A DNA stretch of 64,000 nucleotides from a virus. A program made the translations under genes and the position numbers. Every line of letters begins with the position of its first letter. Positions within the stretch are counted from its first letter, which is position 1. Location: IMG/VR virus record IMGVR_UViG_2919367315_000001, positions 46-64,045 of that record. The stretch is one strand, 5' to 3'. The notes under the pieces are model-generated. The model saw only the letters and a list, made by a program, of their open reading frames with translations, did not search any database and had not been told where the DNA came from. Shown here piece after piece: positions 1-64,000 of the stretch.

Positions 1-177
1 GGTATTTTAAGTAAACGAAATCCCACTTGGGGATGGCGTGCAAACGAAGCCTGGAAGATCAAAGGTGACTCAGAACCAAGTGATGCTTACATTGATGACA
101 TGAAATTTAGAGGCTCTGTATCGATTCTCTTTGGGTTCTTCTTTTTAACATGTGGACTTTTGGTTATATTCCTGTAA
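1..177 (+). CDS. 3' end of a host membrane protein (DUF6199-like), partial
   Basis: Frame 1 reads GILSKRNPTWGWRANEAWKIKGDSEPSDAY...GLLVIFL* (TAA 175-177); resembles the DUF6199 C-terminus. Confidence 0.55.
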   Translation, partial: GILSKRNPTWGWRANEAWKIKGDSEPSDAYIDDMKFRGSVSILFGFFFLTCGLLVIFL

Positions 178-205
178 GTTCTACTATCTGTTTTCAATCC
201 TCAAA

Positions 206-391
206 TTACCCACATCCATAAGGCACTTGCTGTTTGGCGGCGACTCCCAAAATGTCACTGCTCACGTTTTCAAAAACAGAAATCTGTCTCTCATCCATAG
301 CTTCCAGCAAACGAACTTCCTTAATCTTCAAAGACCGACTGCCGCTGTAGTAAGTAGTAAAAATCATTTTTCTCGCATAGTATTTACTCAT
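206..391 (-). pseudogene. Relic fragment homologous to the C-terminus of the prophage HNH protein at 59315-59998
   Basis: GSRSLKIKEVRLLEAMDERQISVF aligns with AGRSLKTKEIRLLESMDTKQMSVF; both loci contain ccgctgtagtaagta. Confidence 0.7.
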
Positions 392-556
392 CTAACCAGC
401 CACCTATAAGGAAGAACAATGTAGAAACTCGACTCGTCACTTTGGAGTGTGAGTAGCTTAGAAGAGCCAGTATACCCGAGTGTAATGACTTCATTTTCTA
501 AGACTTTCAAGGCATCCAACACATATTTGCATTCAACGTTAGTTTGAAATTTTTTC

Positions 557-646
557 ACAGCCGACGTTTATGCACACATCTACAAAAAAATAGAGATGAA
601 TAGCATGGAGAAATATGAGTCTTTTACCGGGAGTCTTCTTCAATAA
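557..646 (+). pseudogene. C-terminal relic of a tyrosine integrase
   Basis: Reads TADVYAHIYKKIEMNSMEKYESFTGSLLQ*; T-x-D-V-Y-A-H is the catalytic-Tyr motif of phage integrases; no intact upstream frame. Confidence 0.7.
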
Positions 647-712
647 TATTTTTTTATGGGGAGATTGTGGGGAGAACTAATTAGTCTCAAATGACGGATG
701 GATTACACACAC

Positions 713-751
713 AAAAAAAAATCCCTCAACGCTTAGAGCGCCAAGGGATTT
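713..751 (-). terminator. Rho-independent terminator after the glnA 3' fragment
   Basis: aaatccct...agggattt stem followed on the minus strand by a U-tract (A-run 713-720). Confidence 0.7.
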
Positions 752-757
752 CCCATT

Positions 758-811
758 TTAGTAAAGAGTTAGATATTGATCACGTTCCCATTGATGCACT
801 TGGGTGCGATA
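758..811 (-). other. glnA: Prophage attachment site: duplicated 3' end of the glutamine synthetase gene
   Basis: Minus strand encodes YRTQVHQWERDQYLTLY*, the typical GlnA type I C-terminus, with no gene body upstream. Confidence 0.85.
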
Positions 812-954
812 TAAGTTTTATGGATCTTTAAATTATCATATAGTACTTTAATAGCGATAAAGCACTTATAACGGATATTTATATTTTCTAAAGAGTCATA
901 TGATATTTTAAGTTTGGGGGCAATTCGGGGGCGGTGTTGGGGGCAGTTACATAG

Positions 955-991
955 AAGGCTTGAAACGTAGCTACATTACGTTTCAAGCCTT
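955..991. repeat. 15-bp perfect inverted repeat near att
   Basis: aaggcttgaaacgta - 7 nt - tacgtttcaagcctt; next to G-rich tracts at 914-944. Confidence 0.8.
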
Positions 992-1462
992 TTAATCTAA
1001 TCGCTAATAGTGAAAACATGTATCGTCGAGGGAGTAAATACCTCAACGTCAACTGGCATCTTTACACAATGAGCTATAACTATTGATTTTATAAATAATC
1101 TTATGTTGTCTTTCTCTAAATCCCAAGGCAGTGTAACTTTATGTTTAGCCATTTTATTAATGCACTCCTTATGTGTTTGTCTTTACTGCCGACAAAATAT
1201 CATGTATACTCGCTGTGAATCATTATCAGTGGGACCCATTTGGCTATCCTGGCAGGGATGCCAACCCACATTTAAACGTCTCTCTTTGGGAGGCGTTTTT
1301 ATCACGTCCTTCCATAATTTTGTTGTCCCTTATAAGCTGAATATTAACATGGCGTAATCGAAAACAATGTCGTTTTGTGTCGGAATTTTCTGAGCTATAC
1401 TAGGGTCAATTTTTCTTGACTTATGGATGACCATATGTTAAAAGCCCGACCAAAGGCCGAGC

Positions 1463-2179
1463 TTAATTGTTTGCGAGATATTCTTTTAACATTCTAAACT
1501 TTGACTGGGATACCGGACAAGTGTAGTCTGATTCTTTAAATTTAATCACGGCGCCAAAACTGTTTTCATTAAATCCGGCCACCTTATTTAAATTTATAAA
1601 ATGACTTGGCGTAGCAGGAAAGAGATATGGAAATGCTTCCTTGCAGTCCCTAAATGTCAGAACTACCTCACCATAGCTATTTTTGAAATGAAAACGAGGT
1701 ACATGATAATTTCGTTTTGGAGAACACAAATCAACGAAACAGATATCTTTAGCCGGATAAAGGCTAGGTTGCAAATTAATAGTTCCTAAAATAAAACGTG
1801 AGTCATTTGGACGTTTCTTAGCAGCTTGTATTGTATCAGGCAAGAGTGCTGAATTAAGCTTATTAACGCTAGTGTAGATGTCTGTTTCACCAAAATAAAC
1901 CTTCCCGCCATAACTCCCTATTTCTACTTTGGAAACATTTTTTAGATTAACCAAATTTCCTGTATCCAAAGAAAAAAAATCGGGAAATCCATTTGTGAAT
2001 TCCCCTAGAGTTGTGGGAGTTGTATGGTTGCCGTTTGTAGTTATAAAGAACGGTATTTCATAATTGGCTTTCGGTTTCCACTTTTCTATAGCTATAAGAT
2101 CACTTTCAAAAAATGAAAACCTGTCTCCCATTTGTCCATTCGCCGTAATCATAGGTGCAAAAATCTCTCTGTTGTACAT
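1463..2179 (-). CDS. Tandem-LytTR-domain DNA-binding protein without a receiver domain
   Basis: Two LytTR-like repeats (FFSLDTGNLVNLKNV; LFPATPSHFINLNKV); last gene of the agr-like operon. Confidence 0.75.
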   Translation of the reverse strand: MYNREIFAPMITANGQMGDRFSFFESDLIAIEKWKPKANYEIPFFITTNGNHTTPTTLGEFTNGFPDFFSLDTGNLVNLKNVSKVEIGSYGGKVYFGETDIYTSVNKLNSALLPDTIQAAKKRPNDSRFILGTINLQPSLYPAKDICFVDLCSPKRNYHVPRFHFKNSYGEVVLTFRDCKEAFPYLFPATPSHFINLNKVAGFNENSFGAVIKFKESDYTCPVSQSKFRMLKEYLANN

Positions 2180-2189
2180 AGCAGTTCAA

Positions 2190-2309
2190 TCATTTCTTTA
2201 GTTCTTTTGGGGTTGGCATTGCCCCGATTATTGTCTTCTCTTTTTTGGATGCTTTTTCAGCATCTTTTGTTAAACGGTTCGCTACAAAACGTGCAATCTT
2301 TTTTTTCAT
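2190..2309 (-). CDS. agrD: AgrD-like autoinducer precursor peptide, 39 aa (not in ORF track)
   Basis: MKKKIARFVANRLTKDAEKASKKEKTIIGAMPTPKELKK*; RBS gaggtga; directly after agrB; ends in AgrD-like P-x-P-K-E-L. Confidence 0.75.
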   Translation of the reverse strand: MKKKIARFVANRLTKDAEKASKKEKTIIGAMPTPKELKK

Positions 2310-2311
2310 TC

Positions 2312-2827
2312 TTACTCACCTCCCTTCTGTGGTAAAAGCAGAATGGCCTGAGCAGAGAAAGAAAGAGCAACAACAGGGGATTGGATTATAAAATTTGTTA
2401 GTACAATTGCTATGGAAATCCATTTTAAATACGGATCTAATTCCGAAGGATTAAGGTCCACAGACTTGCGAGGGGCCACGCAAAGGACGATTGCTGCTGT
2501 TATAGTCGTAAGCAACATCACGCCATCATGGCTTAATTGTATCAAGGGTATACTCGCAAATAGTGCAGCAGAAAATATAGCACAAACTGTTAAAGACTTA
2601 AAATGCAGCCCCCCGGAGAACTTTCTAAGAACTACAAAAGAGAAAAAGGCTAAAAGGGCATTTAAAACATCACCAAGTATCCATCCAAACAGGATCGTTA
2701 GAATTAACCCCGAATACCAATTAAGCTTAATGCCTATTGCGTAGGTTAATACCTCTACACTTCCGGGTCCGTCTGGATCAGCTTTTTTTATTGCGGTTGC
2801 GATGCGCTTCGAGAGCTTTTCTAGCAT
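2312..2827 (-). CDS. agrB: Accessory gene regulator B family peptidase
   Basis: LRKFSGGLH motif with Cys at His+7 (HFKSLTVC), as in AgrB catalytic His/Cys; multiple TM helices; likely start MLEKLSKR at 2827. Confidence 0.9.
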   Translation of the reverse strand: MLEKLSKRIATAIKKADPDGPGSVEVLTYAIGIKLNWYSGLILTILFGWILGDVLNALLAFFSFVVLRKFSGGLHFKSLTVCAIFSAALFASIPLIQLSHDGVMLLTTITAAIVLCVAPRKSVDLNPSELDPYLKWISIAIVLTNFIIQSPVVALSFSAQAILLLPQKGGE

Positions 2828-3491
2828 CTTCTTGATCCTCCTTCCGCGACAGAAAGTAAGAGATGCCAAAAGTGCTTGCCGACATAAGCAACAAAACAAA
2901 CGGATTGAGTTGGTATAAAAGCACCTCCGCTACGCAAATGGTAACGGCAGATAAGAGCGCACTAACTGCCACTGATCTATTGTCTTTTGAAAAATAACTC
3001 TCGCGTCTATTATCGTGGGGGGGCGCAACGATGAACGAAAATCCAGCATTATAAATTTTGAGAATAAACGATACAGCAAAACAAAGCGTTATGTATGTCA
3101 CTTGTAGGATATAGACCTGTAAAGTTGTGTTTTGCTGTAAAACTCCAGTCTGCATAATTCCTAAAAAGTTATAAAGGTAATAAACACCGACCTGTATTAT
3201 CGCATATGCACTAATCCCAGCCCCTAGTATAAACGCTGATAAATGTGTTTTAATCCCCAGTCCATAGCGAAAAAACAATATAAAAAGTATATATTGCAGA
3301 GGTAAATCTAGCTTAGGAAGATTAAAAATCACCCTCATAAAAAAAGAAATTATAGCTATCAATATCCCAAAACCAATAAGTCTTTTCCGGCGCTCAGCTA
3401 CTGGCAACATATATAATTTTAAGGAAAATACTATAACCGCAATAGTATCAAAGATACCAATACCAATATATGATAAAATATCTAACACCAT
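2778..3491 (-). CDS. ~7-TM membrane protein resembling an AgrC sensor domain, no kinase domain
   Basis: 237 aa, almost all hydrophobic helices; no H-box or GHKL motifs; first gene of the operon. Confidence 0.65.
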   Translation of the reverse strand: MVLDILSYIGIGIFDTIAVIVFSLKLYMLPVAERRKRLIGFGILIAIISFFMRVIFNLPKLDLPLQYILFILFFRYGLGIKTHLSAFILGAGISAYAIIQVGVYYLYNFLGIMQTGVLQQNTTLQVYILQVTYITLCFAVSFILKIYNAGFSFIVAPPHDNRRESYFSKDNRSVAVSALLSAVTICVAEVLLYQLNPFVLLLMSASTFGISYFLSRKEDQEDARKALEAHRNRNKKS

Positions 3492-3519
3492 ACACCACCC
3501 TACTGATTAATATATTCTT

Positions 3520-3547
3520 ATTATAAGACGGTGTATGGTATAAGCAA
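3520..3547 (-). promoter_or_regulatory. Putative sigma-A promoter of the agr-like operon
   Basis: Minus strand TTGCTT - 16 nt - TATAAT, ~30 bp upstream of the start codon. Confidence 0.5.
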
Positions 3548-3629
3548 GAGATTTTACAAATTTACGGATATTATGTCCACCAGCTTAATCCAACTGAAAC
3601 CATCTCGTTGAAACTCACTCTTTACATGT

Positions 3630-3890
3630 TTATTGCTCTAAAATCCATTGTTCTAAGAACGCCCTTGTTTCACGGGCTGGAAAATACCACTTACCTCCTA
3701 TCTTCCTTTTAATAAACCTAGGATCATAAAAAAATGCCCCCATTATTGTATTCCAACTCATACAAGTTCTCTTCTTTAACTCTTTCGTATCCCAAAATAC
3801 ATATTCAGCATCTACCACTTTTACAAGCTCTACTATTTTCTCTTGAATAAGCTTCTTTGCTTCAATCTCATCTACGCTAATTTTAATCAT
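3630..3890 (-). CDS. Small excisionase-like winged-helix protein ('group-specific protein')
   Basis: WDTKELKKRTCMSWNTI...RKIGGKWYFP pattern of MerR/Xis-like HTH. Confidence 0.55.
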   Translation of the reverse strand: MIKISVDEIEAKKLIQEKIVELVKVVDAEYVFWDTKELKKRTCMSWNTIMGAFFYDPRFIKRKIGGKWYFPARETRAFLEQWILEQ

Positions 3891-4034
3891 ATTCTTTTGT
3901 CCCTTTCAAAGTTATTAATCCTTAAACCCCTTCAATAGCTCTTTATTTGCCTACGAAGAAATACAATTTCCTATTATACCCAAATAACAATATATAAAGC
4001 CAGATTATATATCTGGCTAAAGTTGAAATATGAA

Positions 4035-4874
4035 TTATTTTTTCTTTGTTTTTTTCTGTTTTTTTTCACTTATAATTTCAATGAATTCGATTTTGCTTTT
4101 ATCCACTAAATATTCTCGAATTTCATTTTTTTCTTCATCTTCTATCATAAAATGAATAGTATTTTTCGAAGTCGTATTTTTTATACTAACATTGCTAAAA
4201 ACTTCTCCAGATAACTTCACATTTATTTTATGATTTTGTGCATAAAATTTTCCGAGCATTTTGAAGGCTGGTTGTAAGTAAAGTCGTACTGATAGATACA
4301 TTATTGTTGCCATCACTATAAATGCATAAAAAAATGGAGGGCTACTCTTATAGATTTTTAGAGAAAAATCAGGTAGATTTATTGAATAAAGATGAAAAGT
4401 TTCGCTCACTTTAAAGGCCATAGTTTTTATAGAAAATGTTAAAAATATAAAGATTAATACCAAGTGTAATAATGATAGGAGAAACTGATAATATTTTATT
4501 TTATCTGGTATTCCGGTAGTGAACTTAAAAATTTTAAATATTTTAATGAAATATTTATTTATTGTTAGTTGAATTTTTGAAGTGGGGAATTCCAGTTGCG
4601 TTAAAATCATAATAGTAGTAAAAAGAAAAATAAAATAAAGATACCATAATGAATATTCTCTAACCCCGCCACGGCTTACTACTACGAAGAAGATGACCAA
4701 GGCATATATGCCGATCTCCTTAAATAATATTCTTATGGTTCTAAAAATATTAGTTTCAAATTGTTTTTCAAGAGGTGAAGATCTAAAAAAAGCTATTACA
4801 TACATAGACAATACAATAAAGGTTATGATTTTATACGCGCCTAAAAAAGGGGCAGATATTTTCAGTAGTTCCAA
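4035..4874 (-). CDS. Multi-pass membrane protein, unknown function
   Basis: 279-aa AT-rich ORF with ~5-6 hydrophobic helices. Confidence 0.7.
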   Translation of the reverse strand: MELLKISAPFLGAYKIITFIVLSMYVIAFFRSSPLEKQFETNIFRTIRILFKEIGIYALVIFFVVVSRGGVREYSLWYLYFIFLFTTIMILTQLEFPTSKIQLTINKYFIKIFKIFKFTTGIPDKIKYYQFLLSLLHLVLIFIFLTFSIKTMAFKVSETFHLYSINLPDFSLKIYKSSPPFFYAFIVMATIMYLSVRLYLQPAFKMLGKFYAQNHKINVKLSGEVFSNVSIKNTTSKNTIHFMIEDEEKNEIREYLVDKSKIEFIEIISEKKQKKTKKK

Positions 4875-4898
4875 TTCACTCTCTCCAGTTCAAAAAAG

Positions 4899-5966
4899 TT
4901 ATCTCTCACAAGCTACTCCATCTCCATCACGATCCAGTTTCCTACTGTAACCTGGTTCACCTTCGTAAATTGGATCAGCGCCAGCAGCACGAACTGCAGA
5001 GCAGTTTTTATAATATACATTGCTTGATGATTCTCTTGGTTTTGAATAAAATTTAACTACTTCTTCTTTAGGAGTAGCAACTTTAGGATTAGACTCTTTC
5101 GCGTTAGAATCATTTTTTGGTGAATCAGCCTTAGTCGTTACCTTTCGAGTTGTCTTCTGATTGAATCCATCTTCTTGTGCATAGTTTTCAATACTCCAGA
5201 TACCTGTTCCACTTTTTTGAGCAGTGGCTTGAATCTCCTTGAATTGATCGACATATTTAACGTTTGGAGGATTTATGTAGGCCACCCGAGCATATCCTTT
5301 CTCGATCAACATTTCATTTAACATCTTATCTCCAACCCATACATATCCAAGTAGACGACCATACTTATCTCGTTCTGAAACATCAAGCTCTAGGGAAAGA
5401 TTACCTTGCTTTAATTGCTTCAATGTAAAAGCAGAAGCTTCTTTTGCAAACGGTTGAACTGGTGTACCCTGTTTAACGCTTTCTGGTGTATCTACTAGGA
5501 GTAATCGAATCTTTTCCTCTTTCCCCTGAACCGTTGCTTTAAATGTATCTCCATCTGTTCCAGCTATTAAGGTTATTGGAATACGCTTTGGTTGTTCAGG
5601 AGCTGTCTCTTCGTTAGATGCTGAGGTAGAAACAACTTTTGAAGTTTGCTCGGGTTTTGCTGTAGTAGGTACCACAGAAGTTTGTTCTACTTTAGCTGGG
5701 ACAGCTGGTGCTTTATTCGCTAAATCCTGCTGCTTAACATTAGACAGATTGCCGATGAACGCTAGAAAGAAAATTCCGGCAAGTGAAAATAAAACTATGG
5801 CTAATTTACTTTTTTGATTTGCTCTCTTAGCATTCTGATATTTTTTATATCCCCAGTAACCAAGCCCTCCTGCGATAATAAGCAATCCTAAATACTTAAT
5901 AATCGCCACAGCTATAATCACTGCAAAGATAATTCCTATGATCTTTCCCTTTCCATTACTTCTCAT
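4899..5966 (-). CDS. Membrane-anchored thermonuclease (SNase) with C-terminal Excalibur Ca-binding domain
   Basis: DGDTF...IRLLLVDTPE...DKYGRLLGYV SNase motifs; YYKNCSAVRAAG...YSRKLDRDGDGVACE Excalibur motif. Confidence 0.9.
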   Translation of the reverse strand: MRSNGKGKIIGIIFAVIIAVAIIKYLGLLIIAGGLGYWGYKKYQNAKRANQKSKLAIVLFSLAGIFFLAFIGNLSNVKQQDLANKAPAVPAKVEQTSVVPTTAKPEQTSKVVSTSASNEETAPEQPKRIPITLIAGTDGDTFKATVQGKEEKIRLLLVDTPESVKQGTPVQPFAKEASAFTLKQLKQGNLSLELDVSERDKYGRLLGYVWVGDKMLNEMLIEKGYARVAYINPPNVKYVDQFKEIQATAQKSGTGIWSIENYAQEDGFNQKTTRKVTTKADSPKNDSNAKESNPKVATPKEEVVKFYSKPRESSSNVYYKNCSAVRAAGADPIYEGEPGYSRKLDRDGDGVACER

Positions 5967-6078
5967 GATATCCTCCTAGGTATTTAGTTCTAGGATAAAT
6001 ATACCATGAACATTTTCCAATATATATACTTTTATTACAAAAATCGCACGAATATTGGCTATTCTCTAGATTTATCTG

Positions 6079-6414
6079 CTAAATACTTGCTGAAATGATA
6101 TCCTCCAACTTGATCCAACTATAATCATCTTCACCACGAAACAGTTTTACTTCCCTGCGAGCAGTATTTATAGACGTGATTACACCTGTGAGTTCTTCGT
6201 CATCGAACGGACTAAAAACCACTATCGATATAGGTTGACGTGTGTTGTAAGAGATTATGAGCACCTGCTCAATTAGCTGCACTTCTTGATCATCAAGTTC
6301 AGGTTTACCACGCCGTTGGCGATCTTTCATAAGCTTTAGGTATGCTTCCTTATGTTCAGGGATGATTATCCGACTGCTTTCCCATAATCCATTGCCCTCA
6401 AGTTTCTTTCCCAT
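6079..6414 (-). CDS. yolD: YolD-like protein
   Basis: GNGLWESSRIIIPEHKEAY...GKPELDDQEV typical of the YolD family. Confidence 0.85.
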   Translation of the reverse strand: MGKKLEGNGLWESSRIIIPEHKEAYLKLMKDRQRRGKPELDDQEVQLIEQVLIISYNTRQPISIVVFSPFDDEELTGVITSINTARREVKLFRGEDDYSWIKLEDIISASI

Positions 6415-6453
6415 GTATACAGCCTCCTGATGTGTTATGTAGAAATTATATTC

Positions 6454-6467
6454 CGAACGTATGTTCT
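6454..6467. promoter_or_regulatory. LexA (DinR/Cheo) SOS box upstream of yolD
   Basis: cGAACgtatGTTCt matches GAAC-N4-GTTC, 40 bp upstream of yolD. Confidence 0.75.
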
Positions 6468-6565
6468 AGACAAGGCTTTTTGTATGCCGAATCCAAAACT
6501 TTTGTCCTAGAAAAATATTCCTAGGTCTGATAGACTATACGAAAATACAAAATCAGGGGGATAAT

Positions 6566-7165
6566 ATGAAAATTGTAACAGGCATATTGGTGGCTGCCGC
6601 GTTTCTAACGCTTGCAGCTTGCTCGCCTAAACAAACTGCCACAACAAATGACACCAAACCAGCTACTACGCCAACGAATACTGCCGAACCAGCAGCACCA
6701 TTGGAACAAAAGCAAGAAGATACGGTTACACCTATTAAAAAGGGCGAGACACTTACAATACAAGATTTCGCTGATATAACAGTAACGGGAAATAAGATTT
6801 CGAAAAAAATCGAACCCTCTAAACCGGGAGACTTCCACACACTATACGAATCCAAAGAAACAGACTCCACCTTTTTTGCTCTAATCATTAAAGCCAAAAA
6901 TCTTGGGGCAGAAGGAATTAAAGCGGATAAAATAGCGGAAGTAAACCTGAAATTCGATAACAAATATGATTATGATACATTCAGTACTATTGAGGAACGT
7001 GGTGGTGAAGACTTTACTTACACCAACATAACCAGCGTAGACCCACTTAAAACGGGAACACTGTACTATCTTTCAGAGATACCCAATGAGGTGGCTAAAA
7101 GTGATAAACCATTAAAAGCAGAGATAAAGATTCAGGATAAAGTTTACGAATATACGATCAGATAA
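6566..7165 (+). CDS. Lipoprotein of unknown function
   Basis: Lipobox LAAC; own terminator at ~7165-7195. Confidence 0.8.
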   Translation: MKIVTGILVAAAFLTLAACSPKQTATTNDTKPATTPTNTAEPAAPLEQKQEDTVTPIKKGETLTIQDFADITVTGNKISKKIEPSKPGDFHTLYESKETDSTFFALIIKAKNLGAEGIKADKIAEVNLKFDNKYDYDTFSTIEERGGEDFTYTNITSVDPLKTGTLYYLSEIPNEVAKSDKPLKAEIKIQDKVYEYTIR

Positions 7166-7269
7166 AAAACAACCCCGGAGCAATCCGGGGTTTTAATATT
7201 TCTATAACCATTATGACTATTGTCAACAGAGGTAATTCCATTGCCTGTATAAAATGAATATGATAACAT

Positions 7270-7395
7270 AAGAATAGAAAAGGGGAACGGCTACCACCGC
7301 TCCCCTGTACGACTTACCGCTATAAGAGCGGTCAGCAATTGAGGTTTGATCCAGAAATAGACCGGTTCCTCACCAGGGCGGTCTATTTCCTTTTA
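7270..7395 (+). ncRNA. Putative antisense antitoxin RNA of a type I toxin-antitoxin locus (boundaries approximate)
   Basis: Promoter-like ttgcct...tatgat at ~7241-7265; terminator aaatagacc...ggtctattt overlapping the toxin stop; convergent to the toxin gene. Confidence 0.5.
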
Positions 7396-7466
7396 TGGAA
7401 AGAAAGTATCAGGATCACCAACGTTGCGAATTGAATCATCAACATTAGCGCGTCTTTAACTTCCAT
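7383..7466 (-). CDS. Holin-like type I toxin peptide, 27 aa (not in ORF track)
   Basis: MEVKDALMLMIQFATLVILILSFHKRK*: one TM helix plus basic tail; RBS gggaggtga. Confidence 0.75.
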   Translation of the reverse strand: MEVKDALMLMIQFATLVILILSFHKRK

Positions 7467-7575
7467 GGCATCACCTCCCTTCCGGGAGATTAGCCGACCG
7501 CCCTTTATAGCCGTTTTGTCGCACAATCCAGATTATACCACAAACAAGCCCTAGGTAGGTCCGGAGACTTGCCTT

Positions 7576-7983
7576 CTATTTTTCCATTAATTTATTAAAT
7601 ATCTCTCTATCTTTGGAAGTAAAGTCGTTAATCCGTTTCTTTTGCTCGTACGTGTTGGTACTTGAATCCAATTTAATGAAGCCATTTTCACCAACCACAT
7701 ATACGATATTTTTTTTTATCTTATATGACACAATATTATCAACAGCATTTTCCAGTGGATTAGCAAGATGATTATAAAGTATTAAGGGGTCGTGCGGCCC
7801 CCCTCTAAAAATTTGAAAAGTCCCGTCACCAAAATATTCTACGGTATCTTTGCCTGATGGGTATTTATACTTCGTATTATCTCCAGAACTCACCAGGAAA
7901 ATTAGAGTAGAAGTTGTAACTAGTATAGCAATCAAGATAATGATGTATCTACGCTTCATCTGCAATTCATACCTCACTTCCAA
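7576..7983 (-). CDS. Membrane-anchored hypothetical protein (candidate immunity partner)
   Basis: N-terminal TM helix; overlaps the stop of the upstream gene. Confidence 0.7.
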   Translation of the reverse strand: MEVRYELQMKRRYIIILIAILVTTSTLIFLVSSGDNTKYKYPSGKDTVEYFGDGTFQIFRGGPHDPLILYNHLANPLENAVDNIVSYKIKKNIVYVVGENGFIKLDSSTNTYEQKKRINDFTSKDREIFNKLMEK

Positions 7984-9116
7984 GCTTTTCTTATATCAGT
8001 TACTGTAACATAAGATGTATACTCATTAAGCGTTCCCCATGATTCCATTAAATTTGTTAGATTGGCCGCAGCCCAACCAAGTTTGTTATCCCCAGTAAAC
8101 ATTTGTTTAAAATTATATTCGAAATTATATACATCATAATATATTGCAGTAATTTTCCATTGCCCGTCAACGTAATTTCCATTTATTTTATAATACATGT
8201 TGTGAAAAGCATTATATAAATCTCTATTACTTTCTAATCCCTTAGATCCATTATATGAGAAACTTTTAACTTTATTAGCGTTAGCTTTTTTGACTTCCTC
8301 ATTAACTATTGCGATGTGCTCTTTAGATTTTTTAACTTGCTGCGCCTCATATGACCATTCGTTAAAGTTTAAGTTTCCTGGTTTGTAATCAAGTGAATGT
8401 TTAAGTAAATTGGCTGTGATGTCTCCATACTTCTTTCGAGCTATAGGAACAGCTACTAATGTAAATGCTTTACGATCAGGATAATGTATTACAGTATCTG
8501 TCGAATCTTTTACCTTCTCTACGCCTCGCACCCAAGTCTTTTCTAGTTCTACCATCGGATTTTCAAACGGAAAAGTACTATTCCCTGCATACACTAACAT
8601 ATTCTTACTATATGCGCCTTCCAGTACTTTTTGCGAGACATCAGACTGATCCTTTTCTCTTGTTTCCATAGGTTCTAACTGAGGACTGTATTGAATTTTT
8701 CCCAATTGATCTTCTTTTTGTTTTAAAACAAGTTCAAACTCAAGGATCTCTTTGCTGGTATCAATCTGTTCTTGATACTCATCTACGTAAGCGTGTGTAA
8801 ACGTAATATCTCGAATTGTGTTTTCATTTCTAACGATTTGGATATTACATTTGCGATAGTAATCCTCAGTATCAGGTTTATATTCTGTGTTTGCCCATGT
8901 ATACAGCATGTTGGAATTATCCGCATTGTCTACAACTGAAGGAAGCGAATGAAGCGGAATTTTGCTTCGAATATGTAGCGAATGATTCAAGTTTGGAGAC
9001 TTAGCTGAAAGGTTTATGGAACTATTATTCTTATAAGTAAAGCCAATGATTTCACCTTTTACAAACTCGATTGGTTCACCACCGGATTTGCGTTCTATTC
9101 TTAATGAAATGCTCAT
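7974..9116 (-). CDS. Protein with N-terminal TssD/Hcp-like tube domain and C-terminal extension
   Basis: YYRKCNIQIV...RDITFTHAYVDEYQEQ...FELVLKQK resembles Firmicute 'membrane-associated protease 1'/TssD-like proteins. Confidence 0.5.
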   Translation of the reverse strand: MSISLRIERKSGGEPIEFVKGEIIGFTYKNNSSINLSAKSPNLNHSLHIRSKIPLHSLPSVVDNADNSNMLYTWANTEYKPDTEDYYRKCNIQIVRNENTIRDITFTHAYVDEYQEQIDTSKEILEFELVLKQKEDQLGKIQYSPQLEPMETREKDQSDVSQKVLEGAYSKNMLVYAGNSTFPFENPMVELEKTWVRGVEKVKDSTDTVIHYPDRKAFTLVAVPIARKKYGDITANLLKHSLDYKPGNLNFNEWSYEAQQVKKSKEHIAIVNEEVKKANANKVKSFSYNGSKGLESNRDLYNAFHNMYYKINGNYVDGQWKITAIYYDVYNFEYNFKQMFTGDNKLGWAAANLTNLMESWGTLNEYTSYVTVTDIRKAWK

Positions 9117-9369
9117 TGAAATAATCTCCTCTGTTAATTCAATCTAGTTTTGTAGGAAATATTTGTGAAAAAATAATTTCCAAATATTAATATATACGAA
9201 AAATATTAAATAGTAAACATATTTTCAACATGGTAAAGGGCGACAATAGAGTTTCGTAACCTCGGCAAATTATATGAAGAAGCTAAAACGAAATATAATC
9301 CAGCCTAACACGGGCCTGTTAGAAACGATAAAAGCTCCGCCGACCAATTAAGGTTAGCAGAGCTTTTTA

Positions 9370-9795
9370 CTATTTAACAATAAACCTCACTTTAGTTCCA
9401 TCAGCGTATTTATCTAACTGATGACTTACCCATGATCCTGCTCCCCGGTTATCACTAGGGGTTATGTATCGAATGTCAGCACCTGCGCCACCTTCTGCAC
9501 ACATTGCCATTGGCCACTCATCACGGTCATATCCTTTTTTAGTTGGATATCCCTTTAGAGACTCTTTCCTGTTTTCCTCGGCTCCATCCCGATCAATCGT
9601 ACATACAGCAGAGTGTCCGGCTGCAATGGCATCCCTAATATGTGCTCCGGTTTCAGGGTAGCGTGAGCTTGGAAACTCCAACGTATACCCTGTTGCTTGT
9701 TGACTAATTGCTGCCGATTCAGCATATACACCTTGTACGGAAAAAATAGCAACTAGTAAAAATACAATTAAACCTCTTACAAATCCTTTTACCAT
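9370..9795 (-). CDS. nucB: NucA/NucB family secreted DNase
   Basis: [12 protein letters not shown]...[33 protein letters not shown] signature; signal peptide. Confidence 0.9.
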
Positions 9796-9934
9796 ATGAC
9801 ACCTCCGAAATATGTTAAATCTTCTAAATACTATACTGAAAGATATGTCAAAGTATCGGGCGTATTGTCGCTAATTAAAAAGACTCATACCAGTTATTAT
9901 TACAAACTAATATAAGTCCTATCTGAGATTAAAT

Positions 9935-10570
9935 TTAGGTATTAGGAGGGAGTGTGCTCACAAACTCATAAACACCTACTATACGTTTAGCCGGGTAATC
10001 CGGATTTTCAAATACAGTTATGGAATATCCTTGTGGTTTATTAATCATAGAATTAATAACATCTTTTGGTAACTCTTTTTTTAGCGAGGCTTTGATATCA
10101 ACTTGGTATTTCAGATTATCGTCATCTGAAATTAATTCTTCACCCTTCACTGGTATAGTTTCAGGCAAAGTATAATATTTAGCTAAACTTTCTGGAACAC
10201 TTATATAAAAATAATATGGATGTTTACCCTCCAATATATATTTTCTAGGCTTGTCTCCAAATTTATAAGTTACACGAAAGGAGACTGAGTTATCAGAGGA
10301 ATCGTGAGACATTTTAAAATCATAGACAAGAAAGGCGTTAGGGTCTTCAAAATGAGTCCCCGTTAAAAAAGGCTCACTCTTTTCATTGTTCTGATCCTCA
10401 TTTCTTTCTTCACTTTTGCTCTTATTTGTCCCGTTGTTTACATTATTGCTAGGATTAAGTTTATTATTAGCTGTATCCATCTCTTTATTATTACTGCTAC
10501 AGGCAACCAGAGTTATAATTATAAATACTAAAATCCATAAACTAGTTTTTCTTAAAATGATCTCTGTCAC
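9935..10570 (-). CDS. Lipoprotein of unknown function
   Basis: Lipobox LVAC followed by an Asn-rich linker. Confidence 0.75.
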   Translation of the reverse strand: MTEIILRKTSLWILVFIIITLVACSSNNKEMDTANNKLNPSNNVNNGTNKSKSEERNEDQNNEKSEPFLTGTHFEDPNAFLVYDFKMSHDSSDNSVSFRVTYKFGDKPRKYILEGKHPYYFYISVPESLAKYYTLPETIPVKGEELISDDDNLKYQVDIKASLKKELPKDVINSMINKPQGYSITVFENPDYPAKRIVGVYEFVSTLPPNT

Positions 10571-10626
10571 CCCCTTGAAGTATAAAAAAAGGAAACCAGT
10601 TTGGATATTGGTTTCCTATGAAATTA

Positions 10627-11193
10627 TTACAATTTTCTTACAAATATACTATCGGAAAACTCGGAAGTAGTCCAATTTCCAGAGTTATAAGTGCTGCTAA
10701 CTACCACACCAGAACTATTAGCTCTTTCGATATAGCCACTTGTTTTTACCACTACACTCCCAGCTTTAATAGTATAAACACTTTTCGCTGGAATAGACCA
10801 TGTAATACTAACTGATTTAGTAGAATCAACTCCTGCATTTACATCAAGAGATGCTTTAACTTTTTGGGCCATAATCTTTAACTCAGTCTCACCACCAATG
10901 GTGACATTTGCAAACTTGCGTATACTTACCGTCCTCGTTACCGAAGTTGTTCCCCCTCCAGTATTAGATACTTCCATAGAAAAGTCTGTAGATTTTTCTC
11001 TCGTTGTTTGATAGGGCTCATAATAAGTCCCTGGCCCGGGATATTTAGCCTCCGCAAAAATTACTATTCCTGAAGGGTCGATCGCTTTCTCATACGTTGC
11101 TTCAGTAACACTTTCTGCATAAACTGAACTAGAACCTAATGACAATAAAGTTATTACACCTAACAAAGATAAACTTTTTAATTTCTTTTTCAC
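10627..11193 (-). CDS. Secreted Ser/Thr-rich beta protein
   Basis: Signal peptide ending VYA-E; alternating Ser/Thr/hydrophobic strands. Confidence 0.75.
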   Translation of the reverse strand: MKKKLKSLSLLGVITLLSLGSSSVYAESVTEATYEKAIDPSGIVIFAEAKYPGPGTYYEPYQTTREKSTDFSMEVSNTGGGTTSVTRTVSIRKFANVTIGGETELKIMAQKVKASLDVNAGVDSTKSVSITWSIPAKSVYTIKAGSVVVKTSGYIERANSSGVVVSSTYNSGNWTTSEFSDSIFVRKL

Positions 11194-11436
11194 GTGTTAT
11201 CTCCTATTCTTATTCTTTATTTTCACACCCACAAAATTCAATATTATGGATATACGCTCATTATAATCAAAATATGCTACAATTAAATAAGAATAATTAC
11301 TCATTTTACAACGGTTCAATATACCTAATAATGTAATATTATGTATATATTTGTCGAATTTTCTGGTCTCAGATTGTAAAATATTATATAAAAGCATCTG
11401 CAATTTATTAGTTCTAATTAAAAGACTCCATACTGG

Positions 11437-11703
11437 TTACATACCAGCGGAGTCCTTTTTCACATCTACTCTAAATTCAAACTGCTTCCGCATGAAATAG
11501 GACCCGTTAATCTTAATGGAATCCGGTGAAAACTTTTCTACGGGGCCACCATAGTCTATAATCTCCATCATATCTTCATTTAATGGATTAACCACATAAA
11601 CTTGGACTTGAGATAACGCTGCAGCTAAAAATTCTATATCTGTTTGTAATGATTCACACATTAAAGAATTCCTCCTAACCTTCTGATAAATATTTTTCTC
11701 CAA
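11437..11703 (-). CDS. Hypothetical protein
   Basis: ORF with typical composition; true start probably the internal Met (MCESLQ). Confidence 0.6.
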   Translation of the reverse strand: MEKNIYQKVRRNSLMCESLQTDIEFLAAALSQVQVYVVNPLNEDMMEIIDYGGPVEKFSPDSIKINGSYFMRKQFEFRVDVKKDSAGM

Positions 11704-11733
11704 ATTTGTGATTCAAGCAGACAAATTTAATTT

Positions 11734-12252
11734 TTACATTATCCCGTCGTGCTTCTCAAAGATTTCTAAATCAAAAATGGAGGCGGATTTTATATAACTT
11801 TTTTTGATTCTAAAGATTTTATAATTAAGTAGAACCAATAATTGATCTTTTACAAATGCATCAGCCTCTGCTTTTTCTATAAATTTTAAATGTTTTTTTA
11901 ATTCATTTACATCATTAGTTTTTTGGATATCATAATATTTACTTCGTAGAGATACAAGTTGCTTGCTGCCTCTTTGCTCCTCATCCTTGTAAACAACTTT
12001 TCTTGAGCTTGATAGATCCATAGCGAATGCAACCAAAGAAAAAATAATGAGGATAACAGAAAGCCATCTTTGAAATGATTGATCTAACTCAGCAAATGTT
12101 AGTGAAAGCTGCACGATACTACAGGCCAATACCGAAAAACTTATTACTGTAGAAGTAGTAAATAATAAAAGTAGTACATTACATTTTGTATTCTGTACGC
12201 CTATATCAAAAATTAACTGAGCTAATCGCTTGAGAATTTGTTGTTTACTCAT
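11734..12252 (-). CDS. 2-TM protein, SLATT-like
   Basis: Two hydrophobic helices then a helical cytoplasmic tail; start overlaps the upstream stop. Confidence 0.55.
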   Translation of the reverse strand: MSKQQILKRLAQLIFDIGVQNTKCNVLLLLFTTSTVISFSVLACSIVQLSLTFAELDQSFQRWLSVILIIFSLVAFAMDLSSSRKVVYKDEEQRGSKQLVSLRSKYYDIQKTNDVNELKKHLKFIEKAEADAFVKDQLLVLLNYKIFRIKKSYIKSASIFDLEIFEKHDGIM

Positions 12253-13216
12253 TTTCCGATACCTCAGTTTTTGGATATATAATAAGTTGGGATTTATCAT
12301 CAACATTTTTTCTTACGATAGATAGAACATAATCAAAGTCTTCATAGTCTATGTCTGAATTGAGAAGAGATATTTTTAATCTTGCTTCACATAGAAATTT
12401 ATAGTATTTCACATAAAACTCTTGTTTATCTTCTCCGGGTCCTCTATAAAACTCAAACGCGTTATAAGCCAGATCATAATCTTCTTTTCTAAGTGGAGAC
12501 TCTAGTAACCTTGCAAAAAAAGGAGCGGTCTCTATAGTAACTTTACTCCAATCATATTTAAATGCTTGGATCATTTTTTTCAGACTTGATAGACTGTCGA
12601 CGCTAATGTTTTTTATTTCAACTCCCTTAATTAATGTAACTTTAAATCTTTCTCTAATGATTTCAGATTCTTGAACAAGCAATATATCCCACCCACGATG
12701 GAGAAAAGCATTTAAAATCTCTTTGTTTTTAACATCAAATTCTTTAACAGTGGTTACGAGAATAATCAACAAGGGGGTTATAATAGCAAGGGCTCTCTCG
12801 ACATATTGTATAAATTGTGCAATTCCGAAAAAAGTATGATTACTGTTCAAATTAAAATAACTGGATGCACTAATATTAATAAATTGAAAGAAAAATTCAC
12901 TTTTATTGGATTTGTAAAGAGTGTAATTTATATGGTGAATATAGACTGCATTCTTTAAATCGCTTACTTGCAATTTTGTTCCAGATACATTTTGTTTTTC
13001 ATTTACGATATGAACTATATCGAACAGTGAGACGATAAAATAACAGGCTGCAAATGTTACAATGATTATTAAGCTAAATAAAAAGTATCGCAAAATAATT
13101 TTAGTAATTAAGTTATTGAAGCTTTTCCAAATAAAAAGTCTCAATAACTGAAAAACCAAAAGAGAAGTTACTAAAAAGAACAATAAGATGCTCATTGACT
13201 CTTGAATAATTATCAC
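12245..13216 (-). CDS. AT-rich membrane protein with cytoplasmic C-terminal domain
   Basis: 323-aa ORF, ~3 TM segments; coupled to the downstream gene. Confidence 0.7.
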   Translation of the reverse strand: MIIIQESMSILLFFLVTSLLVFQLLRLFIWKSFNNLITKIILRYFLFSLIIIVTFAACYFIVSLFDIVHIVNEKQNVSGTKLQVSDLKNAVYIHHINYTLYKSNKSEFFFQFINISASSYFNLNSNHTFFGIAQFIQYVERALAIITPLLIILVTTVKEFDVKNKEILNAFLHRGWDILLVQESEIIRERFKVTLIKGVEIKNISVDSLSSLKKMIQAFKYDWSKVTIETAPFFARLLESPLRKEDYDLAYNAFEFYRGPGEDKQEFYVKYYKFLCEARLKISLLNSDIDYEDFDYVLSIVRKNVDDKSQLIIYPKTEVSENE

Positions 13217-13751
13217 TCCTGTACATAAATGATACCTTTAAAAGTTGTGAACCAGTTCTGAAGTATTTTTTAATCCATCACCCTTATTATGTATATACCT
13301 TATATTCCCTGTATTGAATTATCACAGCCTCAAACAAATTAGTCAATAAGAACTATTACTTAAGACATAGGGAAAGCAAAAAAAGAAACTCTATATACCC
13401 AATCTTAAGGGCACATAGAGCTTCTGACACAATGAAAATCACTATTATTATTATATTTGTTTATTAGATGCTTTGGTAGGGCCCCTATTTAGGAGGGACC
13501 GACCAAAGCATTCCTAAAACGTCAAGTCAAATCGTATTTTTGTCAACTCTTGGCTAGCAAGTATGACATGTAGTTTAAAGTTCCGATAAGTGAAATAAAT
13601 ATTATTAACATGAAGCTTATAAAAACCAAATATGCTTTAAAGATTACATTCTTGTTTGTCAATTAAACACACGCTCCCTTAGTTTAACATAACGGAGCTT
13701 TGGGTCGATCCACTTTAATTCTATTACATTGAGCTATAAAATGTCAAAAAA

Positions 13752-14831
13752 TCACTTTATAAGCCTTATCCTCGGTTTTCCTACAGAATATATATTTTGA
13801 AACTCCGCTTCGGTTAGAGAAGTCACGTTACTTAAATCCTTGTATGAATAACTGAGATCAGATTGATGGATTTGCAAGATCTCTTCTAACATAGATGGCT
13901 TCTCAAAAGGAAGATCAAGTTCAATAGGTTCCCTCGTCCTATAGCCCGATTTTCCCATTTGAGTCCACAGGTATCTTGACTGTCTCTCAGTAATTTTATT
14001 TAAGTCCACAGCCCTTTTTAGCAAAGCATTCATTGATACTTTCCAGTATGGCTTTAAAGCAGCAAGTTTAGGAAGAGTAATGCCACCCAAAGAGTGAGAT
14101 ATCTCATTTTTAGGCATTAGAAATTCAGAAGAGAAACGGTCCGCTTGTTCTTCGATATCCACATCTTCACTTGGTGGTTTTCGATGCATAATAATATGTC
14201 CAAGTTCATGACATAATGTAAAACGGATTCGGTCCATAGTTCGATTAAAGTTTGTGAAAATGAGCGGAGGTACACCAGGATTCCATAAATGAATAGCATC
14301 TATATTAGCATCTTCAAAGTCGAAAGGAATAACTATTGCACCCGCATCTTCTAGAACATCAATTACATTTTGTATTGGCCCATTAGGAATTCTAAAAGTT
14401 GCACGAACTATTTGTGCTATTTTTTCGACATCACCATCATACTTTTCTGGGTCCATATGAAAGAACGTAGGCTCGTCTATATCAACTGATCTCAGCAAGG
14501 TTTGAATTTCCATTCTTCTTAATTCAAGCCGCGCATAAACAGTGTTTAATTGTCGTTGGGGAACCGCCTGTTTTTTTCTATGGAAAAATTCACTCAAACC
14601 AATTCCGTATATCTTCTCTTCTCTTTGAAAAAAATTATTCGGATAATTTAAAGCTTTTGAAATTTTATCTAACTCTTCTTGAGTTATTGAAATTAATCCA
14701 TTTTCGATTTTCGAAAGTTTCCCCTGTGTAAAGCCAATTTTTTTGGCCAATTCACTTTGGCTGATAGATCGTGATTCTCTCCCCAGCACAACTAATTGGC
14801 TATTATAATTCACGCTATTTGTTAATTGCAT
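13752..14831 (-). CDS. XRE-HTH plus ImmA/IrrE zinc metallopeptidase
   Basis: N-terminal HTH (RESRSISQSELAKKIGFTQGKLSKIE) and HExxH (RFTLCHELGH). Confidence 0.9.
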   Translation of the reverse strand: MQLTNSVNYNSQLVVLGRESRSISQSELAKKIGFTQGKLSKIENGLISITQEELDKISKALNYPNNFFQREEKIYGIGLSEFFHRKKQAVPQRQLNTVYARLELRRMEIQTLLRSVDIDEPTFFHMDPEKYDGDVEKIAQIVRATFRIPNGPIQNVIDVLEDAGAIVIPFDFEDANIDAIHLWNPGVPPLIFTNFNRTMDRIRFTLCHELGHIIMHRKPPSEDVDIEEQADRFSSEFLMPKNEISHSLGGITLPKLAALKPYWKVSMNALLKRAVDLNKITERQSRYLWTQMGKSGYRTREPIELDLPFEKPSMLEEILQIHQSDLSYSYKDLSNVTSLTEAEFQNIYSVGKPRIRLIK

Positions 14832-15444
14832 TTTTATCACCAGCACTAATAGATTTGTCTTTAACCCGAACTCTTGTTTTTCTTGTTGTAGTTTCTGAAG
14901 GTGTAGGTAGCGGGAAAAGGGCCGGCTCCGCAATAGGAGTTACCTCTTCATGTGTGATATCCCACTCCCAGATATTTATCTTTCCATATCTGTAAGTGAT
15001 ATAAATTCCATCAATATTTGATTGAAGGTTATTCAAAGTATAACCAACATGCAACAATCCATACGGAGGTAATCCTTCCAGTTCCAATTGTACAGTATCT
15101 TGAAGATCATAGGCCAATGCTTGCATTGTTGTTATTCCATTAGAAAGAAGCTTGTCGTTAAACTTTTTAAACCGTAGAGTTAAAAGTCCTTCAATTGAAA
15201 GCATGAATAAGCCTTTTCTCTCGTCAGTTCTTACTTTAGGCAATCCTTCAAACTTTAACTTGATTTCATCTTTAATATTATCATGACAAATTGAAGCTGC
15301 TGTTCTTTGCGAGTGCTTGTGCCTTGTCTGAGCATATTCCTCGCCTATGTAATAATCCTGTACACCTTTAAAAACAGCAGTTTTAATCAAATCAATATAT
15401 GGCTGCAACATTCTTATTGCGTCATCCTTCAATAGTGGCTCCAT
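14815..15444 (-). CDS. Hypothetical protein coupled to the HTH-peptidase gene (candidate toxin)
   Basis: LRFKKF...SNGITTMQA...LHVGY; stop overlaps the peptidase start. Confidence 0.65.
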   Translation of the reverse strand: MEPLLKDDAIRMLQPYIDLIKTAVFKGVQDYYIGEEYAQTRHKHSQRTAASICHDNIKDEIKLKFEGLPKVRTDERKGLFMLSIEGLLTLRFKKFNDKLLSNGITTMQALAYDLQDTVQLELEGLPPYGLLHVGYTLNNLQSNIDGIYITYRYGKINIWEWDITHEEVTPIAEPALFPLPTPSETTTRKTRVRVKDKSISAGDKNAINK

Positions 15445-15700
15445 AGCTTCCCTCCTCTTTCTACTATTATATTATCAATTTAAGATTTTGTCAAAATCAT
15501 TGTAAATTATTCCGTTAATTATTCTCTTAATTATTTCTAGATACTTCCTCTCAATCCTCTGAATACAAAATTGCACCCTACCGGCTAAAGCCAGCAAGGT
15601 ATTTACTTTATCCTTTTATTTCGTAGCTACAGGTGTTTAAAGAACTTTCTATATGGATATATATCCCTAGTTCTGATAGACTACGACTAGAATATCCAAT

Positions 15701-16318
15701 GTGAAGGGGATTACTACTTTGGAACCTGTAAATCAAATCAAAAATGAACGTAAAAAGATCCGGATAAATTGGAGAATAGTTTCTATCTATCCTCTCGTAT
15801 TAGCGTCTATTGTATTATTTGGACTTTTTATTTATCCCACTATGTACAAATACGATAAATTGGATCAAAAGTACCCTGTAATGATCAATCGTTTAACTGG
15901 AGAAGCAAAGATTCTGACTCAAGACGGCTGGCAAAACACCCCTGATATTGATTCTGCAATTGGCAAAATGGAACAATATAAAGGTGAAATATCTATGGAA
16001 ATTGACAAACAGAAAGAACAAATCACGCAGAATGTAATGGCTTCTGTAGAGAGACAACTTGATGAAATCAAAAACCAAAGTGCATCTGTAAATCAAAGCC
16101 CCTCAGAGAGTGAATTTGCAGGTGTTAGAAATCGGGATAGAGGGACGTTCAGTAAAGGTGATTCAATGGACACCGTGGAGAAGATAATGGGCACTGCTAA
16201 TACAGTAAACTATGCTGGTCCTTTTGAAAGATGGTTTTATGGAAATTCAAGTGTGAGTTTCAAAGACGGGAAAGTTAATGGATGGAACAATTCAGACGGA
16301 AATCTATCGCTAAAATAA
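15701..16318 (+). CDS. Membrane-anchored protein with BamE/SmpA-like C-terminus
   Basis: TM helix, coiled coil, GDSMDTVEKIMG...WFYG...VSFKDGKV. Confidence 0.65.
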   Translation: MKGITTLEPVNQIKNERKKIRINWRIVSIYPLVLASIVLFGLFIYPTMYKYDKLDQKYPVMINRLTGEAKILTQDGWQNTPDIDSAIGKMEQYKGEISMEIDKQKEQITQNVMASVERQLDEIKNQSASVNQSPSESEFAGVRNRDRGTFSKGDSMDTVEKIMGTANTVNYAGPFERWFYGNSSVSFKDGKVNGWNNSDGNLSLK

Positions 16319-16358
16319 AACAAAAGCTCCGGCAGTAGATGCACGGAGCTTTTGTTTT
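16317..16358. terminator. Bidirectional terminator
   Basis: aaaacaaaagctccg...cggagcttttgtttt between convergent genes. Confidence 0.8.
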
Positions 16359-16364
16359 ATTTTT

Positions 16365-16922
16365 TTATTCTGCCGTTACTGCGGCTTGAACAGCTTCTAC
16401 CGATGCTGAAATAGGCTCAGGTTCAGAATGCACCCGGGCAGGAACAACAAATGCTACCTCTGCTGTAGCCTGTGCCAAGAAATTATTAGGTTTTGCAGCA
16501 AGCCCCGATACAGCCTCCTTAGCAGCCGCTTGAGTAGCTTCTTCGTTCGGTTGTGATTCTGTAACGATTGCCTTCGTTTTGGAGTTATACTCTAAATATG
16601 CCTTTTCTATCGCGGATCGAATCTCTACAGCCGATACAGTAATGCCCTGTTCTGCTAAACGCAATGTAGTATACTGTAATGCTTCCTGAAGCTTACGCTC
16701 TCCCCCTGCTTGTTTGAACGCCGTTTGAGCAAAGGCAAAACCCTCTCCTGCTATCTTATGGATTACTTCCCTCTGTGCTGCCGTTGTACGTGCCTCCAAC
16801 CATAAATTTACTTTTACCTTGACTGTGTTCAATCCAGCCAAAACGAATGTCGTAAGTACGCCTACGGCTGCTGTAGCAATAGTAGTCACGTATGGTTGTA
16901 CACCTTCGATTAATGTTTGCAT
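16365..16922 (-). CDS. Phage holin, LL-H family
   Basis: Single N-terminal TM; GGERKLQEAL...IRSAIEKAY pattern; follows the endolysin. Confidence 0.7.
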   Translation of the reverse strand: MQTLIEGVQPYVTTIATAAVGVLTTFVLAGLNTVKVKVNLWLEARTTAAQREVIHKIAGEGFAFAQTAFKQAGGERKLQEALQYTTLRLAEQGITVSAVEIRSAIEKAYLEYNSKTKAIVTESQPNEEATQAAAKEAVSGLAAKPNNFLAQATAEVAFVVPARVHSEPEPISASVEAVQAAVTAE

Positions 16923-16924
16923 GA

Positions 16925-17920
16925 TTATTTATCCCCTTTCGTTTTCAGGCCAGCAATTTTATTTTTAGCATCCCATGAAATCTCAGCTCCGTATGATTCC
17001 GCAATGGGCCGCAATTGTACATAAGATGTTCCTTCAACCAATTTCACAGACTGCAATTTACGATTGTTCAGATATGCGACCTTTTTGGCATTATCCCAAC
17101 GTAAAGGGATGCCAAGAGCATCCGCCAGCACGCGCAACGGAACGTGAGTCTTTCCATCAAACAGCAGAGCTTTACCTACATTCTCTCCGTTAATCTGGAA
17201 TGATCCATCCTTAACAGTCGCGTCTTCCTCTTTGGGTACGGATGGCTTCTTGCTGAACCGCGTCCGAAGCTCATCTGCCGTGCCGTCAAATTCATTCAAA
17301 TCGACTGGACCCGCTATGCCAGCCACCTTATGCGTGCCGGACGGCAGTGTACCACCAGCTGAGCCATCGCTATACTGCCAGAAATCCCAGCGCGACCATC
17401 CAGACGCGCCAGGTGGAACTTGTGTGGAGCTGTACCGGGCGATCCACAGCGGGTAATCTGATAAGCCGCTGAAATTACCGATGAACGAAGGATATGTGTA
17501 CACGATTGGTCGTACTCCAGTAAGCCGCTCAACCTCCTGCAAAAAAGCTTTGGCTACGGATGTAAGCGCCGATTTGCTCAAGCCGGACTTGTTGGACTCA
17601 TAATCCATTACAGGCGGCAGATCAAAAGCCGCGATGCCTCCTGCTGAATCAATGGCGCTCACGAAGTTTGCAGCTTCCTTTCGGGCATCCTCTGGCGTTA
17701 TGGCAGAGTCGTCTACATAGTGATAAGCTCCAACCAGGACTCCTACAGCTCGCGCAGCCTGCGCATTACCGATGAATGTCTTGTCCCGGTATGACTTTCC
17801 TTGACTGGCCTTGATGAAGGCAAACGATATGCCGTCTTCCTTCACTGCCTTCCAATCAATCTTTCCCTGATATCGGGATACATCTATCCCTTGCGCGTTA
17901 CCTTTCTTTCTTGCCTGCAT
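16925..17920 (-). CDS. GH25 muramidase endolysin with C-terminal cell-wall-binding (copper-amine-oxidase-N-like) repeats
   Basis: GIDVSRYQG...FAFIKASQG...GAYHY...PPVMDYE...WDFWQYS...VDLN. Confidence 0.95.
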   Translation of the reverse strand: MQARKKGNAQGIDVSRYQGKIDWKAVKEDGISFAFIKASQGKSYRDKTFIGNAQAARAVGVLVGAYHYVDDSAITPEDARKEAANFVSAIDSAGGIAAFDLPPVMDYESNKSGLSKSALTSVAKAFLQEVERLTGVRPIVYTYPSFIGNFSGLSDYPLWIARYSSTQVPPGASGWSRWDFWQYSDGSAGGTLPSGTHKVAGIAGPVDLNEFDGTADELRTRFSKKPSVPKEEDATVKDGSFQINGENVGKALLFDGKTHVPLRVLADALGIPLRWDNAKKVAYLNNRKLQSVKLVEGTSYVQLRPIAESYGAEISWDAKNKIAGLKTKGDK

Positions 17921-18353
17921 TTTCTCCGTCCCCTTCCTTCTCTCCACTTTTACTTTTTAGAACCTCTACAGCCTGCCGGATAATTGATGGGACAGGCGCA
18001 CCAATCCTACCGCCATTTTCAACTATCGACAGCAATTCATTTGCCAGATAAAAATAGGCGACTGCATCCCGGAATAAATGAGAGTCACCCAGTACGCCGT
18101 CTACCAAATGCGCTACGGCAACCATCGCAAAAATGAAGACCTTACGGGCAATACCGATCATGCCTACCTTGCTTTTTAAACCGGGACCAGTTCCCCTTTT
18201 TCCTTCTGTTCCTGCTGCAATTAATCCAGTCACATAATCAATTATTGTAAATGTAAGAAGTGCAGCCAGAGCAAATGACCATCCTCCAAAAAGATACGTT
18301 ATCGCGCTTCCACCAAAGGCAGCGCTAAATTTATAAATCTCCGACTTGTCCAC
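17898..18353 (-). CDS. Phage holin (Cp-1/toxin-secretion family)
   Basis: DYVTGLIAA...GIARK...YLANELLSIVEN...G.PVP; GTG start at 18353. Confidence 0.9.
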   Translation of the reverse strand: MDKSEIYKFSAAFGGSAITYLFGGWSFALAALLTFTIIDYVTGLIAAGTEGKRGTGPGLKSKVGMIGIARKVFIFAMVAVAHLVDGVLGDSHLFRDAVAYFYLANELLSIVENGGRIGAPVPSIIRQAVEVLKSKSGEKEGDGENAGKKER

Positions 18354-18495
18354 TTGCTTCCCTCGTTTCTTTTTACTCAATATAAGGCGAAAATCCATAA
18401 AAATAGCGCACTCAGAAGAGCACGCTCATGAACATTCTATTTCCCCCACTATTAAAAGTCCCCACTTATCCAACCTTCTTTCCCTGTCTCTCCGT

Positions 18496-18726
18496 TCAGG
18501 AAACTTTTCCTGAGCTATCATCATTCGTTTTTTGAACCTTTTCTTCTTGGGACTGTATCTCTGCCAAAGCATTTCCCACCGCCGTATCCAGAGCGTTAAG
18601 AATCTCCTTACGCTTATGCGGCTGTGAAGCAATGACAGCAGAAATAACTTCAGTTAATTCTTCAACCGGTCTAGTCAGATCCAATTGAATATCTAATGTA
18701 GATTTTATCTTTGCCACGGGTTTCAT
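18496..18726 (-). CDS. Hypothetical phage protein
   Basis: ORF MKPVAKIKSTLDIQLDL upstream of the holin. Confidence 0.6.
   Translation of the reverse strand: MKPVAKIKSTLDIQLDLTRPVEELTEVISAVIASQPHKRKEILNALDTAVGNALAEIQSQEEKVQKTNDDSSGKVS
18497..18512. promoter_or_regulatory. Palindrome CAGGAAA-N2-TTTCCTG, copy 1 of 5 (upstream of lysis genes)
   Basis: caggaaacttttcctg; same core at 34597, 43382, 50815, 60503. Confidence 0.65.
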
Positions 18727-19172
18727 CACCTCCTCAAGACGCAAAATAAGCCCCTGAGTTATCAGAGGCTTTCATACTTATATCTTAAATTGGTACTGTT
18801 GCTGTAACGCTGCGGATTTTAAAGGGAAACATAAATCAGTGAAAATAAAGTTGTAAACAGACCATACGTTTTCAAACTAACAGGAAGTATAGTTCCAATT
18901 ATGGTAATATGGGGAATAATCTTTTGTTTGAGTTAGGATCGAGTTACCCATGGATCTACTCATAATTATTTTAGTGATCGGTTTTATAACCATAGTAAGT
19001 TATCTCAGGGCAATTCATATTTCTCTTCAGCGAATTATAGAATATAAGCGTAAAGAAAATGAATAGCTATTTTTAGATGTGCCAAAGTGTTGGGTGACAT
19101 AGTTAAACCAACATAGAGATGATTGTTACATACTTGTTGGCTTAATCAATGACATATGGAGGTTAATAGGCA

Positions 19173-19475
19173 ATGGATAACTGGAATGATAAAAATACTT
19201 GGGAACAGAGTGAGATTCATATTGACCAACTGACAGGCGAGATTGATCAGATTCTACACAAGATAATTAACGGGCTAGAGGATCTAGGTATAGCATACGG
19301 TATCATTAGGGAATTTAGTTATAATCCTGAAGAGCCACCAACCTGGACTATTAGTATTGAGGAATCTAAAACCGTACTCACCTTGGATATCTTATTCCAA
19401 TATATGAGCCTGCATAGAAACATCGAGGATGCTTTGACTCATTTTATGCATGATCACTTTCCGTACTTTACTTAA
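19173..19475 (+). CDS. Acidic hypothetical protein (cargo)
   Basis: ORF with RBS ggagg, opposite to phage orientation. Confidence 0.75.
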   Translation: MDNWNDKNTWEQSEIHIDQLTGEIDQILHKIINGLEDLGIAYGIIREFSYNPEEPPTWTISIEESKTVLTLDILFQYMSLHRNIEDALTHFMHDHFPYFT

Positions 19476-19496
19476 TGAGAGTATAACGGTGAAGAC

Positions 19497-19526
19497 TATT
19501 CAACTAACGGGACATGATTGTTGAGC
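19497..19526 (+). repeat. Cassette-boundary palindrome (same family as 51859-54886)
   Basis: tattcaactaacgggacatgattgttgag; degenerate copy at 19101-19130. Confidence 0.55.
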
Positions 19527-19658
19527 AGGCGCTATAAGCCTACTCTTTGGGCATTAGGCGCTAATTTGACTATTTTTAAAATGGAGTTGTTTATCATTTT
19601 AAAGCATTATAAGATGGTTTCAGACATCGATGTACTTTAAAAAGAAAGAGAAGAAAAT

Positions 19659-20114
19659 ATGAAGGCTGAAATTGAAAAAATACCGTCTTGTAGAATTGCA
19701 TACATGAGACAGATTGGTCCTTATGGAATTGCAAATTCACAACTAATGGAGAAATTTAAATTCTGGGTTGAATCTAATGAATTATTTAATAATACGTCTA
19801 TTATCCTCGGTATTGCTCAAGATAATCCTGCATTTGTAAAACCGGAAAATTGTCGCTACGATGCGTGTTTGGTTGTTCCTGATGATTACTGTGTTAATGC
19901 TGATGAAGTAAGTCTGAGCAATATTAGTGGTGGAAGATACGCTGTTTTTAAGATAAATCATACCGCAGAAGCTGTTCAAAAGGCTTGGGTTGAAATATTC
20001 CTGGAGTTGGAAATTCAAAGGTTCAGCTTAGATGAAACCAGACCTATCTTGGAGCGATATACAATTGAACTTCTTAATAATCATTATTGCGAAATTTGCG
20101 TTCCGATTCATTAG
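19659..20114 (+). CDS. GyrI-like small-molecule-binding protein
   Basis: IAYMRQIGPYG...DNP...PENCRYDACL...GGRYAVF. Confidence 0.85.
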   Translation: MKAEIEKIPSCRIAYMRQIGPYGIANSQLMEKFKFWVESNELFNNTSIILGIAQDNPAFVKPENCRYDACLVVPDDYCVNADEVSLSNISGGRYAVFKINHTAEAVQKAWVEIFLELEIQRFSLDETRPILERYTIELLNNHYCEICVPIH

Positions 20115-20181
20115 ACGTATTAAGATATAGGCTGTTTCTATTATTGAAGGCAGTCTAATACCAATTCCTTTTTATAAAAGT

Positions 20182-20208
20182 AAAAGCCCTCCGTTTAAGA
20201 GGGCTTTT
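20182..20208. terminator. Bidirectional terminator
   Basis: aaaagccctc-cgtttaa-gagggctttt. Confidence 0.75.
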
Positions 20209-20367
20209 TGTGTATCTATATTGTATTCGCTGTTTAGTACCTCTGCACTACGATTTTAAGTCACGCACTCTATATGAGTGCGACTTCAATGCAGAAACAC
20301 GTTGAATGATTTTAGTGCTGTCCGTTTAGTGGAAAGTATTTTTTTGTGGACTTATCATCTTTAATTA

Positions 20368-21027
20368 CTAAGCTATTAACTTTTTACTTAACACTAATCT
20401 GTTAAAGTAATCAGAAAGAATTTTCTTTCTAACTTGAAAATCTTGTGTAGAGATAAGTAAACCTATATCAACTCTTTGAAGAGTTTCAATACTTTTTATT
20501 TGTTCTGCGGAAAGATAGGGTCTAATCGACTCTCCTGCCTTTACTCCTTTTTCTTCTCTAACTTGTTTTGCAGTAATTCCTAGAACAATCCGGTTAATCA
20601 TATCGATTTCATTTGTAAAGTGATAACTCTTAGGCACTTCATGTGAATCATTAATAGCACTAGTAAAGGCAGGAAATTCAAGCCGAGTAGCTTGAAGAGA
20701 TTTTATAAAGTATTCCATATCATTAAATCTTTGAATATAAGCTTCTTTGAATCTCGCTGCTTTCTTTCCTCTATATCCCATAATGAGAAATACGAAACCA
20801 TCTTTAGAGATTAGGTATTCCTTATAAGATCTACCTTTAGAATCTTTATATTTAATCGGCTCAAAATTGAGCCGATTAAATTGTTCGCTGCAATCAAGAC
20901 TTTCAATATCCCTCAAAACATTCTTATGTTCTTTTTCAAACTCTTCTGCAACTTGGCGACTAGTGCAATAAGCCCGTCCACTCTTCTCATAAAGATTGAA
21001 TTCAGTATTAAGAATTAATTTACTCAT
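20368..21027 (-). CDS. Rha family phage regulatory protein
   Basis: TSRQVAEEFEKEHKNVLRDIE...KDGFVFLIMGYRGKKAARFKEAYIQRFNDME. Confidence 0.9.
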   Translation of the reverse strand: MSKLILNTEFNLYEKSGRAYCTSRQVAEEFEKEHKNVLRDIESLDCSEQFNRLNFEPIKYKDSKGRSYKEYLISKDGFVFLIMGYRGKKAARFKEAYIQRFNDMEYFIKSLQATRLEFPAFTSAINDSHEVPKSYHFTNEIDMINRIVLGITAKQVREEKGVKAGESIRPYLSAEQIKSIETLQRVDIGLLISTQDFQVRKKILSDYFNRLVLSKKLIA

Positions 21028-21392
21028 AATTCTTCTCCTCCTAGTTCAATAGGACTATCTAACGTAACAATAAAATCTTTGAAGGAAACATCATTTAATT
21101 CAGAAATTTTATTTCTCAACGCAAGATATTGATCTGAAGAAGAATTAAAAATAATTTCTAGAATTTTTTCTTCCATAAAGTTTATCCTCCTAAGATAAGG
21201 GGCATAATACTTCTATCTCGTCACAAATAATCCTTTACACCTAGGCAATAAGACCCGAAATTTTGACTATAAAGTATGATTAACACGTTTATATTTGATC
21301 ATAACTGTGTTACAATTGTGACTAAGTTAGAGGGTATTAGCCCCTAAATTCTACTAAAGTCACCTATCTTCTTGGCGGGAGGGAGGTGACTT

Positions 21393-21617
21393 TTAACTTG
21401 CATTGGAATGTTGTTCCTCTTTTATAAGAATTTCATCTATTGTTTTGCAATTAAACACATCAGAAATTCTCATTAGAACCTTAACACTAGGAATTTTATC
21501 GTAACATTCTATTTTCTTAATGTAGTCTAATGAAATTCCTATTTTCACAGCTGTTTCTTTTTGAGTCCAACCCTTTTCCTTTCGAAATTTTCTTAGATTA
21601 GTAATAGTTATCACCAC
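21393..21617 (-). CDS. Cro-like XRE HTH regulator
   Basis: LRKFRKEKGWTQKETAVKIGISLDYIKKIE. Confidence 0.85.
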   Translation of the reverse strand: MVITITNLRKFRKEKGWTQKETAVKIGISLDYIKKIECYDKIPSVKVLMRISDVFNCKTIDEILIKEEQHSNAS

Positions 21618-21621
21618 CTTC

Positions 21622-21683
21622 TAGTGTATTTTAAATGCACTTTTTGTTTCACATGAACATTATAGTGCATTAAAAATGCACTA
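21622..21683. promoter_or_regulatory. Two palindromic operators between divergent XRE genes
   Basis: tagtgcatt-aaa-aatgcacta (21663-21683) and a variant at 21622-21642. Confidence 0.7.
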
Positions 21684-21709
21684 GTCAATAAGTTTGTTAG
21701 AGGTGCCTT

Positions 21710-22333
21710 ATGAATATTGGTGAAAAAGTAAAAGAACAACGTAAACTAATGGGTTTAACACAACCTCAATTGGCAGAAAAAATAGAAATGTCTATTGATT
21801 CAATAAAAAAGTTAGAAACAAATCGTATGAATCCAAGCATAGATACATTAAATAAATTAATTAAATTTTTCAAAGTAAAAGCTGATTACTTTCTAGATAA
21901 TTTAGAGAAAGAATCAGAAATAGTAGATAACAAAATGGTAAAGGTAGGAATCATACAAAAAGTAAATGCAGGCGAAGATGCTACATATGGTGAATTCAAA
22001 TCCTACGTTATGGTGGATTCTAAAATATTAGAGGGCAGACCTGCTATTGCCCTCAAATTAAAAGACAACTCTATGGATAAAGATAATTTATTTACTGGTG
22101 ATATCGTTGTAGCAAAACAAATGACTGAAACGGAAAAAATTAAAAGTACAGATATTTATCTCATACTAAGTAACGATGGTTTTTATGTGAGAAGGATAAA
22201 AAAGCATCGCAAATTCCTTATTCTTACTCCATCAAATCCAGATTATTCTGTAATTGAAATTAACAAAAACCCATACCTCAAAAATAAATATCATATATTC
22301 GGGAAAATTGTCCAAATAATAAGAAATATATGA
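21710..22333 (+). CDS. CI/LexA-like repressor (XRE HTH plus S24 peptidase-like domain)
   Basis: N-terminal HTH; LKLKDNSMD...GDIVV...RRIKK...LTPSNPDY. Confidence 0.85.
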   Translation: MNIGEKVKEQRKLMGLTQPQLAEKIEMSIDSIKKLETNRMNPSIDTLNKLIKFFKVKADYFLDNLEKESEIVDNKMVKVGIIQKVNAGEDATYGEFKSYVMVDSKILEGRPAIALKLKDNSMDKDNLFTGDIVVAKQMTETEKIKSTDIYLILSNDGFYVRRIKKHRKFLILTPSNPDYSVIEINKNPYLKNKYHIFGKIVQIIRNI

Positions 22334-22522
22334 GTCAGAGACTAAATAACAAAAAGGACTCCTAAAACTTAGGAAGTCCTTTTAATTATGTTCTATTTGT
22401 GCGATTTCTAAACAACTATTTTTCTAGTTCAGCTTTTTGCTTTCCATTTCATTCCACGAACTCATCTCATGTAGAGTGCACTTTTAATTTGAGCAAAACT
22501 GCCTTATTCTTTTTTTCATGAG

Positions 22523-23146
22523 TTATTTAAGTGAAGCTATAGCTTTATTTATTTCTTCTAGTTCAGTCTTATATTTAGCTAAATTGCCCTCGGATTTTTG
22601 TAAAAGTTCTTCCGTAGCTTTTGTCTTGGAATCTAACGTATCCATCATTTTCTTATTTCCGGAGTATTCTTCTCTAAATTTACTATACTTTTCAATTGTT
22701 TCTGTGTATCCCTGCTTGCTCTTTTCATACTCTGGAATTGTTTTTTCTAAATCATCTTTCCTTTGCTCCAACCTTACTATAGTCCATCCAGAAAATTCTC
22801 CATCTTTCACTACTTTATCGAAGTTCTGATCCTTTTTAGAATCTGATAAATCAACAGAGGTTGAAGAAGATGCTGATGCCGACTCGGTATTTATCTGAAT
22901 TGTTTTCCCATCCACTTTTATCCCAGCTCCCAGGGAATCGGAAACAGCGCGGAGAGGTACGTGTGCCTTTCCATCTACCACGATAGCATTTTCGGCTAAC
23001 GAATTTCCGTTAACTTTTACTGTATACTCTCCCACTACTTTTTCTCCAACCAAAGATTTAATTTCATCCGCGAATGCGCTACCCGCCGTAGCGACAACCG
23101 CGCCAATTAACACGCCACTAAGTAAATAAGACCATTTTTTCATCAT
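22523..23146 (-). CDS. Secreted hypothetical protein with copper-amine-oxidase-N-like domain and coiled coil
   Basis: Signal peptide; DGKAHVPLRAVSDSLG motif. Confidence 0.7.
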   Translation of the reverse strand: MMKKWSYLLSGVLIGAVVATAGSAFADEIKSLVGEKVVGEYTVKVNGNSLAENAIVVDGKAHVPLRAVSDSLGAGIKVDGKTIQINTESASASSSTSVDLSDSKKDQNFDKVVKDGEFSGWTIVRLEQRKDDLEKTIPEYEKSKQGYTETIEKYSKFREEYSGNKKMMDTLDSKTKATEELLQKSEGNLAKYKTELEEINKAIASLK

Positions 23147-23207
23147 CTATACCTCCAGCATAGTATATATGTCCTAATATTACCATTAGCAGAAGGTACA
23201 GTAAACA

Positions 23208-25358
23208 TCATGTTAACGAACTATTTGAACTTCCTCCAGCCGGTATGTTCACAGTAGCTACAGTTTTTGTGCGACTGAATAGTTTGAGGTTCCTTGAAGA
23301 AGCGTCAAAAGTAGCATTTACGATCATACCATCGAAGGTATCTCCCCTCAAGGAGGCTATGTCACTACGCAAGTCCCTAATCATATCCTCAAGCCCTTCG
23401 ACATCCCCTAATTTAAGATCAAGTCCACTTATTGTAGCTTCTGAAAAATCTACAGGACCTTTTAAATAAGTGGCATCGTCTACAGATCGAATAATAATAG
23501 GTCCCATGTTCCCCAAATGAAATCCTTCTCTATCTCCGTAGACACTTCCTCTTGGCGAGCCATCATCCATAAATAATAAGCCGCCTCCGTCATTGTACTG
23601 CCCTAATGAAACAGCTTCTCCACCACGAGAGTTATAAGCAGTAAGGCCAATAGAGTTTATCTCTATGCGCCTACCCTCTTTGGCTGTTCGGAATAAGGCT
23701 CCGGTAATAATACCGCCCTCGATCTCATTACCGATTAACTTACTCCCTCGTATTGTACTTGCATTAACTGTACTGGCTCTAATATCTGAAGCATTCATTT
23801 CTGAGTTTTCGATCTGGCCTGTGAGCTTAATTGATCTAGCGACTACATTACCCTGCATATCTACCCTGAACGGTGCAATAGTATAATCGTCATTTCCTGC
23901 ACTAATTCCGTTGGTATTGATTTTGGTGACATTATTCCCGCTACCAATTACTAAGGATACAAAATTACCAAGCTGCCCGACGATCTGTTCAGCAACAACG
24001 CCGCGTGCTGTGATCGCTGTCCTCGCCGTTTTACCTCCATCTGTTGTCAGGACAACACCATTTGAAGTCATAATGACCTGATTCTGTGCATTGGTCTTGT
24101 CCTGTAGGATTATGCCACGCTGATCGTACTTGATTTCCGTTTTGGAATTGTCAATGTCGATCACGGCCTGCTTTGCATAAGACTCAAATACTTCCGTCCG
24201 GATCTTCCCGTTACTGAACAGATTATTAATAATATTCTTGTTCCGCTCCAGGTCAGAAATGATATCCGCATAGTCCCGTAAATTGACATTGGATATCGTA
24301 GGCTCACTGTGTTTGTCACGGCTATACGGATATTCTGTAAGCTCTGTGATTCGAGCTTTGAGTTTGTTCATATCCATAGCCGGGTCAATGCACATTACAT
24401 TGTCGCCCAAAGCTGGTTTAGGTTCAGTATTGTCTATTTTGAACAGGTCCGCCGTCGATACGGTTACCTCCAGCGTCACGTTTTCCTGTTCAGCAAGCGC
24501 CTTACGTGTAGCCTTTAGCAAGTCCTCTGGTTCCTCTATGTCCTGTTCAATGATTTCCCCATCGTAAAAAGGAACCGACTCGCTGGCCCAATATTGAGCA
24601 TAAGGTGAAATTAAATAGTTAACAGCCAGCTTCCCGTTTACGATCGTTCCCGGCACACCGGAAAGCAAAGTCCGCTCCTCGTCCGTCAGTTTGGACGCAT
24701 TCATTCCGATAAAAGTTCGTCCGTCCTTCATCTGAGCGAACATCCTGGTCACCAAGGACTCGCCTTTATCCTTAAAGGAACTAGATACGATATTCTTCTT
24801 GAGTCTGTATTGAAGGCCACTATCAGTCCCGATCTTTTTTCTCAGGTTAATAGTAAAGTTGTCTGGTTCGACCTCGCACTCATACATTTGAATGATCTTA
24901 TTTAGTGCTTCAAGACAAGTACCACGTCCGAAGTCTTTTACATCATGTAAATCAAATGTGTCATGAATAACAAACTTGAATCGTCCACCTGTAGCAGCTG
25001 TAATCAGGTCTGTAAGCTGGTTGATATGGATACCATAGGCTTCTGCGATGTAAGATGCATACGGAAACTTGTAATCATTCAGTTTAAACATGACGTGATT
25101 ACAATAAATATTGGCCGTTAGCTTCCGTCCTTCCCTTGATCGGCTACGAGACTGGATCACATAAAATTGGCCACGCTCGTCTTGAACGTGGCCTTTGATT
25201 GCTATCTTCTCCCTATAGTCTTCACTGGTCATTGGAACCATGAAGGTTAATTCATAATCGCTATTAATGCGTCGGCGCCGCTGAATATCATAGCTATCAA
25301 CCAGTGTCCCAACACGTCTCATGTTTTTATCGAATACTTGCATGGTCGGATTCGCCAT
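23208..25358 (-). CDS. Phage tail spike / Tal (prophage tail endopeptidase family)
   Basis: Position after distal tail genes; gp27-like N-terminus, low-complexity beta-helix-like C-terminus. Confidence 0.8.
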   Translation of the reverse strand: MANPTMQVFDKNMRRVGTLVDSYDIQRRRRINSDYELTFMVPMTSEDYREKIAIKGHVQDERGQFYVIQSRSRSREGRKLTANIYCNHVMFKLNDYKFPYASYIAEAYGIHINQLTDLITAATGGRFKFVIHDTFDLHDVKDFGRGTCLEALNKIIQMYECEVEPDNFTINLRKKIGTDSGLQYRLKKNIVSSSFKDKGESLVTRMFAQMKDGRTFIGMNASKLTDEERTLLSGVPGTIVNGKLAVNYLISPYAQYWASESVPFYDGEIIEQDIEEPEDLLKATRKALAEQENVTLEVTVSTADLFKIDNTEPKPALGDNVMCIDPAMDMNKLKARITELTEYPYSRDKHSEPTISNVNLRDYADIISDLERNKNIINNLFSNGKIRTEVFESYAKQAVIDIDNSKTEIKYDQRGIILQDKTNAQNQVIMTSNGVVLTTDGGKTARTAITARGVVAEQIVGQLGNFVSLVIGSGNNVTKINTNGISAGNDDYTIAPFRVDMQGNVVARSIKLTGQIENSEMNASDIRASTVNASTIRGSKLIGNEIEGGIITGALFRTAKEGRRIEINSIGLTAYNSRGGEAVSLGQYNDGGGLLFMDDGSPRGSVYGDREGFHLGNMGPIIIRSVDDATYLKGPVDFSEATISGLDLKLGDVEGLEDMIRDLRSDIASLRGDTFDGMIVNATFDASSRNLKLFSRTKTVATVNIPAGGSSNSSLT

Positions 25359-25366
25359 AAGTCACC

Positions 25367-25999
25367 TCAATACAAAAATTTATCTCTATGCGTAATACGA
25401 CACAAAACCATCCTGCCTGTTTCGGGGTCCGTCCAGGTCAGATTATTGTTCCCAAGATTCAAGTCGAAAAAGTCTCCGTTATATAGATGGGAAACGTTCT
25501 GACCATTTCTCGTTATTTTGAATTTTCCTGAGTCAATAACAATTACCTCTCCCGGCCTGAACACATCCGTGAATTCAATGTAGTCGGTATGGAATTTCGA
25601 CAGTTCTGTCGATATCCTTCCTTCCCCGGACATAGGTACAGCCTGCACCAAGATTTCGCGGATATAAACAGCATCTGACATACGTCCCTCGCCCGACATC
25701 GGTACAGCTTCCAAGGCATACTCACGTACAAAATCAGCCTGCGCCTGACCTTCACCGGACAGATTAGCTGCTGCTGTCATGTCCAAATTAAAGTCCAAAA
25801 TGTATTCCGTTACTGTACCGGGTTCATCCACATTAAACGACATGAGATTGAACGCATTGTCGCTCTCAGATCCATCCGTCTCCAGCTTCCGCGAATACAT
25901 TTGCCCAGAACCAGAAAGAGATGCAGAAAGGTCAATAATGTTCCCCTCTGCATCTCCTGTATTAAATCCTAGACTATTAAATCCTCCACCATTAAACAT
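25367..25999 (-). CDS. Tail/baseplate protein
   Basis: C-terminal NGDFFDLNLGNN; internal SGEG repeats. Confidence 0.65.
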   Translation of the reverse strand: MFNGGGFNSLGFNTGDAEGNIIDLSASLSGSGQMYSRKLETDGSESDNAFNLMSFNVDEPGTVTEYILDFNLDMTAAANLSGEGQAQADFVREYALEAVPMSGEGRMSDAVYIREILVQAVPMSGEGRISTELSKFHTDYIEFTDVFRPGEVIVIDSGKFKITRNGQNVSHLYNGDFFDLNLGNNNLTWTDPETGRMVLCRITHRDKFLY

Positions 26000-26015
26000 A
26001 TGATCAGCCCCCCGC

Positions 26016-28184
26016 TCAATCCTGATACCTAAATAAATCTACGTCCCAATTAAGCGGAGTTCCTATTTCAGTCTGCAATAATAGTATGTCAACCGTTCCA
26101 ACGCTGAAATAGGCAAATTCATCGTTACCCAAGAGATTGCTAGTTGCCTGAGAAATTGCTGTTCTGGAAAGATTGTACGTGAAACCATTATCTCTTCTAA
26201 TAAGTTTTATACCACGATCTTTACGATATGCTGGAGCAGGCATAAATTTATACCACAACTGCCTACCGGATGGCGCTGGATAAGATCCATCAGGATTTCC
26301 AAACTCGGTGCTAGCAATTCGAACTGCTGTAGCCATTCCAGTTTCTTTGATTTTTGACAATTCGGAAACTATACCCACAAAAGAACTGAAGTATGTGAGA
26401 GCATGTCCCAAGCTGCTAGGATGATTGACACCACTTCCTTCATCGTAAGGCGGAACATGTTTCCCTAATAAATCCTCTTCTGAATAAAACGGGGAACCTG
26501 ATATCGGATCTCTAAAGTTTATATTTAGATCAGACATAACCGCGCTTGAAGATGTGGCGGTTCTCATTGATATCTTGCCATCATGGAGATTGCTATATGT
26601 TGTTTGGTCAATACGCTTTACACCTGCCACGAATACCTGATGATTATCTTCTTCTGCCACGATTTTTATATCAGTCCAATTATTAACGGGAATGGTCAGC
26701 CCTGAACTTTCCTGCAATTGCGTGAATCCTTCATCTTCCTCATGACGATATAACCTAACATAAGCATCGCCGCTACCACCCGCAACAAAAACTGTGAATT
26801 TACCCAGATCACTCACCCGATAATTCACTGCTGTCACACCCGGATCTCCTGCAACTGGAGGACGCACACTAAACACGATAGAACCATTGTAAAAAGTACG
26901 TTCTCTTTGTATGACACCTCCTGAAGTTGGTGTGATTGTTGTCCCCGAGATCGTATAACCACTAGTTTCTCCAGACCATCCATTAGGGTAATTGGCCCAA
27001 TTCTTTTCAGATTTACTCACTCTAGTGAGGTCATCTTTTCCGTCTCTTAAAATTTGGTACAGTCTGCTTGCATCTGCCAAACTCAACTTATTGTTTCGGG
27101 CAAAAGCTCTCGTTGATCGGACGACCGAAATTATAATATCTTGTCTCTGAGAGGAAATATCAATGTTATTGGTTGGCAGAATTGTAGACACTAACGATAC
27201 ACTTGGTTTAGACGCCCACGAGTTTATTGTCGTTAGTGCCATTCCCAATTCCGAAGCGAATTTACTGTCTTTTGAGGCGTCTGTTCCATAAGAATCATTC
27301 ATGCCGAAAGCTAAAATAACTAGATCAGCGTTAAAATCCTTCACATGATCTTTCCAAGACTTTCCGACTACCGACCATGATCGTTTAAAACCATCTGCCA
27401 CCACACCTTCTGTCGCTATACCTTTATAGTTTCCATCGTTGAAAAGGGCAAGCCATCTGCCCCCTAGTGCAAAGTTTTGTGCAATGACATTTACTTGAGG
27501 CAGTTTATTTTTCAGTTCTCTTATTAGTCTGGACACATACAGATCATCTGTATTCCCAAGTCCTCCATTTTCAGTGATGCTGTCTCCAATAATCGCTACC
27601 CTTAACACAAGCGACTTGTTTATAGCAATCACAGATCTTTTTAATGAGTCAGCAGGTATGACATTCGCTTCATTCAAGGCGTGGTTATACATAAGTTCTG
27701 TTCTGTTTTTTTTGTTTACTCCATCTTTTGTATCGAAGTTAAGTAAACTTTCTTTCGTCTCTGTTAGCGTAACCTTATCAGCTGCACTCATTAGGCCGGA
27801 TTCTGATTCTGTTGCATTTGGAATGGGGTCACTTCCGCTTGAAATATGGTCATTCCCATGAGAATCAAACTTCGTTTTTAATGACTCAATATTTTGAGTC
27901 GCCGCTCTCCAATCTGCTGCTGTAAAGTTTCGGGCAATTCGTGTACCAACAGGCCATGCCCTCGCTACGCCTTCAAATCCACGCACACAGCCTTTCAGCA
28001 CATTTTCTTCTACGGACGTATACGTAATGGTTTCTGCCACGTCTCCGTTGCCCAAGACAGCGATGCCTTCGCCCGGAAGCAGCACGGACGCATTAGCAAC
28101 AGTAATTTCCGTTTGGGTGTCCGTAATCAATTCGGTCAACTCTGTTTTAGGAGAGTTCACCACTGGTGGATACATTTTTTCCAC
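26016..28184 (-). CDS. Tail fibre / receptor-binding protein with SGNH-GDSL hydrolase domain
   Basis: IAIIGDSIT (block I), LAFGMND (block III), GVNHPS (block V). Confidence 0.8.
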   Translation of the reverse strand: MEKMYPPVVNSPKTELTELITDTQTEITVANASVLLPGEGIAVLGNGDVAETITYTSVEENVLKGCVRGFEGVARAWPVGTRIARNFTAADWRAATQNIESLKTKFDSHGNDHISSGSDPIPNATESESGLMSAADKVTLTETKESLLNFDTKDGVNKKNRTELMYNHALNEANVIPADSLKRSVIAINKSLVLRVAIIGDSITENGGLGNTDDLYVSRLIRELKNKLPQVNVIAQNFALGGRWLALFNDGNYKGIATEGVVADGFKRSWSVVGKSWKDHVKDFNADLVILAFGMNDSYGTDASKDSKFASELGMALTTINSWASKPSVSLVSTILPTNNIDISSQRQDIIISVVRSTRAFARNNKLSLADASRLYQILRDGKDDLTRVSKSEKNWANYPNGWSGETSGYTISGTTITPTSGGVIQRERTFYNGSIVFSVRPPVAGDPGVTAVNYRVSDLGKFTVFVAGGSGDAYVRLYRHEEDEGFTQLQESSGLTIPVNNWTDIKIVAEEDNHQVFVAGVKRIDQTTYSNLHDGKISMRTATSSSAVMSDLNINFRDPISGSPFYSEEDLLGKHVPPYDEGSGVNHPSSLGHALTYFSSFVGIVSELSKIKETGMATAVRIASTEFGNPDGSYPAPSGRQLWYKFMPAPAYRKDRGIKLIRRDNGFTYNLSRTAISQATSNLLGNDEFAYFSVGTVDILLLQTEIGTPLNWDVDLFRYQD

Positions 28185-28193
28185 GCTTCACAC

Positions 28194-28604
28194 CTACCCT
28201 TCGTCTACTTTTATTTGCCCGGCAAGAAACCGAAGTGTGTCATTGGTCTGTACCGTGCGCGGTGTTTTGACTGCCCCGTGATATACAAGATTGCCCCCTG
28301 TTGCCGCCGTGCGGATGCCGATATGAGTTACCAAGCCCCAATCTGCTCCAGCTATAGGGAAAGAGACATCCCCCACGCTGGAAGTAACGGCCCTGCGTTC
28401 TGTGATAACAGGTTCACTAAACGTCACAGCGCGTCGTACATAGCCCCCGCCGCTCACCTCCTGCCCTGTGTCTGCGTCCGTTGGACTGCTGGTGTACAAG
28501 GCAATGTAAAGTGTCTGCGGCGATGCAAAGTTAACGCCACGTAAAGCTGCATTGATACAGGCCGTTTTCCACCAGTTACTTTTGCTTAAAAGCACGTCTG
28601 CCAA
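28194..28604 (-). CDS. Phage tail fibre-associated protein
   Basis: LYIALYTSSP...EVSGGGYVR...FP...WG.VTH.GI. Confidence 0.75.
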   Translation of the reverse strand: MADVLLSKSNWWKTACINAALRGVNFASPQTLYIALYTSSPTDADTGQEVSGGGYVRRAVTFSEPVITERRAVTSSVGDVSFPIAGADWGLVTHIGIRTAATGGNLVYHGAVKTPRTVQTNDTLRFLAGQIKVDEG

Positions 28605-28616
28605 TATAAAAACCTC

Positions 28617-29171
28617 CTATTCTACTTGATACTCATTTGCGATACGGAAATTCCGTATGTCGGCATTTCCGATGTTGGTCAAGACAATAATAGGACTTGC
28701 TCTCTCATCTCCTGTAGAAATGACCGACACTGTTTGTGGCGATTGAGTAATGATAACTTCTTTAATATTCTCATCGCTTTCCGGGAACGGATGCTCCCCC
28801 ATTTTGATTGGTATGGTAAGCTCCCCATCCCAAAGTATCTTTTCAATATCCAGCGTGCCAGCATATCTACCGATGTATCTCCTTCCCGGCAAGTCACCAA
28901 AAGTAAATACGATGTCCCCTTTTTTGGCATTAAAAAGAGCCGCCACTTGGGCGACTCTCCTATGGTAATCAAGGGTTGTATCATCAGCCATGACCACACA
29001 TTCAAGATTAATTGTTCGCGGTCCGTAAGTACTGCCAAAGTCTAATTCCCCATCCCTCTCGGCTATTTCAAGAGAATGGTCCTTTGTTGGCGGTAACACG
29101 GGTATATTGTGAGTTTTAAGCCCTAATCCAATGGATTTAAAGGACTTACCATCGACAGTAGCATCAATCAT
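28617..29171 (-). CDS. Distal tail protein (Dit)
   Basis: Follows the tape measure; EIAERDG...YGPRTINLEC. Confidence 0.8.
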   Translation of the reverse strand: MIDATVDGKSFKSIGLGLKTHNIPVLPPTKDHSLEIAERDGELDFGSTYGPRTINLECVVMADDTTLDYHRRVAQVAALFNAKKGDIVFTFGDLPGRRYIGRYAGTLDIEKILWDGELTIPIKMGEHPFPESDENIKEVIITQSPQTVSVISTGDERASPIIVLTNIGNADIRNFRIANEYQVE

Positions 29172-32100
29172 TTAGGATTTACCTCCCCTCGCTTGCAACC
29201 TCCGCACCAGGTTATCTCGTTCGGTCCAAAACACCTTTGCTGCGGACTCATCTTCAATATAAGTATCTCCTGAAGTTACTGTGTAGTAATTGTTGTTATA
29301 CTGCGGATTTGAACCTCCTGAAGCCATTGGCATAGAAAAGTCTGGCATGGAGAAATTAAGCGCTGGCATTTTGAAATTGATAATTTTGAACAGGTTGCTC
29401 TGCTGTTGATCATTTAGATACATTTCTCCAGCCCGAGCTATTACCGGAACCTCCGCGCCGTGATCCCCCTGGACAACGCCCCCAGAATGGAATTTTTGAA
29501 TCTTTCCTGTATCTTTCTTGATGCCATACTTATTCCGAAGAGCAGTATTTTCCTCATGCAGCTTAGCTTTTTCGGAAGCACTTGCCGAGTACCATTTATC
29601 AATATTGGAATTATATCTTGCCAGGTCACTGTCTTTTTCAGAGATTGAGGAATTGGTATCAAAGGATGCAGACAATGAGGTGGCATTGATTTCAGCCATT
29701 TTCATTTGATAGTCTAAGATGAATTGATCCAACTGACGCAATATTTCTGCGTTTTTCTCAGATTCCTTTGAAATCTGAGTATTTTTCAAATCTTCAGCTT
29801 TGGATTCAACACCATCCGAGTACTCATCAAACTTACTGGTGAGTTCATCATAATGCTGTTTGGCAGCTTCAATCTGGTCATTGTAATCCTTTTCTCGCTC
29901 GGTCTTTTCATCCTGAAGCTTTTTCTTCTGATCTTCCAGCCCTCTTTTAGCCAACGTGCGGTTATGCTCTCGTTGCATATCCTCTATGTCTTTCTCAACC
30001 TGTTTCCGCTCCGCGATACCCTCAGGTCCAACGGCAGATTGAAGCAAGGCAAGACGAGCTTGTTTTTCAGCCATAGCACGATCATAGTCCTCGTCTTCAT
30101 TCGCGGTTTGCATCTTGGCAAGCAAGTCGTCTATGGCCTTGATTTTAGCATCCTGAGCTTCGACAAAAGCATCCCGCTCCGCTTCAATCCGTTTGACTTC
30201 CTCATCACGAGTCTTTTCAAGCGCTTCCTTTTCCTTCTTGGCAGCTTCAGTAGCGGCCTTCTTCTGATCCTCCAAAAGTTGCTTCTTCAAGTCATGGACC
30301 TGTACATCAATTTCCATGCGTTGCTCTGATCCATCTTTATAAAGAGCCTGCATTTTTGTCCATGCATTGAGCTGGTCTGAAACGGATATAACTTCCAAAC
30401 TCTTTTGATAATTAATCCTCTTTTGAAAATCAGATAGGAATTCATCTTCCAGTGCCTTACGCTTTTCGAATATTTTCTGCTGCAATTCAAAGCTTTGCTC
30501 GGCAGTACGATCCTTAGCCGTGCTCATGCGCATGTAAGCATCGTATTCCATTTTTAAAATAGCAATTTGGCCTTGTCCTGCCATCTCCATTTTGGAAGTC
30601 TCTTTATCTATCCATTTTTCTGAATTTTGATATCGAAGCTCGTTGTACTTGACAGTAAGATCATAAATTTGTTTTTGGATATCTCTCCGGTTTGCTGGCA
30701 ACAGATAGGCTTTATTTTGTTCTTTGGTATAGAAATCAAGAGATGATTTGGTCATTTCGATTTCTTGCTTGTTGGTCTGCCGCATGCGTTCGTTCTTCTT
30801 TTCTAGGTTAGCAACGTCTTCTTCATAGCGAGAATCATTCAACTTCTGAATGTCCCGCCCCCACTGCTTCAACGCATCCTTATCTTCGGTTAAATATTGC
30901 TTATGCCGTTGCCCTAACCGTTTATATCCGGCTATCTGTTGGTCTATAGACCATTCATTTCGTTCTGAAATATATTTAAAATTGTCCATATCATCGCTGT
31001 AAGAATCCTTACGCGCTTCGGCTGCTTCTTTGGCTGCTTTTTCAGCCGCCTTCTCAGCATCGCTCTTTCCTTTTTTCTTATCCTTCTTACCTGACGAATC
31101 ACTAACACCAAATTTAGGATCTTTGTAGAGATTTGACAAAGCATTAATCCGAGTATCAAAGGATTTTGCTTGCTTTTCATATTCCGTGTATATTTCATCA
31201 AGTTGATTTTTGTTATCCAGTTTTTTCTTATCAACATCAAGCTGATTTTTGAAAGGAGCGTTTAAAACCGATCTAATACCGGTCATGTTATTTAGTTCAG
31301 TTTGCCTTTTCGCAACCTCTATTGAACTCTGAGCCATAACACCATTTAGAGCGGCTTTAAGTTGAGCTAAGTTTTTAATAGCTTCTGCTTCAATGCTATA
31401 AGCTTTTAATCGTTCATCGGTGGATACTTTTGTGTTAAACGCTGAAGCCTTCTCGGATTTCAAATCGTCAATTGCTTTCTGGATTTTTGCTTTTCGTAAA
31501 ACTTCCACAGCGTCTTTTTCAAATTTCCATCCATCACTTGTCTTATAGATCTCTGCTGCAAGTTGAGGATATTTTAATATTAGGTCCGTGGCAGCAGCGG
31601 CGTTGAGAGACTGTCCTTTTGAAAGGTCGCTCAAGAGATTATTCATCTCAGATACAGCAGTGCCATTACCTTGAATTTGCTCTCTTAAATCTGCTAATGC
31701 TTCCGCCTGAGCTTTGGCACTTTCAGCTGCTGTACCCGACTTCCCTGCAAATTGATCAACCGCATCAACTGCAACTTGGCCTAGCTGCACTGCGACTTCA
31801 GCGGCAGAGGCGGAAAGTTTATGATTCTCCTTCTCTAAACCATTTACTTCGTCTTGGAGAAGCTGAACGGAGTTAGAAGCTTCGTCCAAACTCTTTCCAG
31901 TAAAAACGTTTTTAAAGAACTCTCCCATTTGTGAAGCTAGGCTGTCTTTAACTTTAAGGAGTTTCTCTTTTGTTTGCTCTAGCTCTTCGGTGTTCTTTTT
32001 CAACTGATTGTTAATCTCATTTTGTTGATCGGTAAGCATGTTCTTTCGTGCTTCATTTTGCTTTGTAATCAATGTGTTCAAAGCGTCAACCTGTATTTGT

Positions 32101-34583
32101 ACGGCCTTTTCACTAAAGTTAGCGGATTCAAGCTGTTTAGCTCCATCCTTGCCTACTGTTATAATTAATGCTTTTGTGACCTCTTCCAGTTGTTTCTTTA
32201 TTTGAGTTTGCCTCTCGATGGAGGTACCGCTAATTTTAAGCGAATCAGAAAGCGATTTATGAGCATTAACAAGTTTGGGAAGCAAGTCAATTTGTCGCTG
32301 ATACTGACTTATCATTTGTTGAGCTGCCGAATCTTCATCTTTCAAGTTTTGTGCTCTTTCACGCGCTGCTTTTTCTTCTTTTCCACTTTCCCAAATGACA
32401 AGAGCAATTGCCCCAGCCAGCAAAGTCAACCCTGCTGTAGCAGCAGCCATCGTTACAGTAGATAACGCTTGAGCCCTAGTCATAGCTGTAGTTGCAATTG
32501 TTGCCTCTGTTGTTGCAGCAGTAGATGCCTGAGTTGCTGCGCTACGTTGGACGGTAGATAATGTCGCTCCTTGAGAAGAAACAATATTCACTTCATTGGC
32601 TGTAGTGTTGGCAGCAACAGCCACCGTTTCTGCAACCTTAGCTGTTGTAAGTACTTTCACAGCAGCAACTACATTCATAATTGGCCCGCTGAGGGCTTTA
32701 TAAGCTAGAAGCAAACCTCCAATAGCTGCCGTACCCTCAAACACACCAGACGGTACTTTGGTAAGACCAATAAGCAGTTGGTCAATCGCGTCCAAGACGT
32801 TCTTAATCATTCTTCTTAGCCCGTCGTCGCCTGCATTGTTAAATATCTCAAGCAAAGATGCCTTGGTTTGTGCTGCTTTGCGCTGAATAGTATCCATTTG
32901 AACTTTCAGGTATTCCATTGTCGATCCGGTTGAGCCTATTGAGGCCGCTGTACCAAGCAAAATATCCCCAGCATTAAGGGAAGCTGCCAGTTTGGCATAC
33001 TGGTACACGCCGCGAGAGATATCTGCATATGACTTTGTAAGGTCATAGTTTTTGTCGATTACTTTAGTAGAAAGATCCAACAAGATATCTTCTGCTTTTC
33101 TCCATTGCTCTGATCCATTAACAACTTCCTTGGTTGCAACGCCCAAACGTTCAATCTCTCCTACAGCCTTGTCGGTACGAATCGTACCCAAGACTGTCTT
33201 CCACATATTACCTAAGTTTTCGCCTGAAAGAGCCGTATTCCGCACGCCCGCCGATATCAGCCCGTTCATAAAATCAAATGAAACTCCTGTTTCTGCTGCT
33301 ATCTTACCCGTCCGTTCAAAAGCAGCTCCCAAGTCTTTCGCCGGTGCCATCGTATCATGGGCAACCTTGGACCAAGAATCCAGAACGCGTCCACCCAGCA
33401 CCATAGCGTCATTACTGTCCTTAATTTGCACTCCATACTGAGCAAATGTAGACTCCATTGATTTTGTTGCATCTTCTAAGGACACAAGGTCAACAGTGGA
33501 AAGCATTGTAGACTTGCGCACCATTTCCTGTACCACGCCCGTATCCTTATACATCCGGCCCCAAAGACGTGCTGATTCGGTAACGTCCATAATTTCCGAA
33601 CCGAGGTCATGCGCCGTCCGAATAAATTTGGTCGTCTGGTCATGAAGCTTTTCGGTGTTCATCACCATTTCTTTGGTACCTTCGTTGTACTCCAAAAAAT
33701 AGTGCTCATTGGTTTGGATATAACCCGCCATGTTGGACTCAATGCCAACCAATCCCTCTTTAAGCGCTTCCTGTGTTTTATGCAGGGCTGCATACGCTGT
33801 ATTAAATACAAGGGCATGGGTAGCCATATCACCTACTCGGCTAATCCAGTTAGGAGTTGTATTAAAAGTCTGCTTCATTTGCGCTTCGGTTTGGCTCAAA
33901 GAGCGCCGGATCTTCTGTTCTTCCTGAAGGACTTTCTCGCGGACTTGTGCCTCTTTTTGCTCCCTGGCTCGTAATGCATTCACCCAAAATTTTTCGTAGT
34001 CCTGTGCGTTCTTACGTGCCTGCTGCGCTTCTTTCTCTGCCAGTTGAGATATCTTCATCCGTATGGACTGTTCTTCCATTAAGACACGTTCACGCGTCCT
34101 GTCGTCAGTCCCAGCCCCTGAGGCCTTTGCCGATCTCTGACCCGTCAATGAAGCTTTATTCTGCAAAGCCTCCATACGCTTCAGGTGTTCGCGTTCCTGT
34201 TGTTCTATTGCGTCTTCACGCTTTTTGACAATAGCTTGCTGCGCCCTTAGCTTCTCATCTGTAATTTTGTTAGCTTGATCCAGTTGGTTCTTTCGTGCTG
34301 TATTCAATTCTGCCTGTGCAGTGCGTTGCTTAACAAGTGCTTCGGATTCGGCAAGGATTTTCTTTCTTCTATCCTCTGCTGAAAGAGCAAACTTGTCTGC
34401 GCTGCTGGCAAGAGATTTGAAATTCTTTTCACTTATACCCAATTCAGCATTCAACACTTTGAACGATTCAGCGTTAGCTCTAGCCCCGTTATCTATAATT
34501 TTGAAAGCAGGCAAAATCTTGCTTGTATCCAAGCTTATCCGTGCGCCCACTACATCTTTACTTATATCCGCCACTTTGTTCAC
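29172..34583 (-). CDS. Tape measure protein
   Basis: 1803-aa helical, Ala/Lys/Glu-rich protein with TP901-type core. Confidence 0.95.
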   Translation of the reverse strand: MNKVADISKDVVGARISLDTSKILPAFKIIDNGARANAESFKVLNAELGISEKNFKSLASSADKFALSAEDRRKKILAESEALVKQRTAQAELNTARKNQLDQANKITDEKLRAQQAIVKKREDAIEQQEREHLKRMEALQNKASLTGQRSAKASGAGTDDRTRERVLMEEQSIRMKISQLAEKEAQQARKNAQDYEKFWVNALRAREQKEAQVREKVLQEEQKIRRSLSQTEAQMKQTFNTTPNWISRVGDMATHALVFNTAYAALHKTQEALKEGLVGIESNMAGYIQTNEHYFLEYNEGTKEMVMNTEKLHDQTTKFIRTAHDLGSEIMDVTESARLWGRMYKDTGVVQEMVRKSTMLSTVDLVSLEDATKSMESTFAQYGVQIKDSNDAMVLGGRVLDSWSKVAHDTMAPAKDLGAAFERTGKIAAETGVSFDFMNGLISAGVRNTALSGENLGNMWKTVLGTIRTDKAVGEIERLGVATKEVVNGSEQWRKAEDILLDLSTKVIDKNYDLTKSYADISRGVYQYAKLAASLNAGDILLGTAASIGSTGSTMEYLKVQMDTIQRKAAQTKASLLEIFNNAGDDGLRRMIKNVLDAIDQLLIGLTKVPSGVFEGTAAIGGLLLAYKALSGPIMNVVAAVKVLTTAKVAETVAVAANTTANEVNIVSSQGATLSTVQRSAATQASTAATTEATIATTAMTRAQALSTVTMAAATAGLTLLAGAIALVIWESGKEEKAARERAQNLKDEDSAAQQMISQYQRQIDLLPKLVNAHKSLSDSLKISGTSIERQTQIKKQLEEVTKALIITVGKDGAKQLESANFSEKAVQIQVDALNTLITKQNEARKNMLTDQQNEINNQLKKNTEELEQTKEKLLKVKDSLASQMGEFFKNVFTGKSLDEASNSVQLLQDEVNGLEKENHKLSASAAEVAVQLGQVAVDAVDQFAGKSGTAAESAKAQAEALADLREQIQGNGTAVSEMNNLLSDLSKGQSLNAAAATDLILKYPQLAAEIYKTSDGWKFEKDAVEVLRKAKIQKAIDDLKSEKASAFNTKVSTDERLKAYSIEAEAIKNLAQLKAALNGVMAQSSIEVAKRQTELNNMTGIRSVLNAPFKNQLDVDKKKLDNKNQLDEIYTEYEKQAKSFDTRINALSNLYKDPKFGVSDSSGKKDKKKGKSDAEKAAEKAAKEAAEARKDSYSDDMDNFKYISERNEWSIDQQIAGYKRLGQRHKQYLTEDKDALKQWGRDIQKLNDSRYEEDVANLEKKNERMRQTNKQEIEMTKSSLDFYTKEQNKAYLLPANRRDIQKQIYDLTVKYNELRYQNSEKWIDKETSKMEMAGQGQIAILKMEYDAYMRMSTAKDRTAEQSFELQQKIFEKRKALEDEFLSDFQKRINYQKSLEVISVSDQLNAWTKMQALYKDGSEQRMEIDVQVHDLKKQLLEDQKKAATEAAKKEKEALEKTRDEEVKRIEAERDAFVEAQDAKIKAIDDLLAKMQTANEDEDYDRAMAEKQARLALLQSAVGPEGIAERKQVEKDIEDMQREHNRTLAKRGLEDQKKKLQDEKTEREKDYNDQIEAAKQHYDELTSKFDEYSDGVESKAEDLKNTQISKESEKNAEILRQLDQFILDYQMKMAEINATSLSASFDTNSSISEKDSDLARYNSNIDKWYSASASEKAKLHEENTALRNKYGIKKDTGKIQKFHSGGVVQGDHGAEVPVIARAGEMYLNDQQQSNLFKIINFKMPALNFSMPDFSMPMASGGSNPQYNNNYYTVTSGDTYIEDESAAKVFWTERDNLVRRLQARGGKS

Positions 34584-34596
34584 CTCTCATAGGGTT

Positions 34597-34612
34597 CAGG
34601 AAAAGTTTCCTG
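34597..34612. promoter_or_regulatory. Palindrome copy 2 (upstream of the tape measure gene)
   Basis: caggaaaagtttcctg. Confidence 0.65.
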
Positions 34613-34663
34613 CCCTGAATACAGAAAAAGAGGCATCCTGCATGATTGCGGATGCCTCTTAAT

Positions 34664-34957
34664 TTACTTGGCGAAGAAACCAAGATCAGATAACGTCTTG
34701 ACCTTCTTCGGTTTTTTGTTTTCCACATTGCCACCGTGAAGAATAATTTCAAATTCCCGGTTTCTGTTCTTGGCTTTCATGAGCGCTCTAATCTTTGGAA
34801 TGGTCATATTAGGCCACTCTGAATCAGAAATACCATTACTCACGCATAAAGCCCAAAGTTCTATCCAGTCCGTTTCCCGATCATCCTCAGTAACCTCTTG
34901 GTCGTCTTCGTCGTCAGGCTCATAATCTTCATCAGGTGGAAACGACTCCTTATAGAA
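34664..34957 (-). CDS. Tail assembly chaperone extension (gpT-like), reached by frameshift
   Basis: Open frame FYKESFPPDEDY...DWIELWALCVSNGI...KTLSDLGFFAK* with no start codon near its 5' end, overlapping the chaperone stop. Confidence 0.7.
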   Translation of the reverse strand, partial: FYKESFPPDEDYEPDDEDDQEVTEDDRETDWIELWALCVSNGISDSEWPNMTIPKIRALMKAKNRNREFEIILHGGNVENKKPKKVKTLSDLGFFAK

Positions 34958-35288
34958 ATCGTTCTAAGAGGCCGTCCAACTCCTTAATGCCCTCTTCGTC
35001 TACATTCTCGTATTCTTCCTCCGTCAGTCCTTCTACCAGCACAAGATTAAAGGCTTCCTTATGCAATGCCTCAACTTTAGGCCAATCGACCTCGGCTCGA
35101 TCTTCTGTGGCATCCCATTTTTCACGTCCAATTGAAAAAGAGAACTTATACTCATTTCCACTCATAAGTTGCCGCACCTGACGGATCAGAGCAATAGTTC
35201 CGATTTTAACGTGTTTTATAATTCCCTCACCAAGAGGGATTTCCGTCCCGATATTAAGTGTTTTATCTAACTGTTTGTCTGTACTCAT
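34950..35288 (-). CDS. Tail assembly chaperone (gpG-like)
   Basis: Acidic 112-aa ORF between major tail and tape measure genes. Confidence 0.8.
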   Translation of the reverse strand: MSTDKQLDKTLNIGTEIPLGEGIIKHVKIGTIALIRQVRQLMSGNEYKFSFSIGREKWDATEDRAEVDWPKVEALHKEAFNLVLVEGLTEEEYENVDEEGIKELDGLLERFL

Positions 35289-35352
35289 TAAATTTCCTCC
35301 TCAATGTATGTAACCCCCTGCCTGAGCGATAGGGGGTTGAGTTAGTAATTGA

Positions 35353-36138
35353 TTAGATACCGAAAATGATTTCTACTGCATATCCATTAGGATTCTCTGG
35401 CGTGATATCCGGCTCCATAATCTCCAGCGCCAATGTATTGGTGGTTGGCTTTTTGCGCTCTTGGGACACGTCCAAAGTCCCGCCGCCGAGAGCCTTCCAA
35501 ATAGTGAGCTGGCAAGGGACTTCTTTGCCGTTCCGATCATCGGTTAATGAAAAGCGATGTACCAGTTTAAATGGTTTCGGACGGCGTTTACCGCTTAAGC
35601 TACTTCTTGTAGCATTCTCCTTTGACCATTTGAACGTAACAGTGATTAACTTCCCTTCGTTTGCAACATCAGATGTAATTTTACCCTCGGTAATTACATA
35701 CTGTTCTGCTGTTGGAGCAGATGCTACACGAGTCAACTCAGCTAGTTCACCTGTGTCAGTATCTTTTAAATAAACCCGGTCACTCTTATTTACAAAGGTT
35801 CCGTTATACTTCGTTGGAGCCTTTAACTTGTAGCCATCAGTTGCATTTAAAAACCCTTGTTCTACTTCATCAAATTGAACTGTTCCTTTTTCCGATTCAG
35901 CCCCTTGAGACAGTTCAGCCAAAATATCAGAGTAGCGAGGAACCTCCATAGAGGCTTTATCCCCTAAATCCTTAGCAGTGTAGTGGAATGCGTACCCACT
36001 ATCGCCGCCCATTACTTTGTCCCAATCAAACTGTAATTGTAAAGTTACTTTAGTGATTTTGTCGTCTAGAAACTTGAGCCTTCCGCCTTCTTCATAAACC
36101 TGCGCTGACCCCACACCATCAAATACTAAAGGTTGCAT
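35353..36138 (-). CDS. Major tail tube protein
   Basis: Size, synteny and beta-rich composition. Confidence 0.75.
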   Translation of the reverse strand: MQPLVFDGVGSAQVYEEGGRLKFLDDKITKVTLQLQFDWDKVMGGDSGYAFHYTAKDLGDKASMEVPRYSDILAELSQGAESEKGTVQFDEVEQGFLNATDGYKLKAPTKYNGTFVNKSDRVYLKDTDTGELAELTRVASAPTAEQYVITEGKITSDVANEGKLITVTFKWSKENATRSSLSGKRRPKPFKLVHRFSLTDDRNGKEVPCQLTIWKALGGGTLDVSQERKKPTTNTLALEIMEPDITPENPNGYAVEIIFGI

Positions 36139-36185
36139 ATTGTTTCATCCCCCTTATGTGTGAATACACAAAAGAACCGATCAGA

Positions 36186-36641
36186 TTATTTGACCAGTTC
36201 CCATAAACGCTTATCAATCTCCGCAATTCGTCCGTACTCTTTAGTGAGCTTGTAGCCCTCTTTCGGATTCCAAACACCCATAATACCCAATCCTTTAGCA
36301 AGCGTGATTTTTTCAGCAATCAGCGTATCCCACTCGGTAGGTTCTGGTTTAGGAGGATTAGGTTGAGTCCAATTCAATTCGGCTTCATAAGTTGTACCAG
36401 CAAGTGTAACCACGTTAAATTTGTACTTTTTGGTTGCGTTTGCTTCGCTAAACCATAGAGTCTCTTGATCATCGGGTTCAATTTTAACCCCATCCTTTTC
36501 AATGCTGGACACATTTGTTTTAGCCAAGGAAACTCGCTTTTGCGCTGAATGAAGCAACTCATATTCAACATGGTTAACGCCATTGTGTTCACCGGATCTT
36601 CCCGTTACTTTCCATATTGCTGCTTCTGCCATTCTGTTCAC
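36186..36641 (-). CDS. Hypothetical structural-region protein
   Basis: ORF in the neck/tail operon. Confidence 0.65.
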   Translation of the reverse strand: MNRMAEAAIWKVTGRSGEHNGVNHVEYELLHSAQKRVSLAKTNVSSIEKDGVKIEPDDQETLWFSEANATKKYKFNVVTLAGTTYEAELNWTQPNPPKPEPTEWDTLIAEKITLAKGLGIMGVWNPKEGYKLTKEYGRIAEIDKRLWELVK

Positions 36642-36642
36642 C

Positions 36643-37077
36643 TCAATTCATTCTCAAATAATCAACATCGAAAATTGCTTTGTACCCCTTGGCCCCTTGT
36701 ATACCAGTAGCAAAGTCTGCGTCATAGGTTAGAACACACAGATATGAAGCAAAGCCCTGAGCTGTCAGTCGTCTGTCGTGCAAAATCTTGAATGAACGTT
36801 CGAACAGTAATTTCGCTTCACGTGCTGTCTTCCCGTAGAAGTCGATACAGAACTTGCCCTCAAAGACTAACGGATTAACTGCATATCGTCCCGGCATGAC
36901 GTATTGGCAGATATGAGGAATTGTATCCTTGCTAACCGTTATTTCAGGCTCCATGCCTTTGGTGAATCGTTTTACGACTTCGTCAGGAGATGATGAAGAA
37001 GTGAGCTTCAGCATGTACATAAGCTCTGTATCTGCCTTCAAGGCACTCTGAACGGCATCAATAAGTTGCAAACTCAC
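36643..37077 (-). CDS. Tail terminator/completion protein (putative)
   Basis: Synteny before the major tail gene. Confidence 0.55.
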   Translation of the reverse strand: MSLQLIDAVQSALKADTELMYMLKLTSSSSPDEVVKRFTKGMEPEITVSKDTIPHICQYVMPGRYAVNPLVFEGKFCIDFYGKTAREAKLLFERSFKILHDRRLTAQGFASYLCVLTYDADFATGIQGAKGYKAIFDVDYLRMN

Positions 37078-37652
37078 TCCTTAACCTCCTTGAAGTATCT
37101 GTGATATGGAAACTCAGTTATTACACGGCTAATACCATCCAGAATACGTTTCCGGTTAGACTGAATTGCAATACGCAAAAAGTATGTTGGCGGTGTGGCC
37201 CTGAATGAAGGATCAATATCACCGCGCTCCGCAAGCTCCTCCAAGTCTACTCCAGCATAGCCCCCACCTGATTCCTTCATGGTCCCGTCAATTGCCCGGT
37301 ACTTTCCACGGGAACGACCTACAATAACACGATCACCTTTGGACCTCAGTCGGTTCCACGCTTCACTGTTCATGTAGGTTATTAAACCGGGATTTTGACT
37401 GCTGTCTGCCATCTTGGAGCCTTTACCGAATTGTTCAAGCCACGCCTGCCAGTAATCAGCGGTGATGTCGCCTGAAATCATCTGATTCGCCAGGACAAAC
37501 ATATGCATTTCTAAGTGGTCCCGAACTGCCGGATAGTACCGTATGCCGCTCTTGGCTGTCAGCATGACCAACTTCGTTAATCCGGTAATCTCAACAGCCA
37601 GCTTATTTTCCAAATCTTTAGCAGCCCGAGCTGCATCATAACCTGTAATCAT
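37074..37652 (-). CDS. Neck protein (putative)
   Basis: Synteny; PPTYFLRIA-type ending. Confidence 0.5.
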   Translation of the reverse strand: MITGYDAARAAKDLENKLAVEITGLTKLVMLTAKSGIRYYPAVRDHLEMHMFVLANQMISGDITADYWQAWLEQFGKGSKMADSSQNPGLITYMNSEAWNRLRSKGDRVIVGRSRGKYRAIDGTMKESGGGYAGVDLEELAERGDIDPSFRATPPTYFLRIAIQSNRKRILDGISRVITEFPYHRYFKEVKE

Positions 37653-38224
37653 CGTCGATCCTCTGAAAGCTGAACATGCAGCAAGTTAGGATACTTGATC
37701 TTATCTACCACATCTACCTGGTATGTCTTCCCGCCCATTACAATCCGGTCAGGCGCGGATAAACTTGAGTCTTGAGGGTCTCTTACATCGACTGTCGTCT
37801 GTAACTGCAAGGTAAACACAGTACTCGGCAGCAAGCCCGGCTCCTGTTGTCGCAATTGTGCTGTGACATACTGTGCAAAGCACACAATATCAGCAGCAAC
37901 AGATACAAAGTCAGGACCACCTATAGGGTTATCGTTGGCATCATAAGCTTGCTGGTATCTTTGCACCTCGATTAAAGCATTCGTTTTAATCAGAGAGCAG
38001 TACTTGTCCTTCTCAGTTGTTGTACGTAGAGTCTGTACCAAATACGACGATTCGTTCTGAACTATATCTCCCGGCTTTACAGATGATTTCGAAGAAAACA
38101 AACCATTGTACATATACTCTTTTCCGATAACCGTTGTGGCTTTCGTTTCCCTAGACAATATAACGACATCGGGCTCACCATTGACAGTACAAGGTGAATG
38201 CCTATGAGCGAAGTCTTTAAACAT
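37649..38224 (-). CDS. Head-closure/adaptor protein (putative)
   Basis: Synteny; DRIVMGGKTYQV motif. Confidence 0.55.
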   Translation of the reverse strand: MFKDFAHRHSPCTVNGEPDVVILSRETKATTVIGKEYMYNGLFSSKSSVKPGDIVQNESSYLVQTLRTTTEKDKYCSLIKTNALIEVQRYQQAYDANDNPIGGPDFVSVAADIVCFAQYVTAQLRQQEPGLLPSTVFTLQLQTTVDVRDPQDSSLSAPDRIVMGGKTYQVDVVDKIKYPNLLHVQLSEDRR

Positions 38225-38661
38225 TAGTGACGCCGCCTTTCTCTCGCCCGGGTCGGCCCAGCTACACCGAATACCGGAACATCTGTCCCATGCTGTACTG
38301 TTGATATGGACTCGATAAACTCATAGGCTTCATCAACAAGCTGAACAGCGTACTTTTTCCAATCAACAACCTGATTTTCAAAAGAGAAGTCAAAGTCCTT
38401 TTTAGACTTCTTGATTCTCGCTGTCATGGAAGGGGCCAGTATGGCAGCAACCATACAAACGGCTGCTGCATACACATTAGTTTGATCATCACCAGTTAAC
38501 TCAGCATAATCAGGAACGGCTTTTACAATCCTCGATTCTCCAATGGGCAAAACAGAAAGAGCGTCTATGTCAGCATCGGATATTACATCCTCACCAACGC
38601 CTAGACGCCCTCTAATCTCCTCGTGATATGTTTCTGTAGTGAGTATCTTATTAGTTGCCAT
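38224..38661 (-). CDS. Head-tail connector (putative)
   Basis: Synteny after capsid; helical ~145 aa. Confidence 0.55.
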   Translation of the reverse strand: MATNKILTTETYHEEIRGRLGVGEDVISDADIDALSVLPIGESRIVKAVPDYAELTGDDQTNVYAAAVCMVAAILAPSMTARIKKSKKDFDFSFENQVVDWKKYAVQLVDEAYEFIESISTVQHGTDVPVFGVAGPTRARERRRH

Positions 38662-39040
38662 CTGCTGCACCGCCTGCAGCACTGATAGCCTGTTTCAATT
38701 CTTCAATACTCATTTTGGTGTATCCGGGTATTTTCAATTCCTTAGCTGAGGATTTCAATTCTTTCAACTCACCTTCAAACTGAAGAAAATCAATTTGCTC
38801 AAGTAATTCTGCTTCTCGCGCTTTGGACTGTTCTAATTCGGCCTGAAGTTGCAATTCCCGTTCTGAAGGAGAACCATCAAGAGCCACATTACCATCTACA
38901 ATCTCCGCAAGCAATTGTCCAGTTGCGGCATTACGGATTTCATTCTTTGCGATATCTACAAGACCATCAGGGGCATCTGTTACGATGTCCCCCGAATTGT
39001 ATTGCCCAACAGCATCAACCAATACTCTTACAGTTGTCAT
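38651..39040 (-). CDS. Small capsid-region protein with Rho-N-like domain
   Basis: ELKSSAKELKIPGYTKMSIEELKQAI motif. Confidence 0.6.
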   Translation of the reverse strand: MTTVRVLVDAVGQYNSGDIVTDAPDGLVDIAKNEIRNAATGQLLAEIVDGNVALDGSPSERELQLQAELEQSKAREAELLEQIDFLQFEGELKELKSSAKELKIPGYTKMSIEELKQAISAAGGAADGN

Positions 39041-39057
39041 AAATTCGACCTCCTCCC

Positions 39058-40071
39058 TTACGCCACTGTTGCGAAGATATGCCAGTTGACGTATTTCAGA
39101 CGCGGTAGCACTGTTGCACCATTGATGGCTTGCCATTGATCGGGGTCTCCTTGGATCAACTTAGTCAGTGCAAACTTTCCTGTATGACCGGTGAAAATGT
39201 CTTCATAGTTATTCGGGCCGGTCACAAGATCCATAATTGAGCCTGTCATACCTTGACCGATTATGATTACTGCATTATCTGGAATGAACGGATAGAATAC
39301 GCCAGAGTCATCAATGTAACCACCATCGTAAACTTCATACTTAAGACCATTCAAATTTTGGCTGACAATTTCAGCAAGCGAACCGTCAGTGACAACATCT
39401 TTACCAAAAGTGTACTTGATCAATTCGCGGATTTTAGCATTCTGCTTCAAATAGATATCGACTTTCTTATTAACAATAATTTTAACAGGACGAGCCCCAC
39501 TTCCTCGGAATCGAAGTGACCAGCCATCCAAGTCAGCCAATGGATCTGCTGTTTCGGTATTACTCCACAATACGGATGCTGTTGGCTTGTTATTAGCTGG
39601 TACACCATAGTCAATCGTTCTGGCTGGTTTGGTGGATGTGGCTGGTACAATAAGTTTTCCCGTTAATGACTGCCATCTCATCCACTCAAACCGTGTCTCG
39701 AGGCGAAGGTTCAGACCAACCATTTTCTCAATCATGTATTCTTCGCCCCACTTTTGCTCAAGACTGTTGCCTGGCTTTCTCAAAGTAGCAATCTTTTCAC
39801 GGTCGATAACAACCTTTTCTCTCCATTCTTGGTTCGTGAAGTTCATGTGTTTCACCACAGGTGGAGTATGAATAGGTGAAGGATCATTCAATCCAGTAGG
39901 TGGCGTCATACCTGTGTCATCATAGGTAATATCATATTCGATGGTGAGTCCAAGTTCAGGTTTGAAGTCAACGCCATTGGTCAGCAGTTGAGCTCCGCGA
40001 AAACTGTTAATATCCGTCCGAATGTTCTGGACGACTTCCGTAAGGAAATATGGATCAAGTACGTTTGCCAT
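39058..40071 (-). CDS. Major capsid protein (lambda gpE-like)
   Basis: 337 aa following decoration and scaffold genes; RLETRFEWMRWQSL-TGK. Confidence 0.85.
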   Translation of the reverse strand: MANVLDPYFLTEVVQNIRTDINSFRGAQLLTNGVDFKPELGLTIEYDITYDDTGMTPPTGLNDPSPIHTPPVVKHMNFTNQEWREKVVIDREKIATLRKPGNSLEQKWGEEYMIEKMVGLNLRLETRFEWMRWQSLTGKLIVPATSTKPARTIDYGVPANNKPTASVLWSNTETADPLADLDGWSLRFRGSGARPVKIIVNKKVDIYLKQNAKIRELIKYTFGKDVVTDGSLAEIVSQNLNGLKYEVYDGGYIDDSGVFYPFIPDNAVIIIGQGMTGSIMDLVTGPNNYEDIFTGHTGKFALTKLIQGDPDQWQAINGATVLPRLKYVNWHIFATVA

Positions 40072-40086
40072 ATGTGTTTATCCCCC

Positions 40087-40467
40087 TTATACAAAGTAGC
40101 AAAGCTTCAGCACTGTTTTAGCTGCTGTATCTAAGCCAGTCAATTTGGATGAATCAAAAATACCTGCAATCCACGCAGATGCCCCAATATCAGAAAGTGT
40201 TGTGTCATGATCATTATCAAGGATACACAGTGCCACTTCGGAGCCGTTGGTTGCTGCGGAACTATAAGCTACCGCTTTATCCTTATCCGCTCCTGCTGCT
40301 GTGATCTTGCCGATAATCGTCCCTTTTTTCAGGATTCCTTGCCCTTGTTTCAGCAAGATCCCTCCCGGTAGTTTAGCCTGAAGGTCAGTAGACGCTAGAA
40401 CCTCCGTAAACTCTTGAGTAATAACCTGACCGGGACCAGGAGCGCCATTATACTGAGATTGCATCAT
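40087..40467 (-). CDS. Head decoration protein
   Basis: LKKGTIIGKI...GSEVALCIL...AGIF pattern. Confidence 0.8.
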   Translation of the reverse strand: MMQSQYNGAPGPGQVITQEFTEVLASTDLQAKLPGGILLKQGQGILKKGTIIGKITAAGADKDKAVAYSSAATNGSEVALCILDNDHDTTLSDIGASAWIAGIFDSSKLTGLDTAAKTVLKLCYFV

Positions 40468-40469
40468 AA

Positions 40470-41774
40470 TTATTTATCCTCCTTCAGCAGATTACCTCTG
40501 CCTGTGTTCTTAAGTGCCGCCCGAGCTTCTTCACGAGCTAATGCTTTAAGTTGTTCTGGAGTTTTCTCGCCACCATCATTTTGTGAGTTAGTTGGTGGTG
40601 TTCCATTTAGTGCTCCCTCAGGAAGGTTTACATCGTCACCTTGTGTATGGCGACCACCGCCACCCAAGGCAACTTGTGCCTGCGCCTCATACGTTGCACC
40701 GATCTTTTCAATTTCAGATACCGGGAGATGAGACAGTGCTGTTTTCATCGCCTCTACATTAAAGGCTTCACCAAGAGCACGGACACCAGCTCCACATGCT
40801 TGTTCGGTAACCTTAATCTTGTATGTCGCCCCATCAGCAGCCTGAGCGCTCAATGATGTAAGCTTGCTCAGAATGTCAGAATCATTATCTACACTCAATG
40901 CAGCTCGAATTTGTCCAAGTACACTATTAGCTGCTGCCAATGCAGTTGCTTGGGTTTGTGCTGCTGCCAACGCAGCTTTTTGTTCGTCTGTCACAGTGTC
41001 ATCTCCTTGGGCCAGTGTCTCGGCCTGTTCTTTTTTTTGATGCTGCTTAGATACAAAAGCATTCATACCGCCTTTGTTGCTGAAAAAATAAAAGACGCGT
41101 CCATCGCCATCAAGCGACTTCGCATCTAAAGGTAATGGTTCGTATTCAGTTTGTCGCTGCTGCTCAGCTTCAGCATGTTGTGTCACCGACAGAGATTCAC
41201 GTGTTATTCCAGCACCTTCATATCCTCCATCAAATACAATGGAGTTTTCCATGATATATCCATCATCCGCGAGAACAAGACATTCTTTGTCATCGTACGT
41301 TTGCCCACGAATGTGTGAACATGCTGAGGAACCATAATATTCACTGCCACAAATGCTACACGTATGCTTCGTAGTAACAAACCCTGCCGAGGTATCAAAG
41401 ATAGTTCCTGAATCAATACCGGTAGCAAGTTGATCCGTTGAGATCCCATTAGCTTCTAGCCCTTTTGCCATGTAATGATCACCGTAAAGTTCCAGTTCCC
41501 CTCCCTCTTCGATAATTCGACTGTCAAAAGTTCTGCCATATGGGAAAGATAAGGCTTCCCACTTCTGCCACGGATGGTCAACCAGCAAGGCAATTCCCTC
41601 TTTAACTTGATCTGCCATTTTGCGTAGGAAGTTTGGAGTAATCTTCATTTTGTACTTATCAATACGCTTGGTTCCAATGATTCTCGCTTGAAACACATGA
41701 GTTTGTTCATCGGTTAAAGGGACCAATGCTTTTTGATTGATCTTCGCCAATTGTTCGGGTGTAGGTTTAGCCAT
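40470..41774 (-). CDS. Prohead protease/scaffold
   Basis: LLVDH, TSAGF, CSICG...CSH.RG, ENSIVFDG motifs; helical C-terminus. Confidence 0.75.
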   Translation of the reverse strand: MAKPTPEQLAKINQKALVPLTDEQTHVFQARIIGTKRIDKYKMKITPNFLRKMADQVKEGIALLVDHPWQKWEALSFPYGRTFDSRIIEEGGELELYGDHYMAKGLEANGISTDQLATGIDSGTIFDTSAGFVTTKHTCSICGSEYYGSSACSHIRGQTYDDKECLVLADDGYIMENSIVFDGGYEGAGITRESLSVTQHAEAEQQRQTEYEPLPLDAKSLDGDGRVFYFFSNKGGMNAFVSKQHQKKEQAETLAQGDDTVTDEQKAALAAAQTQATALAAANSVLGQIRAALSVDNDSDILSKLTSLSAQAADGATYKIKVTEQACGAGVRALGEAFNVEAMKTALSHLPVSEIEKIGATYEAQAQVALGGGGRHTQGDDVNLPEGALNGTPPTNSQNDGGEKTPEQLKALAREEARAALKNTGRGNLLKEDK

Positions 41775-41779
41775 ATTGT

Positions 41780-43240
41780 TTATTCACCTCCCTCCGATGG
41801 AGTATTTTCTTCATTCGAATCAGATTCATGCTTCTTTACAAGCAGAGGAAGTAATTCAGCAGGAATTTTGGTATTAATACCAAGAGTCCAACGTATTTCC
41901 TCAGCAGCTTCCAACGGTGTGATGTAGAAATTCTTCTCCGCTATGATGTAGTTATCGATCTTTGAACGGCGGTCACGTTCAATCTCATTTTCAGAGCGTA
42001 GATCAATGGGGAGATAGTCAGCTTCAACTTTTGTTTGAGTCCCCTTTACTCTTGCAGACAACGAAAAAGCCCGCTGCCAGAAACGTTTGGTTACGCTCCG
42101 CGCAGACTCTACATTTTTGATATATATTTGAGTGTCAATCGAACTGTATGTTTCAGTTGATCCTTGATGCCTGGAAAGGATGGTAAGCAGTGTTTTTAGT
42201 GAAGTAGCCATTTGGGTATCAATGATATCAATCAGCTTCTTAATATCAATCATTGGCCCTGAATTACCGCCCTTAAGGTACTCCACCTTTACACTATCCC
42301 AGTGGACAAGAGCATCGTCTGGATTGAGTGAGTTGAAATGGTTTAACATCTCATCCATCCGCTCTTTAAGCCATTTTTGCTGACCATCGGGGTTACTCTT
42401 TAAGTTGTTTGGCATGTTCTTCAGCATGATTTCTTCCAACATGGAGATATCAAGTCTTGGATACCCCTGGTTATGGACAACAGCCTTTAAATCGGACAGG
42501 ACCTGCAGGTGGAAGAACACTACCTGAAGCACTGGCAACATTGGCGTTCGACCATACGGATCATCTACCATAGGGTCAAACTCTTCGTAAATGAACGTTG
42601 GTGTATCAATCTTTTTGTAATTGCCGAACCATTCTTCATCCGCTTTCCTTTGCGGGTTCTTCACGTATTGCCACGGCGTAAGCCTATTCGTATCCGGCTC
42701 CCTACGGAACCAAATTAAAGCCGGATCAACCGGAACAATATCAATGACATCATTACATCGCTCATTCAGTACGACCTCCCCGGCACAAGCCCCACGAACC
42801 ATGATCATCATTCGCTGAATCGTGTCCAATTTGTCTAATGATCGTCCATGCTGATATCCCGGCGAAGGTAACGGTGTATTAAGCATGGCTTTTAGATCAT
42901 CCAGCACCCGTTGTCCGCTCTTATCTGCGTTCCCATTTGGCTTTTTAGCTGTAAATGTTAAATCAGTATCTCCCATACGTAAGTATGTGTATAGAGCATA
43001 GGATACGTCTGGATGAACAGATATAAGGAGCTCAAGTAATTCCTCTGCTGTATAGCTCTGTAACTTGGTAAGGTCAACATTGTGAGCCTGCTGATGTTTC
43101 TTGGGTAGCCAGTTAAATATGCCCCACGGGTTAGCGTTATTAGGTACTGTCGCTCTGCCAACACCCATCATCTGCCGTTTTACTGCTGTCGGTAAAACAG
43201 AATTCACAAATGAATATATGGCTTTCTGATACCATTTCAA
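41780..43240 (-). CDS. Portal protein
   Basis: 486 aa; PYGRTPMLP...HNQGYPRLDI; head-gene synteny. Confidence 0.85.
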   Translation of the reverse strand: MKWYQKAIYSFVNSVLPTAVKRQMMGVGRATVPNNANPWGIFNWLPKKHQQAHNVDLTKLQSYTAEELLELLISVHPDVSYALYTYLRMGDTDLTFTAKKPNGNADKSGQRVLDDLKAMLNTPLPSPGYQHGRSLDKLDTIQRMMIMVRGACAGEVVLNERCNDVIDIVPVDPALIWFRREPDTNRLTPWQYVKNPQRKADEEWFGNYKKIDTPTFIYEEFDPMVDDPYGRTPMLPVLQVVFFHLQVLSDLKAVVHNQGYPRLDISMLEEIMLKNMPNNLKSNPDGQQKWLKERMDEMLNHFNSLNPDDALVHWDSVKVEYLKGGNSGPMIDIKKLIDIIDTQMATSLKTLLTILSRHQGSTETYSSIDTQIYIKNVESARSVTKRFWQRAFSLSARVKGTQTKVEADYLPIDLRSENEIERDRRSKIDNYIIAEKNFYITPLEAAEEIRWTLGINTKIPAELLPLLVKKHESDSNEENTPSEGGE

Positions 43241-43298
43241 GTTTTCACCGCCTTTCTTGGCAAACTTCTATGGATAAAGGATATCATTAGTTTTATTC

Positions 43299-43341
43299 GG
43301 TGTTACTACTGATTTTCGACTAGAAAATCAGTAGTAACACC
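43299..43341. repeat. 19-bp perfect inverted repeat with a partial third copy
   Basis: ggtgttactactgattttc-gacta-gaaaatcagtagtaacacc; tcggtgttactactgat recurs at 43454-43470. Confidence 0.85.
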
Positions 43342-43381
43342 ACCACGAACATCGTCTTGAATTTCGATACAAAAAAGAAGG

Positions 43382-43397
43382 CAGGAAAAGTTTCCTG
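43382..43397. promoter_or_regulatory. Palindrome copy 3 (upstream of portal)
   Basis: caggaaaagtttcctg. Confidence 0.65.
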
Positions 43398-43462
43398 ACC
43401 TTCTTGGCGCTCATACTCTATTGTTAGATAATACCATCGGCCATCGGCTTTAGTCGGTGTTA

Positions 43463-44311
43463 CTACTGATATTTTGCAATAAACTTTTCCAAGTCAATAC
43501 CTTGAATAGCCACAATATCAAGAGTTAATTGTTGAACATTTAATTTCTCCTGTTCATTCCATAAATCCACTTCACAATTTATCAAATGAGTTATAATCGC
43601 GAAAAACGATTTAAAGTACACGCTCAATGATGTGTTTAGCGAAAAATCATTTAACTTTTCATCTGCTAAATAAGTAGTGACACTAAATCTTATCTCTTTG
43701 TCTGACTTTTCATATTCATGGATGTAGTTTCCCAAAACGCTATAATCCGAATGTTCGTACTTACTGGATTCCATATAATAAGTTTGATACATCAGAGACA
43801 GTTGCCTTGATGTTTTTGATAAAGTCGAAATGCTGAGAGGTCTTAAAGCTTCAGGTTTAGCGGAGAAGCCTTTGTCCTCCAGTTCTTTTCCAACATCTTT
43901 TATCATCTTATTGAGATTTCTGTATTCTTTAGCTCGCTCTTCAGGGAACCACCCTTTTTTTAGAGACCTTTTTATATTGAGTAGAAAATTCAAATGATTC
44001 TTGAGGGGTTGTACAGTGAATTCCTTTAGTTTTTTACCATCTTTGTCATCGAGCAAATAGTGAATTAGCATGCAATTATTCAAGAGAGATCGAAAGAGAA
44101 TAACAGCTTCTTCTCCCAAATTTTCTTGATAAAGAAGTATGATACTTTCAAGTAGATTTGTTTGCTTTGCAAACAGGGCCATGACGTGAGGGAGATAAGG
44201 ATATTCTTTGGGAGCCCTTATAACCACTCCCTCCCTCAATAACAAAGTAGTTATCTTCTTGATTATTAGATTGATATCATCTAATCTGTTTTCCTGCATA
44301 TAACATCGCAC
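43463..44311 (-). CDS. DUF5677-like helical protein (HEPN-like)
   Basis: EAVILFRSLLN...YYMESSKYEHS pattern. Confidence 0.55.
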   Translation of the reverse strand: MRCYMQENRLDDINLIIKKITTLLLREGVVIRAPKEYPYLPHVMALFAKQTNLLESIILLYQENLGEEAVILFRSLLNNCMLIHYLLDDKDGKKLKEFTVQPLKNHLNFLLNIKRSLKKGWFPEERAKEYRNLNKMIKDVGKELEDKGFSAKPEALRPLSISTLSKTSRQLSLMYQTYYMESSKYEHSDYSVLGNYIHEYEKSDKEIRFSVTTYLADEKLNDFSLNTSLSVYFKSFFAIITHLINCEVDLWNEQEKLNVQQLTLDIVAIQGIDLEKFIAKYQ

Positions 44312-44540
44312 CCTTTATATAATATGTAGACAATTAATTTCCCCTTATTGTAACACCTCCAATACTAGGAATCATCACTTGTATATTACTAAGGAGCCCC
44401 GGTAACTTTTATTGCATATTCATACTAATCCTTACTACATCCGTTTGTCTTTGCCCCGCTCGGGACTTCATTCTCTGGCCATCTACACTCATCACCAAAG
44501 TATTGTATAATAAATCCAGCACAAAATAGGAGGGTATTAT

Positions 44541-44771
44541 ATGAGTAAATACGATCCTCTAGAAAACTATTTGAAAGGGATTACGGTCACTCTTTCATAC
44601 ACCGAAATCGAACAAATTCTTGGTTCTGAACTTCCTCCTACAGCATATGAACGTGATCAGTGGTGGGCAAACAACACAAACAACCATACGCAAGCACGAT
44701 CATGGCTCAATGCTGGTTGGAAGGTAAGAACGGTTGATCTAGGTAAGAGCGTTACATTTATCAGAAACTGA
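44541..44771 (+). CDS. Small conserved protein (DUF7662-like)
   Basis: SKYDPLENYL...EIEQILGSELP...WWAN...SWLNAGW. Confidence 0.7.
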   Translation: MSKYDPLENYLKGITVTLSYTEIEQILGSELPPTAYERDQWWANNTNNHTQARSWLNAGWKVRTVDLGKSVTFIRN

Positions 44772-44803
44772 TCATAATATTTTAAATAAAGGAGGCCAAC
44801 ACT

Positions 44804-45040
44804 ATGACACATGAAGTTAAGACTGACTCTTCTAACCAAAAATTCATTGAAGTAGAGACAGTGAAAGGAGTAGAAAGTCTACGAATCACTTATGTTAAAG
44901 ATGGATTTACAGGAAGCCCTTGTCTACGACTTAATATTCGACCACACGGTAAATCTCCTCGACCAGGTCCAGAATTTGATCTGGAGTATACTCCAGAGTT
45001 TCTGTCAGCGATTACTCAATTACTTATTGAAACCAAGTAG
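44804..45040 (+). CDS. Hypothetical protein
   Basis: RBS aggagg; terminator at ~45044-45075. Confidence 0.7.
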   Translation: MTHEVKTDSSNQKFIEVETVKGVESLRITYVKDGFTGSPCLRLNIRPHGKSPRPGPEFDLEYTPEFLSAITQLLIETK

Positions 45041-45277
45041 GTAGCTGCCCCTGCATTTAAACGCAGGGGTCTTTTTTATGTTGAGTTGGTTTCCGCTAAT
45101 CGGGTGGGCGGCTAACAGGCTGTCAGAGCGAGTGCATGCCCTTTCTCTGCCATCTGGTGCACTCCTTCCGGCATTCCCGTATAGAAGGAAGAACGCTCAA
45201 AACGACTCATATTTTGTTGTATGAGGACAAAAGAAAAAGCACCGAAAGGGGTGCTCTTGGTTCGTTTTATTTAATTA

Positions 45278-45523
45278 TCAAAAACTCTCAGCTCCCGACT
45301 CAACAAACTCTATACCTTTAGCTGTGAGCCGTAATTGGTAACCACCAACACCTTTAACATACTCTAAATTTATCAATCCTTTATCAGCAAGATAGTGATA
45401 ATTAATTAGAACAATGTCTCTCGGGTTACCCAAATCAACAGATACTCTTCCTGCACTATAATGCGCATCATATGTGTTACGCATAATTGCCAATCTATCC
45501 GCTTTATTTTTTTCGATATTCAT
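45278..45523 (-). CDS. Small winged-helix-like protein
   Basis: YHYLADKGLI...LRLTAKGIEFVE. Confidence 0.65.
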   Translation of the reverse strand: MNIEKNKADRLAIMRNTYDAHYSAGRVSVDLGNPRDIVLINYHYLADKGLINLEYVKGVGGYQLRLTAKGIEFVESGAESF

Positions 45524-45707
45524 TTATAATTCACCTCCCACAACATTACGAAAACGTGTCAGGGATATTTTACCTCTTTTGTACAAGCGGGTCGAGAAAA
45601 AAACTGACATACTCCATCCCATCTACCCTATACACAACCTTCGTATTTCTTCGGCTGTTTTAACTGGCGTCTTTTGGGTATTATAAAAAGCCGCTTATTT
45701 GAGCTAC

Positions 45708-45938
45708 TCAGTATTGTTTCCCTTTGTAATCTTTTAGTGTACCCCATACTATCTCTTTCAAGTCAGAATGTTCTTCAGGTAATTCAACATCTGTGAGGGA
45801 CTCTAAAAATAATCCATGAAGGAACTCTTGTGTTTCGAAAAATTGCACAAGCGTCAACTCTCCAACTTTTAAAGTATAACGAATATTGTGTACATCCAAA
45901 TAATCCAATTTTAAAACATTATTAATCCTCTCCAACAA
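45708..45938 (-). CDS. Hypothetical protein
   Basis: ORF with RBS gggaggg. Confidence 0.6.
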   Translation of the reverse strand: MLERINNVLKLDYLDVHNIRYTLKVGELTLVQFFETQEFLHGLFLESLTDVELPEEHSDLKEIVWGTLKDYKGKQY

Positions 45939-46062
45939 ATAGCCCTCCCTATTTATAAATTGCCCTAATTATTACTTTCTCCTAAACACTTTACCATGCA
46001 AAAAAATCGCCCGTACCTGCTGCCTTAAATATGCTCTTTTCTTTGATTAAAAGCATTTGTAC

Positions 46063-46591
46063 TTAATTACTCCTACTATCTTCATTGGAAAATTGATGAA
46101 CTAACTTTTTTAACCTTTCTTCAATGAGCGGCTTCTTCCTGAGTTACTCAATGCCTCAATTAGAAATTCATTGATCGCGGAGAAAAAAGCGTTAATTAAA
46201 GCTTCAACGGAAACCATAACAAGCGTTTCGTCAATATCCGGCTTATAGATTACATCCATTGCTGATCTATCCATATATCCAATTTGTCTACAGTTTTCTC
46301 GTTTCAAAAAGTCGGATTCAGAACTATATGTATGAATAATTCCACAACGAGCAGCATATAATTCGGTTCCAGTTATCTTTTCCATAGATTTGAATTTCAA
46401 ATATCTATCACACCACTTAATGAAATCATTCCTTCCCGATACTGTTTGCCCACATGGAATATCAAGAGCTGCCATTGCATCAATACCTGAGTAAATTAAA
46501 ATAATAGCAGCTCGAAATGACTTATTTTCATAACACATTATGATATCTTTTTTATTCCGTTATCAATTACATTAATTAATGGATCGTTCAT
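46063..46591 (-). pseudogene. Hypothetical protein with two apparent single-base frameshifts
   Basis: MNDPLINVIDNGIKK continues in another frame at an A6 run (~46550); natural-looking end KKPLIEERLKKLVHQ is in a third frame (~46135). Confidence 0.55.
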
Positions 46592-46885
46592 AAATACTTC
46601 TATAATTATCACCTCTATTTAAAATATTTAGTTATATTCTACACTAATGATAACCTCAATTGCATAATAATTTAATAAAATCATTTATCAAGTCAGCACG
46701 TTTAATGATTGAATCTCAACTGAAACTATTTTCTGAGATTGCCATCAAAAAAGATTAGCAATATTAACCCGACCTGATCACCGAAGCAAAATGCTGCATT
46801 ACATTTCTTCTGGATCTTCCATGTCATAAATTTACCCGTTCAGAATACAATTGCGGGATATATTCAAATATTCAGTCATTTGTGA

Positions 46886-48013
46886 TCAATACTTAAACGA
46901 GTGCGAACTCTTTTTGTTACTATTTAAATTTGTAACACTCCTCTTAAAAAGAAAACCATGTTGTATTTCTGTTGTATATAAATCATAAGATTTCGCTAAC
47001 CCCGGAGAGCTAAACAACGCATCATCAATCGGATTAGCAGCAAAAGGATTCAAAAATAAGTGTAATCCATCAATAAGACTTTCTTTATATTTTGTATGAG
47101 GAACAACTTCCGTCAACCCTTCCGGTCCAAAGCTATTAAATTTATAGGTTTCAAAAAATATATCTTTTTGCTTATTCGGTTGCATTGCTCTCACCTTACC
47201 AAAAGAAGCAACCGAACTAAACAAAACTCCACTTATATGGCTAAATTTACTATCATTAAATATCCCTATTGGAATGCGAGCACCAGTGCTCTTCTTAATA
47301 ATATGATCAGATACCTCGTAATGAGGTTCATCTCCTCTATATTCTGCCTTCATCAAACCATATAGGACACGTTGAATTGGGGCAGAAGCTTGATAATAAA
47401 AGAGAGGTTGTTCGTAAGCCCCAAGAGCAAGTATAAATGGCTTTCCTTTTACGTGCTCTAGCATTGAATAGCTTTTTATATACTTATTAGATTTATTAGT
47501 GATACTGTTTGAAATTCTTTCTGTAGCTGTGTGCACTATTTCTGAGTGTACTCTCTCCGCTTCTTCTTGAGACATTGCTATATTTTTCAATAATTCCACT
47601 GTCTTTACACCATTATATTCTGGAGTACCATCCTGAGAATGCTGTGTAGTTACTGCCTCTACTATTATATTTTTTTTATTTTTGGTAATAAAAAAGTCGG
47701 GAGCTGAGTGACCATAATCAGTAGAAAAACCAAAATTCCCAAATGTCGCATGTAAATATATTTCCCAAAAACTCGAATTAAATGTTGTTTGGAATTCTTT
47801 CACAAATTTATTATCTCTATCACTAAAACCCAATAACCAGCCTTTTAAAACCTTTTGGGCTTGTGGCTCATTAAGAATAGCTTTAAAATTGGGATGAAAC
47901 AATTCCTCACTAACTACTGGCGTAAACAGATCAACTATAGCTTCCACTCTCCTTTTGTTATAACTATCGGATTTTAAATAAGAATAATTCACTAGCTTAA
48001 TTAATTGAATCAT
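46886..48013 (-). CDS. Putative PD-(D/E)xK nuclease-fold protein ('glycosaminoglycan attachment site' annotated family)
   Basis: FVKEFQTTFNSSFWEIYL...APDFFI...IVEAV. Confidence 0.55.
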   Translation of the reverse strand: MIQLIKLVNYSYLKSDSYNKRRVEAIVDLFTPVVSEELFHPNFKAILNEPQAQKVLKGWLLGFSDRDNKFVKEFQTTFNSSFWEIYLHATFGNFGFSTDYGHSAPDFFITKNKKNIIVEAVTTQHSQDGTPEYNGVKTVELLKNIAMSQEEAERVHSEIVHTATERISNSITNKSNKYIKSYSMLEHVKGKPFILALGAYEQPLFYYQASAPIQRVLYGLMKAEYRGDEPHYEVSDHIIKKSTGARIPIGIFNDSKFSHISGVLFSSVASFGKVRAMQPNKQKDIFFETYKFNSFGPEGLTEVVPHTKYKESLIDGLHLFLNPFAANPIDDALFSSPGLAKSYDLYTTEIQHGFLFKRSVTNLNSNKKSSHSFKY

Positions 48014-48091
48014 TATTTTTACTAATCCCTAAACCGCCTTTTTCCACCACAAATTTCATAAACCAGCATTAAGATATTTCTTATCAAATGA

Positions 48092-49549
48092 TTATCTTTT
48101 TACTGCCACACTACCTATTGATGGAAGCATAACATGTGTATCTGGTTCCATTAAATATTCTCCGAACGTCAAAACAAAAGCGTCAGCTCTGTCTGGAGAC
48201 TTAAGCCCACGCTTTTTCATATCCTTCTTACTTTCAAGCAGCATTTTACCTTTACTGGTCATGTTCCATTTACGTGCTGTAAGTTGGGTTATTAGAACAT
48301 CGTCATCAGGCAATTGTAGAACGCTCATATCTCCATTTATGAAATTACTCATATTCTGTTCCAATTGATCCTTAATAGATGCCCACATTTCAGTAACTAG
48401 GTTCCCATAGTGCTCATCTAATGAAGAAGAGCCATTGTTAATTGGGATGATTTCATATGGTAGCCCTTCTTCAGCTACAATTTCATTAAGTCGATCTGTT
48501 ACGCCTCCGCCTACTCCGCTATCATCCACTCTTATTCTGATTCTGTTCAGATATGGATGAGAAACATGTAGCTCTTTAGCTAGATTAATCACCCACCCCG
48601 CAGTTACCATTGTGTCTTTCTTGAAATGATGATGTTCTCCTACAACTCTTGGCCCTATACCAGCAAACATTGAGGTTTCATCATCACCAAAACGCGCAAC
48701 GTCAACGCCCATAGTTAGCATATCTCCGCTGGGTTCCAGCTTCACTTCTTTAGCTGCGAATTCAGCCACTTCCAACGAAATAAATGTATCCGATTCTCCA
48801 CGGGGAAATTCACCTTCAACCCGGACTCTCCATACGTCACTGCCTTCACCATATTTACGCTTGAGCATGGCGATATTATCCTTGCTGGTTCTTGGACTGT
48901 CCAAGCAGGATACCTTGCGTGTTTTATAATCCGCTCTATCCTTATTGTGTGAATCATAAAAAACACCCGACGTTTTTGTCGGGTTACCGCACATCAATAT
49001 TTTATTAAACTCACCGGACAACGTACCTAAAATGGCCTCCATGATTGGATCGGCAACACCTGAAGCTTCATCCACAATGAAAAGCATGTAGTCCTCATGG
49101 AAGCCCTGCATATTCTCAGGCTTGGTAGCTGTCCGAGCTGTAGCAAACCAGCGTTCCTCATAGTTCTTCATGTAGATTTTGGTCTTAGTCCATTTGAGAA
49201 TCCGTTTTAATACCGGACTTTTAGATTGCCATTTATTAATCTCAGCCCATAACACGTCATGTAGTTGCTGTCTTGTAGGAGCTGTACAAATCACTTTTGG
49301 ATAAGGGAAACAGGACAGAAACCAAAGGGCTGTTGCAGCTTCCAGCCCAGTTTTTCCTACGCCTTGACCTGAACGTACTGAAACGCGCGGATTATTAGCT
49401 AAATCCATTAGAGTGCTTGCCTGCCAATCATCAGGATAGAACTTAAGCATTTCTTGACAGAACAATATAGGATTCTTACGGTACTCAGGAATCCGTATCT
49501 TGAATGCTTGAAGCCTCCGTTTCGTCTCCGGCGAGTCCTTCGTCTTCAT
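48092..49549 (-). CDS. terL: Terminase large subunit
   Basis: [10 protein letters not shown] Walker A, FIVDEASG Walker [15 protein letters not shown] and SPDRADA nuclease motifs. Confidence 0.95.
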
Positions 49550-50774
49550 TACCTACCACCGCCTCTACCCAATCATCAATTAGATCGTCTTCTGTATTGC
49601 CTTCTCCCGTGACCTTTGCTCTTTCAAGTTCAAGTTTCTCACGCTGCATCTTAAGTTTTTCGTCCTCAAGCATCCGTTTATGTTTGTCTGGAAGCAGATC
49701 CATGTATTTTGTCAGTACGTCCAAAGCCTTTGTTTTATCGTGAAGCTTAACACTTACGCCATCCTTGCCCTGCTTTACTTCTGAAACTAGCGTGCCGTCA
49801 ATTTCATCACTGTTTTTAAAAGCAACAAAATTATATCTATACTTCTTATTGTCTCCAGTGTCAGGATCAAAGACCGGTTCTCCTTCCAATCCAAGAACAT
49901 CTTCTTCCTTCTGACCAAATTCTACGTAATCTGTAATGTCTGCAAAAGCTATTTTCATGTACTCCATCAGTACGCGCTGAGCATTCAATCCTATCTCATC
50001 AATCATAGATTCCTTATGCTGCCGAATAATGTTTTGAATTTCAACTTTCTTCAACAGAGCGAAACCGATCTGATAGGCAGTTTTTTTACTGTATCCCGCC
50101 GCAATGGCTGACCTCGTGGCATTGAAGTCTCGAAGGTACTCATAAGTGAATATCCTTTGCTTAGGCGTTAATCCATCTTCATCAGGAATTTCAGGTTCCA
50201 GTTCTTCAACAACAATTGGAACGCTCTGTGCTTTTTTGGAACGTTCCATATTACCGGAGCGTTCCGATACCTTTTTCGGAGCGTTCCGTATTTCTGGAGT
50301 AGCAACTTTTAGTTCTTTAGAGAGCGCATCAACTGTAAGTGGGGTAGCATATACCTCTCTTGGCTTATCACCTTGATATGTACCAATGAATTTGCGCCGC
50401 TCCATTTCATCAATCAGTCGGGCCGCTCTGCTATAACCTATCCTCATTCTTCGCTGCAATAAAGAAACCGAGGCTTGTTTGGCCTCGGCAACAATTTGGA
50501 CAGCTTTTAGAAAGAGCTCATCCGAATATGATGTTGGTTCTTCATCTTCATTTGGAGGTTCCTTTTTTTGATCAGTTTCATTCCCATCGGAACCTTCCGT
50601 ATGTTTTGCTTCTCCAGCAAGTAAACTCTCCCACTTATCTTTTGCCTTCCATCCTCTTACCGTACCTTCAGATACACTAAGTTGAGAGGCTATATCTGTG
50701 AGACGTATGTTGCCGGAACTGGCTTTGTATAAATCAAATGCTTCGTCCCGTTTCGGATCTCTCTTTCGTCCCAT
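49485..50774 (-). CDS. terS: Terminase small subunit with internal FtsK-gamma domain
   Basis: N-terminal HTH ([12 protein letters not shown]); [25 protein letters not shown] (FtsK gamma); LTPKQRIF...[12 protein letters not shown] (Terminase_2). Confidence 0.9.
50218..50287. repeat. Four GGARCGYTC(C) repeats inside terS
   Basis: ggaacgctct 50218, ggaacgttcc 50238, ggagcgttcc 50256, ggagcgttcc 50278. Confidence 0.75.
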
Positions 50775-50814
50775 ATCTTATTATTCACCCCTTTTGATAA
50801 TGTATCTGAAGCTA

Positions 50815-50829
50815 AGGAAAAGTTTCCTG
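50815..50829. promoter_or_regulatory. Palindrome copy 4 (upstream of terS)
   Basis: aggaaaagtttcctg, ~40 bp before the terS start. Confidence 0.65.
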
Positions 50830-50846
50830 AACAAATAAAAAAGCCA

Positions 50847-51086
50847 CTATTCAGCAGCTTTCTCTTGTTTTTCTTTGTATTCTCTTAGATAGTCCACTTC
50901 AATTTGGAAACCTTTTTTATACCAATTTCGTCCAAAGAATTCCCAGTAGCCCTCTTGAATATGGTATTCTTCTTTAATATGTTTCCAATCCATATAATTT
51001 GTAAGAAAGTGTACCCAAATGAGTGATGATAATGATAGCGGTATGATTACAAAAACAATTATAAAGTCTCTTAATTTTTTATTCAC
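50847..51086 (-). CDS. Small membrane protein
   Basis: One TM helix; RBS aggag. Confidence 0.6.
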   Translation of the reverse strand: MNKKLRDFIIVFVIIPLSLSSLIWVHFLTNYMDWKHIKEEYHIQEGYWEFFGRNWYKKGFQIEVDYLREYKEKQEKAAE

Positions 51087-51347
51087 TCAAATTCATCTCC
51101 TATATTGTTCCATACGATAGTATCGACATTAAGGATGCAGAATTTTATACAACAATACAGCCTTTAATCCAAAATTAAAAAGAGCAGCGATTTTACGCTG
51201 CTCCTATTGTAGTGATCGGTAATTTATAACATACGGTTACCGCTAATCCGCCATGCCTGGAATGGGCCTTCAATAGACATCCTTCTTGCTTCGGGTTTAT
51301 ATTACCCTCTGAGTCCTGTCTCCGATTTAGTTTTAGTTTTGGAAAAA

Positions 51348-51602
51348 TTACTGAAGCTGAACAGCTAGTGCTTTAAGGCCACTTGGTACAGCGATTTGTT
51401 TGCCATCATGTTCATTTCCGTTTACATAAGCTGTTTCTTTGTCTACATAGTAAACTACACCTTCACCGCCGATAATCGGGAAGCCGCTTTCGTCGTAATC
51501 CAGATTTGTACCTACATACTTGCCATGCTTGGCTGCTTCACTCTCCAACGGATGAAGGTGTAAAATCCCCATGTTGTCCAAGTAAGCGTAACTATGTGCC
51601 AT
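51348..51602 (-). CDS. Hypothetical phage protein
   Basis: ORF with RBS aggagg. Confidence 0.7.
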   Translation of the reverse strand: MAHSYAYLDNMGILHLHPLESEAAKHGKYVGTNLDYDESGFPIIGGEGVVYYVDKETAYVNGNEHDGKQIAVPSGLKALAVQLQ

Positions 51603-51893
51603 GTTTATTGCCTCCTAAAATAGTTTTAATTTGTTCCTGAATAAAGTGTAAATCCTTTCTACTCCGTACCTACTACGGATTTACATAGTTCCTACTGTCA
51701 GCAGAAGCTAAAGTATTAGGCTGAGTGTCTTTATTCCATGCAACCTTTCGAATTGTCATACCGCTAGACTCCATAAAATAAGTTTTAGACTGACCTTAGA
51801 AATTGGAACAGCGACAACCAAGGACGAGAAAATAAAGTCCTAGACTGTCGCTGTTCCATTGAACTAACGTTTCCCGTTAGCGTAATGAGACTG

Positions 51894-52142
51894 TCACTTT
51901 TTCAAAAGTGGTTTCCAGTTCTCATTACGCTCATCGTTAATCGTTGGCTTACGATTAACATGCCCTTGTAAATAAGCTTCTTGATATTGCCTTAGCGATT
52001 CAATATTTGCTCCCCCTTCATAATCGGGATCGTGATATTGAACAACATCATCCTCCCAAAAACAAATATCACAAATGTCATAGGTACCTGGTGGTTCATA
52101 ATCCAGTGTCTTATAACCACAGCATGGACATGCATATTTCAT
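51894..52142 (-). CDS. CPCC-family cysteine-rich protein
   Basis: CPCCGYKTL...YDICDICFWEDD...GGANIESL. Confidence 0.9.
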   Translation of the reverse strand: MKYACPCCGYKTLDYEPPGTYDICDICFWEDDVVQYHDPDYEGGANIESLRQYQEAYLQGHVNRKPTINDERNENWKPLLKK

Positions 52143-52487
52143 ATATAGTGACCTCCACATAAACAGTCAGCACTTTGTTGTGTTCGCTATATGATTAACC
52201 TAGCCTGCCCGTTATCTTAATGTAAAACGGAGCTGCTGCTGACAGCAAACTGCTCCGTTTAAATTTAAAATAATGCGTCCCAATCGTCTAATAATTGCCG
52301 CATATAAAAAATGAGTTCTTCGATGACAGAATAACTTCACGTCTTGAACAAAGGAGATTTATCTGAACCACCAATCAAATCAACTGTGAAAAATAAGGAG
52401 ATAAAGTGTCCTCTGTGGGCTATTGTTTTTACTGCACTTGAAGTGAGACGAACAAGTGAGGGGGCGTTCCCCTCACTTTATTCTTAA

Positions 52488-53309
52488 CTAGGAATAGTAT
52501 ACTTGTTCCACTTTATATAATGTATGCTCGATAGTTGGACAAAGTTCGGCATCTACTTTGTGAAATTTAACTCGAAAGTATAAACTTTTCAAGAAGTTCT
52601 TTATATTATTTTTTTGCTTAAAGGCATGAAGAAATTCTGGATTTTTCTCCACGTCACCAAAACTTTGGATCCATTTCTCTACATAGGTCTGACTAAGTAT
52701 TTTTCTATTTAAAACACTAATTACGGATTTCACCATTCTTTCATCTTCCCCATCTGAGTAAACTCGATCTGTAACGGTCATCTTTTCATAAACCAAATCG
52801 AGGATGGTTAAGAGGTCTTTTTTGTCCAGTTCGGGACATTGGGCCAAATCGTCCAAAGCATCTGCTGCATGAGCTATGGCATGAGCCCATCCTTTTTCTT
52901 CATCATACCCACGGTAATCTCGCTCCTTATGTATATTATAAAATACTTTCTCTTTGATCTGATGAATATGCTCTCTTGAGAGAAACGGTGATGCCCTATG
53001 CCTCATAAGGAGAAGTGGTATAACTAGCATAGAGAAAGATCTAGTGAAGACAGAGTCTGTATTTATTTCATCAAGCCTGAAAAGCAAATGGTTTTTATCC
53101 AAAACAACGGGTAAGAGTTGTTCCAGTTCGTTTACAGTTAGAGCATTACCAGGAATCCAATTGGATAAGGTTGTATAAATTAGCTCATCACGTAATTGGG
53201 CATCTAAAGAACCGATGTTATTCATCATCTCTTGTATCAATTGGAATGTATCGGAAGGTGCTTGGTAGCCATTTGCTTTTATCAATATCAACTTTTCTTT
53301 TAGATTCAT
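52488..53309 (-). CDS. DUF2785 family protein
   Basis: LRDELIY...VFTRSFS...DYRGYDEEKGWAHAIAHAADALD...DGEDERM. Confidence 0.85.
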   Translation of the reverse strand: MNLKEKLILIKANGYQAPSDTFQLIQEMMNNIGSLDAQLRDELIYTTLSNWIPGNALTVNELEQLLPVVLDKNHLLFRLDEINTDSVFTRSFSMLVIPLLLMRHRASPFLSREHIHQIKEKVFYNIHKERDYRGYDEEKGWAHAIAHAADALDDLAQCPELDKKDLLTILDLVYEKMTVTDRVYSDGEDERMVKSVISVLNRKILSQTYVEKWIQSFGDVEKNPEFLHAFKQKNNIKNFLKSLYFRVKFHKVDAELCPTIEHTLYKVEQVYYS

Positions 53310-53799
53310 TTTACACACTCCTACTATATTGCTTGCTATTAATTTCTTATTCATCTCTATTTTAGTAACAATCCAAGCTAGTTCATGTATTAACTGAACA
53401 TCATACTTTGAGCACCTTGTAATAGTAAGGAAATAACGAGCCTCCGGGCGATTTCACACTACACACTATGAATTCCTCCTTAAAATCACCAGCTAATTGG
53501 ATCGATTTCATAAATCGAAAGCCTGGATATTACTTTTAGTCACTGTAATAAAGGATTTGCCGCTCTAATAGCGAGAAACTAGTAGTTCCTGCCCTTAATA
53601 ATTTTTCACTCACTCTGTTCTCCTAATTTAATTACTTGAATAAATAGATTCCCACATATATGCCTTTCCCCTTTTAATTATCCTTTTGTATATTCAACTA
53701 TCCTACCCGTTACTTCAATGAAAAAAAGCAGCCCCTCATGAACTGCCCTACTGCTAGTCACTTCAACAATAGGATGAGTTCATTCAAGGGCTACCTCAT

Positions 53800-54069
53800 T
53801 TACCAAGTAATCCAACCACTCGTTCGTTTGTAACTGTGTAGGAGCTCGTATTCTTCACTACGCATCAGTCGTTTCATTTTTGTTCTATACAGACGATAAT
53901 CATCTTTTCTTGCTATTTTACATTCTTTGTTGTAATGAACACTCTTGATTCCTTTACGGAAATCCTTAAGCTTCTCTTTTCTTGGATCTTTGGGCTTATT
54001 ATTGATCTCCAGACTACGCTGTTTCTCATCTTCCCAGGATTGAATCTCTTCCCGTGTAAACATCTTCAT
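53800..54069 (-). CDS. Basic hypothetical protein
   Basis: Lys/Arg-rich ORF ending TSGWITW. Confidence 0.6.
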   Translation of the reverse strand: MKMFTREEIQSWEDEKQRSLEINNKPKDPRKEKLKDFRKGIKSVHYNKECKIARKDDYRLYRTKMKRLMRSEEYELLHSYKRTSGWITW

Positions 54070-54260
54070 CCCCGTTGTGCCGGGTTAGATTTTGGCATTT
54101 GAAGCCATGACCTTAGACACAACTAATAGAAGAAGATCTTCGGATTGAACATTAAATCACCTCTGATTTTATTCACCCTTATTTTAACATATATCCTGTC
54201 CGTTAGTTCAACAGGCGCCTATTCTTATGATACCATCGTGTTGCTTTAGTATCTTAATCT

Positions 54261-54731
54261 CTAGGTAACCTTTAAGGAAAAATGATAAAACGCATCGCCA
54301 CGAGATTGGTTCTCTACATCTTCATCCATCCACCATACCCCGTATGAATAAAAATATGTCCCTTTTTCTGTAGGAACTTGAAAACTATTTTCTTTCAATA
54401 AAACTTCTGTAAGCCTTCCTTCATAGAATTGCTTGACATGAAATTTATTCGGTTGGGGCTCATAATTCATAAGGAATTTTACAACATCACCAGGCTTTAC
54501 TGGAATCGGTTCTTTTCCTTTTAAAAGTTCAACTGGACCAGCTGAATCTACACATGATGTTGTCCAGCAGTATGTGCCGAGTTTTGTTTTGTACATTCGT
54601 TTATCAATCTGAATTTGAACCTTTGGTGGTTCCTCTCCCTCAAGGTCCTTATTTTTTGGCTGAACACCCGTGCAACCAACTATACATATAAGAGTTAGTG
54701 CCATAATGAATAACAATACTGTATTCTTCAA
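54261..54731 (-). CDS. Lipoprotein
   Basis: Lipobox IVGC; LGTYCWTTSCVD. Confidence 0.8.
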   Translation of the reverse strand: MKNTVLLFIMALTLICIVGCTGVQPKNKDLEGEEPPKVQIQIDKRMYKTKLGTYCWTTSCVDSAGPVELLKGKEPIPVKPGDVVKFLMNYEPQPNKFHVKQFYEGRLTEVLLKENSFQVPTEKGTYFYSYGVWWMDEDVENQSRGDAFYHFSLKVT

Positions 54732-54981
54732 ATAAACCCTCCTATCTTTATTCGATCCTAATTATTCAACGATAGAAGAAGTAAATTTGTTACAAATCAA
54801 ATTCATGAGATTAGTAAAATACTGTTTAATATGTTTTTTTCGGAATTAAGATTACTTGTTGAACTAAACTGCCCGTTAGCTTAATGAAGCATCCTCAAGA
54901 CTATTACTTATTTTTCAGTCTATAACTTTATTTTCTTCTGACACCTACAATAAAGACCGCAAAGGCTAAAGCCCTTGCGGT

Positions 54982-55623
54982 CTAATTTACTTCTGGCATC
55001 CTGAGTCCAATTTCACCTTCCTTGTTACGGCCCCGACCATAGTCGATGATCACAAAATCCAATGTTCGGTTGACTTTAAGACTTTTTGCTAAATTTTCTA
55101 TGACCTTGCGTCTTTTGTCAGCGAATGTTGTGGCCGATATACCATGAATCCCTTTTTTATACTCTCTACTCATATACTGTTGAGCTTTTAGATACTTCAT
55201 CCCATCTAGGAACAAAAGCTTTGCAGCAAGCCTTTCATGCGCATCTCTAATATTAGAGATTGCAAAATAGATATTGTTTGTAATAAGGAGATAGAACCTG
55301 TAATTTATGTGGCGCTGATCCTTGAGCAAAACAGTATTTGCCGTCACGTCTGCCGTCAGTTCTTGACCTGTTATCCTTTTTGCTACAGAGCCTTCGGCTG
55401 AAAGCAAGTCATACGCCGACATTCCGTTTTCAATCTGCTCCAGTGAATGTTCATAGTTTTTGATTACATCAATTAAGTCAGTATATTTGTTCAGCAGCCA
55501 CTTTGTTTTTCTTATATCTACTGCATCTACATCGTCAAAGAAGTTTACTTGGACTATTCTCTGTGTATCAGTAGACTCATCTTCAAGACTATTTGCTATA
55601 CACATTTGATTATCATTCATCAT
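54982..55623 (-). CDS. ArpU/RinA-like phage transcriptional activator
   Basis: TKWLLNKY...ERLAAKLLFLDG...TTFADKRRKVIENLA; position before packaging genes; terminator 54952-54983. Confidence 0.65.
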   Translation of the reverse strand: MMNDNQMCIANSLEDESTDTQRIVQVNFFDDVDAVDIRKTKWLLNKYTDLIDVIKNYEHSLEQIENGMSAYDLLSAEGSVAKRITGQELTADVTANTVLLKDQRHINYRFYLLITNNIYFAISNIRDAHERLAAKLLFLDGMKYLKAQQYMSREYKKGIHGISATTFADKRRKVIENLAKSLKVNRTLDFVIIDYGRGRNKEGEIGLRMPEVN

Positions 55624-55756
55624 TTATCATTCCTTTATATAATGTGATAATTTGGTGAAATCGTTATTTCTGGTAGTTAAATGGAAATAGAAACACTATA
55701 ATAACCTTACACCATAGTTTGCACACGAAGATAAACAAACTAAGGAGGCTTTACTT

Positions 55757-56083
55757 TTGAAAAAATCTATTATCACTTTGGCTGCGGGTACAGTTCTTCT
55801 TGGGGCATTGTCTGTACCGTCTTTAGGTTTTGCAGAACAACCCCAAACTTCAGCAAATATTTCTTCTGAGACATCATATACTCCGTCTCAAAAGAACAGC
55901 AAATGGGTCACTGGTATCAGAGGTGCAACGGTTAATGAGGATAAGAAATCGACAGTTCCAACGTCAAAATTTTACATAGAAGGAGGCTTTGCAGGAGATC
56001 TTTATTTGTATAAATGGCAACAAAAAGGCAACCATAGAGTATGCCCATTATATCAAGGCTTCGTTTACAAAATACTCCCTTAA
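55757..56083 (+). CDS. Small secreted protein (moron)
   Basis: RBS aaggagg, TTG start, signal peptide, terminator ~56101-56132. Confidence 0.75.
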   Translation: MKKSIITLAAGTVLLGALSVPSLGFAEQPQTSANISSETSYTPSQKNSKWVTGIRGATVNEDKKSTVPTSKFYIEGGFAGDLYLYKWQQKGNHRVCPLYQGFVYKILP

Positions 56084-56361
56084 TAATAAAAGCAACTCTA
56101 AAGTAAGCACTTTTTTTCATAGGTGCTTACTTTTTTCATCGTTATTATTTTCCATATTTAATCCTCACCTCGCTTGCCGGCACAGTCTCGATCAACATGT
56201 ACCTATCTACTTGCACTACACCTACATATAACAGTAATGCGCATAATATAGAGGTATAGGCTCTTATCATCGACTTTTCCCCCAATAGGTAGATGCGATG
56301 CAGAATGAAACGAACATAATAACTACCCAGACAATGTTTTGATCCATGAACTCCCACATAT

Positions 56362-56742
56362 TCATAGCTTGTCTCCTTTACCTTGTAGTAGAGACGCGTG
56401 TTCAGGTTGACCGTGCGTGTAGAGTATTTGCCACATACACTCTGCTGCGGCTCCTGGTTCTTCATGAAGTTCGTATTCAGCAATGGATTTTTCAATGGCG
56501 CTGCGCAGTCTGGCTATCTCTGCATCCTTTTGTTGTATAAGGGATTCAGCCTCGCCCAATTTCTTATATACAGCGTCTCGATCACGGGAAGCAGCCGCAT
56601 GCCTTTCTGTCGCCTCGTCCGCTCGTTTTTCCTCATATTTAGCCCAGCCGTAATTGTCCATAGCTGTTTTCTTCCATTCTGAATGCGAGTCCTCAAGCTG
56701 CTCGTATGTCATTTTTGGATACTGTTGTGGTTTATCTGTCAT
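56362..56742 (-). CDS. Hypothetical phage coiled-coil protein
   Basis: ORF from MTDKPQQ. Confidence 0.6.
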   Translation of the reverse strand: MTDKPQQYPKMTYEQLEDSHSEWKKTAMDNYGWAKYEEKRADEATERHAAASRDRDAVYKKLGEAESLIQQKDAEIARLRSAIEKSIAEYELHEEPGAAAECMWQILYTHGQPEHASLLQGKGDKL

Positions 56743-57040
56743 TGTTGTTCCTCCCAAATAAGGTATCGTAATAGAGTCTCCCCGGCTTTCTTTCGTGGTT
56801 ATCCTGTATATATTTCCAAAGCTTGCTGCACGATGGACAAAATTCAAGCCCGCCATAAACAGTCATACATTTCGTGCACATTTGGTTATTGCATGTTTCA
56901 TGCTGCATGCCGATCATTCGTCCTTTTTCATCCTTAGCTGTTGTGAAAAAGTGGTCAATTATGAAATCACAAAGCTGTGTCGCCTCTCGTTTTTTGCAAA
57001 ATGGACATGGATACTTTGGCATCTTAAACACTTCCGCCAT
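56732..57040 (-). CDS. Zn-finger hypothetical protein
   Basis: CPFC...QLCDF...TCNNQMCTKC...FCPSC. Confidence 0.7.
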   Translation of the reverse strand: MAEVFKMPKYPCPFCKKREATQLCDFIIDHFFTTAKDEKGRMIGMQHETCNNQMCTKCMTVYGGLEFCPSCSKLWKYIQDNHERKPGRLYYDTLFGRNNNDR

Positions 57041-57083
57041 ACCATTGCTCCTTCCTATCATTCCGTGCATTTAAACGATATGA

Positions 57084-57404
57084 TCAATCCATTTGTCGAT
57101 AAGCTATTGCATCATATCCACGGTTCACCATCACATCTACAAACACAGTAACAGCTTTGTCGCGCTGATTTGCTTGTCCTTTACTAACCGATAGCATATA
57201 ACCCTCTCCAATCCAGCGGCGTTTACCACGACAGTATAGACCTGCTTCCTTGATTGCTTCTAAAACCTTCGTTTCTCGCGCTCTTGGCAGTGTAAGAAAC
57301 ACTTTATCCATATTAGCCGTGCCATTGTCCTCTATCCGATCAGTAGCCACCAAGGCGGCGTTATGTGCGGCTCGTAGATCATCAGTCAGCTTCTTATAGT
57401 CCAT
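57084..57404 (-). CDS. Hypothetical phage protein
   Basis: ORF with RBS gaggagg. Confidence 0.7.
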   Translation of the reverse strand: MDYKKLTDDLRAAHNAALVATDRIEDNGTANMDKVFLTLPRARETKVLEAIKEAGLYCRGKRRWIGEGYMLSVSKGQANQRDKAVTVFVDVMVNRGYDAIAYRQMD

Positions 57405-57705
57405 CTATAAATCCTCCTCGGCTTTCAAGTGGTCCTGCACCCTTGATTTAGGCACACTCAGTTGCAAAGGCTCTAAAGTCTCCCAGTATGTCATTGCCTT
57501 TAATCGCATCCTCTGGTATCCAAATTTCACACTTGATCCGATGGTATCCTTTGTGCTTTCCTTGCTTAGACGGTGCGTAAATTTGGGCTTGTCCTGAGTA
57601 TGGGGCAACCACCCACATACGTTCATCACGGGGATTCTCCTGCATGGAATCGCTAAGGTGATTTGGATCAACGTCAAATATTACGTTTCTGATTTCGTTT
57701 ATCAT
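57405..57705 (-). CDS. Hypothetical phage protein, possibly frameshifted near its 3' end
   Basis: MINEIRNV frame stops at 57448; tail PKSRVQDHLKAEEDL* lies in another frame abutting the next gene. Confidence 0.45.
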
Positions 57706-57875
57706 GGTATATCCCTCCGTTGTTCCATCCTTTTCATGAAATAAAGGTGAAGCATTCTGTTTAAATCCTTCTCTGTTATTTCAAATTCAATCATTTGTCC
57801 CGGAAGCTGTATGACCGCTGGAACATTGTCATTTTTGTTTAGCTTCAACTCATACATAAAGGTTCCTTTTGCCAT
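57702..57875 (-). CDS. Small hypothetical protein, 57 aa (not in ORF track)
   Basis: MAKGTFMYELKLNK...EQRRDIP*; RBS aagggagga; ATGA overlap with next gene. Confidence 0.6.
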   Translation of the reverse strand: MAKGTFMYELKLNKNDNVPAVIQLPGQMIEFEITEKDLNRMLHLYFMKRMEQRRDIP

Positions 57876-58050
57876 ATCTATATATCCTCCCTTAGTGGGT
57901 GCAGGTGTTACCTACACCCTATATAGGCTTAATCATCATAAGTGTTGAGTTAAAACCTTGGCTCTCATATTGTCTACAACTTCATTTAACATATTGTTAA
58001 CCTCTATTAAATCTGATAAAATTAAATTCAAAAAATTAGGAGATAAAAAA

Positions 58051-58254
58051 ATGGATTTGGTATTCGGATTTATTTTTATGGCTATCGGACTTTATGGTGG
58101 ATTCAGAGCTTTTGTAATTACTCGTAATCCAGAGGCAAAAAAGAGATATCCAAAAACAACATTAAAGGCTATAACTTTTTTTGCTTACTTTATATTTATC
58201 TCTTACGCATTAATTATTATTGTAGAAGGTATAAAGTATCTCTCTCAGTTATGA
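58051..58254 (+). CDS. Small 2-TM membrane protein (moron)
   Basis: RBS aggag; MDLVFGFIFMAIG. Confidence 0.7.
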   Translation: MDLVFGFIFMAIGLYGGFRAFVITRNPEAKKRYPKTTLKAITFFAYFIFISYALIIIVEGIKYLSQL

Positions 58255-58308
58255 TTCATTTGGTAGTTGCAGGTAGTCCCCATTTGGGGGTATAGGGGTA
58301 AGAGGCTG

Positions 58309-58713
58309 TTATGCCTCAACCCTCTTCAAATATTCCGTAGCAAATCCGCCGCTGTATCCTTCAAGCCTTACAACCTCCGAACCACACAAGTCCCAAGGCT
58401 CGGATTCTACTGTCCAAACCTTGTCCTTGTACTTCTCCTTACGGGCTTCATAGCAGGTGTGCATTACAACCCGATCACCAGGCTTTAGCGGTTCCTGAGC
58501 ATTTACTTCACTCACTGCCCATCTTGCAAAATCACCGGAATAGCATGACTTTTCTTTGCCTTCCTTGCCGCTCCGGTCGATGGGTGTGTAAAATACGTCC
58601 CCAATCGGTCCAGACCCATCAACACCGCATACTCTGAATTTGTTAACCCGTCTCATAAGTCCACTTTTGCCGATAAATGTTTTATCTGGATTAATGCTTG
58701 ATGGTGTAATCAT
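58309..58713 (-). CDS. Hypothetical phage protein
   Basis: LKPGDRVVMHTCYEA...WTVESEPW. Confidence 0.7.
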   Translation of the reverse strand: MITPSSINPDKTFIGKSGLMRRVNKFRVCGVDGSGPIGDVFYTPIDRSGKEGKEKSCYSGDFARWAVSEVNAQEPLKPGDRVVMHTCYEARKEKYKDKVWTVESEPWDLCGSEVVRLEGYSGGFATEYLKRVEA

Positions 58714-58842
58714 GTATATCTCTCCTTTGGTATAGGGGATGCATTGTGTCTCTCCCCCTTATGGAGAGCTAAGCCTCCTAAACTGTCTTACTATGCTTGT
58801 CCGATAAAGCGGCATGAAGCTGTGTAGCTAGTGCAACACTGA

Positions 58843-59046
58843 TTATGTTATATCCTCCACGATTTGGACGGTCACTGACGCAGTAGCCCCTTCGTCCATA
58901 TTATCAACGAGCAATTCCTGGACATCCTGAGCCATCTCTTCTAACCGTTCTGTGCGTTCATCTTCTGACATAGATCCGAATATCTCTTCGCCTTTATCGT
59001 CCAGTACCCACTCAGCTGATGCACTTATTACAAGTTTCCTACTCAT
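58843..59046 (-). CDS. Acidic hypothetical protein
   Basis: ORF with RBS. Confidence 0.6.
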   Translation of the reverse strand: MSRKLVISASAEWVLDDKGEEIFGSMSEDERTERLEEMAQDVQELLVDNMDEGATASVTVQIVEDIT

Positions 59047-59079
59047 CGTTTTCCCTCCTTCTTATCCCCTATGGGGCAA

Positions 59080-59277
59080 CTATTTTGATTTGTCCCAAGA
59101 GCTTGATGCCACAATTTTCACAGTGCCCGCAACATTGTTCAGTGTGTATTTCCGTTCTTCCTTTCCGTTGTCCAGTTTGTTCCAGGGGTCTATATGAAAA
59201 GAAATTCCCTCCTGCTTATTTAAATAATTGGCTACCACGTTCCAAGCTCGCTGTACGTCCTTTGGTACATTTCCCAT
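59080..59277 (-). CDS. Hypothetical protein
   Basis: ORF from MGNVPKD. Confidence 0.55.
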   Translation of the reverse strand: MGNVPKDVQRAWNVVANYLNKQEGISFHIDPWNKLDNGKEERKYTLNNVAGTVKIVASSSWDKSK

Positions 59278-59314
59278 TTGTTTTATGCCTCTCTCTGCCC
59301 TATGGGCTATATAT

Positions 59315-59998
59315 TCAATCCTCAAAACGCTCTCCGTAGCCATAAGATGGAGCTGGTTTGCTGAAATTGTTCAAGGCATCGGATATCATGACGCTAAATA
59401 CGCTCATTTGCTTAGTATCCATAGACTCTAGCAACCGAATCTCTTTAGTTTTTAGTGAGCGTCCCGCCGCTGTAGTAAGTAAATCCATGACTGGCTTTAT
59501 AGATTCCAATCGTTCCTGCTTTTGGGCTTCTAATCGCTCCTGTGCCGCCTGCTTGCGGTTGTACTCTTCCCAATCCTGTTCATCAAACCAGAATCTAGGT
59601 CCGTAAGTTAATGAATAAGTCGTTATCCATCCTTGAAGCTCTTCCTCGTTTGTCTGGATACGATCATGGCAGGCATCGCATACACGCATAGCATTTGTCT
59701 TTACACCGCGTCCGCTTCTTCCTCTTGGCATTACGTGATGGGTTTGAGTGGATTTACGACTACACCCACATTGGCAGAGGCCTTGTGTTTCTTCTATTAA
59801 TTCAGTAACTACTTCTGCCGGAAATTCAGCTCGGTCAGCCCGAGAAGGACGTGACTGGTGGTGAGCAAGAATGTCCTTCTTCCATTCTGGAATCGGCTTT
59901 TTGCTTTTCTTACGCTGTCTAAGGCTGCTGAACGATTTCTTTTCTTTGACTTTTTTCTCCGGTTTCCAGAATGTTTGATGAGACATTCTCCTCGCCAC
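59315..59998 (-). CDS. HNH endonuclease-like protein
   Basis: CQCGC...THHVMPRG...NAMRVCDACHDRI. Confidence 0.8.
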   Translation of the reverse strand: MARRMSHQTFWKPEKKVKEKKSFSSLRQRKKSKKPIPEWKKDILAHHQSRPSRADRAEFPAEVVTELIEETQGLCQCGCSRKSTQTHHVMPRGRSGRGVKTNAMRVCDACHDRIQTNEEELQGWITTYSLTYGPRFWFDEQDWEEYNRKQAAQERLEAQKQERLESIKPVMDLLTTAAGRSLKTKEIRLLESMDTKQMSVFSVMISDALNNFSKPAPSYGYGERFED

Positions 59999-60069
59999 CT
60001 TTCCAACAATTTAGTTTCGTATTTCCTGTGCTTATGCTTATATTTTGTACCTAATCTGCTACTACCCCA

Positions 60070-60252
60070 TTACGGTTTCAATACGGATTTTAGAGGTTCA
60101 AGCAATCCTACTTCCTCTAAAACGGAATAATGTTTATACCTTTCTTCCGTTGTTACGCGCACTTCATTTATGGTATGGGATGCATAGAAGGCCACGGCCT
60201 GTTGCACTTCGATAGGCTCTTCATCAAGCTTGTTCAAGTCGAGCTTTTTCAC
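60070..60252 (-). CDS. Hypothetical protein
   Basis: ORF coupled to the upstream gene. Confidence 0.6.
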   Translation of the reverse strand: MKKLDLNKLDEEPIEVQQAVAFYASHTINEVRVTTEERYKHYSVLEEVGLLEPLKSVLKP

Positions 60253-60443
60253 GAACTACTCTCCCTTGTAAGGCGATTATATTTTTCTACAAAATTATGC
60301 TTTATGTCAGGTGGTAAGGTATCAATGGCATCATTCCAAGTGTTCAATAATTCGTTGTTATGAGAATTATATTTTTGTATCTCCACATAACGCTCGGATA
60401 ATGCTGTGGTGAATTCATCCGCTTCTTGCTCCGTCATATCCAC
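60249..60443 (-). CDS. Hypothetical protein
   Basis: RBS aggaggtgg. Confidence 0.6.
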   Translation of the reverse strand: MDMTEQEADEFTTALSERYVEIQKYNSHNNELLNTWNDAIDTLPPDIKHNFVEKYNRLTRESSS

Positions 60444-60502
60444 CTCCTATATGTTTTTTGGTTCCAGTACAATGTTGCTCGTTCGGATACAATGTAGAGC
60501 GT

Positions 60503-60517
60503 AGGAAAAGTTTCCTG
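60503..60517. promoter_or_regulatory. Palindrome copy 5
   Basis: aggaaaagtttcctg, upstream of the 60443 ORF. Confidence 0.6.
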
Positions 60518-60583
60518 AGTTGATCATTTGGCTTGTATCAATCTCACCTGAGAATCTCCGCAATGCTGTAGACTTGAATACGT

Positions 60584-60683
60584 TATTCCATATCGTATAT
60601 CGAATTGTAGTTCTTGACCTAATAATATACGATATCGAATATAGAGTCAATGCATGTTGCTAATAAATATTCGGTATCGTATA
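60584..60683. promoter_or_regulatory. Three related 16-bp operator-like sites over divergent promoters
   Basis: tattccatatcgtata 60584, tatacgatatcgaata 60626 (reverse), tattcggtatcgtata 60668; minus-strand TTGACT-17-TATTAT. Confidence 0.65.
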
Positions 60684-60706
60684 ATTCGACTGAGAGGTGA
60701 ATTGCA

Positions 60707-60916
60707 TTGCTTAAAGTGAAACCGAATTTGACGCCTTTGTTAAAAAAGAAAGGTATCATTCAAATGGAATTGTCTGAAATGACTGGAATTCCACAAGGTT
60801 CAATTAGTAGATTTGATAAAAATAGTCGCCATGAAGCCTGGCATTTATTTGCTATCGCTAAAGCGCTAGATGTTACCATTGAAGATTTGTTTATTACTGA
60901 GGAGCAAGAGGATTAA
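60707..60916 (+). CDS. XRE (Cro/C1-type) regulator
   Basis: LLKKKGIIQMELSEMTGIPQGSISRF...IAKALDVTIEDLF. Confidence 0.9.
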   Translation: MLKVKPNLTPLLKKKGIIQMELSEMTGIPQGSISRFDKNSRHEAWHLFAIAKALDVTIEDLFITEEQED

Positions 60917-60948
60917 TTAAGAACCCTCTATGCTCCTTTTGTTTTAGC

Positions 60949-61176
60949 CTAGATCGGATTAAGAAGTCTTTCAAGCCGTATAACCTCTTTCTGGAGGTAC
61001 TGAATCAAATCAGTTGCCTCCTCCAGCGCCATAAGCCTCCAGTCATAGGACATATCTGATACCTGGTCTATGGTGATTCCATACTTCTTTAGACCTTTCT
61101 CGTTTTGCTTGTCCAGCAATTCTATGATCCGTTGTGTTACTTCTGGACGTTCAATTTCATTTTGAGAGTGCTTCAT
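60949..61176 (-). CDS. Hypothetical phage protein
   Basis: EKGLKKYG...ALEEATDLIQYL. Confidence 0.7.
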   Translation of the reverse strand: MKHSQNEIERPEVTQRIIELLDKQNEKGLKKYGITIDQVSDMSYDWRLMALEEATDLIQYLQKEVIRLERLLNPI

Positions 61177-61487
61177 TTAATCGCCTCCTCCGTCTCCGGT
61201 AGAATAAGCATATCTCCGTCATACTTCAACTCCGCCTGATTAGGGTCAATCACTGGTCCCCAATGGTTATTAGCCTGCATGATGCGGACTATATCAGCCG
61301 CATATGTTTCGTCGGTGTTAACTACCAGATAGGTATTTAAAGCCGGCTTTCCATTTAGATGTCGCAACTCTTGGATTTTCCAAAGAATGCGGGACAACTC
61401 ACTTTTATCCCGATCATCAAGGTAATTTTCAGCATCCTCATTTTTGATTACGGTAAATCTGACTTTTATTCCGGCCAGTTCTGACAT
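61173..61487 (-). CDS. Hypothetical phage protein
   Basis: YLVVNTDETYAADIVRIM...HWG. Confidence 0.7.
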   Translation of the reverse strand: MSELAGIKVRFTVIKNEDAENYLDDRDKSELSRILWKIQELRHLNGKPALNTYLVVNTDETYAADIVRIMQANNHWGPVIDPNQAELKYDGDMLILPETEEAIK

Positions 61488-61956
61488 TTTTAATCTCTCC
61501 TTCGGCTCGTTTTACTAATTTATTGATTGCTCGCTTTCGATCTGCTCGTTCTTTCTTGGCCTGCTGTGTAGGGATAAATTCTCCACGCCGCTTTACAAGT
61601 ATTTCAATTGGTAAAGTCGGGTATTTTAGTAGGAAAAGCTTCAGCTTCACTCTAAAGGTAGCCGTTTCAACTCCCTTTATGTCAATTACTCGCTGGCTTC
61701 CATCAAGGTCAGTAACAAGGAAATCTGCAATGTAGGTCACCTTCGGGCTTTCCTGTAAGATGTATTTGGGCTGACAGACAAAATCCTTTATTTCTCCCAG
61801 CTGCTTCAGCATGAGCAATTCTTGATAATACTCACCTTCCATTTTGCTGTCGAAGCGAATACCAGTTACATCAAGGTTATATTTCTTTATCAGCCATTCC
61901 TCAAATAGTGTTCCATCAGCTGTAACAATCACTTTTTTTGCATTGTATTTACTCAT
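61438..61956 (-). CDS. DUF1064 family nuclease-fold protein
   Basis: SKYNAKKV...FDSKMEGEYY...QPKY...YIADF...DIKG. Confidence 0.85.
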   Translation of the reverse strand: MSKYNAKKVIVTADGTLFEEWLIKKYNLDVTGIRFDSKMEGEYYQELLMLKQLGEIKDFVCQPKYILQESPKVTYIADFLVTDLDGSQRVIDIKGVETATFRVKLKLFLLKYPTLPIEILVKRRGEFIPTQQAKKERADRKRAINKLVKRAEGEIKNVRTGRNKSQIYRNQK

Positions 61957-63086
61957 TAATCTACCGTCCTGTAAGGTTGTACAATATGGACGCTTTGATT
62001 ATCTTCATTGCTAAGAATGAAAATAGACTTCATTTTGCCTGCAAAAACCAAGGTGACTTTTTCCCCATCTAAAGCTTTCAAAGCATCCATAGCATACTTA
62101 GAATTCAAGGAAACGGTTAGCTCCTGTCCCGTAAACTTAATAGGAACAATACTTTCGCTCGCCTTACCCGTTTGCTTTCCTTTTCCGCGAATATTTATTT
62201 CTTTCTCAGTTAAATTAAGCCTAACCATATTATTTTTCTCTTCTTTTGCCAGAGTGTAGATAAGTTCAACAGATTCCAAAAATTCTTGTTTATTTATCTC
62301 TATCCTCGTACCACTATCAGGAACAATAACCATCTGGTGTATGTCTGGATACTCGCCCTCCAAAACACGAGAGTAAAAAGTGAATCTCTCTGTGCGAGCA
62401 AAGGCATAAACTACCCGATCATCCTTCCCCTTTGAAAAGCCAAATTGAACATCGTCCTTATCTGTAATGATCTTCTGCAGTTCGACCAGACCTCTTGCTT
62501 CGATCACAGCACTACCAAAATCCCCCGATTCAATTTCCTTTTCCGTTTTTGAAAGGCGATGCCTATTGGTTGCTTCCATTCCTATTTTCCCGGTCTTTAG
62601 GTAGACATTTGCTCCAGTTAGTATGGGCATGCCTTTACCATCAATGTCTGCCGCAAAGATAGCCTTTTTGAATAATCCCTTTAGATCTTTCCCAGTAATT
62701 TCAATGTATTCATTGTCATTTATTGAAGGAGGCAGAGGAAATTCCTCGGGGTCCAATCCTGCCATTTCGATTTCTTTATTCCGGGACGTGATAATCACAT
62801 TCATACCATCTTTAGACTCAATCCGAACGTCACCACTTAATTTCTTGAGCATTTTCAAAAACAATTCAGGCAGAACTACCTTTCCACTCCGTTCAATTTG
62901 AACATGCTCGTCGAAAATATACGATTGTATCGTAGCTCTATCATCAGTTCCTGTTACTGTTAGGCCCTCGTTGTTGGCTTCAATTAAGAAGCAACCAAGT
63001 ATTGGCATGATGTTTTTGGCTGAAATAGCCTTACTGGCATCTTCCAAAGCCTCAGCTAATAGAGCGCTGTCCACTACTATATTCAT
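61956..63086 (-). CDS. dnaN: Phage-encoded DNA polymerase III beta sliding clamp
   Basis: MPILGCFLIEA...TGTD...LDPEEFP...ATNRHRL...SRVLEGEYPD...SLNSKYAMDAL...VQPYR. Confidence 0.9.
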   Translation of the reverse strand: MNIVVDSALLAEALEDASKAISAKNIMPILGCFLIEANNEGLTVTGTDDRATIQSYIFDEHVQIERSGKVVLPELFLKMLKKLSGDVRIESKDGMNVIITSRNKEIEMAGLDPEEFPLPPSINDNEYIEITGKDLKGLFKKAIFAADIDGKGMPILTGANVYLKTGKIGMEATNRHRLSKTEKEIESGDFGSAVIEARGLVELQKIITDKDDVQFGFSKGKDDRVVYAFARTERFTFYSRVLEGEYPDIHQMVIVPDSGTRIEINKQEFLESVELIYTLAKEEKNNMVRLNLTEKEINIRGKGKQTGKASESIVPIKFTGQELTVSLNSKYAMDALKALDGEKVTLVFAGKMKSIFILSNEDNQSVHIVQPYRTVD

Positions 63087-63198
63087 AAGGTTTGACCTCC
63101 TTTTTCGCATTAGGATTGCACTCCGGGCAAGGTCCCAACATTACGATGGAGCCTTTGAACTTATATGCCACCTTACTGCCACTGCAAGTTCTACACAT
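63052..63198 (-). CDS. 48-aa Zn-ribbon protein (not in ORF track)
   Basis: MCRTCSGSK...LGPCPECNP: CxxC...CxxC. Confidence 0.6.
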   Translation of the reverse strand: MCRTCSGSKVAYKFKGSIVMLGPCPECNPNAKKEVKPYEYSSGQRSIS

Positions 63199-63202
63199 AC
63201 CC

Positions 63203-64000
63203 TTAATCCCTCCGTCTATTTCTACCACCCACCGGCAGTATCTTTACAAATGGTTCTATTCGCTCAATGATCCGGGCCGCTTTTTTGTCATTCTGTTTCT
63301 GTTCGCTCGGCTTGCTATCTTTCACATTCGCCAAGTGCTGTTTCAACTCACTCATGGTTAAATTAGATGTGTAGATCGTCGTTAGGCGTTCCATACGCCG
63401 CTGAAGTATCGGTCCCAGCACTTCATCCCTTGTCCATGTTGTAAGGGACTCAGCTCCAATATCATCTAAAATTAAGACCGTAGCAGTCCTCAATGCGTCC
63501 AATTTGCTTTCTACGGTTTCTGTTTTGGAGCCAATGGCATCCTTAACTTCCAGCAGGAAATCAGGCACATAAACCATTAGCACACTAACGTCACGCTTTG
63601 CCAGCTCTTGGGCAATGGCTCCCACGATTCTGCTTTTACCTATGCCCATTTGACCGTAAAAGTATAGTCCTGTTGTCGTTTCTCCGGGAACAAATTCATC
63701 ACAGAAGCTTATTGCAGCTGCAATTGCAGATATCCGCTGCGGGTCAGGTTCAATGTCTTCGAAGGTGGCATTCAGGATGTGAGCCGGGATGTAATGGCTC
63801 TTGATCCTCTGACCTATTCCTTGTTCTCTTTCGTGAGCGACCAACAATGGGCATTTCCGAAGTCGGAAGACCAGTTCGTCAGCTTTGGTCGGGTTAGGCT
63901 CCGCAACGCTTGCATGCCCCTTCTGTTCGTTCTGGCAAGCAAGCAACCCTGGACACTCGCTGCATTTATCGCAATATGACAGATGCTGTGATAGATCTCT
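63203..64000 (-). CDS. dnaI: DnaI/DnaC-like helicase loader, 5' end beyond the window
   Basis: GLYFYGQMGIGKS Walker A, LILDDIG Walker B, TIYTSN; frame open to 64000 (YCDKCSECPG). Confidence 0.9.
   Translation of the reverse strand, partial: RDLSQHLSYCDKCSECPGLLACQNEQKGHASVAEPNPTKADELVFRLRKCPLLVAHEREQGIGQRIKSHYIPAHILNATFEDIEPDPQRISAIAAAISFCDEFVPGETTTGLYFYGQMGIGKSRIVGAIAQELAKRDVSVLMVYVPDFLLEVKDAIGSKTETVESKLDALRTATVLILDDIGAESLTTWTRDEVLGPILQRRMERLTTIYTSNLTMSELKQHLANVKDSKPSEQKQNDKKAARIIERIEPFVKILPVGGRNRRRD

Follow-up and report, generated by a model that had tools for sequence, protein, structure and literature searches.

A conserved agr-type cassette without phosphorelay domains in a Paenibacillus prophage

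The agr system is the textbook peptide quorum-sensing system of Gram-positive bacteria, and to our knowledge every version that has been studied relays its signal by phosphorylation. The locus described here, in which agr-type signal-making genes lie between the genes for a membrane protein and for a bare DNA-binding protein, raises the question of how such a signal could be passed on where the kinase and the receiver are both missing. It was found in a stretch of 64,000 nt (hereafter the window; positions 46 to 64,045 of IMGVR_UViG_2919367315_000001), which was taken from a provirus of 71.7 kb in total. An integrase, CI/Cro, structural genes, a holin and a GH25 endolysin are present in the same element, confirming the view of an earlier note on this DNA that the genes are borne by a prophage, and the context is that of a Paenibacillus prophage. 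The operon comprises the following features:

2778..3491, minus strand: seven-helix (7TM) membrane protein, 237 aa, candidate peptide receptor (AlphaFold2 model, phrog_15604)
2312..2827, minus strand: AgrB-type peptide-processing membrane peptidase, 171 aa (PF04647, phrog_10353)
2190..2309, minus strand: AgrD-like precursor, 39 aa, Cys-less (translation; motif K-x3-G-x4-P)
1463..2179, minus strand: receiver-less protein with two tandem LytTR DNA-binding domains, 238 aa (PF04397)
3520..3547, minus strand: probable operon promoter TTGCTT-16-TATAAT (sequence reading; conserved just past the yolD stop in two related loci, L006 and L007)
3579-3551, minus strand: second candidate operon promoter, TGGACA-17-TAAAAT (promoter scan)
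1440..1462, minus strand: terminator of the operon immediately past the LytTR stop codon, made up of a G+C-rich hairpin and then a T-run (sequence and conservation)

The four genes are tightly packed on the minus strand between 3491 and 1463, with a promoter before and a terminator after them, in the order 7TM protein, AgrB, AgrD-like peptide and tandem-LytTR protein, and none of the four ORFs is interrupted. There is a 50-nt overlap between the 7TM ORF and the start of AgrB, the AgrB stop is separated from the start of the peptide gene by 2 nt, and the peptide stop from the start of the LytTR gene by 10 nt. Because the spacing is this tight, the four genes were regarded as one operon, in agreement with the earlier note, whose four components (including an AgrB with its His and Cys) were all recovered. 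In six loci the terminator hairpin is kept, with compensated changes. When the entire 71.7-kb provirus was searched in six frames with HATPase_c_5 (PF14501), HATPase_c (PF02518) and Response_reg (PF00072), no matches were obtained; the cassette is thus free of kinase and receiver domains, as had been claimed, and no cognate kinase and receiver were found elsewhere in the prophage either. With both replaced by a bare 7TM protein and a bare LytTR protein, the signal would, judging from the sequence, probably be relayed within the cassette without phosphorylation.

The signal-making half of the operon was readily recognised. AgrB matched PF04647 (E 2.5e-19, 69.8 bits at a cut-off of 23) and phrog_10353 (E 1e-44); its likely start is the ATG at 2827, within an ORF that is open from a TTG at 2899 (2899..2312). 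The motif FSGGLH-x6-C, whose His/Cys pair we take to be the equivalent of H77/C84 of S. aureus AgrB, is intact here and kept in all relatives read. In canonical AgrD, a Cys (or Ser) precedes the cleavage site by five residues, and a conserved, acidic tail that contains Pro forms the C-terminus. The precursor found here ends in ...KTIIGAMPTPKELKK and keeps a C-terminal PKEL, that is, a PxEL-type AgrB recognition tail. Unlike in canonical AgrD, however, the ring position is occupied by neither Cys nor Ser, and an invariant Lys stands one residue later. The motif K-x3-G-x4-P, with variable hydrophobic residues in between, was present in 22 of the 22 phage-type loci read, the Lys at position -9 and the Gly at position -5 (relative to the Pro of the PKEL motif) being invariant in all of them, and position -10, the canonical ring position, varies (E, R, F or A). 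No NCBIfam model, AgrD included, matched the peptide. A Lys lactam of K-T-I-I would form a 16-membered ring, as in the classical AIP, and Cys-less peptides with an invariant Lys placed for a ring of this size predict a new autoinducer chemistry.

The 7TM protein had no Pfam or NCBIfam match and belongs with phrog_15604 (7.6e-47). Its predicted topology is N-out and C-in, and the AlphaFold2 model consisted of seven helices (pLDDT 94.4, pTM 0.90). This model aligned with the N-terminal halves of two HATPase_c_5 (AgrC-type) kinases with TM scores of 0.65 and 0.63, the next rows lying at or below 0.41, and it also matched the N-termini of GHKL and GGDEF proteins. The named multi-domain proteins among the fold matches were signalling proteins that carry the module in the sensor position; no protease was among the matches, and one weaker match was automatically named as an ABC transporter permease. 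The predicted fold therefore resembles the sensor half of an AgrC-type kinase, minus the kinase, and this resemblance, which is one between predicted structures, is in keeping with a receptor role for the 7TM protein. Foldseek (PDB, Swiss-Prot) and VIA-align (PDB representatives) returned only generic helical bundles for the model (E ≥0.15, Z ≤7.5). At the level of sequence, hhalign found no similarity between the 7TM profile and one Paenibacillus AgrC-type kinase, a profile search of PDB sequences gave no match, and neither did a search of viral contigs with the single protein. Overall, the family comprised 101 clusters among 1.8 billion representatives, the longest member having at most 291 aa; a fusion to a kinase was seen in none of the 101 clusters, and DUF2154 or any other Pfam domain in none of the 63 members scanned. 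The outer half of the protein contains conserved polar residues (D15, S49, R53, D62, Q66, Q100 and Q130), a cytoplasmic loop is conserved as GFSFIxxPPH, and the outer loops are the most variable parts.

At the other end of the operon, the LytTR protein matched PF04397 over two stretches (E 4.2e-09) with no Response_reg domain, and its N-terminal half matched phrog_15081 (1.1e-22). Its two halves are themselves homologous (24% identity, E 4e-10), and fifteen homologues of the protein were found in the P. polymyxa group. It is the sole LytTR match in the provirus. A structure model of the tandem, made from a 14-sequence alignment, was unusable (pLDDT 45). Phage proteins that are annotated as 'peptidase' at the corresponding position proved to be LytTR proteins, which corrects the annotation of this gene in published phage genomes and in phrog_15081.

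Four-gene synteny across Paenibacillus prophages, which the earlier note had proposed as a check, was kept at protein identities between 98% and about 25%, and it extends to sequenced Paenibacillus and Brevibacillus phages. It was found in prophages of the P. polymyxa group, in the phages Harrison, Paisley, Abouo, Davies and Emery, and in distant loci where the cassette lies between the integrase and the CI/Cro genes. In a set of 41 Paenibacillus genomes, a 7TM gene stood directly upstream of 41 of the 44 AgrB genes, and the only three AgrB genes without this neighbour were all high-scoring canonical AgrBs. The cassette layout was present in 19 of these genomes, with up to six copies per genome, and a LytTR-only gene followed the peptide gene in most loci. 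The circuit had been described as one of prophages, which is true of the present copy; the family is not limited to them, however, and includes a chromosomal locus next to rsmD/coaD that consists of 7TM, AgrB and AgrD genes with no LytTR gene. The hosts of the cassette include biocontrol strains and bee pathogens.

The sequence between the operon and the nearby end of the prophage holds several further elements:

1341..1420, minus strand: conserved cis-region with a candidate LytTR-dependent promoter, P_X (alignment of six loci)
1420-1405, minus strand: GTCAAGAAAAATTGAC element of the cis-region (alignment of six loci)
1382-1368, minus strand: direct repeat CGACA-N5-CGACA (alignment of six loci)
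1349-1341, minus strand: extended -10 element TGTTAATAT, 21 nt beyond the CGACA repeat (alignment of six loci)
1182..1301, plus strand: small-RNA-like element, antisense to the leader of ORF X (promoter scan, fold z-scores)
997..1152, minus strand: small ORF X, 51 aa, downstream of P_X and the last gene before the prophage end (ORF list)
716..754, minus strand: strong terminator closing the X transcript (terminator scan, 18 pairs)

P_X is a weak candidate promoter. The exact repeat CGACA-N5-CGACA is single-copy in the window and occurred 81-132 nt past the LytTR stop in 9 of 29 loci, about 0.01 being expected; its spacer is free in sequence and its distance to the -10 element is constant (21-22 nt). 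Elements of the cis-region were also found in Harrison, in Abouo and in two further loci (L009 and L011), the repeat carrying one mismatch in Harrison and not being found in Abouo. A reading of the CGACA repeats as integrase arm sites was rejected, because they travel with the cassette regardless of the type of recombinase or its position. No repeats of the CGACA type or with a 21-bp period were seen 5' of the 7TM gene; as LytTR-type repeats were not found at the operon's own promoter, autoinduction is not evident. Homologues of ORF X were found in three loci (L006, L015 and L033), other loci have different small genes in its place, and ORF X itself had no Pfam, PHROG or PADLOC match. The small-RNA-like element, which is single-copy in the window, comprises a promoter (TTTACT-17-TATACT), two hairpins and a U-run; six loci have kept it, and in three loci the fold z-scores range from -4.1 to -5.6. 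The antisense RNA itself is predicted at about 1217-1301 of the plus strand. Rfam gave no match in positions 1-4000 of the window, this element included, nor did a blastn search with the element. A search of RNA runs returned four holders, all of them contigs that come from a related strain, have low depth and end in transposase adaptors, and was uninformative on expression.

Within the prophage, the cassette is located roughly 750 bp from the cargo-side end. One related locus (L006) diverges from the window directly past the T-run of the 716..754 terminator, and contigs of related strains part from the window over 627-713 and at 715; since homology to the prophages of other strains stops just past this terminator, the prophage end was placed at about 713-715. 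A 44-bp repeat (584-627 and the 3' end of the integrase gene) was considered as an att site and rejected, its copy at 584-627 more probably being what is left of the 3' end of another integrase gene. The first 8 kb of the window had no megablast match among phages, and PADLOC assigned none of the cassette proteins to a defence system.

A comparison with known phages showed that Abouo (gp44-47), Davies and Emery of Brevibacillus and Harrison and Paisley of P. larvae (gp38-41) have the same gene order with a LytTR-only protein. Three PHROG families (15604, 10353 and 15081) are common to their cassettes and ours, as are the K-x3-G-x4-P peptide and a GTCAAGAAAAAT(T/C)GA motif after the LytTR gene. 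However, protein identity to these phages is only 25-34%, their LytTR protein (the 'peptidase') has a single domain and 118-122 aa as against the 238-aa tandem here, and their cassette adjoins the integrase gene, whereas integration put the present one at the opposite prophage end. The earlier note knew of no characterised example, which is correct, but the cassette of Abouo, Davies and Emery has been in print since 2014, without its LytTR gene, in one paragraph that describes membrane proteins lacking HATPase_c (Hargreaves et al. 2014, PMC3901668). The AgrC-sensor-like 7TM fold, the K-x3-G-x4-P motif in all 22 phage-type peptides, the CGACA repeat before a weak promoter and the antisense small-RNA-like element are new here. 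The agr3 locus of C. difficile phage phiCDHM1 is similar in that a temperate phage carries agrB and agrD homologues together with a putative sensor. Its AgrC has a HATPase_c kinase domain and the phage has no LytTR or response-regulator gene (Hargreaves et al. 2014, PMC3901668), which makes it the reverse of the present case, where a kinase is missing and a DNA-binding output is present.

Common to the cassette and canonical agr are an AgrB peptidase that has the His/Cys pair, a short precursor bearing a P-x-E-L tail, an AgrC-sensor-like fold in a membrane protein and a LytTR output. The cassette differs from canonical agr in the absence of a DHp/CA kinase module and of a receiver domain and in the gene order (C'-B-D-A' instead of B-D-C-A). 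No LytTR repeats were found at the operon promoter, and the candidate site that we did find has 5-bp half-sites with a 10-bp period, compared to 21-22 bp for known LytTR sites (PMC6193735). A second relationship is to the streptococcal LytTR regulatory systems (LRS; HdrRM, BrsRM), in which a soluble, receiver-less LytTR regulator is likewise paired with a membrane protein and no kinase is involved; by analogy, the membrane protein here would be expected to control the regulator by contact. LRS are two-gene operons of a regulator followed by its inhibitor, HdrM carrying DUF2154, and they autoactivate through two 9-bp direct repeats, 11-13 bp apart, which lie 4-11 bp upstream of their own -35 element (Zou et al. 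2018, PMC6193735). The present operon, in contrast, has four genes with that for the membrane protein first, the latter lacks DUF2154 and is unrelated to the LRS inhibitors, the genes dedicated to signal synthesis are bracketed by the 7TM/LytTR pair, and the repeat follows the operon, no LRS-type 9-bp repeats having been found at its promoter.

On balance, we consider it probable that the locus is a prophage-borne representative of a conserved agr-type cassette for peptide signalling, which is self-contained and operates without a phosphorelay. AgrB would cut the precursor near the invariant Gly, and the acyl-enzyme would be resolved either by the invariant Lys, yielding the small 16-membered K-T-I-I lactam ring, or by water, yielding a linear peptide. 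Once secreted, the peptide would bind the outward-facing polar pocket of the 7TM protein, whose conserved cytoplasmic loop (148-168) and charged tail (219-237) may retain the LytTR-only protein or set it free through direct contact, as the membrane inhibitors of streptococcal LRS do; we infer this step from receptor to LytTR protein. The free tandem-LytTR protein would then bind CGACA-N5-CGACA just downstream of its own gene and activate P_X, which may read through a leader opposed by the antisense small RNA into the small variable gene. The output would probably be a density-dependent input to prophage maintenance, induction or superinfection behaviour with an arbitrium-like logic, because the cassette adjoins the integrase and CI/Cro genes in related phages.

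An alternative explanation is that the 7TM protein is an obligate partner of a subclass of AgrB in signal production, acting in leader removal, export or scaffolding, that the peptide is sensed by a host system or reaches the LytTR protein via another route, and that the LytTR-only protein is controlled separately. We regard this as rather unlikely. The near-constant position of the 7TM gene upstream of AgrB, with canonical AgrBs as the only exceptions, and the overlap of the two ORFs would both be expected of such a partner, as would the rsmD/coaD-adjacent loci without a LytTR gene. In P. kribbensis the two are even joined in one ORF of 379 aa, but a single case of this fusion was observed, and at the orthologous loci the ORFs are separate and overlap. 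An AgrC/AgrA-like pair, not linked to these genes, is present in the same genome and might detect a peptide of this kind; P. farraposensis, however, carries five cassettes and no AgrC-type kinase, its best HATPase_c_5 match reaching only 43.9 bits in a 563-aa ORF. Canonical agrBD of P. polymyxa alone suffices to make AIP in B. subtilis (PMC12180512), so an extra 7TM gene is specific to the AgrB subclass of the cassette. A role in processing would also leave the LytTR-only gene of most loci without a sensor, and it fits poorly with fold matches among which the named multi-domain proteins are signalling proteins and proteases are lacking.

In streptococci, receiver-less BlpS-type proteins compete with LytTR response regulators at DNA sites, and in a four-component system of S. 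gallolyticus a receiver-less LytTR protein reportedly serves as an anti-activator. The cassette might by the same token be an interference device, with a peptide that jams agr-type receptors of the host or of a rival phage and a LytTR protein that competes with host LytTR regulators for DNA sites. This appears improbable to us, because a conserved private repeat and promoter accompany the cassette even in very distant members and thus point to a target of its own. Some hosts do carry AgrA/AgrC-like pairs or, as in P. polymyxa, a canonical agr locus linked to paenibacillin (PMC13700820), but the Cys-type Pp-AIP of this species (ICFGLF) is chemically unlike the cassette peptide, and hosts without an AgrC-type kinase carry several cassettes. 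It is hardly credible, finally, that the locus is a decayed, non-working remnant of a canonical agr locus that has lost its kinase and receiver parts. The domains required by canonical agr are indeed absent, and single copies elsewhere are decaying (stop codons in the LytTR gene of G036, IS insertions in L030 and L035), yet the four ORFs are intact here, the 101 clusters are of uniform length, catalytic and motif residues are kept down to about 25% identity, and the layout recurs in nearly half of the genomes, in several copies in some.

If we return to the reading of a self-contained signalling cassette, a counterpart in logic and position is the arbitrium system of SPbeta-like phages (AimR-AimP-AimX), in which a phage peptide, a DNA-binding signal receiver and a small downstream gene or RNA are likewise found in the lysogeny region. 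The components are unrelated: AimR acts in the cytoplasm as a TPR receptor and recognises a linear hexapeptide that has been imported, whereas the present peptide is processed by AgrB and its sensor is presumed to lie in the membrane; no TPR or AimR-like domain was found in the cassette. A far-reaching version of this reading holds that temperate phages of Paenibacillaceae communicate via a phosphorelay-free agr, with a lysine-lactam AIP, a kinase-less AgrC-type receptor that directly sequesters or releases a bare LytTR protein, and a private CGACA-N5-CGACA promoter over a lysis-lysogeny or superinfection gene. We consider this possible but doubtful. If true, it would be a second, mechanistically independent 'arbitrium'; its AIP would be the first natural one with a lactam, and its receptor the first of an agr system to signal without phosphorylation.

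The locus thus belongs to a large family in which the signal-making enzymes of agr are combined with a membrane protein that resembles a sensor and with a DNA-binding domain, components of a phosphorelay being absent, and its 7TM protein represents a family that accompanies most AgrB genes in Paenibacillus. If the 7TM protein is indeed the receptor, the cassette would represent a new, one-step mode of transmembrane signalling, and the streptococcal-type LytTR systems would gain a relative with an obvious ligand. As the cassette is found in lysogeny regions of phages, it is a candidate for a system, outside the arbitrium family, by which phages communicate with one another.

All four minus-strand genes that the earlier note had read as one operon were found as described, either overlapping or separated by gaps of 2-10 nt. 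A promoter (TTGCTT-16-TATAAT), kept in related loci, lies 5' of the operon and a hairpin with a T-run lies 3' of it.

3491..2778, minus strand: seven-helix (7TM) membrane protein, 237 aa, no Pfam or NCBIfam match
start 2827, stop 2312, minus strand: AgrB, PF04647 at 69.8 bits, FSGGLH-x6-C kept
2309..2190, minus strand: AgrD-like peptide, 39 aa, without Cys, C-terminus KTIIGAMPTPKELKK
2179..1463, minus strand: LytTR-only protein, 238 aa, two LytTR stretches

The two halves of the LytTR protein are homologous to each other (E 4e-10), and its predicted structure model was poor. The note had also proposed a circuit without a phosphorelay, which a cognate kinase and receiver outside the cassette would have refuted; six-frame searches of the whole provirus for HATPase_c_5, HATPase_c and Response_reg found neither, so this test does not refute the proposal. 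The only LytTR gene recovered by such a search was that of the cassette.

The window covers bases 46-64045 of a 71.7-kb IMG/VR provirus record, which has the typical make-up of a siphovirus-like prophage, and the protein homologues of the window come from the Paenibacillus polymyxa group. The main landmarks of the record are as follows.

Right end of the record: tyrosine integrase, CI-like and Cro-like genes
Minus strand: structural genes, including an 1803-aa tape measure
16365-16922: holin
16925-17947: GH25 endolysin

A cargo region of 16 kb follows the lysis genes, with the cassette at its far end. Similarity to prophages of other strains ends directly after a strong terminator (716-754), contigs of related strains diverge over the ~85-bp stretch 627-713 and at 715, and the junction of the prophage is at about 713-715. 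At about 557-646 a second integrase gene survives as a 3' remnant, whose sequence over ~68 bp is ~90% identical to the end of the resident gene. A 44-bp repeat considered as an att site has its counterpart in the 3' end of the resident integrase gene and is better explained as part of the remnant of the other one. Under either reading of the end, the cassette is within the prophage, ~750 bp from its end, and in a circular phage genome it would adjoin the integrase, like the arrangement in phage Harrison. Several neighbours were recorded in passing. The last ~50 bases of yolD are duplicated right upstream of the cassette promoter (3545-3600), and three genes, one DUF771-like, one for a 279-aa membrane protein and one for an SNase-Excalibur nuclease (together 3630-5966), appear to have been inserted between yolD (6079-6414) and the cassette; yolD lies directly 5' of the cassette in related prophages. 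The membrane-anchored nuclease (355 aa; 4899-5966, minus strand) matches the PADLOC candidate family PDLC01096 (SNc+LTD; 4.7e-26). An S24 LexA-like repressor (21710-22333, plus strand) and a Rha regulator (20368-21027, minus strand) occupy the interval from the tail genes to the lysis genes, well away from the CI/Cro switch, which sits at the integrase end. The cargo region encodes a 393-aa protein that joins an XRE-HTH to an IrrE/ImmA-type M78 peptidase domain (13752-14933, minus strand).

The four-gene synteny, whose absence the earlier note would have counted as a refutation, is present in Paenibacillus prophages, sequenced phages and distant metagenomic prophages. The order is kept, often with yolD in front, in prophages of P. 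polymyxa, P. peoriae, P. kribbensis and P. farraposensis (LytTR identity 48-98%) and in phages Harrison and Paisley of P. larvae and Abouo of B. laterosporus (identity 25-34%), and in the distant metagenomic prophages the cassette has the CI/Cro switch on one side and an integrase or serine recombinase on the other. Phages Davies and Emery have a homologue of the membrane protein; their AgrB/AgrD cassette is already in print (Hargreaves et al. 2014, PMC3901668) together with that of Abouo and the remark that the membrane proteins lack HATPase_c, but its LytTR gene went unrecognised there. In these sequenced phages, the last cassette gene is annotated as a 'peptidase' and encodes a single LytTR domain above the Pfam threshold: Harrison gp41 (5294-5650 of its locus) and Abouo gp47 (5312-5680) both scored 29 bits against a cut-off of 22.6. 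The labels 'peptidase' and 'dipeptidyl aminopeptidase' on these two proteins, and 'peptidase' on phrog_15081, are attached to LytTR DNA-binding domains.

A phmmer search with the membrane protein against 1.8 billion representative proteins yielded 101 clusters, all of at most 291 aa and mostly of 215-240 aa, none of them a kinase fusion. Among 41 Paenibacillus species genomes, the membrane-protein family occurred in 19 (42 matches) and AgrB in 21 (44 matches), and the two genes directly adjoined each other in 41 of the 44 cases; the three AgrB genes without this neighbour were high-scoring, full-length and of the canonical kind. Two cassette subtypes were distinguished, the phage type in the window (type I) and a more divergent type II (loci L033, L034, L035, L039, L052 and L054-L056), which has Ser at the canonical peptide ring position and usually continues with a LytTR-only gene of 124-143 aa. 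One chromosomal type II locus, adjoining rsmD and coaD, lacks a LytTR gene, and its AgrD is of the Ser type; in its P. kribbensis copy (L029, 1450-2589, minus strand), membrane protein and AgrB form one 379-aa ORF, while in the orthologues L031 and L032 they are two overlapping ORFs. Another locus (L012, 4001-5390) holds a distant member of the membrane-protein family, then a second copy split into ORFs of 82 and 136 aa, and no AgrB gene.

AlphaFold2, run on a 63-sequence alignment, returned a confident seven-helix bundle for the membrane protein (pLDDT 94.4, pTM 0.90), for which the positive-inside rule predicts an outer N-terminus and an inner, charged C-tail. The conserved polar residues (D15, S49, R53, D62, Q66, Q100 and Q130) all lie within helices 1-5, in their outer halves, while the outer loops vary most. 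The cytoplasmic loop that links helices 5 and 6 has a near-invariant G150 and PPH (157-159); both type II copies read (L029, L030) lack the PPH motif. Solved structures and Swiss-Prot models gave nothing specific for this fold. Leaving self-matches aside, the ESM Atlas search ranked highest the N-terminal halves of two HATPase_c_5 (AgrC-type) kinase clusters (TM 0.65 and 0.63, over about 200-212 residues), with every other family at or below 0.41, and AlphaFold DB clusters added proteins named GHKL-domain and GGDEF-domain, matched via their N-terminal 220-236 residues. Sequence similarity to one Paenibacillus AgrC-type kinase, against which the protein was compared, was not detectable. We read the protein, on these predicted folds, as a probable AgrC-like sensor module that lacks an output domain.

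Peptide positions were numbered towards the N-terminus from the Pro in the C-terminal P-x-E-L motif. In type II peptides, position -10 is Ser and position -6 is hydrophobic, which matches canonical AgrD geometry for a lactone ring of five residues. In type I peptides, Lys -9 and Gly -5 were invariant in 22 of 22 read and -10 was variable; the three residues between Lys and Gly are variable and mostly hydrophobic (TII, TLV, LIA, VFL, FGL, TWV, AVV, SIA, SFI, TVF, VIV, SIV, TIF, VFI, TLF). The invariant Lys narrows the choice among the lactone, lactam and linear signals that a separate note on this peptide had listed. AgrB would cut between -6 and -5, the canonical place, and the side-chain amine of Lys would resolve the acyl-enzyme; by our own count the resulting K-x-x-x ring would have 16 atoms (six from Lys C-alpha to N-zeta, one carbonyl carbon and nine of the backbone), likewise the number in the classical AIP Cys-x4 thiolactone. 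From this pattern we infer a putative lysine-closed ring. A possible alternative is a linear peptide; its Lys and its C-terminal carboxylate might then pair with the Asp and Arg that are conserved in the pocket.

Directly 3' of the operon terminator, six loci of the P. polymyxa group have three elements in common.

1420-1405: motif GTCAAGAAAAATTGAC, first shared element
1382-1368: direct repeat CGACA-N5-CGACA, about 22 bp beyond GTCAAGAAAAATTGAC
1349-1341: extended -10 with no good -35, 21 nt beyond the repeat

The first motif also follows the LytTR gene in Harrison, Abouo and a further locus (L009), despite protein identities of 25-35%; in Harrison a one-mismatch copy of the repeat comes after it, and a looser copy was seen by eye in L011. 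Of 29 loci, 9 have the exact repeat 81-132 nt 3' of the LytTR stop and another 3 have it with one mismatch; chance alone would give about 0.01 exact matches over the 8.7 kb that were searched. Its spacer differs every time, the window has no other exact copy, and the repeat is missing from type II cassettes and from the operon's own promoter. An integrase arm site was rejected because the repeat accompanies the cassette regardless of recombinase type or position. The repeat is the best candidate for a LytTR binding site, belonging to a proposed activator-dependent promoter, P_X. This candidate promoter is directed at a small gene that varies among loci, here a 51-aa ORF (1152..997) without a family match. 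Facing the leader of the small gene, a conserved opposite-strand element was found in the P. polymyxa group.

1182-1301, plus strand: small-RNA-like element with TTTACT-17-TATACT promoter, two hairpins and U-run

Its fold z-scores ranged from -4.1 to -5.6 (-4.2 for the window copy); it is single-copy in the window and had no Rfam match. The central 21 bp are exactly reverse-complemented in three related loci, L014-L016, relative to the window, L006 and L007, a 'hairpin flip' that preserves the stem and exchanges the loop.

The best-supported reading, which we consider somewhat probable, is a phosphorelay-free variant of agr. AgrB would mature the peptide, the seven-helix protein would sense it, and the LytTR-only protein would come under control through direct contact, in the manner of streptococcal LytTR regulatory systems, and thereupon act on P_X. 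In the main rival, possible but rather doubtful in our view, the membrane protein would serve this AgrB subclass as a partner in peptide production or export. Its near-obligate occurrence beside AgrB, the chromosomal locus without a LytTR gene and the membrane protein-AgrB fusion favour such a partner; however, the fusion was seen just once, those multi-domain fold matches that have names are signalling proteins, P. farraposensis has five cassettes and no AgrC-type kinase, and a partner role would leave the LytTR-only gene without a sensor. Interference with the host agr is improbable, and decay of the cassette highly so.

Compared with canonical agr, the window cassette lacks a kinase, a receiver and a Cys or Ser nucleophile, and it falls outside that class. 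It is likewise distinct from LytTR regulatory systems, from which it differs in operon layout, in an unrelated membrane protein and in having no autoregulatory repeats; known LytTR regulator sites are 9-bp repeats with 11-13-bp spacers (PMC6193735), whereas the cassette repeat has a period of 10 bp. The characterised P. polymyxa agr is canonical, paenibacillin-linked and equipped with AgrC/AgrA, its signal being the Cys thiolactone ICFGLF (PMC12180512, PMC13700820). The cassette groups instead, here with a tandem LytTR, with those of phages Abouo, Davies, Emery, Harrison and Paisley, which are uncharacterised and of which the phage-genome papers list AgrB alone, in tables; no description of the four-gene unit was found in full-text literature searches. 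Overall, the cassette is real, conserved and uncharacterised, and what is new here is the evidence for an AgrC-like fold of the membrane protein, the genus-wide Paenibacillus census, the invariant Lys/Gly rule with the argument from ring size, the candidate LytTR site with the candidate promoter P_X, and the antisense RNA-like element.

Follow-up and report, generated by a model that had tools for sequence, protein, structure and literature searches.

[quoted passage not shown] Both phages package DNA by the headful mechanism, and their pac cut maps upstream of terS, at a distance of about 4.5 kb; for gamma, the authors proposed two roles, one in reading KOPS/SRS-like sites of the phage's own DNA and one in binding to host SRS, the latter leading to generalized transduction (PMC8190038). 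The proteins (accessions QIQ61202.1 and QGF21705.1) are 254 aa long, with gamma at the extreme N-terminus, ahead of Terminase_2, and no PF10668 helix-turn-helix (HTH); in GenBank, Sam112 gp1 is annotated as "FtsK gamma domain-containing small terminase subunit". A second group of small terminases, from the Bacillus phages phi4J1, PM1 and 0105phi7-2, lacks gamma and consists of a PF10668 HTH and Terminase_2 in about 290–325 aa. In SPP1 and SF6, whose G1P small terminase is also of the Terminase_2 family, the pacL-pacC-pacR sites lie in and around gene 1.

The stretch of DNA analysed here, a 64-kb window that makes up most of a 71.7-kb IMG/VR provirus, encodes a 429-aa small terminase (P0001) that resembles both groups in part. 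As in Sam46 and Sam112, gamma lies N-terminal to Terminase_2 in one polypeptide, and the host is an endospore former of the Bacillales; the Sam112 protein is 35% identical to P0001 over a stretch that runs from gamma through the linker into the beginning of the core (7e-24). As in phi4J1, PM1 and 0105phi7-2, a PF10668 HTH and Terminase_2 are present. Unlike the two-domain proteins of Sam46 and Sam112, P0001 holds gamma internally, as a cassette with a further DNA-binding module on either side. The fusion of gamma with a small terminase was thus already published in 2021, and P0001 is a three-domain, cassette-type variant of it.

A three-domain small terminase in a Paenibacillus prophage

P0001 belongs to the PHROGs terminase small subunit family phrog_2606 (2.4e-86), and three Pfam families, the Phage_terminase HTH, FtsK_gamma and Terminase_2, exceed their cut-offs in it (Table 1). 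The Terminase_2 score of 155 bits against a cut-off of 26.1, and the position of terS directly upstream of terL in the head-morphogenesis module, both identify it as a small terminase. The FtsK_gamma profile, a check that the initial annotation had proposed, gives 89.2 bits where the cut-off is 30.6, and a six-frame search of the provirus record recovers the same gamma, at the position given in Table 1, with 93.9 bits. The domain aligns end to end with the gamma of E. coli FtsK (2j5p, 2.5e-11), and the segment also aligns with the solved gamma of P. aeruginosa FtsK. AlphaFold2, run on a 33-sequence alignment, predicts residues 1–52, 83–157 and about 200–390 as separate confident modules, with disordered linkers at 55–82 and 158–191. 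The HTH block has a pLDDT of about 87 over residues 11–50; the gamma block, with a pLDDT of about 86–88, has helices at 85–98, 103–110 and 114–126 and a short beta wing, which, together with the 2j5p alignment, gives it the three-helix winged-helix fold of FtsK_gamma. In the Terminase_2 core, AlphaFold2 and Pfam place a helical DNA-binding part, oligomerization helices and a beta-barrel. The winged helix that had been read from the sequence between the N-terminal HTH and Terminase_2 is therefore borne out by Pfam, by the 2j5p alignment and by AlphaFold2 alike, and the order of HTH, gamma and Terminase_2 in the single reading frame is confirmed.

Table 1. Features of the terS-terL region; positions are those of the 64-kb window
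Feature	Length or residues	Position	Strand	Remarks
terS, small terminase subunit (P0001)	429 aa	49485..50774	-	single ORF; three DNA-binding-type modules
N-terminal HTH, Phage_terminase PF10668	aa 1-52	50619..50774	-	Pfam aa 1-50, 5.7e-20
Linker 1, acidic, disordered	aa 53-82	50529..50618	-	pLDDT <50
FtsK_gamma winged helix	aa 84-143	50346..50525	-	Pfam PF09397, 1.4e-25
Linker 2	aa 144-201	50172..50345	-	one helix (145-157), then basic disordered stretch
Array of four near-palindromic 10-mers, GGAACG[CT]TCC		50218..50287		candidate pac / TerS-binding site
Terminase_2 core	aa 202-379	49638..50171	-	Pfam PF03592, 2.6e-45
C-terminal tail, coiled and acidic	aa 380-429	49488..49637	-	low pLDDT
terL, large terminase subunit	485 aa	48092..49549	-	phrog_2 8e-49; phrog_5902 1.2e-80

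The gamma of P0001 is of the same winged-helix family as that of FtsK and SpoIIIE (2j5p; 2ve8 and 2ve9 of P. aeruginosa; the FtsK of Paenibacillus, about 890 aa), and the background statement of the initial annotation, that gamma reads KOPS/SRS, is correct. TerS gamma and the FtsK gamma of Paenibacillaceae hosts are 66–71% identical over 62 aa, and their recognition helix, RIGY[S/T]RAARLID, is nearly identical. In E. coli FtsK we take N1296, R1300 and E1303 to be the recognition-helix residues that contact KOPS; the residues aligned to them are S/R/D in P0001 and T/R/D in the FtsK of Paenibacillus hosts, so that P0001 resembles the hosts at these positions. The wing of P0001 differs from the host FtsK wing, ARGVIGPYEGSKPREVL. 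Unlike FtsK, P0001 has no membrane domain and no FtsK_SpoIIIE ATPase motor (PF01580) that Pfam could find, and its gamma would sit on a terminase ring, not on a hexameric pump; the NCBIfam FtsK model matches it at residues 83–145 only. NCBI names some homologues as FtsK/SpoIIIE DNA translocases; the name "cell division protein FtsK" is a misannotation, corrected here for the several members of related clusters, themselves terminases, that bear it.

The closest protein relatives of P0001 all come from the Paenibacillus polymyxa group, and we regard the protein as the small terminase of a pac-type prophage of this group that probably packages by the headful mechanism. Its C-terminal tail is presumed, by analogy with other small terminases, to contact TerL. 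The terL gene, which gives weak Terminase_6N and Terminase_3 matches in Pfam, overlaps terS by 65 nt, and the gene for a major capsid protein E lies downstream of the pair. About 4.6 kb of low-GC cargo (window 43463–48013; GC 0.33 over 46–48 kb) separates terL from the presumed portal gene; insertions are not usually met at such a site, where this one interrupts the module for packaging and head formation. It holds a gene for a DUF5677 protein (43463–44311), roughly 1.8 kb with only ORFs of less than 90 aa (44312–46109) and two ORFs of 142 aa (46110–46538) and 375 aa (46886–48013) that have no Pfam match. On the other side, upstream of the late genes, the edge of a cassette array is the site of a 22-nt inverted repeat (51804–51858; TGGAACAGCGACA... 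/ ...TGTCGCTGTTCCA) with 86% complementarity and an 11-nt loop.

Distribution of gamma and selection upon it

A survey of the fusion across relatives, as the initial annotation had suggested, found the order HTH, gamma and Terminase_2 in 77 of the 121 closest protein clusters, whose hosts are Paenibacillus, Brevibacillus and Cohnella; 36 have the HTH and Terminase_2 without gamma, and 8 are N-terminally shorter. The 201 Paenibacillaceae species genomes that were searched have a single FtsK-length ORF with a recognizable gamma apiece, and about 15 of them have extra copies of gamma, which in the genomes inspected belong to prophage TerS in every case but one. The exception, a 471-aa ORF of P. 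brasilensis (L077; G207:C46:19921-20091) with a weaker gamma match of 54.6 bits, is the third gamma-bearing ORF in its genome and is neither FtsK-length nor a prophage TerS. Bacillus subtilis carries two FtsK-type translocases, SpoIIIE and SftA; the second translocase of the Paenibacillaceae either lacks gamma or has a diverged one.

When gamma was searched against 1.84 billion representatives, 15,094 matches were obtained. The best 150 of these are mostly small proteins with tandem gammas and FtsK-length proteins, and include only two TerS, both already known, too few to serve as a survey of further TerS families. Most of these closest relatives (P0122–P0269) are small, at 150–260 aa, and bear two or three gamma domains in tandem. 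Among the 69 mid-size proteins (200–520 aa) in the best 150, other domains found were FtsK_SpoIIIE (6), TIR_2 (4), Mrr_cat, NA-iREase1 and DUF4236 (3 each), DnaJ (2) and Schlafen (1). These combinations fit a gamma that behaves as a portable DNA-binding module, and they would fit a DNA reader that is widely reused in defence-like proteins.

Against six diverged orthologues, the dN/dS of gamma is 0.05–0.15, similar to that of the HTH (0.04–0.25) and the core, whereas linker 1 is nearly neutral (0.65–1.5); at least 30 positions of gamma are invariant or nearly so among 33 homologues. These values indicate that gamma is under purifying selection, which implies that it has a function, though not necessarily one in packaging. 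At the same time, the domain is often gained and lost. On a tree of 112 TerS, built from the HTH and core columns only, the presence of gamma switches 11 times, and at least seven of these switches are forced by well-supported branches. One pair of relatives, P0041 with gamma and P0073 without it, is 84–90% identical except for one clean indel, some 240 bp long, that sits directly after the HTH, and terL adjoins terS in both. Judged from these comparisons, gamma in TerS is a facultative cassette, functional yet optional. A tree of 99 gamma segments from TerS, host FtsK and long representatives (61 columns) has six changes, one of which is forced by starred branches, and is compatible both with one capture of gamma by TerS and with several.

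Candidate recognition sites in and around terS

We searched for GAGAAGGG and GGGNAGGG as the canonical SRS/KOPS, from which the motif of Paenibacillus itself may differ, and both are absent from the 64-kb window, where 1.8 and 4.1 copies, respectively, would be expected. Variants with one mismatch do not cluster near terS, and canonical SRS/KOPS were rejected as the pac site. In 10 related prophage loci GAGAAGGG occurs at about host density, its exact copies showing no conservation of position. No G-rich octamer is conserved near terS across seven diverged gamma-bearing loci, and the only octamers or nonamers common to these seven terS regions come from a palindromic motif and from a coding-constrained stretch (EYMKI).

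The palindromic motif, GGAACG[CT]TCC, forms an array of four copies within terS, where the DNA encodes the disordered linker that follows gamma. Their starts are at 50218 (with one mismatch), 50238, 50256 and 50278, at spacings of 20, 18 and 22 bp, and a fifth, degenerate copy lies ahead of gamma, within linker 1 (50589–50598). Allowing one mismatch, terS holds the sole cluster of this motif in the 64-kb window, with one lone site elsewhere, and a search of 797 kb from a related host finds the motif in pairs only within the two prophage terS genes. The array is exactly kept in terS genes of Paenibacillus, Cohnella, Brevibacillus and P. thiaminolyticus whose proteins are 49–92% identical, and its spacing is conserved across genera at 22/18 or 23/28 bp. 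Its copies are read in different frames, as R-N-A-P, as E-R-S and, in the relative L018, in the third frame, and the synonymous divergence of linker 2 is below that of the Terminase_2 core; together these point to a constraint on the nucleic acid and not on the peptide. The position of the array is reminiscent of SPP1 and SF6, where candidate repeats also lie inside terS at about two-helical-turn spacing, but in P0001 the repeats are 10-bp palindromes of different sequence.

Gamma-less prophage siblings from Paenibacillus and Brevibacillus (P0073 and L016–L018; 49–90% identity) share this array with P0001, unlike the gamma-less Bacillus phages phi4J1, PM1 and 0105phi7-2, in which it is absent, as it also is in the terS genes of Sam46 and Sam112. 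Its presence in L016–L018 means that its reader is not gamma. The contig of one of these siblings, L018 (DASQNU010000228.1), is labelled as a Candidatus Bathyarchaeia archaeon MAG; it has a gamma-less terS of the Paenibacillus type (49% identity) with the same palindrome, and probably stems from a bacterium or phage and was binned wrongly. Its position and conservation make the array the better pac candidate. It could equally act as an RNA structure, with a role at the level of the mRNA, or serve as the operator of another protein. As RNA, the copies pair with one another (window 50205–50315, minus strand; MFE -29.7 kcal/mol), and the z-score of this fold is -3.0.

Possible roles of gamma

The reading that we prefer, with a probability of about 0.5, is that gamma is a selected but dispensable accessory module, and that the array is read as the primary signal by the HTH domain or domains shared with the gamma-less relatives. 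In this scheme the gamma cassette would sit in frame within a flexible tether between the HTH and the ring-forming Terminase_2 core. By analogy with G1P of SF6 and SPP1, the core would form a 9–10-mer ring, from which disordered linkers would hold out 9–10 copies of each of the three DNA-binding modules. The phage's own DNA would then be recognized primarily at the GGAACG[CT]TCC array within terS, through the HTH domain or domains common to the gamma-less relatives, while gamma, as a further reader of the FtsK type, would recognize short DNA motifs and may thereby modulate the choice of DNA for loading by the terminase, and perhaps also the orientation of loading.

The initial annotation, like the 2021 paper before it (PMC8190038), had offered pac recognition as one possible use of gamma. 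The N-terminal domains of small terminases normally read pac, and gamma is the sole N-terminal DNA-binding domain in Sam46 and Sam112, but for P0001 this proposal is weakened by the array conserved in the gamma-less siblings, by the at least seven gains or losses of gamma, by the existence of nearly identical TerS without it and by the lack of any conserved KOPS/SRS-like motif near terS. The first three of these observations lead us to conclude that gamma is not the primary pac reader, and that it reads pac at all we consider improbable. A different possibility is that gamma reads the polar FtsK/SpoIIIE motifs of the host, so that the terminase would load on the chromosome and cause frequent, possibly orientation-biased, generalized transduction. 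The recognition helix is almost that of host FtsK gamma, and GAGAAGGG is absent from the prophage window and strongly strand-skewed in a related host, where 797 kb contain 28 copies on the leading and 5 on the lagging strand; the same proposal has been published for Sam46 and Sam112 (PMC8190038). A scan for skewed octamers in 797 kb of P. ottowii, however, found many skewed purine-rich octamers and no single winner that could be taken as the Paenibacillus motif, and the host-like density of GAGAAGGG in related prophage loci does not favour such loading either. It is also hard to see what benefit a phage would draw from packaging host DNA that would be sufficient for purifying selection, and we therefore hold this explanation to be unlikely.

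Gamma could also act on the host itself, as a decoy on KOPS/SRS or on a partner such as the Xer recombinase, and so disturb FtsK or SpoIIIE in division or sporulation. All hosts seen (Bacillus, Paenibacillus, Brevibacillus and Cohnella) are endospore formers, gamma is host-like, and in this prophage an array of Xer-type cassettes lies just upstream. A tether within a protein of the late structural module would, however, be an odd design for a takeover factor, and a link of gamma to the Xer-type array was rejected: the site core lies upstream of terS only here and in two P. ottowii copies, occurs in only 2 of 12 gamma-bearing loci, with both copies from one genome, and is absent from the other 10. 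Interference with the host is in our view very improbable. If exchange between terS genes by recombination were the main reason that the cassette persists, with little contribution to the phage, its frequent gain and loss would be accounted for, and copies of the palindromic motif do flank the gamma segment (terS nt 177 or 200, and 488–528). The copy at nt 177 shares its reading frame with those at nt 510 and 528, so that recombination between it and either of them would give in-frame deletions. The low dN/dS of gamma and its near-invariant recognition residues, kept over long divergence, speak instead for a maintained function, and it seems improbable that recombination is the main reason for its persistence.

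Whatever gamma reads, dozens of prophages carry the cassette while close relatives do not, and one sister pair, the 84–90% identical P0041 and P0073, differs only by it. The candidate pac array is common to forms with and without gamma, which makes possible a clean comparison of the start and direction of packaging and of the uptake of host DNA. It is a doubtful possibility that gamma makes the terminase read the polar FtsK/SpoIIIE guide motifs of the host chromosome, so that prophages with gamma take up host DNA at a higher rate and with a constant direction along the origin-terminus axis, or that they block the host pump at these motifs; if this were true, natural pairs of sister phages that differ in the cassette would amount to an inbuilt switch that sets how often, and with which polarity, transduction occurs. 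Any effect of gamma on the uptake of host DNA would bear on how genes are transferred among Bacillales of soil and plants.

Follow-up and report, generated by a model that had tools for sequence, protein, structure and literature searches.

The window, by which we mean the whole 64,000-nucleotide stretch of viral DNA analysed here, comes from a complete Paenibacillus prophage, and short sites divide its main locus into four single-gene cassettes. This main array sits between a regulator and terS. All five sites (s1 to s5) lie on the gene strand (-) in identical orientation, with spacings from s1 to s5 of 335, 1498, 492 and 674 bp, and each of the four units holds one intact ORF. The first-pass annotation of this DNA had described five related, co-oriented sites delimiting four one-gene units, and positions, spacings and intact ORFs all match that description. 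Measured from core to next core, a cassette consists of a right half-site, an ORF, often its own terminator, and the left half of the next site. In the direction of the genes, the locus is laid out as follows:

54982-55623, minus strand: conserved phage gene (213 aa), upstream of the array, with a terminator at 54954-54983
54888-54949, minus strand: leader, between the terminator of the 213-aa gene and s5
54856-54887, minus strand: site s5, A-type, first of the array (TCATTAAGCTAACGGGCAG...); 47.2 bits with the foreign-site matrix
54261-54731, minus strand: cassette 1 cargo, a 156-aa lipoprotein-like protein, YtkA-like by features
54183-54214, minus strand: site s4, degenerate A-type; <12 bits with the foreign-site matrices
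53800-54069, minus strand: cassette 2 cargo, an 89-aa basic protein of unknown function
53725-53749, minus strand: intrinsic terminator of cassette 2, abutting s3
53690-53721, minus strand: site s3, A-type; 39.2 bits with the foreign-site matrix
52488-53354, minus strand: cassette 3 cargo, a DUF2785 protein of 288 aa (1.7e-52)
52224-52260, minus strand: terminator-like hairpin of cassette 3, abutting s2
52192-52223, minus strand: site s2, A-type; 22.1 bits with the foreign-site matrix; joints of strain variants X4 and X7 (see below) fall here
51894-52160, minus strand: cassette 4 cargo, a Cys-rich CPCC protein of 88 aa (2.2e-22)
51857-51888, minus strand: site s1, Z-type, last of the array, a near-perfect palindrome (CTAACG-GGAAA-CGTTAG); 50.9 bits
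51772-51856, minus strand: trailer, made up of a long hairpin (51804-51858) and about 30 nt

The product of the 213-aa gene is possibly a late-transcription activator; because phages with an empty locus carry this gene too, it lies outside the cassette system. No function for the DUF2785 and CPCC proteins was found in the literature, and atlas look-ups of the cargo likewise gave none. The leader is present only in array-bearing relatives and recurs elsewhere together with the left half of s5 (query 55-139). At the other end, the hairpin pointed out in the first-pass annotation was confirmed, with a fold of -24.4 kcal/mol (z = -7) for the 118 nt from 51772 to 51889. Together, s1 and the trailer form a dispersed repeat with many copies in many Paenibacillus genomes (query 3113-3229).

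Sites also occur beyond the range originally given for the array, which held for the five listed sites but missed two more. These belong to a second array of two cassettes at 18.9-20.2 kb, on the opposite strand and beside the lysis genes:

18869-18900, plus strand: first site; 18.6 bits with model R1, 15.7 bits with the foreign-site matrix
19173-19475, plus strand: cargo, a 100-aa protein of unknown function
19496-19527, plus strand: second site; 17.7 bits with model R1, 20.6 bits with the foreign-site matrix
19659-20114, plus strand: cargo, a GyrI-like small-molecule-binding protein

Homology of the lysis region to other prophages stops at the first of these sites (query 424-496), and cassettes homologous to that of the 100-aa protein run up to the next site's core (query 1112-1123). 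Homologues of the GyrI-like cassette, at 91-94% in genomes G188, G168, G002 and G213, start just past the site core and end behind the terminator. The GyrI-like protein also matches the Pfam family Cass2, 'integron-associated effector binding protein'. Every site in the window lies upstream of a gene, and at both loci its orientation tracks the direction of that gene.

The foreign-site matrices were derived from 105 sites of other genomes, with the window's own sites left out to avoid circularity, and 100 Markov-simulated windows gave a chance expectation of 0.01 hits of at least 12 bits per window. The consensus, about 30 bp in total, comprises 11-bp inverted arms (ATTrAnCTAAC / GwTAGTTnAAT) around an asymmetric conserved centre (GGGnAg), and a logo of 111 distinct sites displays the same 11-bp dyad arms, a centre of 6-7 bp and strong sequence conservation. 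A-type and Z-type centres differ in length by one base, which would be awkward for strand exchange between the two types. The first-pass annotation called the site palindromic; a strong dyad is indeed present in s1, but in s2-s5 only the left arm and centre are kept and the right arm is degraded. The fold of s1 reaches -6.2 kcal/mol, and s2-s5 fold at 0 to -0.8 kcal/mol with z about 0. The degenerate site s4 scores 17.5 bits (E = 9e-4) with model R1, the training alignment of which included s4 itself.

An RNA element was rejected, as no Rfam family matches the site region and the arms do not covary (pairing 77.1% vs 76.9% in shuffles). A scan of the gene strand for sigma-70-type promoters found none overlapping any site, although promoter activity itself was not measured. 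SigW/ECF, SigH, SigB, SigE/K and SPO1 late promoters were compared with the motif by eye through their consensus sequences, and none fits all copies. A search for similar DNA in deposited phage genomes gave no match.

Variation of cassettes among prophages, strains and chromosomes

Loci of related prophages were fetched with the 429-aa gene, which encodes the small terminase. In four relatives the locus is empty, and sequence corresponding to window position ~51684 follows within about 15 nt of the terminator of the 213-aa gene. No site is present in this empty locus, so the whole array with leader and trailer would have entered the phage by some other route, a point against the exchange proposed below. 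In six further relatives the cargo between the first and last sites differs, at one to three ORFs, and the left half of the first site and the right half of the last are conserved. More specifically, the left half of s5 is common to related phages and its right half travels with cassette 1; homology with the relatives stops at 54858-54867. It resumes at 51881-51889, where the right half of s1 and the trailer are again common to related phages. The homology breaks relative to these prophages lie inside a TAACGGG core.

Strain variants were taken from public assemblies, in which only assembled contigs, and no rare molecules, are visible. Variant X2 has the same array with 3 differences. In X4, position 51880 is joined to 52200 and cassette 4 is missing, while the rest shows 28 differences in 3400 nt. 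Cassette 1 is missing from X6, where 54192 is joined to 54862, and the same strain also has an empty-locus contig joining 51686 to 54949. The joint in X7 runs from 54879 to 52216 with only 7 shared letters and places cassette 3 directly before cassette 1. Site s4 is a real boundary despite its degeneracy, because homology ends there and the X6 contig joins s4 to s5; cassette homologies begin or stop at this site (query 783-810). That near-identical strains differ in their cassettes shows that the system was recently active in the polymyxa group.

Furthermore, cassettes 1, 2 and 4 were found at 92-97% identity in unlinked places of genomes G186, G187 and G188, ending in sites. Cassette 1 is 92-96% identical in G188:C1:2296096-2296800 and G187:C1:5696216-5696804, cassette 2 reaches 95-97% identity in G187:C1:3972590-3973117 and G188:C1:3197790-3198289 (some 25 other genomes have it at 76-88%), and cassette 4 is 95% identical in G187:C1:4613975-4614366 and G186:C1:5911215-5911607. 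For cassette 3, gene-level homologues occur at 70-90% in many Paenibacillus genomes and at 97% in G168:C15. Half-sites are found in new combinations: a hybrid site (L056:3590) combines the s3 left half with a right half like that of s5, and the chromosome of G005 (L035) carries the cassette 2 terminator and the left half of s3, with homology stopping in the core.

A profile scan of Paenibacillus genomes for arrays, proposed in the first-pass annotation, proved positive, with the site family matched in 98 of the 151 sampled Paenibacillaceae genomes. The predicted sites are shown to build cassette arrays in many chromosomes of this family, flanked by housekeeping-type genes, with all sites of an array on one strand and some cassettes carrying their gene on the opposite strand. 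The cargo (GNAT, NUDIX, AAC(3), SDR and DUF proteins) is unrelated in function. A chromosomal junction of about 100 bp consists of a Z site, a conserved terminator and an A site, and Z-type sites lie at gene 3' ends, upstream of terminators. An IS110 element was seen at the end of one array. Gene content had been expected beforehand to vary exactly at the sites, and it does so in related prophages, in near-identical strains and in other species. Sequence comparison shows that cassettes are gained, lost and re-ordered and that phages and chromosomes share them; in every case the break falls in the TAACGGG core or directly beside it.

Candidate recombinases and the inferred mechanism of exchange

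We consider it probable that the ~30-bp elements are recombination-type sites and that the cassettes between them are exchanged by an Xer-like tyrosine recombinase supplied in trans. Recombination is inferred here, without a circle, an excision junction in raw reads or a biochemical assay. The exchange would be conservative and site-specific: as at dif or lox sites, each arm would bind one recombinase monomer, and strand exchange would span the conserved centre. An excised cassette would be a circle with one hybrid site, able to re-insert at any site of any array. The phage may in this way draw on a host cassette pool and move cassettes between strains and species.

The window contains no recombinase, as the first-pass annotation had correctly stated, and action in trans fits this absence. 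The only tyrosine recombinase of the record lies beyond the window end and is a classical arm-binding phage integrase. A linked recombinase had also been sought, and an Xer-like enzyme of 280 aa does occur in other Paenibacillus genomes, but it is absent from the phage and from the polymyxa-group genomes searched. It lies inside arrays of site-rich genomes, on the site strand, where it forms a cassette of its own, and in 11 of 16 intact copies (10 genomes) a site is located 59-78 nt upstream of it; one copy of the gene is at L040:10157-10999. The enzyme is present in 6/8 genomes with at least 24 sites, and in 16/33 genomes with at least 6 sites vs 9/118 others, a tally that counts fragments and has no correction for phylogeny. 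Its PF00589 matches have E = 1e-33 to 1e-35; an N-terminal SAM-like domain precedes the Phage_integrase domain, and the catalytic R-K-H-R-H-Y residues were seen by eye in the alignment. Its best solved relatives are the XerC-like 4a8e and XerD 1a0p. With 90.8 bits against a cut-off of 265 it falls short of the integron-integrase model, and the XerC, XerD and XerA models match better; as it stays below the equivalog cut-offs of these three, it is a paralogue and none of them.

Neither G001-G005 (P. peoriae, P. ottowii and P. farraposensis among them) nor viral contigs, the latter searched with a single-protein query, yielded the 280-aa enzyme. Beside sites in G186-G188 neither this enzyme nor any other convincing recombinase was found, and the very site-rich G037 and G144 also lack it at E <= 1e-40. 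Its absence from the polymyxa-group genomes searched, yet with recent activity there, speaks against our preferred explanation. We infer that the 280-aa recombinase is the best candidate enzyme for the sites, while the enzyme acting in this phage's host remains unidentified. A 301-aa recombinase from a P. ottowii prophage, encoded near a cassette, was set aside; it shares 27% identity with the 280-aa enzyme, and no site adjoins it.

That no dedicated recombinase was found in the polymyxa-group genomes searched also fits a reading that needs none. In T4-type phages, small ORFs are bounded by PeSLs, a motif with a terminator stem-loop, and are shuffled at these motifs with mini-circles as products (PMC2839356, PMC4122927). 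The cassettes could likewise be regulatory units, each junction a terminator-promoter module, shuffled by general or phage-encoded homologous recombination as in T4-type hyperplastic regions, which we regard as unlikely. The resemblance is considerable, with small accessory ORFs in a phage, a motif next to a terminator (s2 and s3 abut one, and s5 lies about 65 nt behind one) and shuffling between close relatives at the motifs. A terminator is present at every junction, which makes part of the conserved junction regulatory and counts against site-specific exchange, and the ~100-bp chromosomal junctions are long enough for homologous exchange. Within the phage, however, the junctions have only the ~28-bp site in common and their terminators differ; the 7-letter joint of X7 and the longest identity between s5 and s2 (10 bases) are far below the usual need of homologous recombination. 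Whereas PeSLs combine sigma-70 promoters with terminators and recombine by homology, the motif here is not promoter-like, with no sigma-70-type promoter overlapping a site, and it also occurs 3' of genes, where Z-type sites precede terminators. It is common to host chromosomes across a bacterial family, the exchange falls within a 7-10-base core, and the gene of an Xer-like recombinase keeps a constant distance to the sites.

It is also improbable, to about the same degree, that the cassette logic is right but the enzyme another one, either the housekeeping XerC/XerD homologues or an Xer-like paralogue of 323 aa. Such action of Xer in trans has been proposed for the dif modules (pdif) of Acinetobacter plasmids, in which ~28-bp sites of 11-6-11 layout flank shuffling accessory modules (PMC6449649, PMC13141974, PMC7399989). 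The sites described here share this layout, with two 11-bp arms and a 6-7-bp centre, and the modules move between replicons in both cases; some resident recombinase must account for activity in the polymyxa group if the 280-aa enzyme is missing there. The 323-aa protein has one orthologue in each of G001-G005, is present in 107/151 genomes and adjoins a site in P. peoriae, but its association with the sites is weak (76/22/31/22, odds ratio 2.45, p = 0.02, uncorrected), and many genomes have the protein and no sites. As a dedicated enzyme it was rejected, being near-core and only weakly linked to the sites. A likeness to host dif is not shown: an approximate B. subtilis-type dif pattern, allowed up to 3 mismatches, matched nowhere in the four genomes searched and so gave nothing to compare with the sites. 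Unlike pdif sites, which alternate between XerC-XerD and XerD-XerC, ours are in direct orientation throughout an array, and the arrays are chromosomal and phage-borne rather than plasmid-borne, some of them with a dedicated recombinase gene inside.

That the motif merely serves a regulon as protein operator or alternative-sigma promoter, or is a selfish REP- or MITE-like intergenic repeat whose piling up in variable regions mimics cassettes, is very unlikely, since the upstream position and gene-tracking orientation of the window sites, the dispersed s1-plus-hairpin repeat and the IS110 element at one array's end are outweighed by homology breaks in the core, half-sites that re-assort between arrays, sites that also lie 3' of genes or flank opposite-strand genes, unrelated cargo functions, and the lack of covariation, of an A-type hairpin (hence no REP-like structure) and of any Rfam family match. 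The operator alternative, named in the first-pass annotation as a possible refutation, is contradicted by the same 3' sites, opposite-strand cassette genes and re-assorting half-sites, and the interpretation given in that annotation is supported overall.

Relation to integrons and other mobile gene systems

Integrons are the textbook device for gene capture and shuffling, and the site-bounded cassettes described here look like a Gram-positive counterpart that also travels in a virus. As in sedentary chromosomal integrons and CALINs, the cassettes are co-oriented and mostly single-gene, with the boundary inside a short conserved core, and they are shared and re-ordered between arrays; gain and loss at the site core was observed here. 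Acetyltransferase, NUDIX, GyrI/Cass2 and DUF cargo is common to both, as is a tyrosine recombinase associated with the sites, and arrays without a neighbouring recombinase resemble CALINs, which are attC clusters without an integrase.

The integron-like capture first proposed therefore holds for the cassette logic but not for the parts, as there are no attC-type folded sites and no IntI, the integrase with an extra domain specific to it that integrons have beside the array. The candidate enzyme is instead a short Xer-like protein below the integron-integrase cut-offs. Integron attC sites are imperfect palindromes whose structure is conserved, and they recombine in the form of folded single strands. 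Unlike them, the sites here are about 30 bp long, conserved in sequence and dyad-symmetric, and the internal sites s2-s5 neither fold nor covary. Integron cassettes are promoterless and read from one Pc promoter at attI. Here, intrinsic terminators between the cassettes rule out a single Pc-driven array, and no equivalent of attI or Pc was identified. The host belongs to the Firmicutes, and no complete integrons were found in that phylum (PMC4889954).

We found no paper describing this cassette system. Whether Paenibacillaceae have an integron-like cassette system of their own, with double-stranded dif/lox-type sites and a short Xer-like recombinase, from which temperate phages carry recombinase-less arrays, use the host enzyme and ferry cassettes as a viral shuttle, is in our judgement evenly balanced. 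If so, the gene-capture strategy would have arisen more than once, here in a large Gram-positive family with another type of site and an Xer-like enzyme, and research and genetic tools would gain a simple double-stranded site. With a complete prophage as carrier there is a further transfer route, in which the virus takes cassettes along and can exchange them with chromosomal arrays.

The arrays also resemble phage morons, which are accessory genes with their own terminators inserted between phage modules. Morons have no common boundary site. Phages have been reported to contain attC sites and integron parts (PMC9892861), but those are classical attC/IntI elements, unlike the different site family found here. 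The system can move genes of the resistance type, as one chromosomal array contains a cassette for an aminoglycoside acetyltransferase.

Sites of the two cassette arrays

Five related sites in one orientation had been proposed by the first-pass annotation at 51804-54886, and all five (s1 to s5) were confirmed there. They delimit four units of 335, 1498, 492 and 674 bp with one intact minus-strand ORF apiece, again as proposed. In gene order, cassette 1 encodes a lipoprotein-like protein (156 aa), cassette 2 a basic protein (89 aa), cassette 3 a DUF2785 protein and cassette 4 a CPCC protein. Read on the gene strand, every site of this main array lies upstream of its gene, and both s2 and s3 directly adjoin the preceding gene's intrinsic terminator. 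The virus record, a single 71.7-kb sequence, is categorised as a provirus with a completeness estimate of 100% and has its structural genes on the minus strand; its sole tyrosine recombinase is a classical arm-binding integrase encoded past the window's end.

Sites and phage genes (window positions; bits from foreign-site matrices)
16925-17947, GH25 lysin
17898-18398, holin
18869, plus strand, site of the second array, 15.7 bits
19496, plus strand, site of the second array, 20.6 bits
49485-50774, minus strand, small terminase with Terminase_2, Phage_terminase N-terminus and FtsK-gamma winged-helix domain (PF09397, 1.4e-25)
51857-51888, minus strand, s1, 50.9 bits
52192-52223, minus strand, s2, 22.1 bits
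53690-53721, minus strand, s3, 39.2 bits
54183-54214, minus strand, s4, below 12 bits
54856-54887, minus strand, s5, 47.2 bits
54982-55623, minus strand, 213-aa gene directly upstream of the main array

The sites were scored with position matrices built from 105 sites of other genomes only, which avoids circularity; simulated windows (n = 100) gave 0.01 matches of at least 12 bits. The degenerate s4 reached 17.5 bits only with model R1, whose training included s4. Despite this degeneracy s4 is a real boundary, a conclusion that rests on the gene gain and loss comparisons below.

The two weaker sites of the second array, flanked by the lysis genes on one side and a Rha-like gene on the other, stand ahead of a 100-aa ORF and a GyrI-like ORF (19659-20114, plus strand), respectively. 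The latter also matches Pfam Cass2, 'integron-associated effector binding protein' (1.7e-13), a cargo type typical of classical integron cassettes. As in the main array, homologues in other genomes start or end at the site cores. The two arrays together thus give the prophage six cassettes.

The 213-aa gene matched no Pfam family. Language-model features place its product near phage DUF1492, DUF722 and Sigma70_r4 proteins (scores 0.89-0.92), which gives no more than a lead that the gene, lying ahead of terS, may encode a late-gene activator.

Alignment of 111 distinct sites gave a 6-7-bp centre, GGG-n-A-g(-c), flanked by two 11-bp arms in dyad symmetry, ATT-r-A-n-CTAAC and G-w-TAG-TT-n-AA-T. 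This centre lacks symmetry and is one of the best-conserved portions of the site. In A-type sites the centre reads GGGCAG and the right arm is often degraded; Z-type sites have GGGAAAC and form a near-perfect palindrome. The arms do not covary (pairing 77.1% versus 76.9% in column-shuffled controls, with 183 of 500 shuffles as high), and single-stranded s2-s5 show no hairpin energy. The symmetry therefore reflects sequence conserved on both arms, as would suit two protein subunits bound to double-stranded DNA, rather than a folded structure.

Gain, loss and reordering of cassettes

Gene content varies at the sites, a check that the first-pass annotation had called for, at three levels: related prophages, other strains and other species. 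Relatives were retrieved via the terminase gene and via the 213-aa gene, and are proviruses of the Paenibacillus polymyxa group (P. peoriae, P. ottowii, P. brasilensis, P. farraposensis). In four of them the locus is empty, the terminator of the 213-aa gene being followed within ~15 nt by the sequence of window ~51684, and six carry an array with 1-3 other cargo ORFs. Homology to the window ends inside s5 (54858-54867) and restarts inside s1 (51881-51889). In every array the first site retains TCATTAAGCTAACGGGCAG as its left half, and the last site retains ACGTTAGTTCAATGG as its right half along with the hairpin.

Assemblies of other strains were aligned to the window. X2 has an array identical in content, with 3 differences. 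In X4, 51880 is joined to 52200, so that the CPCC cassette is absent, and the remaining 3.4 kb has 28 differences. X6 joins 54192 to 54862 and lacks the lipoprotein cassette; it additionally has an empty-locus contig. An X7 contig runs from 54879 back to 52216 across just seven shared letters (CCCGTTA), which places the DUF2785 cassette directly ahead of the lipoprotein cassette.

In other species, cassette 1 was found at G188:C1:2296096 and G187:C1:5696216 (92-96% identity), cassette 2 at G187:C1:3972590 and G188:C1:3197790 (95-97%, with more distant relatives in ~25 further genomes) and cassette 4 at G187:C1:4613975 and G186:C1:5911215 (95%). The locations are not linked to one another, have different neighbours and lose homology within the sites. 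Hybrid sites exist as well: locus L056 combines the left half of s3 with an s5-like right half. A fourth species (G005) has on its chromosome a segment that matches the window at 91.5% identity and covers the 3' part of cassette 2, the terminator of that cassette and the s3 left half; the similarity goes no further than the core.

The trailer shows two further peculiarities. Relative to related phages, 51725-51772 holds ~47 extra bases with a 24-nt overlap of the flanking alignments, which, judged from the alignment, suggests a minor local duplication or insertion. In addition, s1, the long hairpin and ~30 nt behind it (51772-51889, minus strand) form a dispersed repeat, present in several copies in many Paenibacillus genomes and usually at an array end; it may serve as an array terminus, a terminator or a small RNA.

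Mode of exchange and candidate recombinases

The sequence comparisons all favour conservative site-specific recombination by a tyrosine recombinase as the inferred mode of exchange, given the 11-6/7-11 layout, a centre that is both asymmetric and conserved, half-sites that re-assort and a crossover confined to 7-10 shared bases. Such an enzyme, supplied in trans, would exchange strands conservatively at the sites, and circular cassette intermediates would be expected. The main rival is homologous recombination between junction modules, as at PeSLs, the terminator/promoter regulatory cassettes of T4-type phages (PMC2839356). Within the prophage, however, the junctions have only the site itself in common, and s5 and s2 share no identical stretch longer than 10 bases. 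If the site were an operator or promoter, its occurrence at gene 3' ends, the reversed cassettes and the breakpoints in the core would remain unexplained. A REP/MITE-like repeat is at odds with the missing hairpin and missing covariation. Three observations fit recombinase-mediated exchange poorly: the A and Z centres differ in length by one base, every junction contains a terminator, and no site is present in the empty locus. The last means that array, leader and trailer entered the phage as one block by another route.

Among candidate enzymes, a 323-aa Xer-like protein, one copy of which adjoins a site in P. peoriae, is near-core: 107 of 151 genomes have a single orthologue. Its association with the sites is only weak (odds ratio 2.45, p = 0.02, uncorrected), and several site-rich genomes lack it. 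A 280-aa Xer-like recombinase sits inside arrays on the site strand. A site lies 59-78 nt upstream of the start codon in 11 of its 16 intact copies (10 genomes), and an A-type variant 79-92 nt behind the gene in five copies. Fragments included, it occurs in 25 of 151 genomes; without correction for phylogeny, these comprise 16 of the 33 with at least 6 sites versus 9 of the 118 others, and 6 of the 8 with at least 24. It scores below the cut-offs of the XerC, XerD and XerA models and has no IntI-type insert. Yet searches for this array-embedded enzyme in G001-G005, in viral contigs and next to the sites in G186-G188 did not recover it, and the site-rich genomes G037 and G144 also lack it at E <= 1e-40. 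The tie of the site family to a Xer-like recombinase is therefore good, and the enzyme acting in hosts of the present phage is unidentified.

Known systems and distribution across Paenibacillaceae

The arrays had initially been described as integron-like. This holds for their working, which resembles that of an integron or CALIN (an attC cluster without integrase), but three traits that define integrons are absent: IntI, folded attC sites and promoterless cassettes driven by Pc. The Acinetobacter dif modules (PMC6449649, PMC13141974) share the site layout and the Xer theme; unlike these, the Paenibacillus sites are in direct orientation, the arrays are chromosomal or phage-borne, and some embed a recombinase. 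No complete integrons were found in Firmicutes (PMC4889954), and classical integron parts are on record in phages (PMC9892861). Our literature search found no paper describing the Paenibacillus cassette system. What is new is the carriage of cassette arrays by a complete prophage, the gain, loss and reordering of single cassettes at strain level, and cassettes common to phage and chromosomal arrays.

At E <= 1e-3 the site model has matches in 98 of the 151 Paenibacillaceae genomes sampled, with counts per genome reaching at least 44 among the matches listed, at most 47 candidates being scored in each. Matches are clustered, on a single strand within each cluster. Junctions in chromosomal arrays are composite, running from gene stop to Z-type site, ~10 nt, a conserved terminator, an abutting A-type site and the next gene; the same Z-terminator-A junction was found in one related phage. 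Cargo includes GNAT, NUDIX, SDR and peptidase S51 proteins, several DUFs and an aminoglycoside 3-N-acetyltransferase (Antibiotic_NAT, 2.1e-53; L033:9912-10709, in G004, which is P. qinlingensis, contig C53). Its presence in the G004 array means that the system can carry resistance-type genes. Some cassettes have the gene on the opposite strand, and two chromosomal arrays are flanked by housekeeping-type genes and have no recombinase in their vicinity.

An unrelated P. ottowii prophage (L037:5190-8931, G002 contig C39) carries a single glyoxalase cassette, composed of A site, gene, Z site and terminator, inserted so that a 520-aa gene in the terminase position flanks it on one side and a portal gene of the SPP1 type on the other. 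Some 2.6 kb from the cassette is the gene for a 301-aa Xer-like recombinase, which no site adjoins.

An IS110-family transposase (L033:15601-16866) stands at the end of the G004 acetyltransferase array. On the G005 chromosome (Paenibacillus sp. QZ-Y1, C1), matches are on the plus strand at 1.0-3.87 Mb, with a dense zone at 3.56-3.87 Mb, and on the minus strand at 5.15-5.89 Mb; this orientation may follow replication or simply gene direction.
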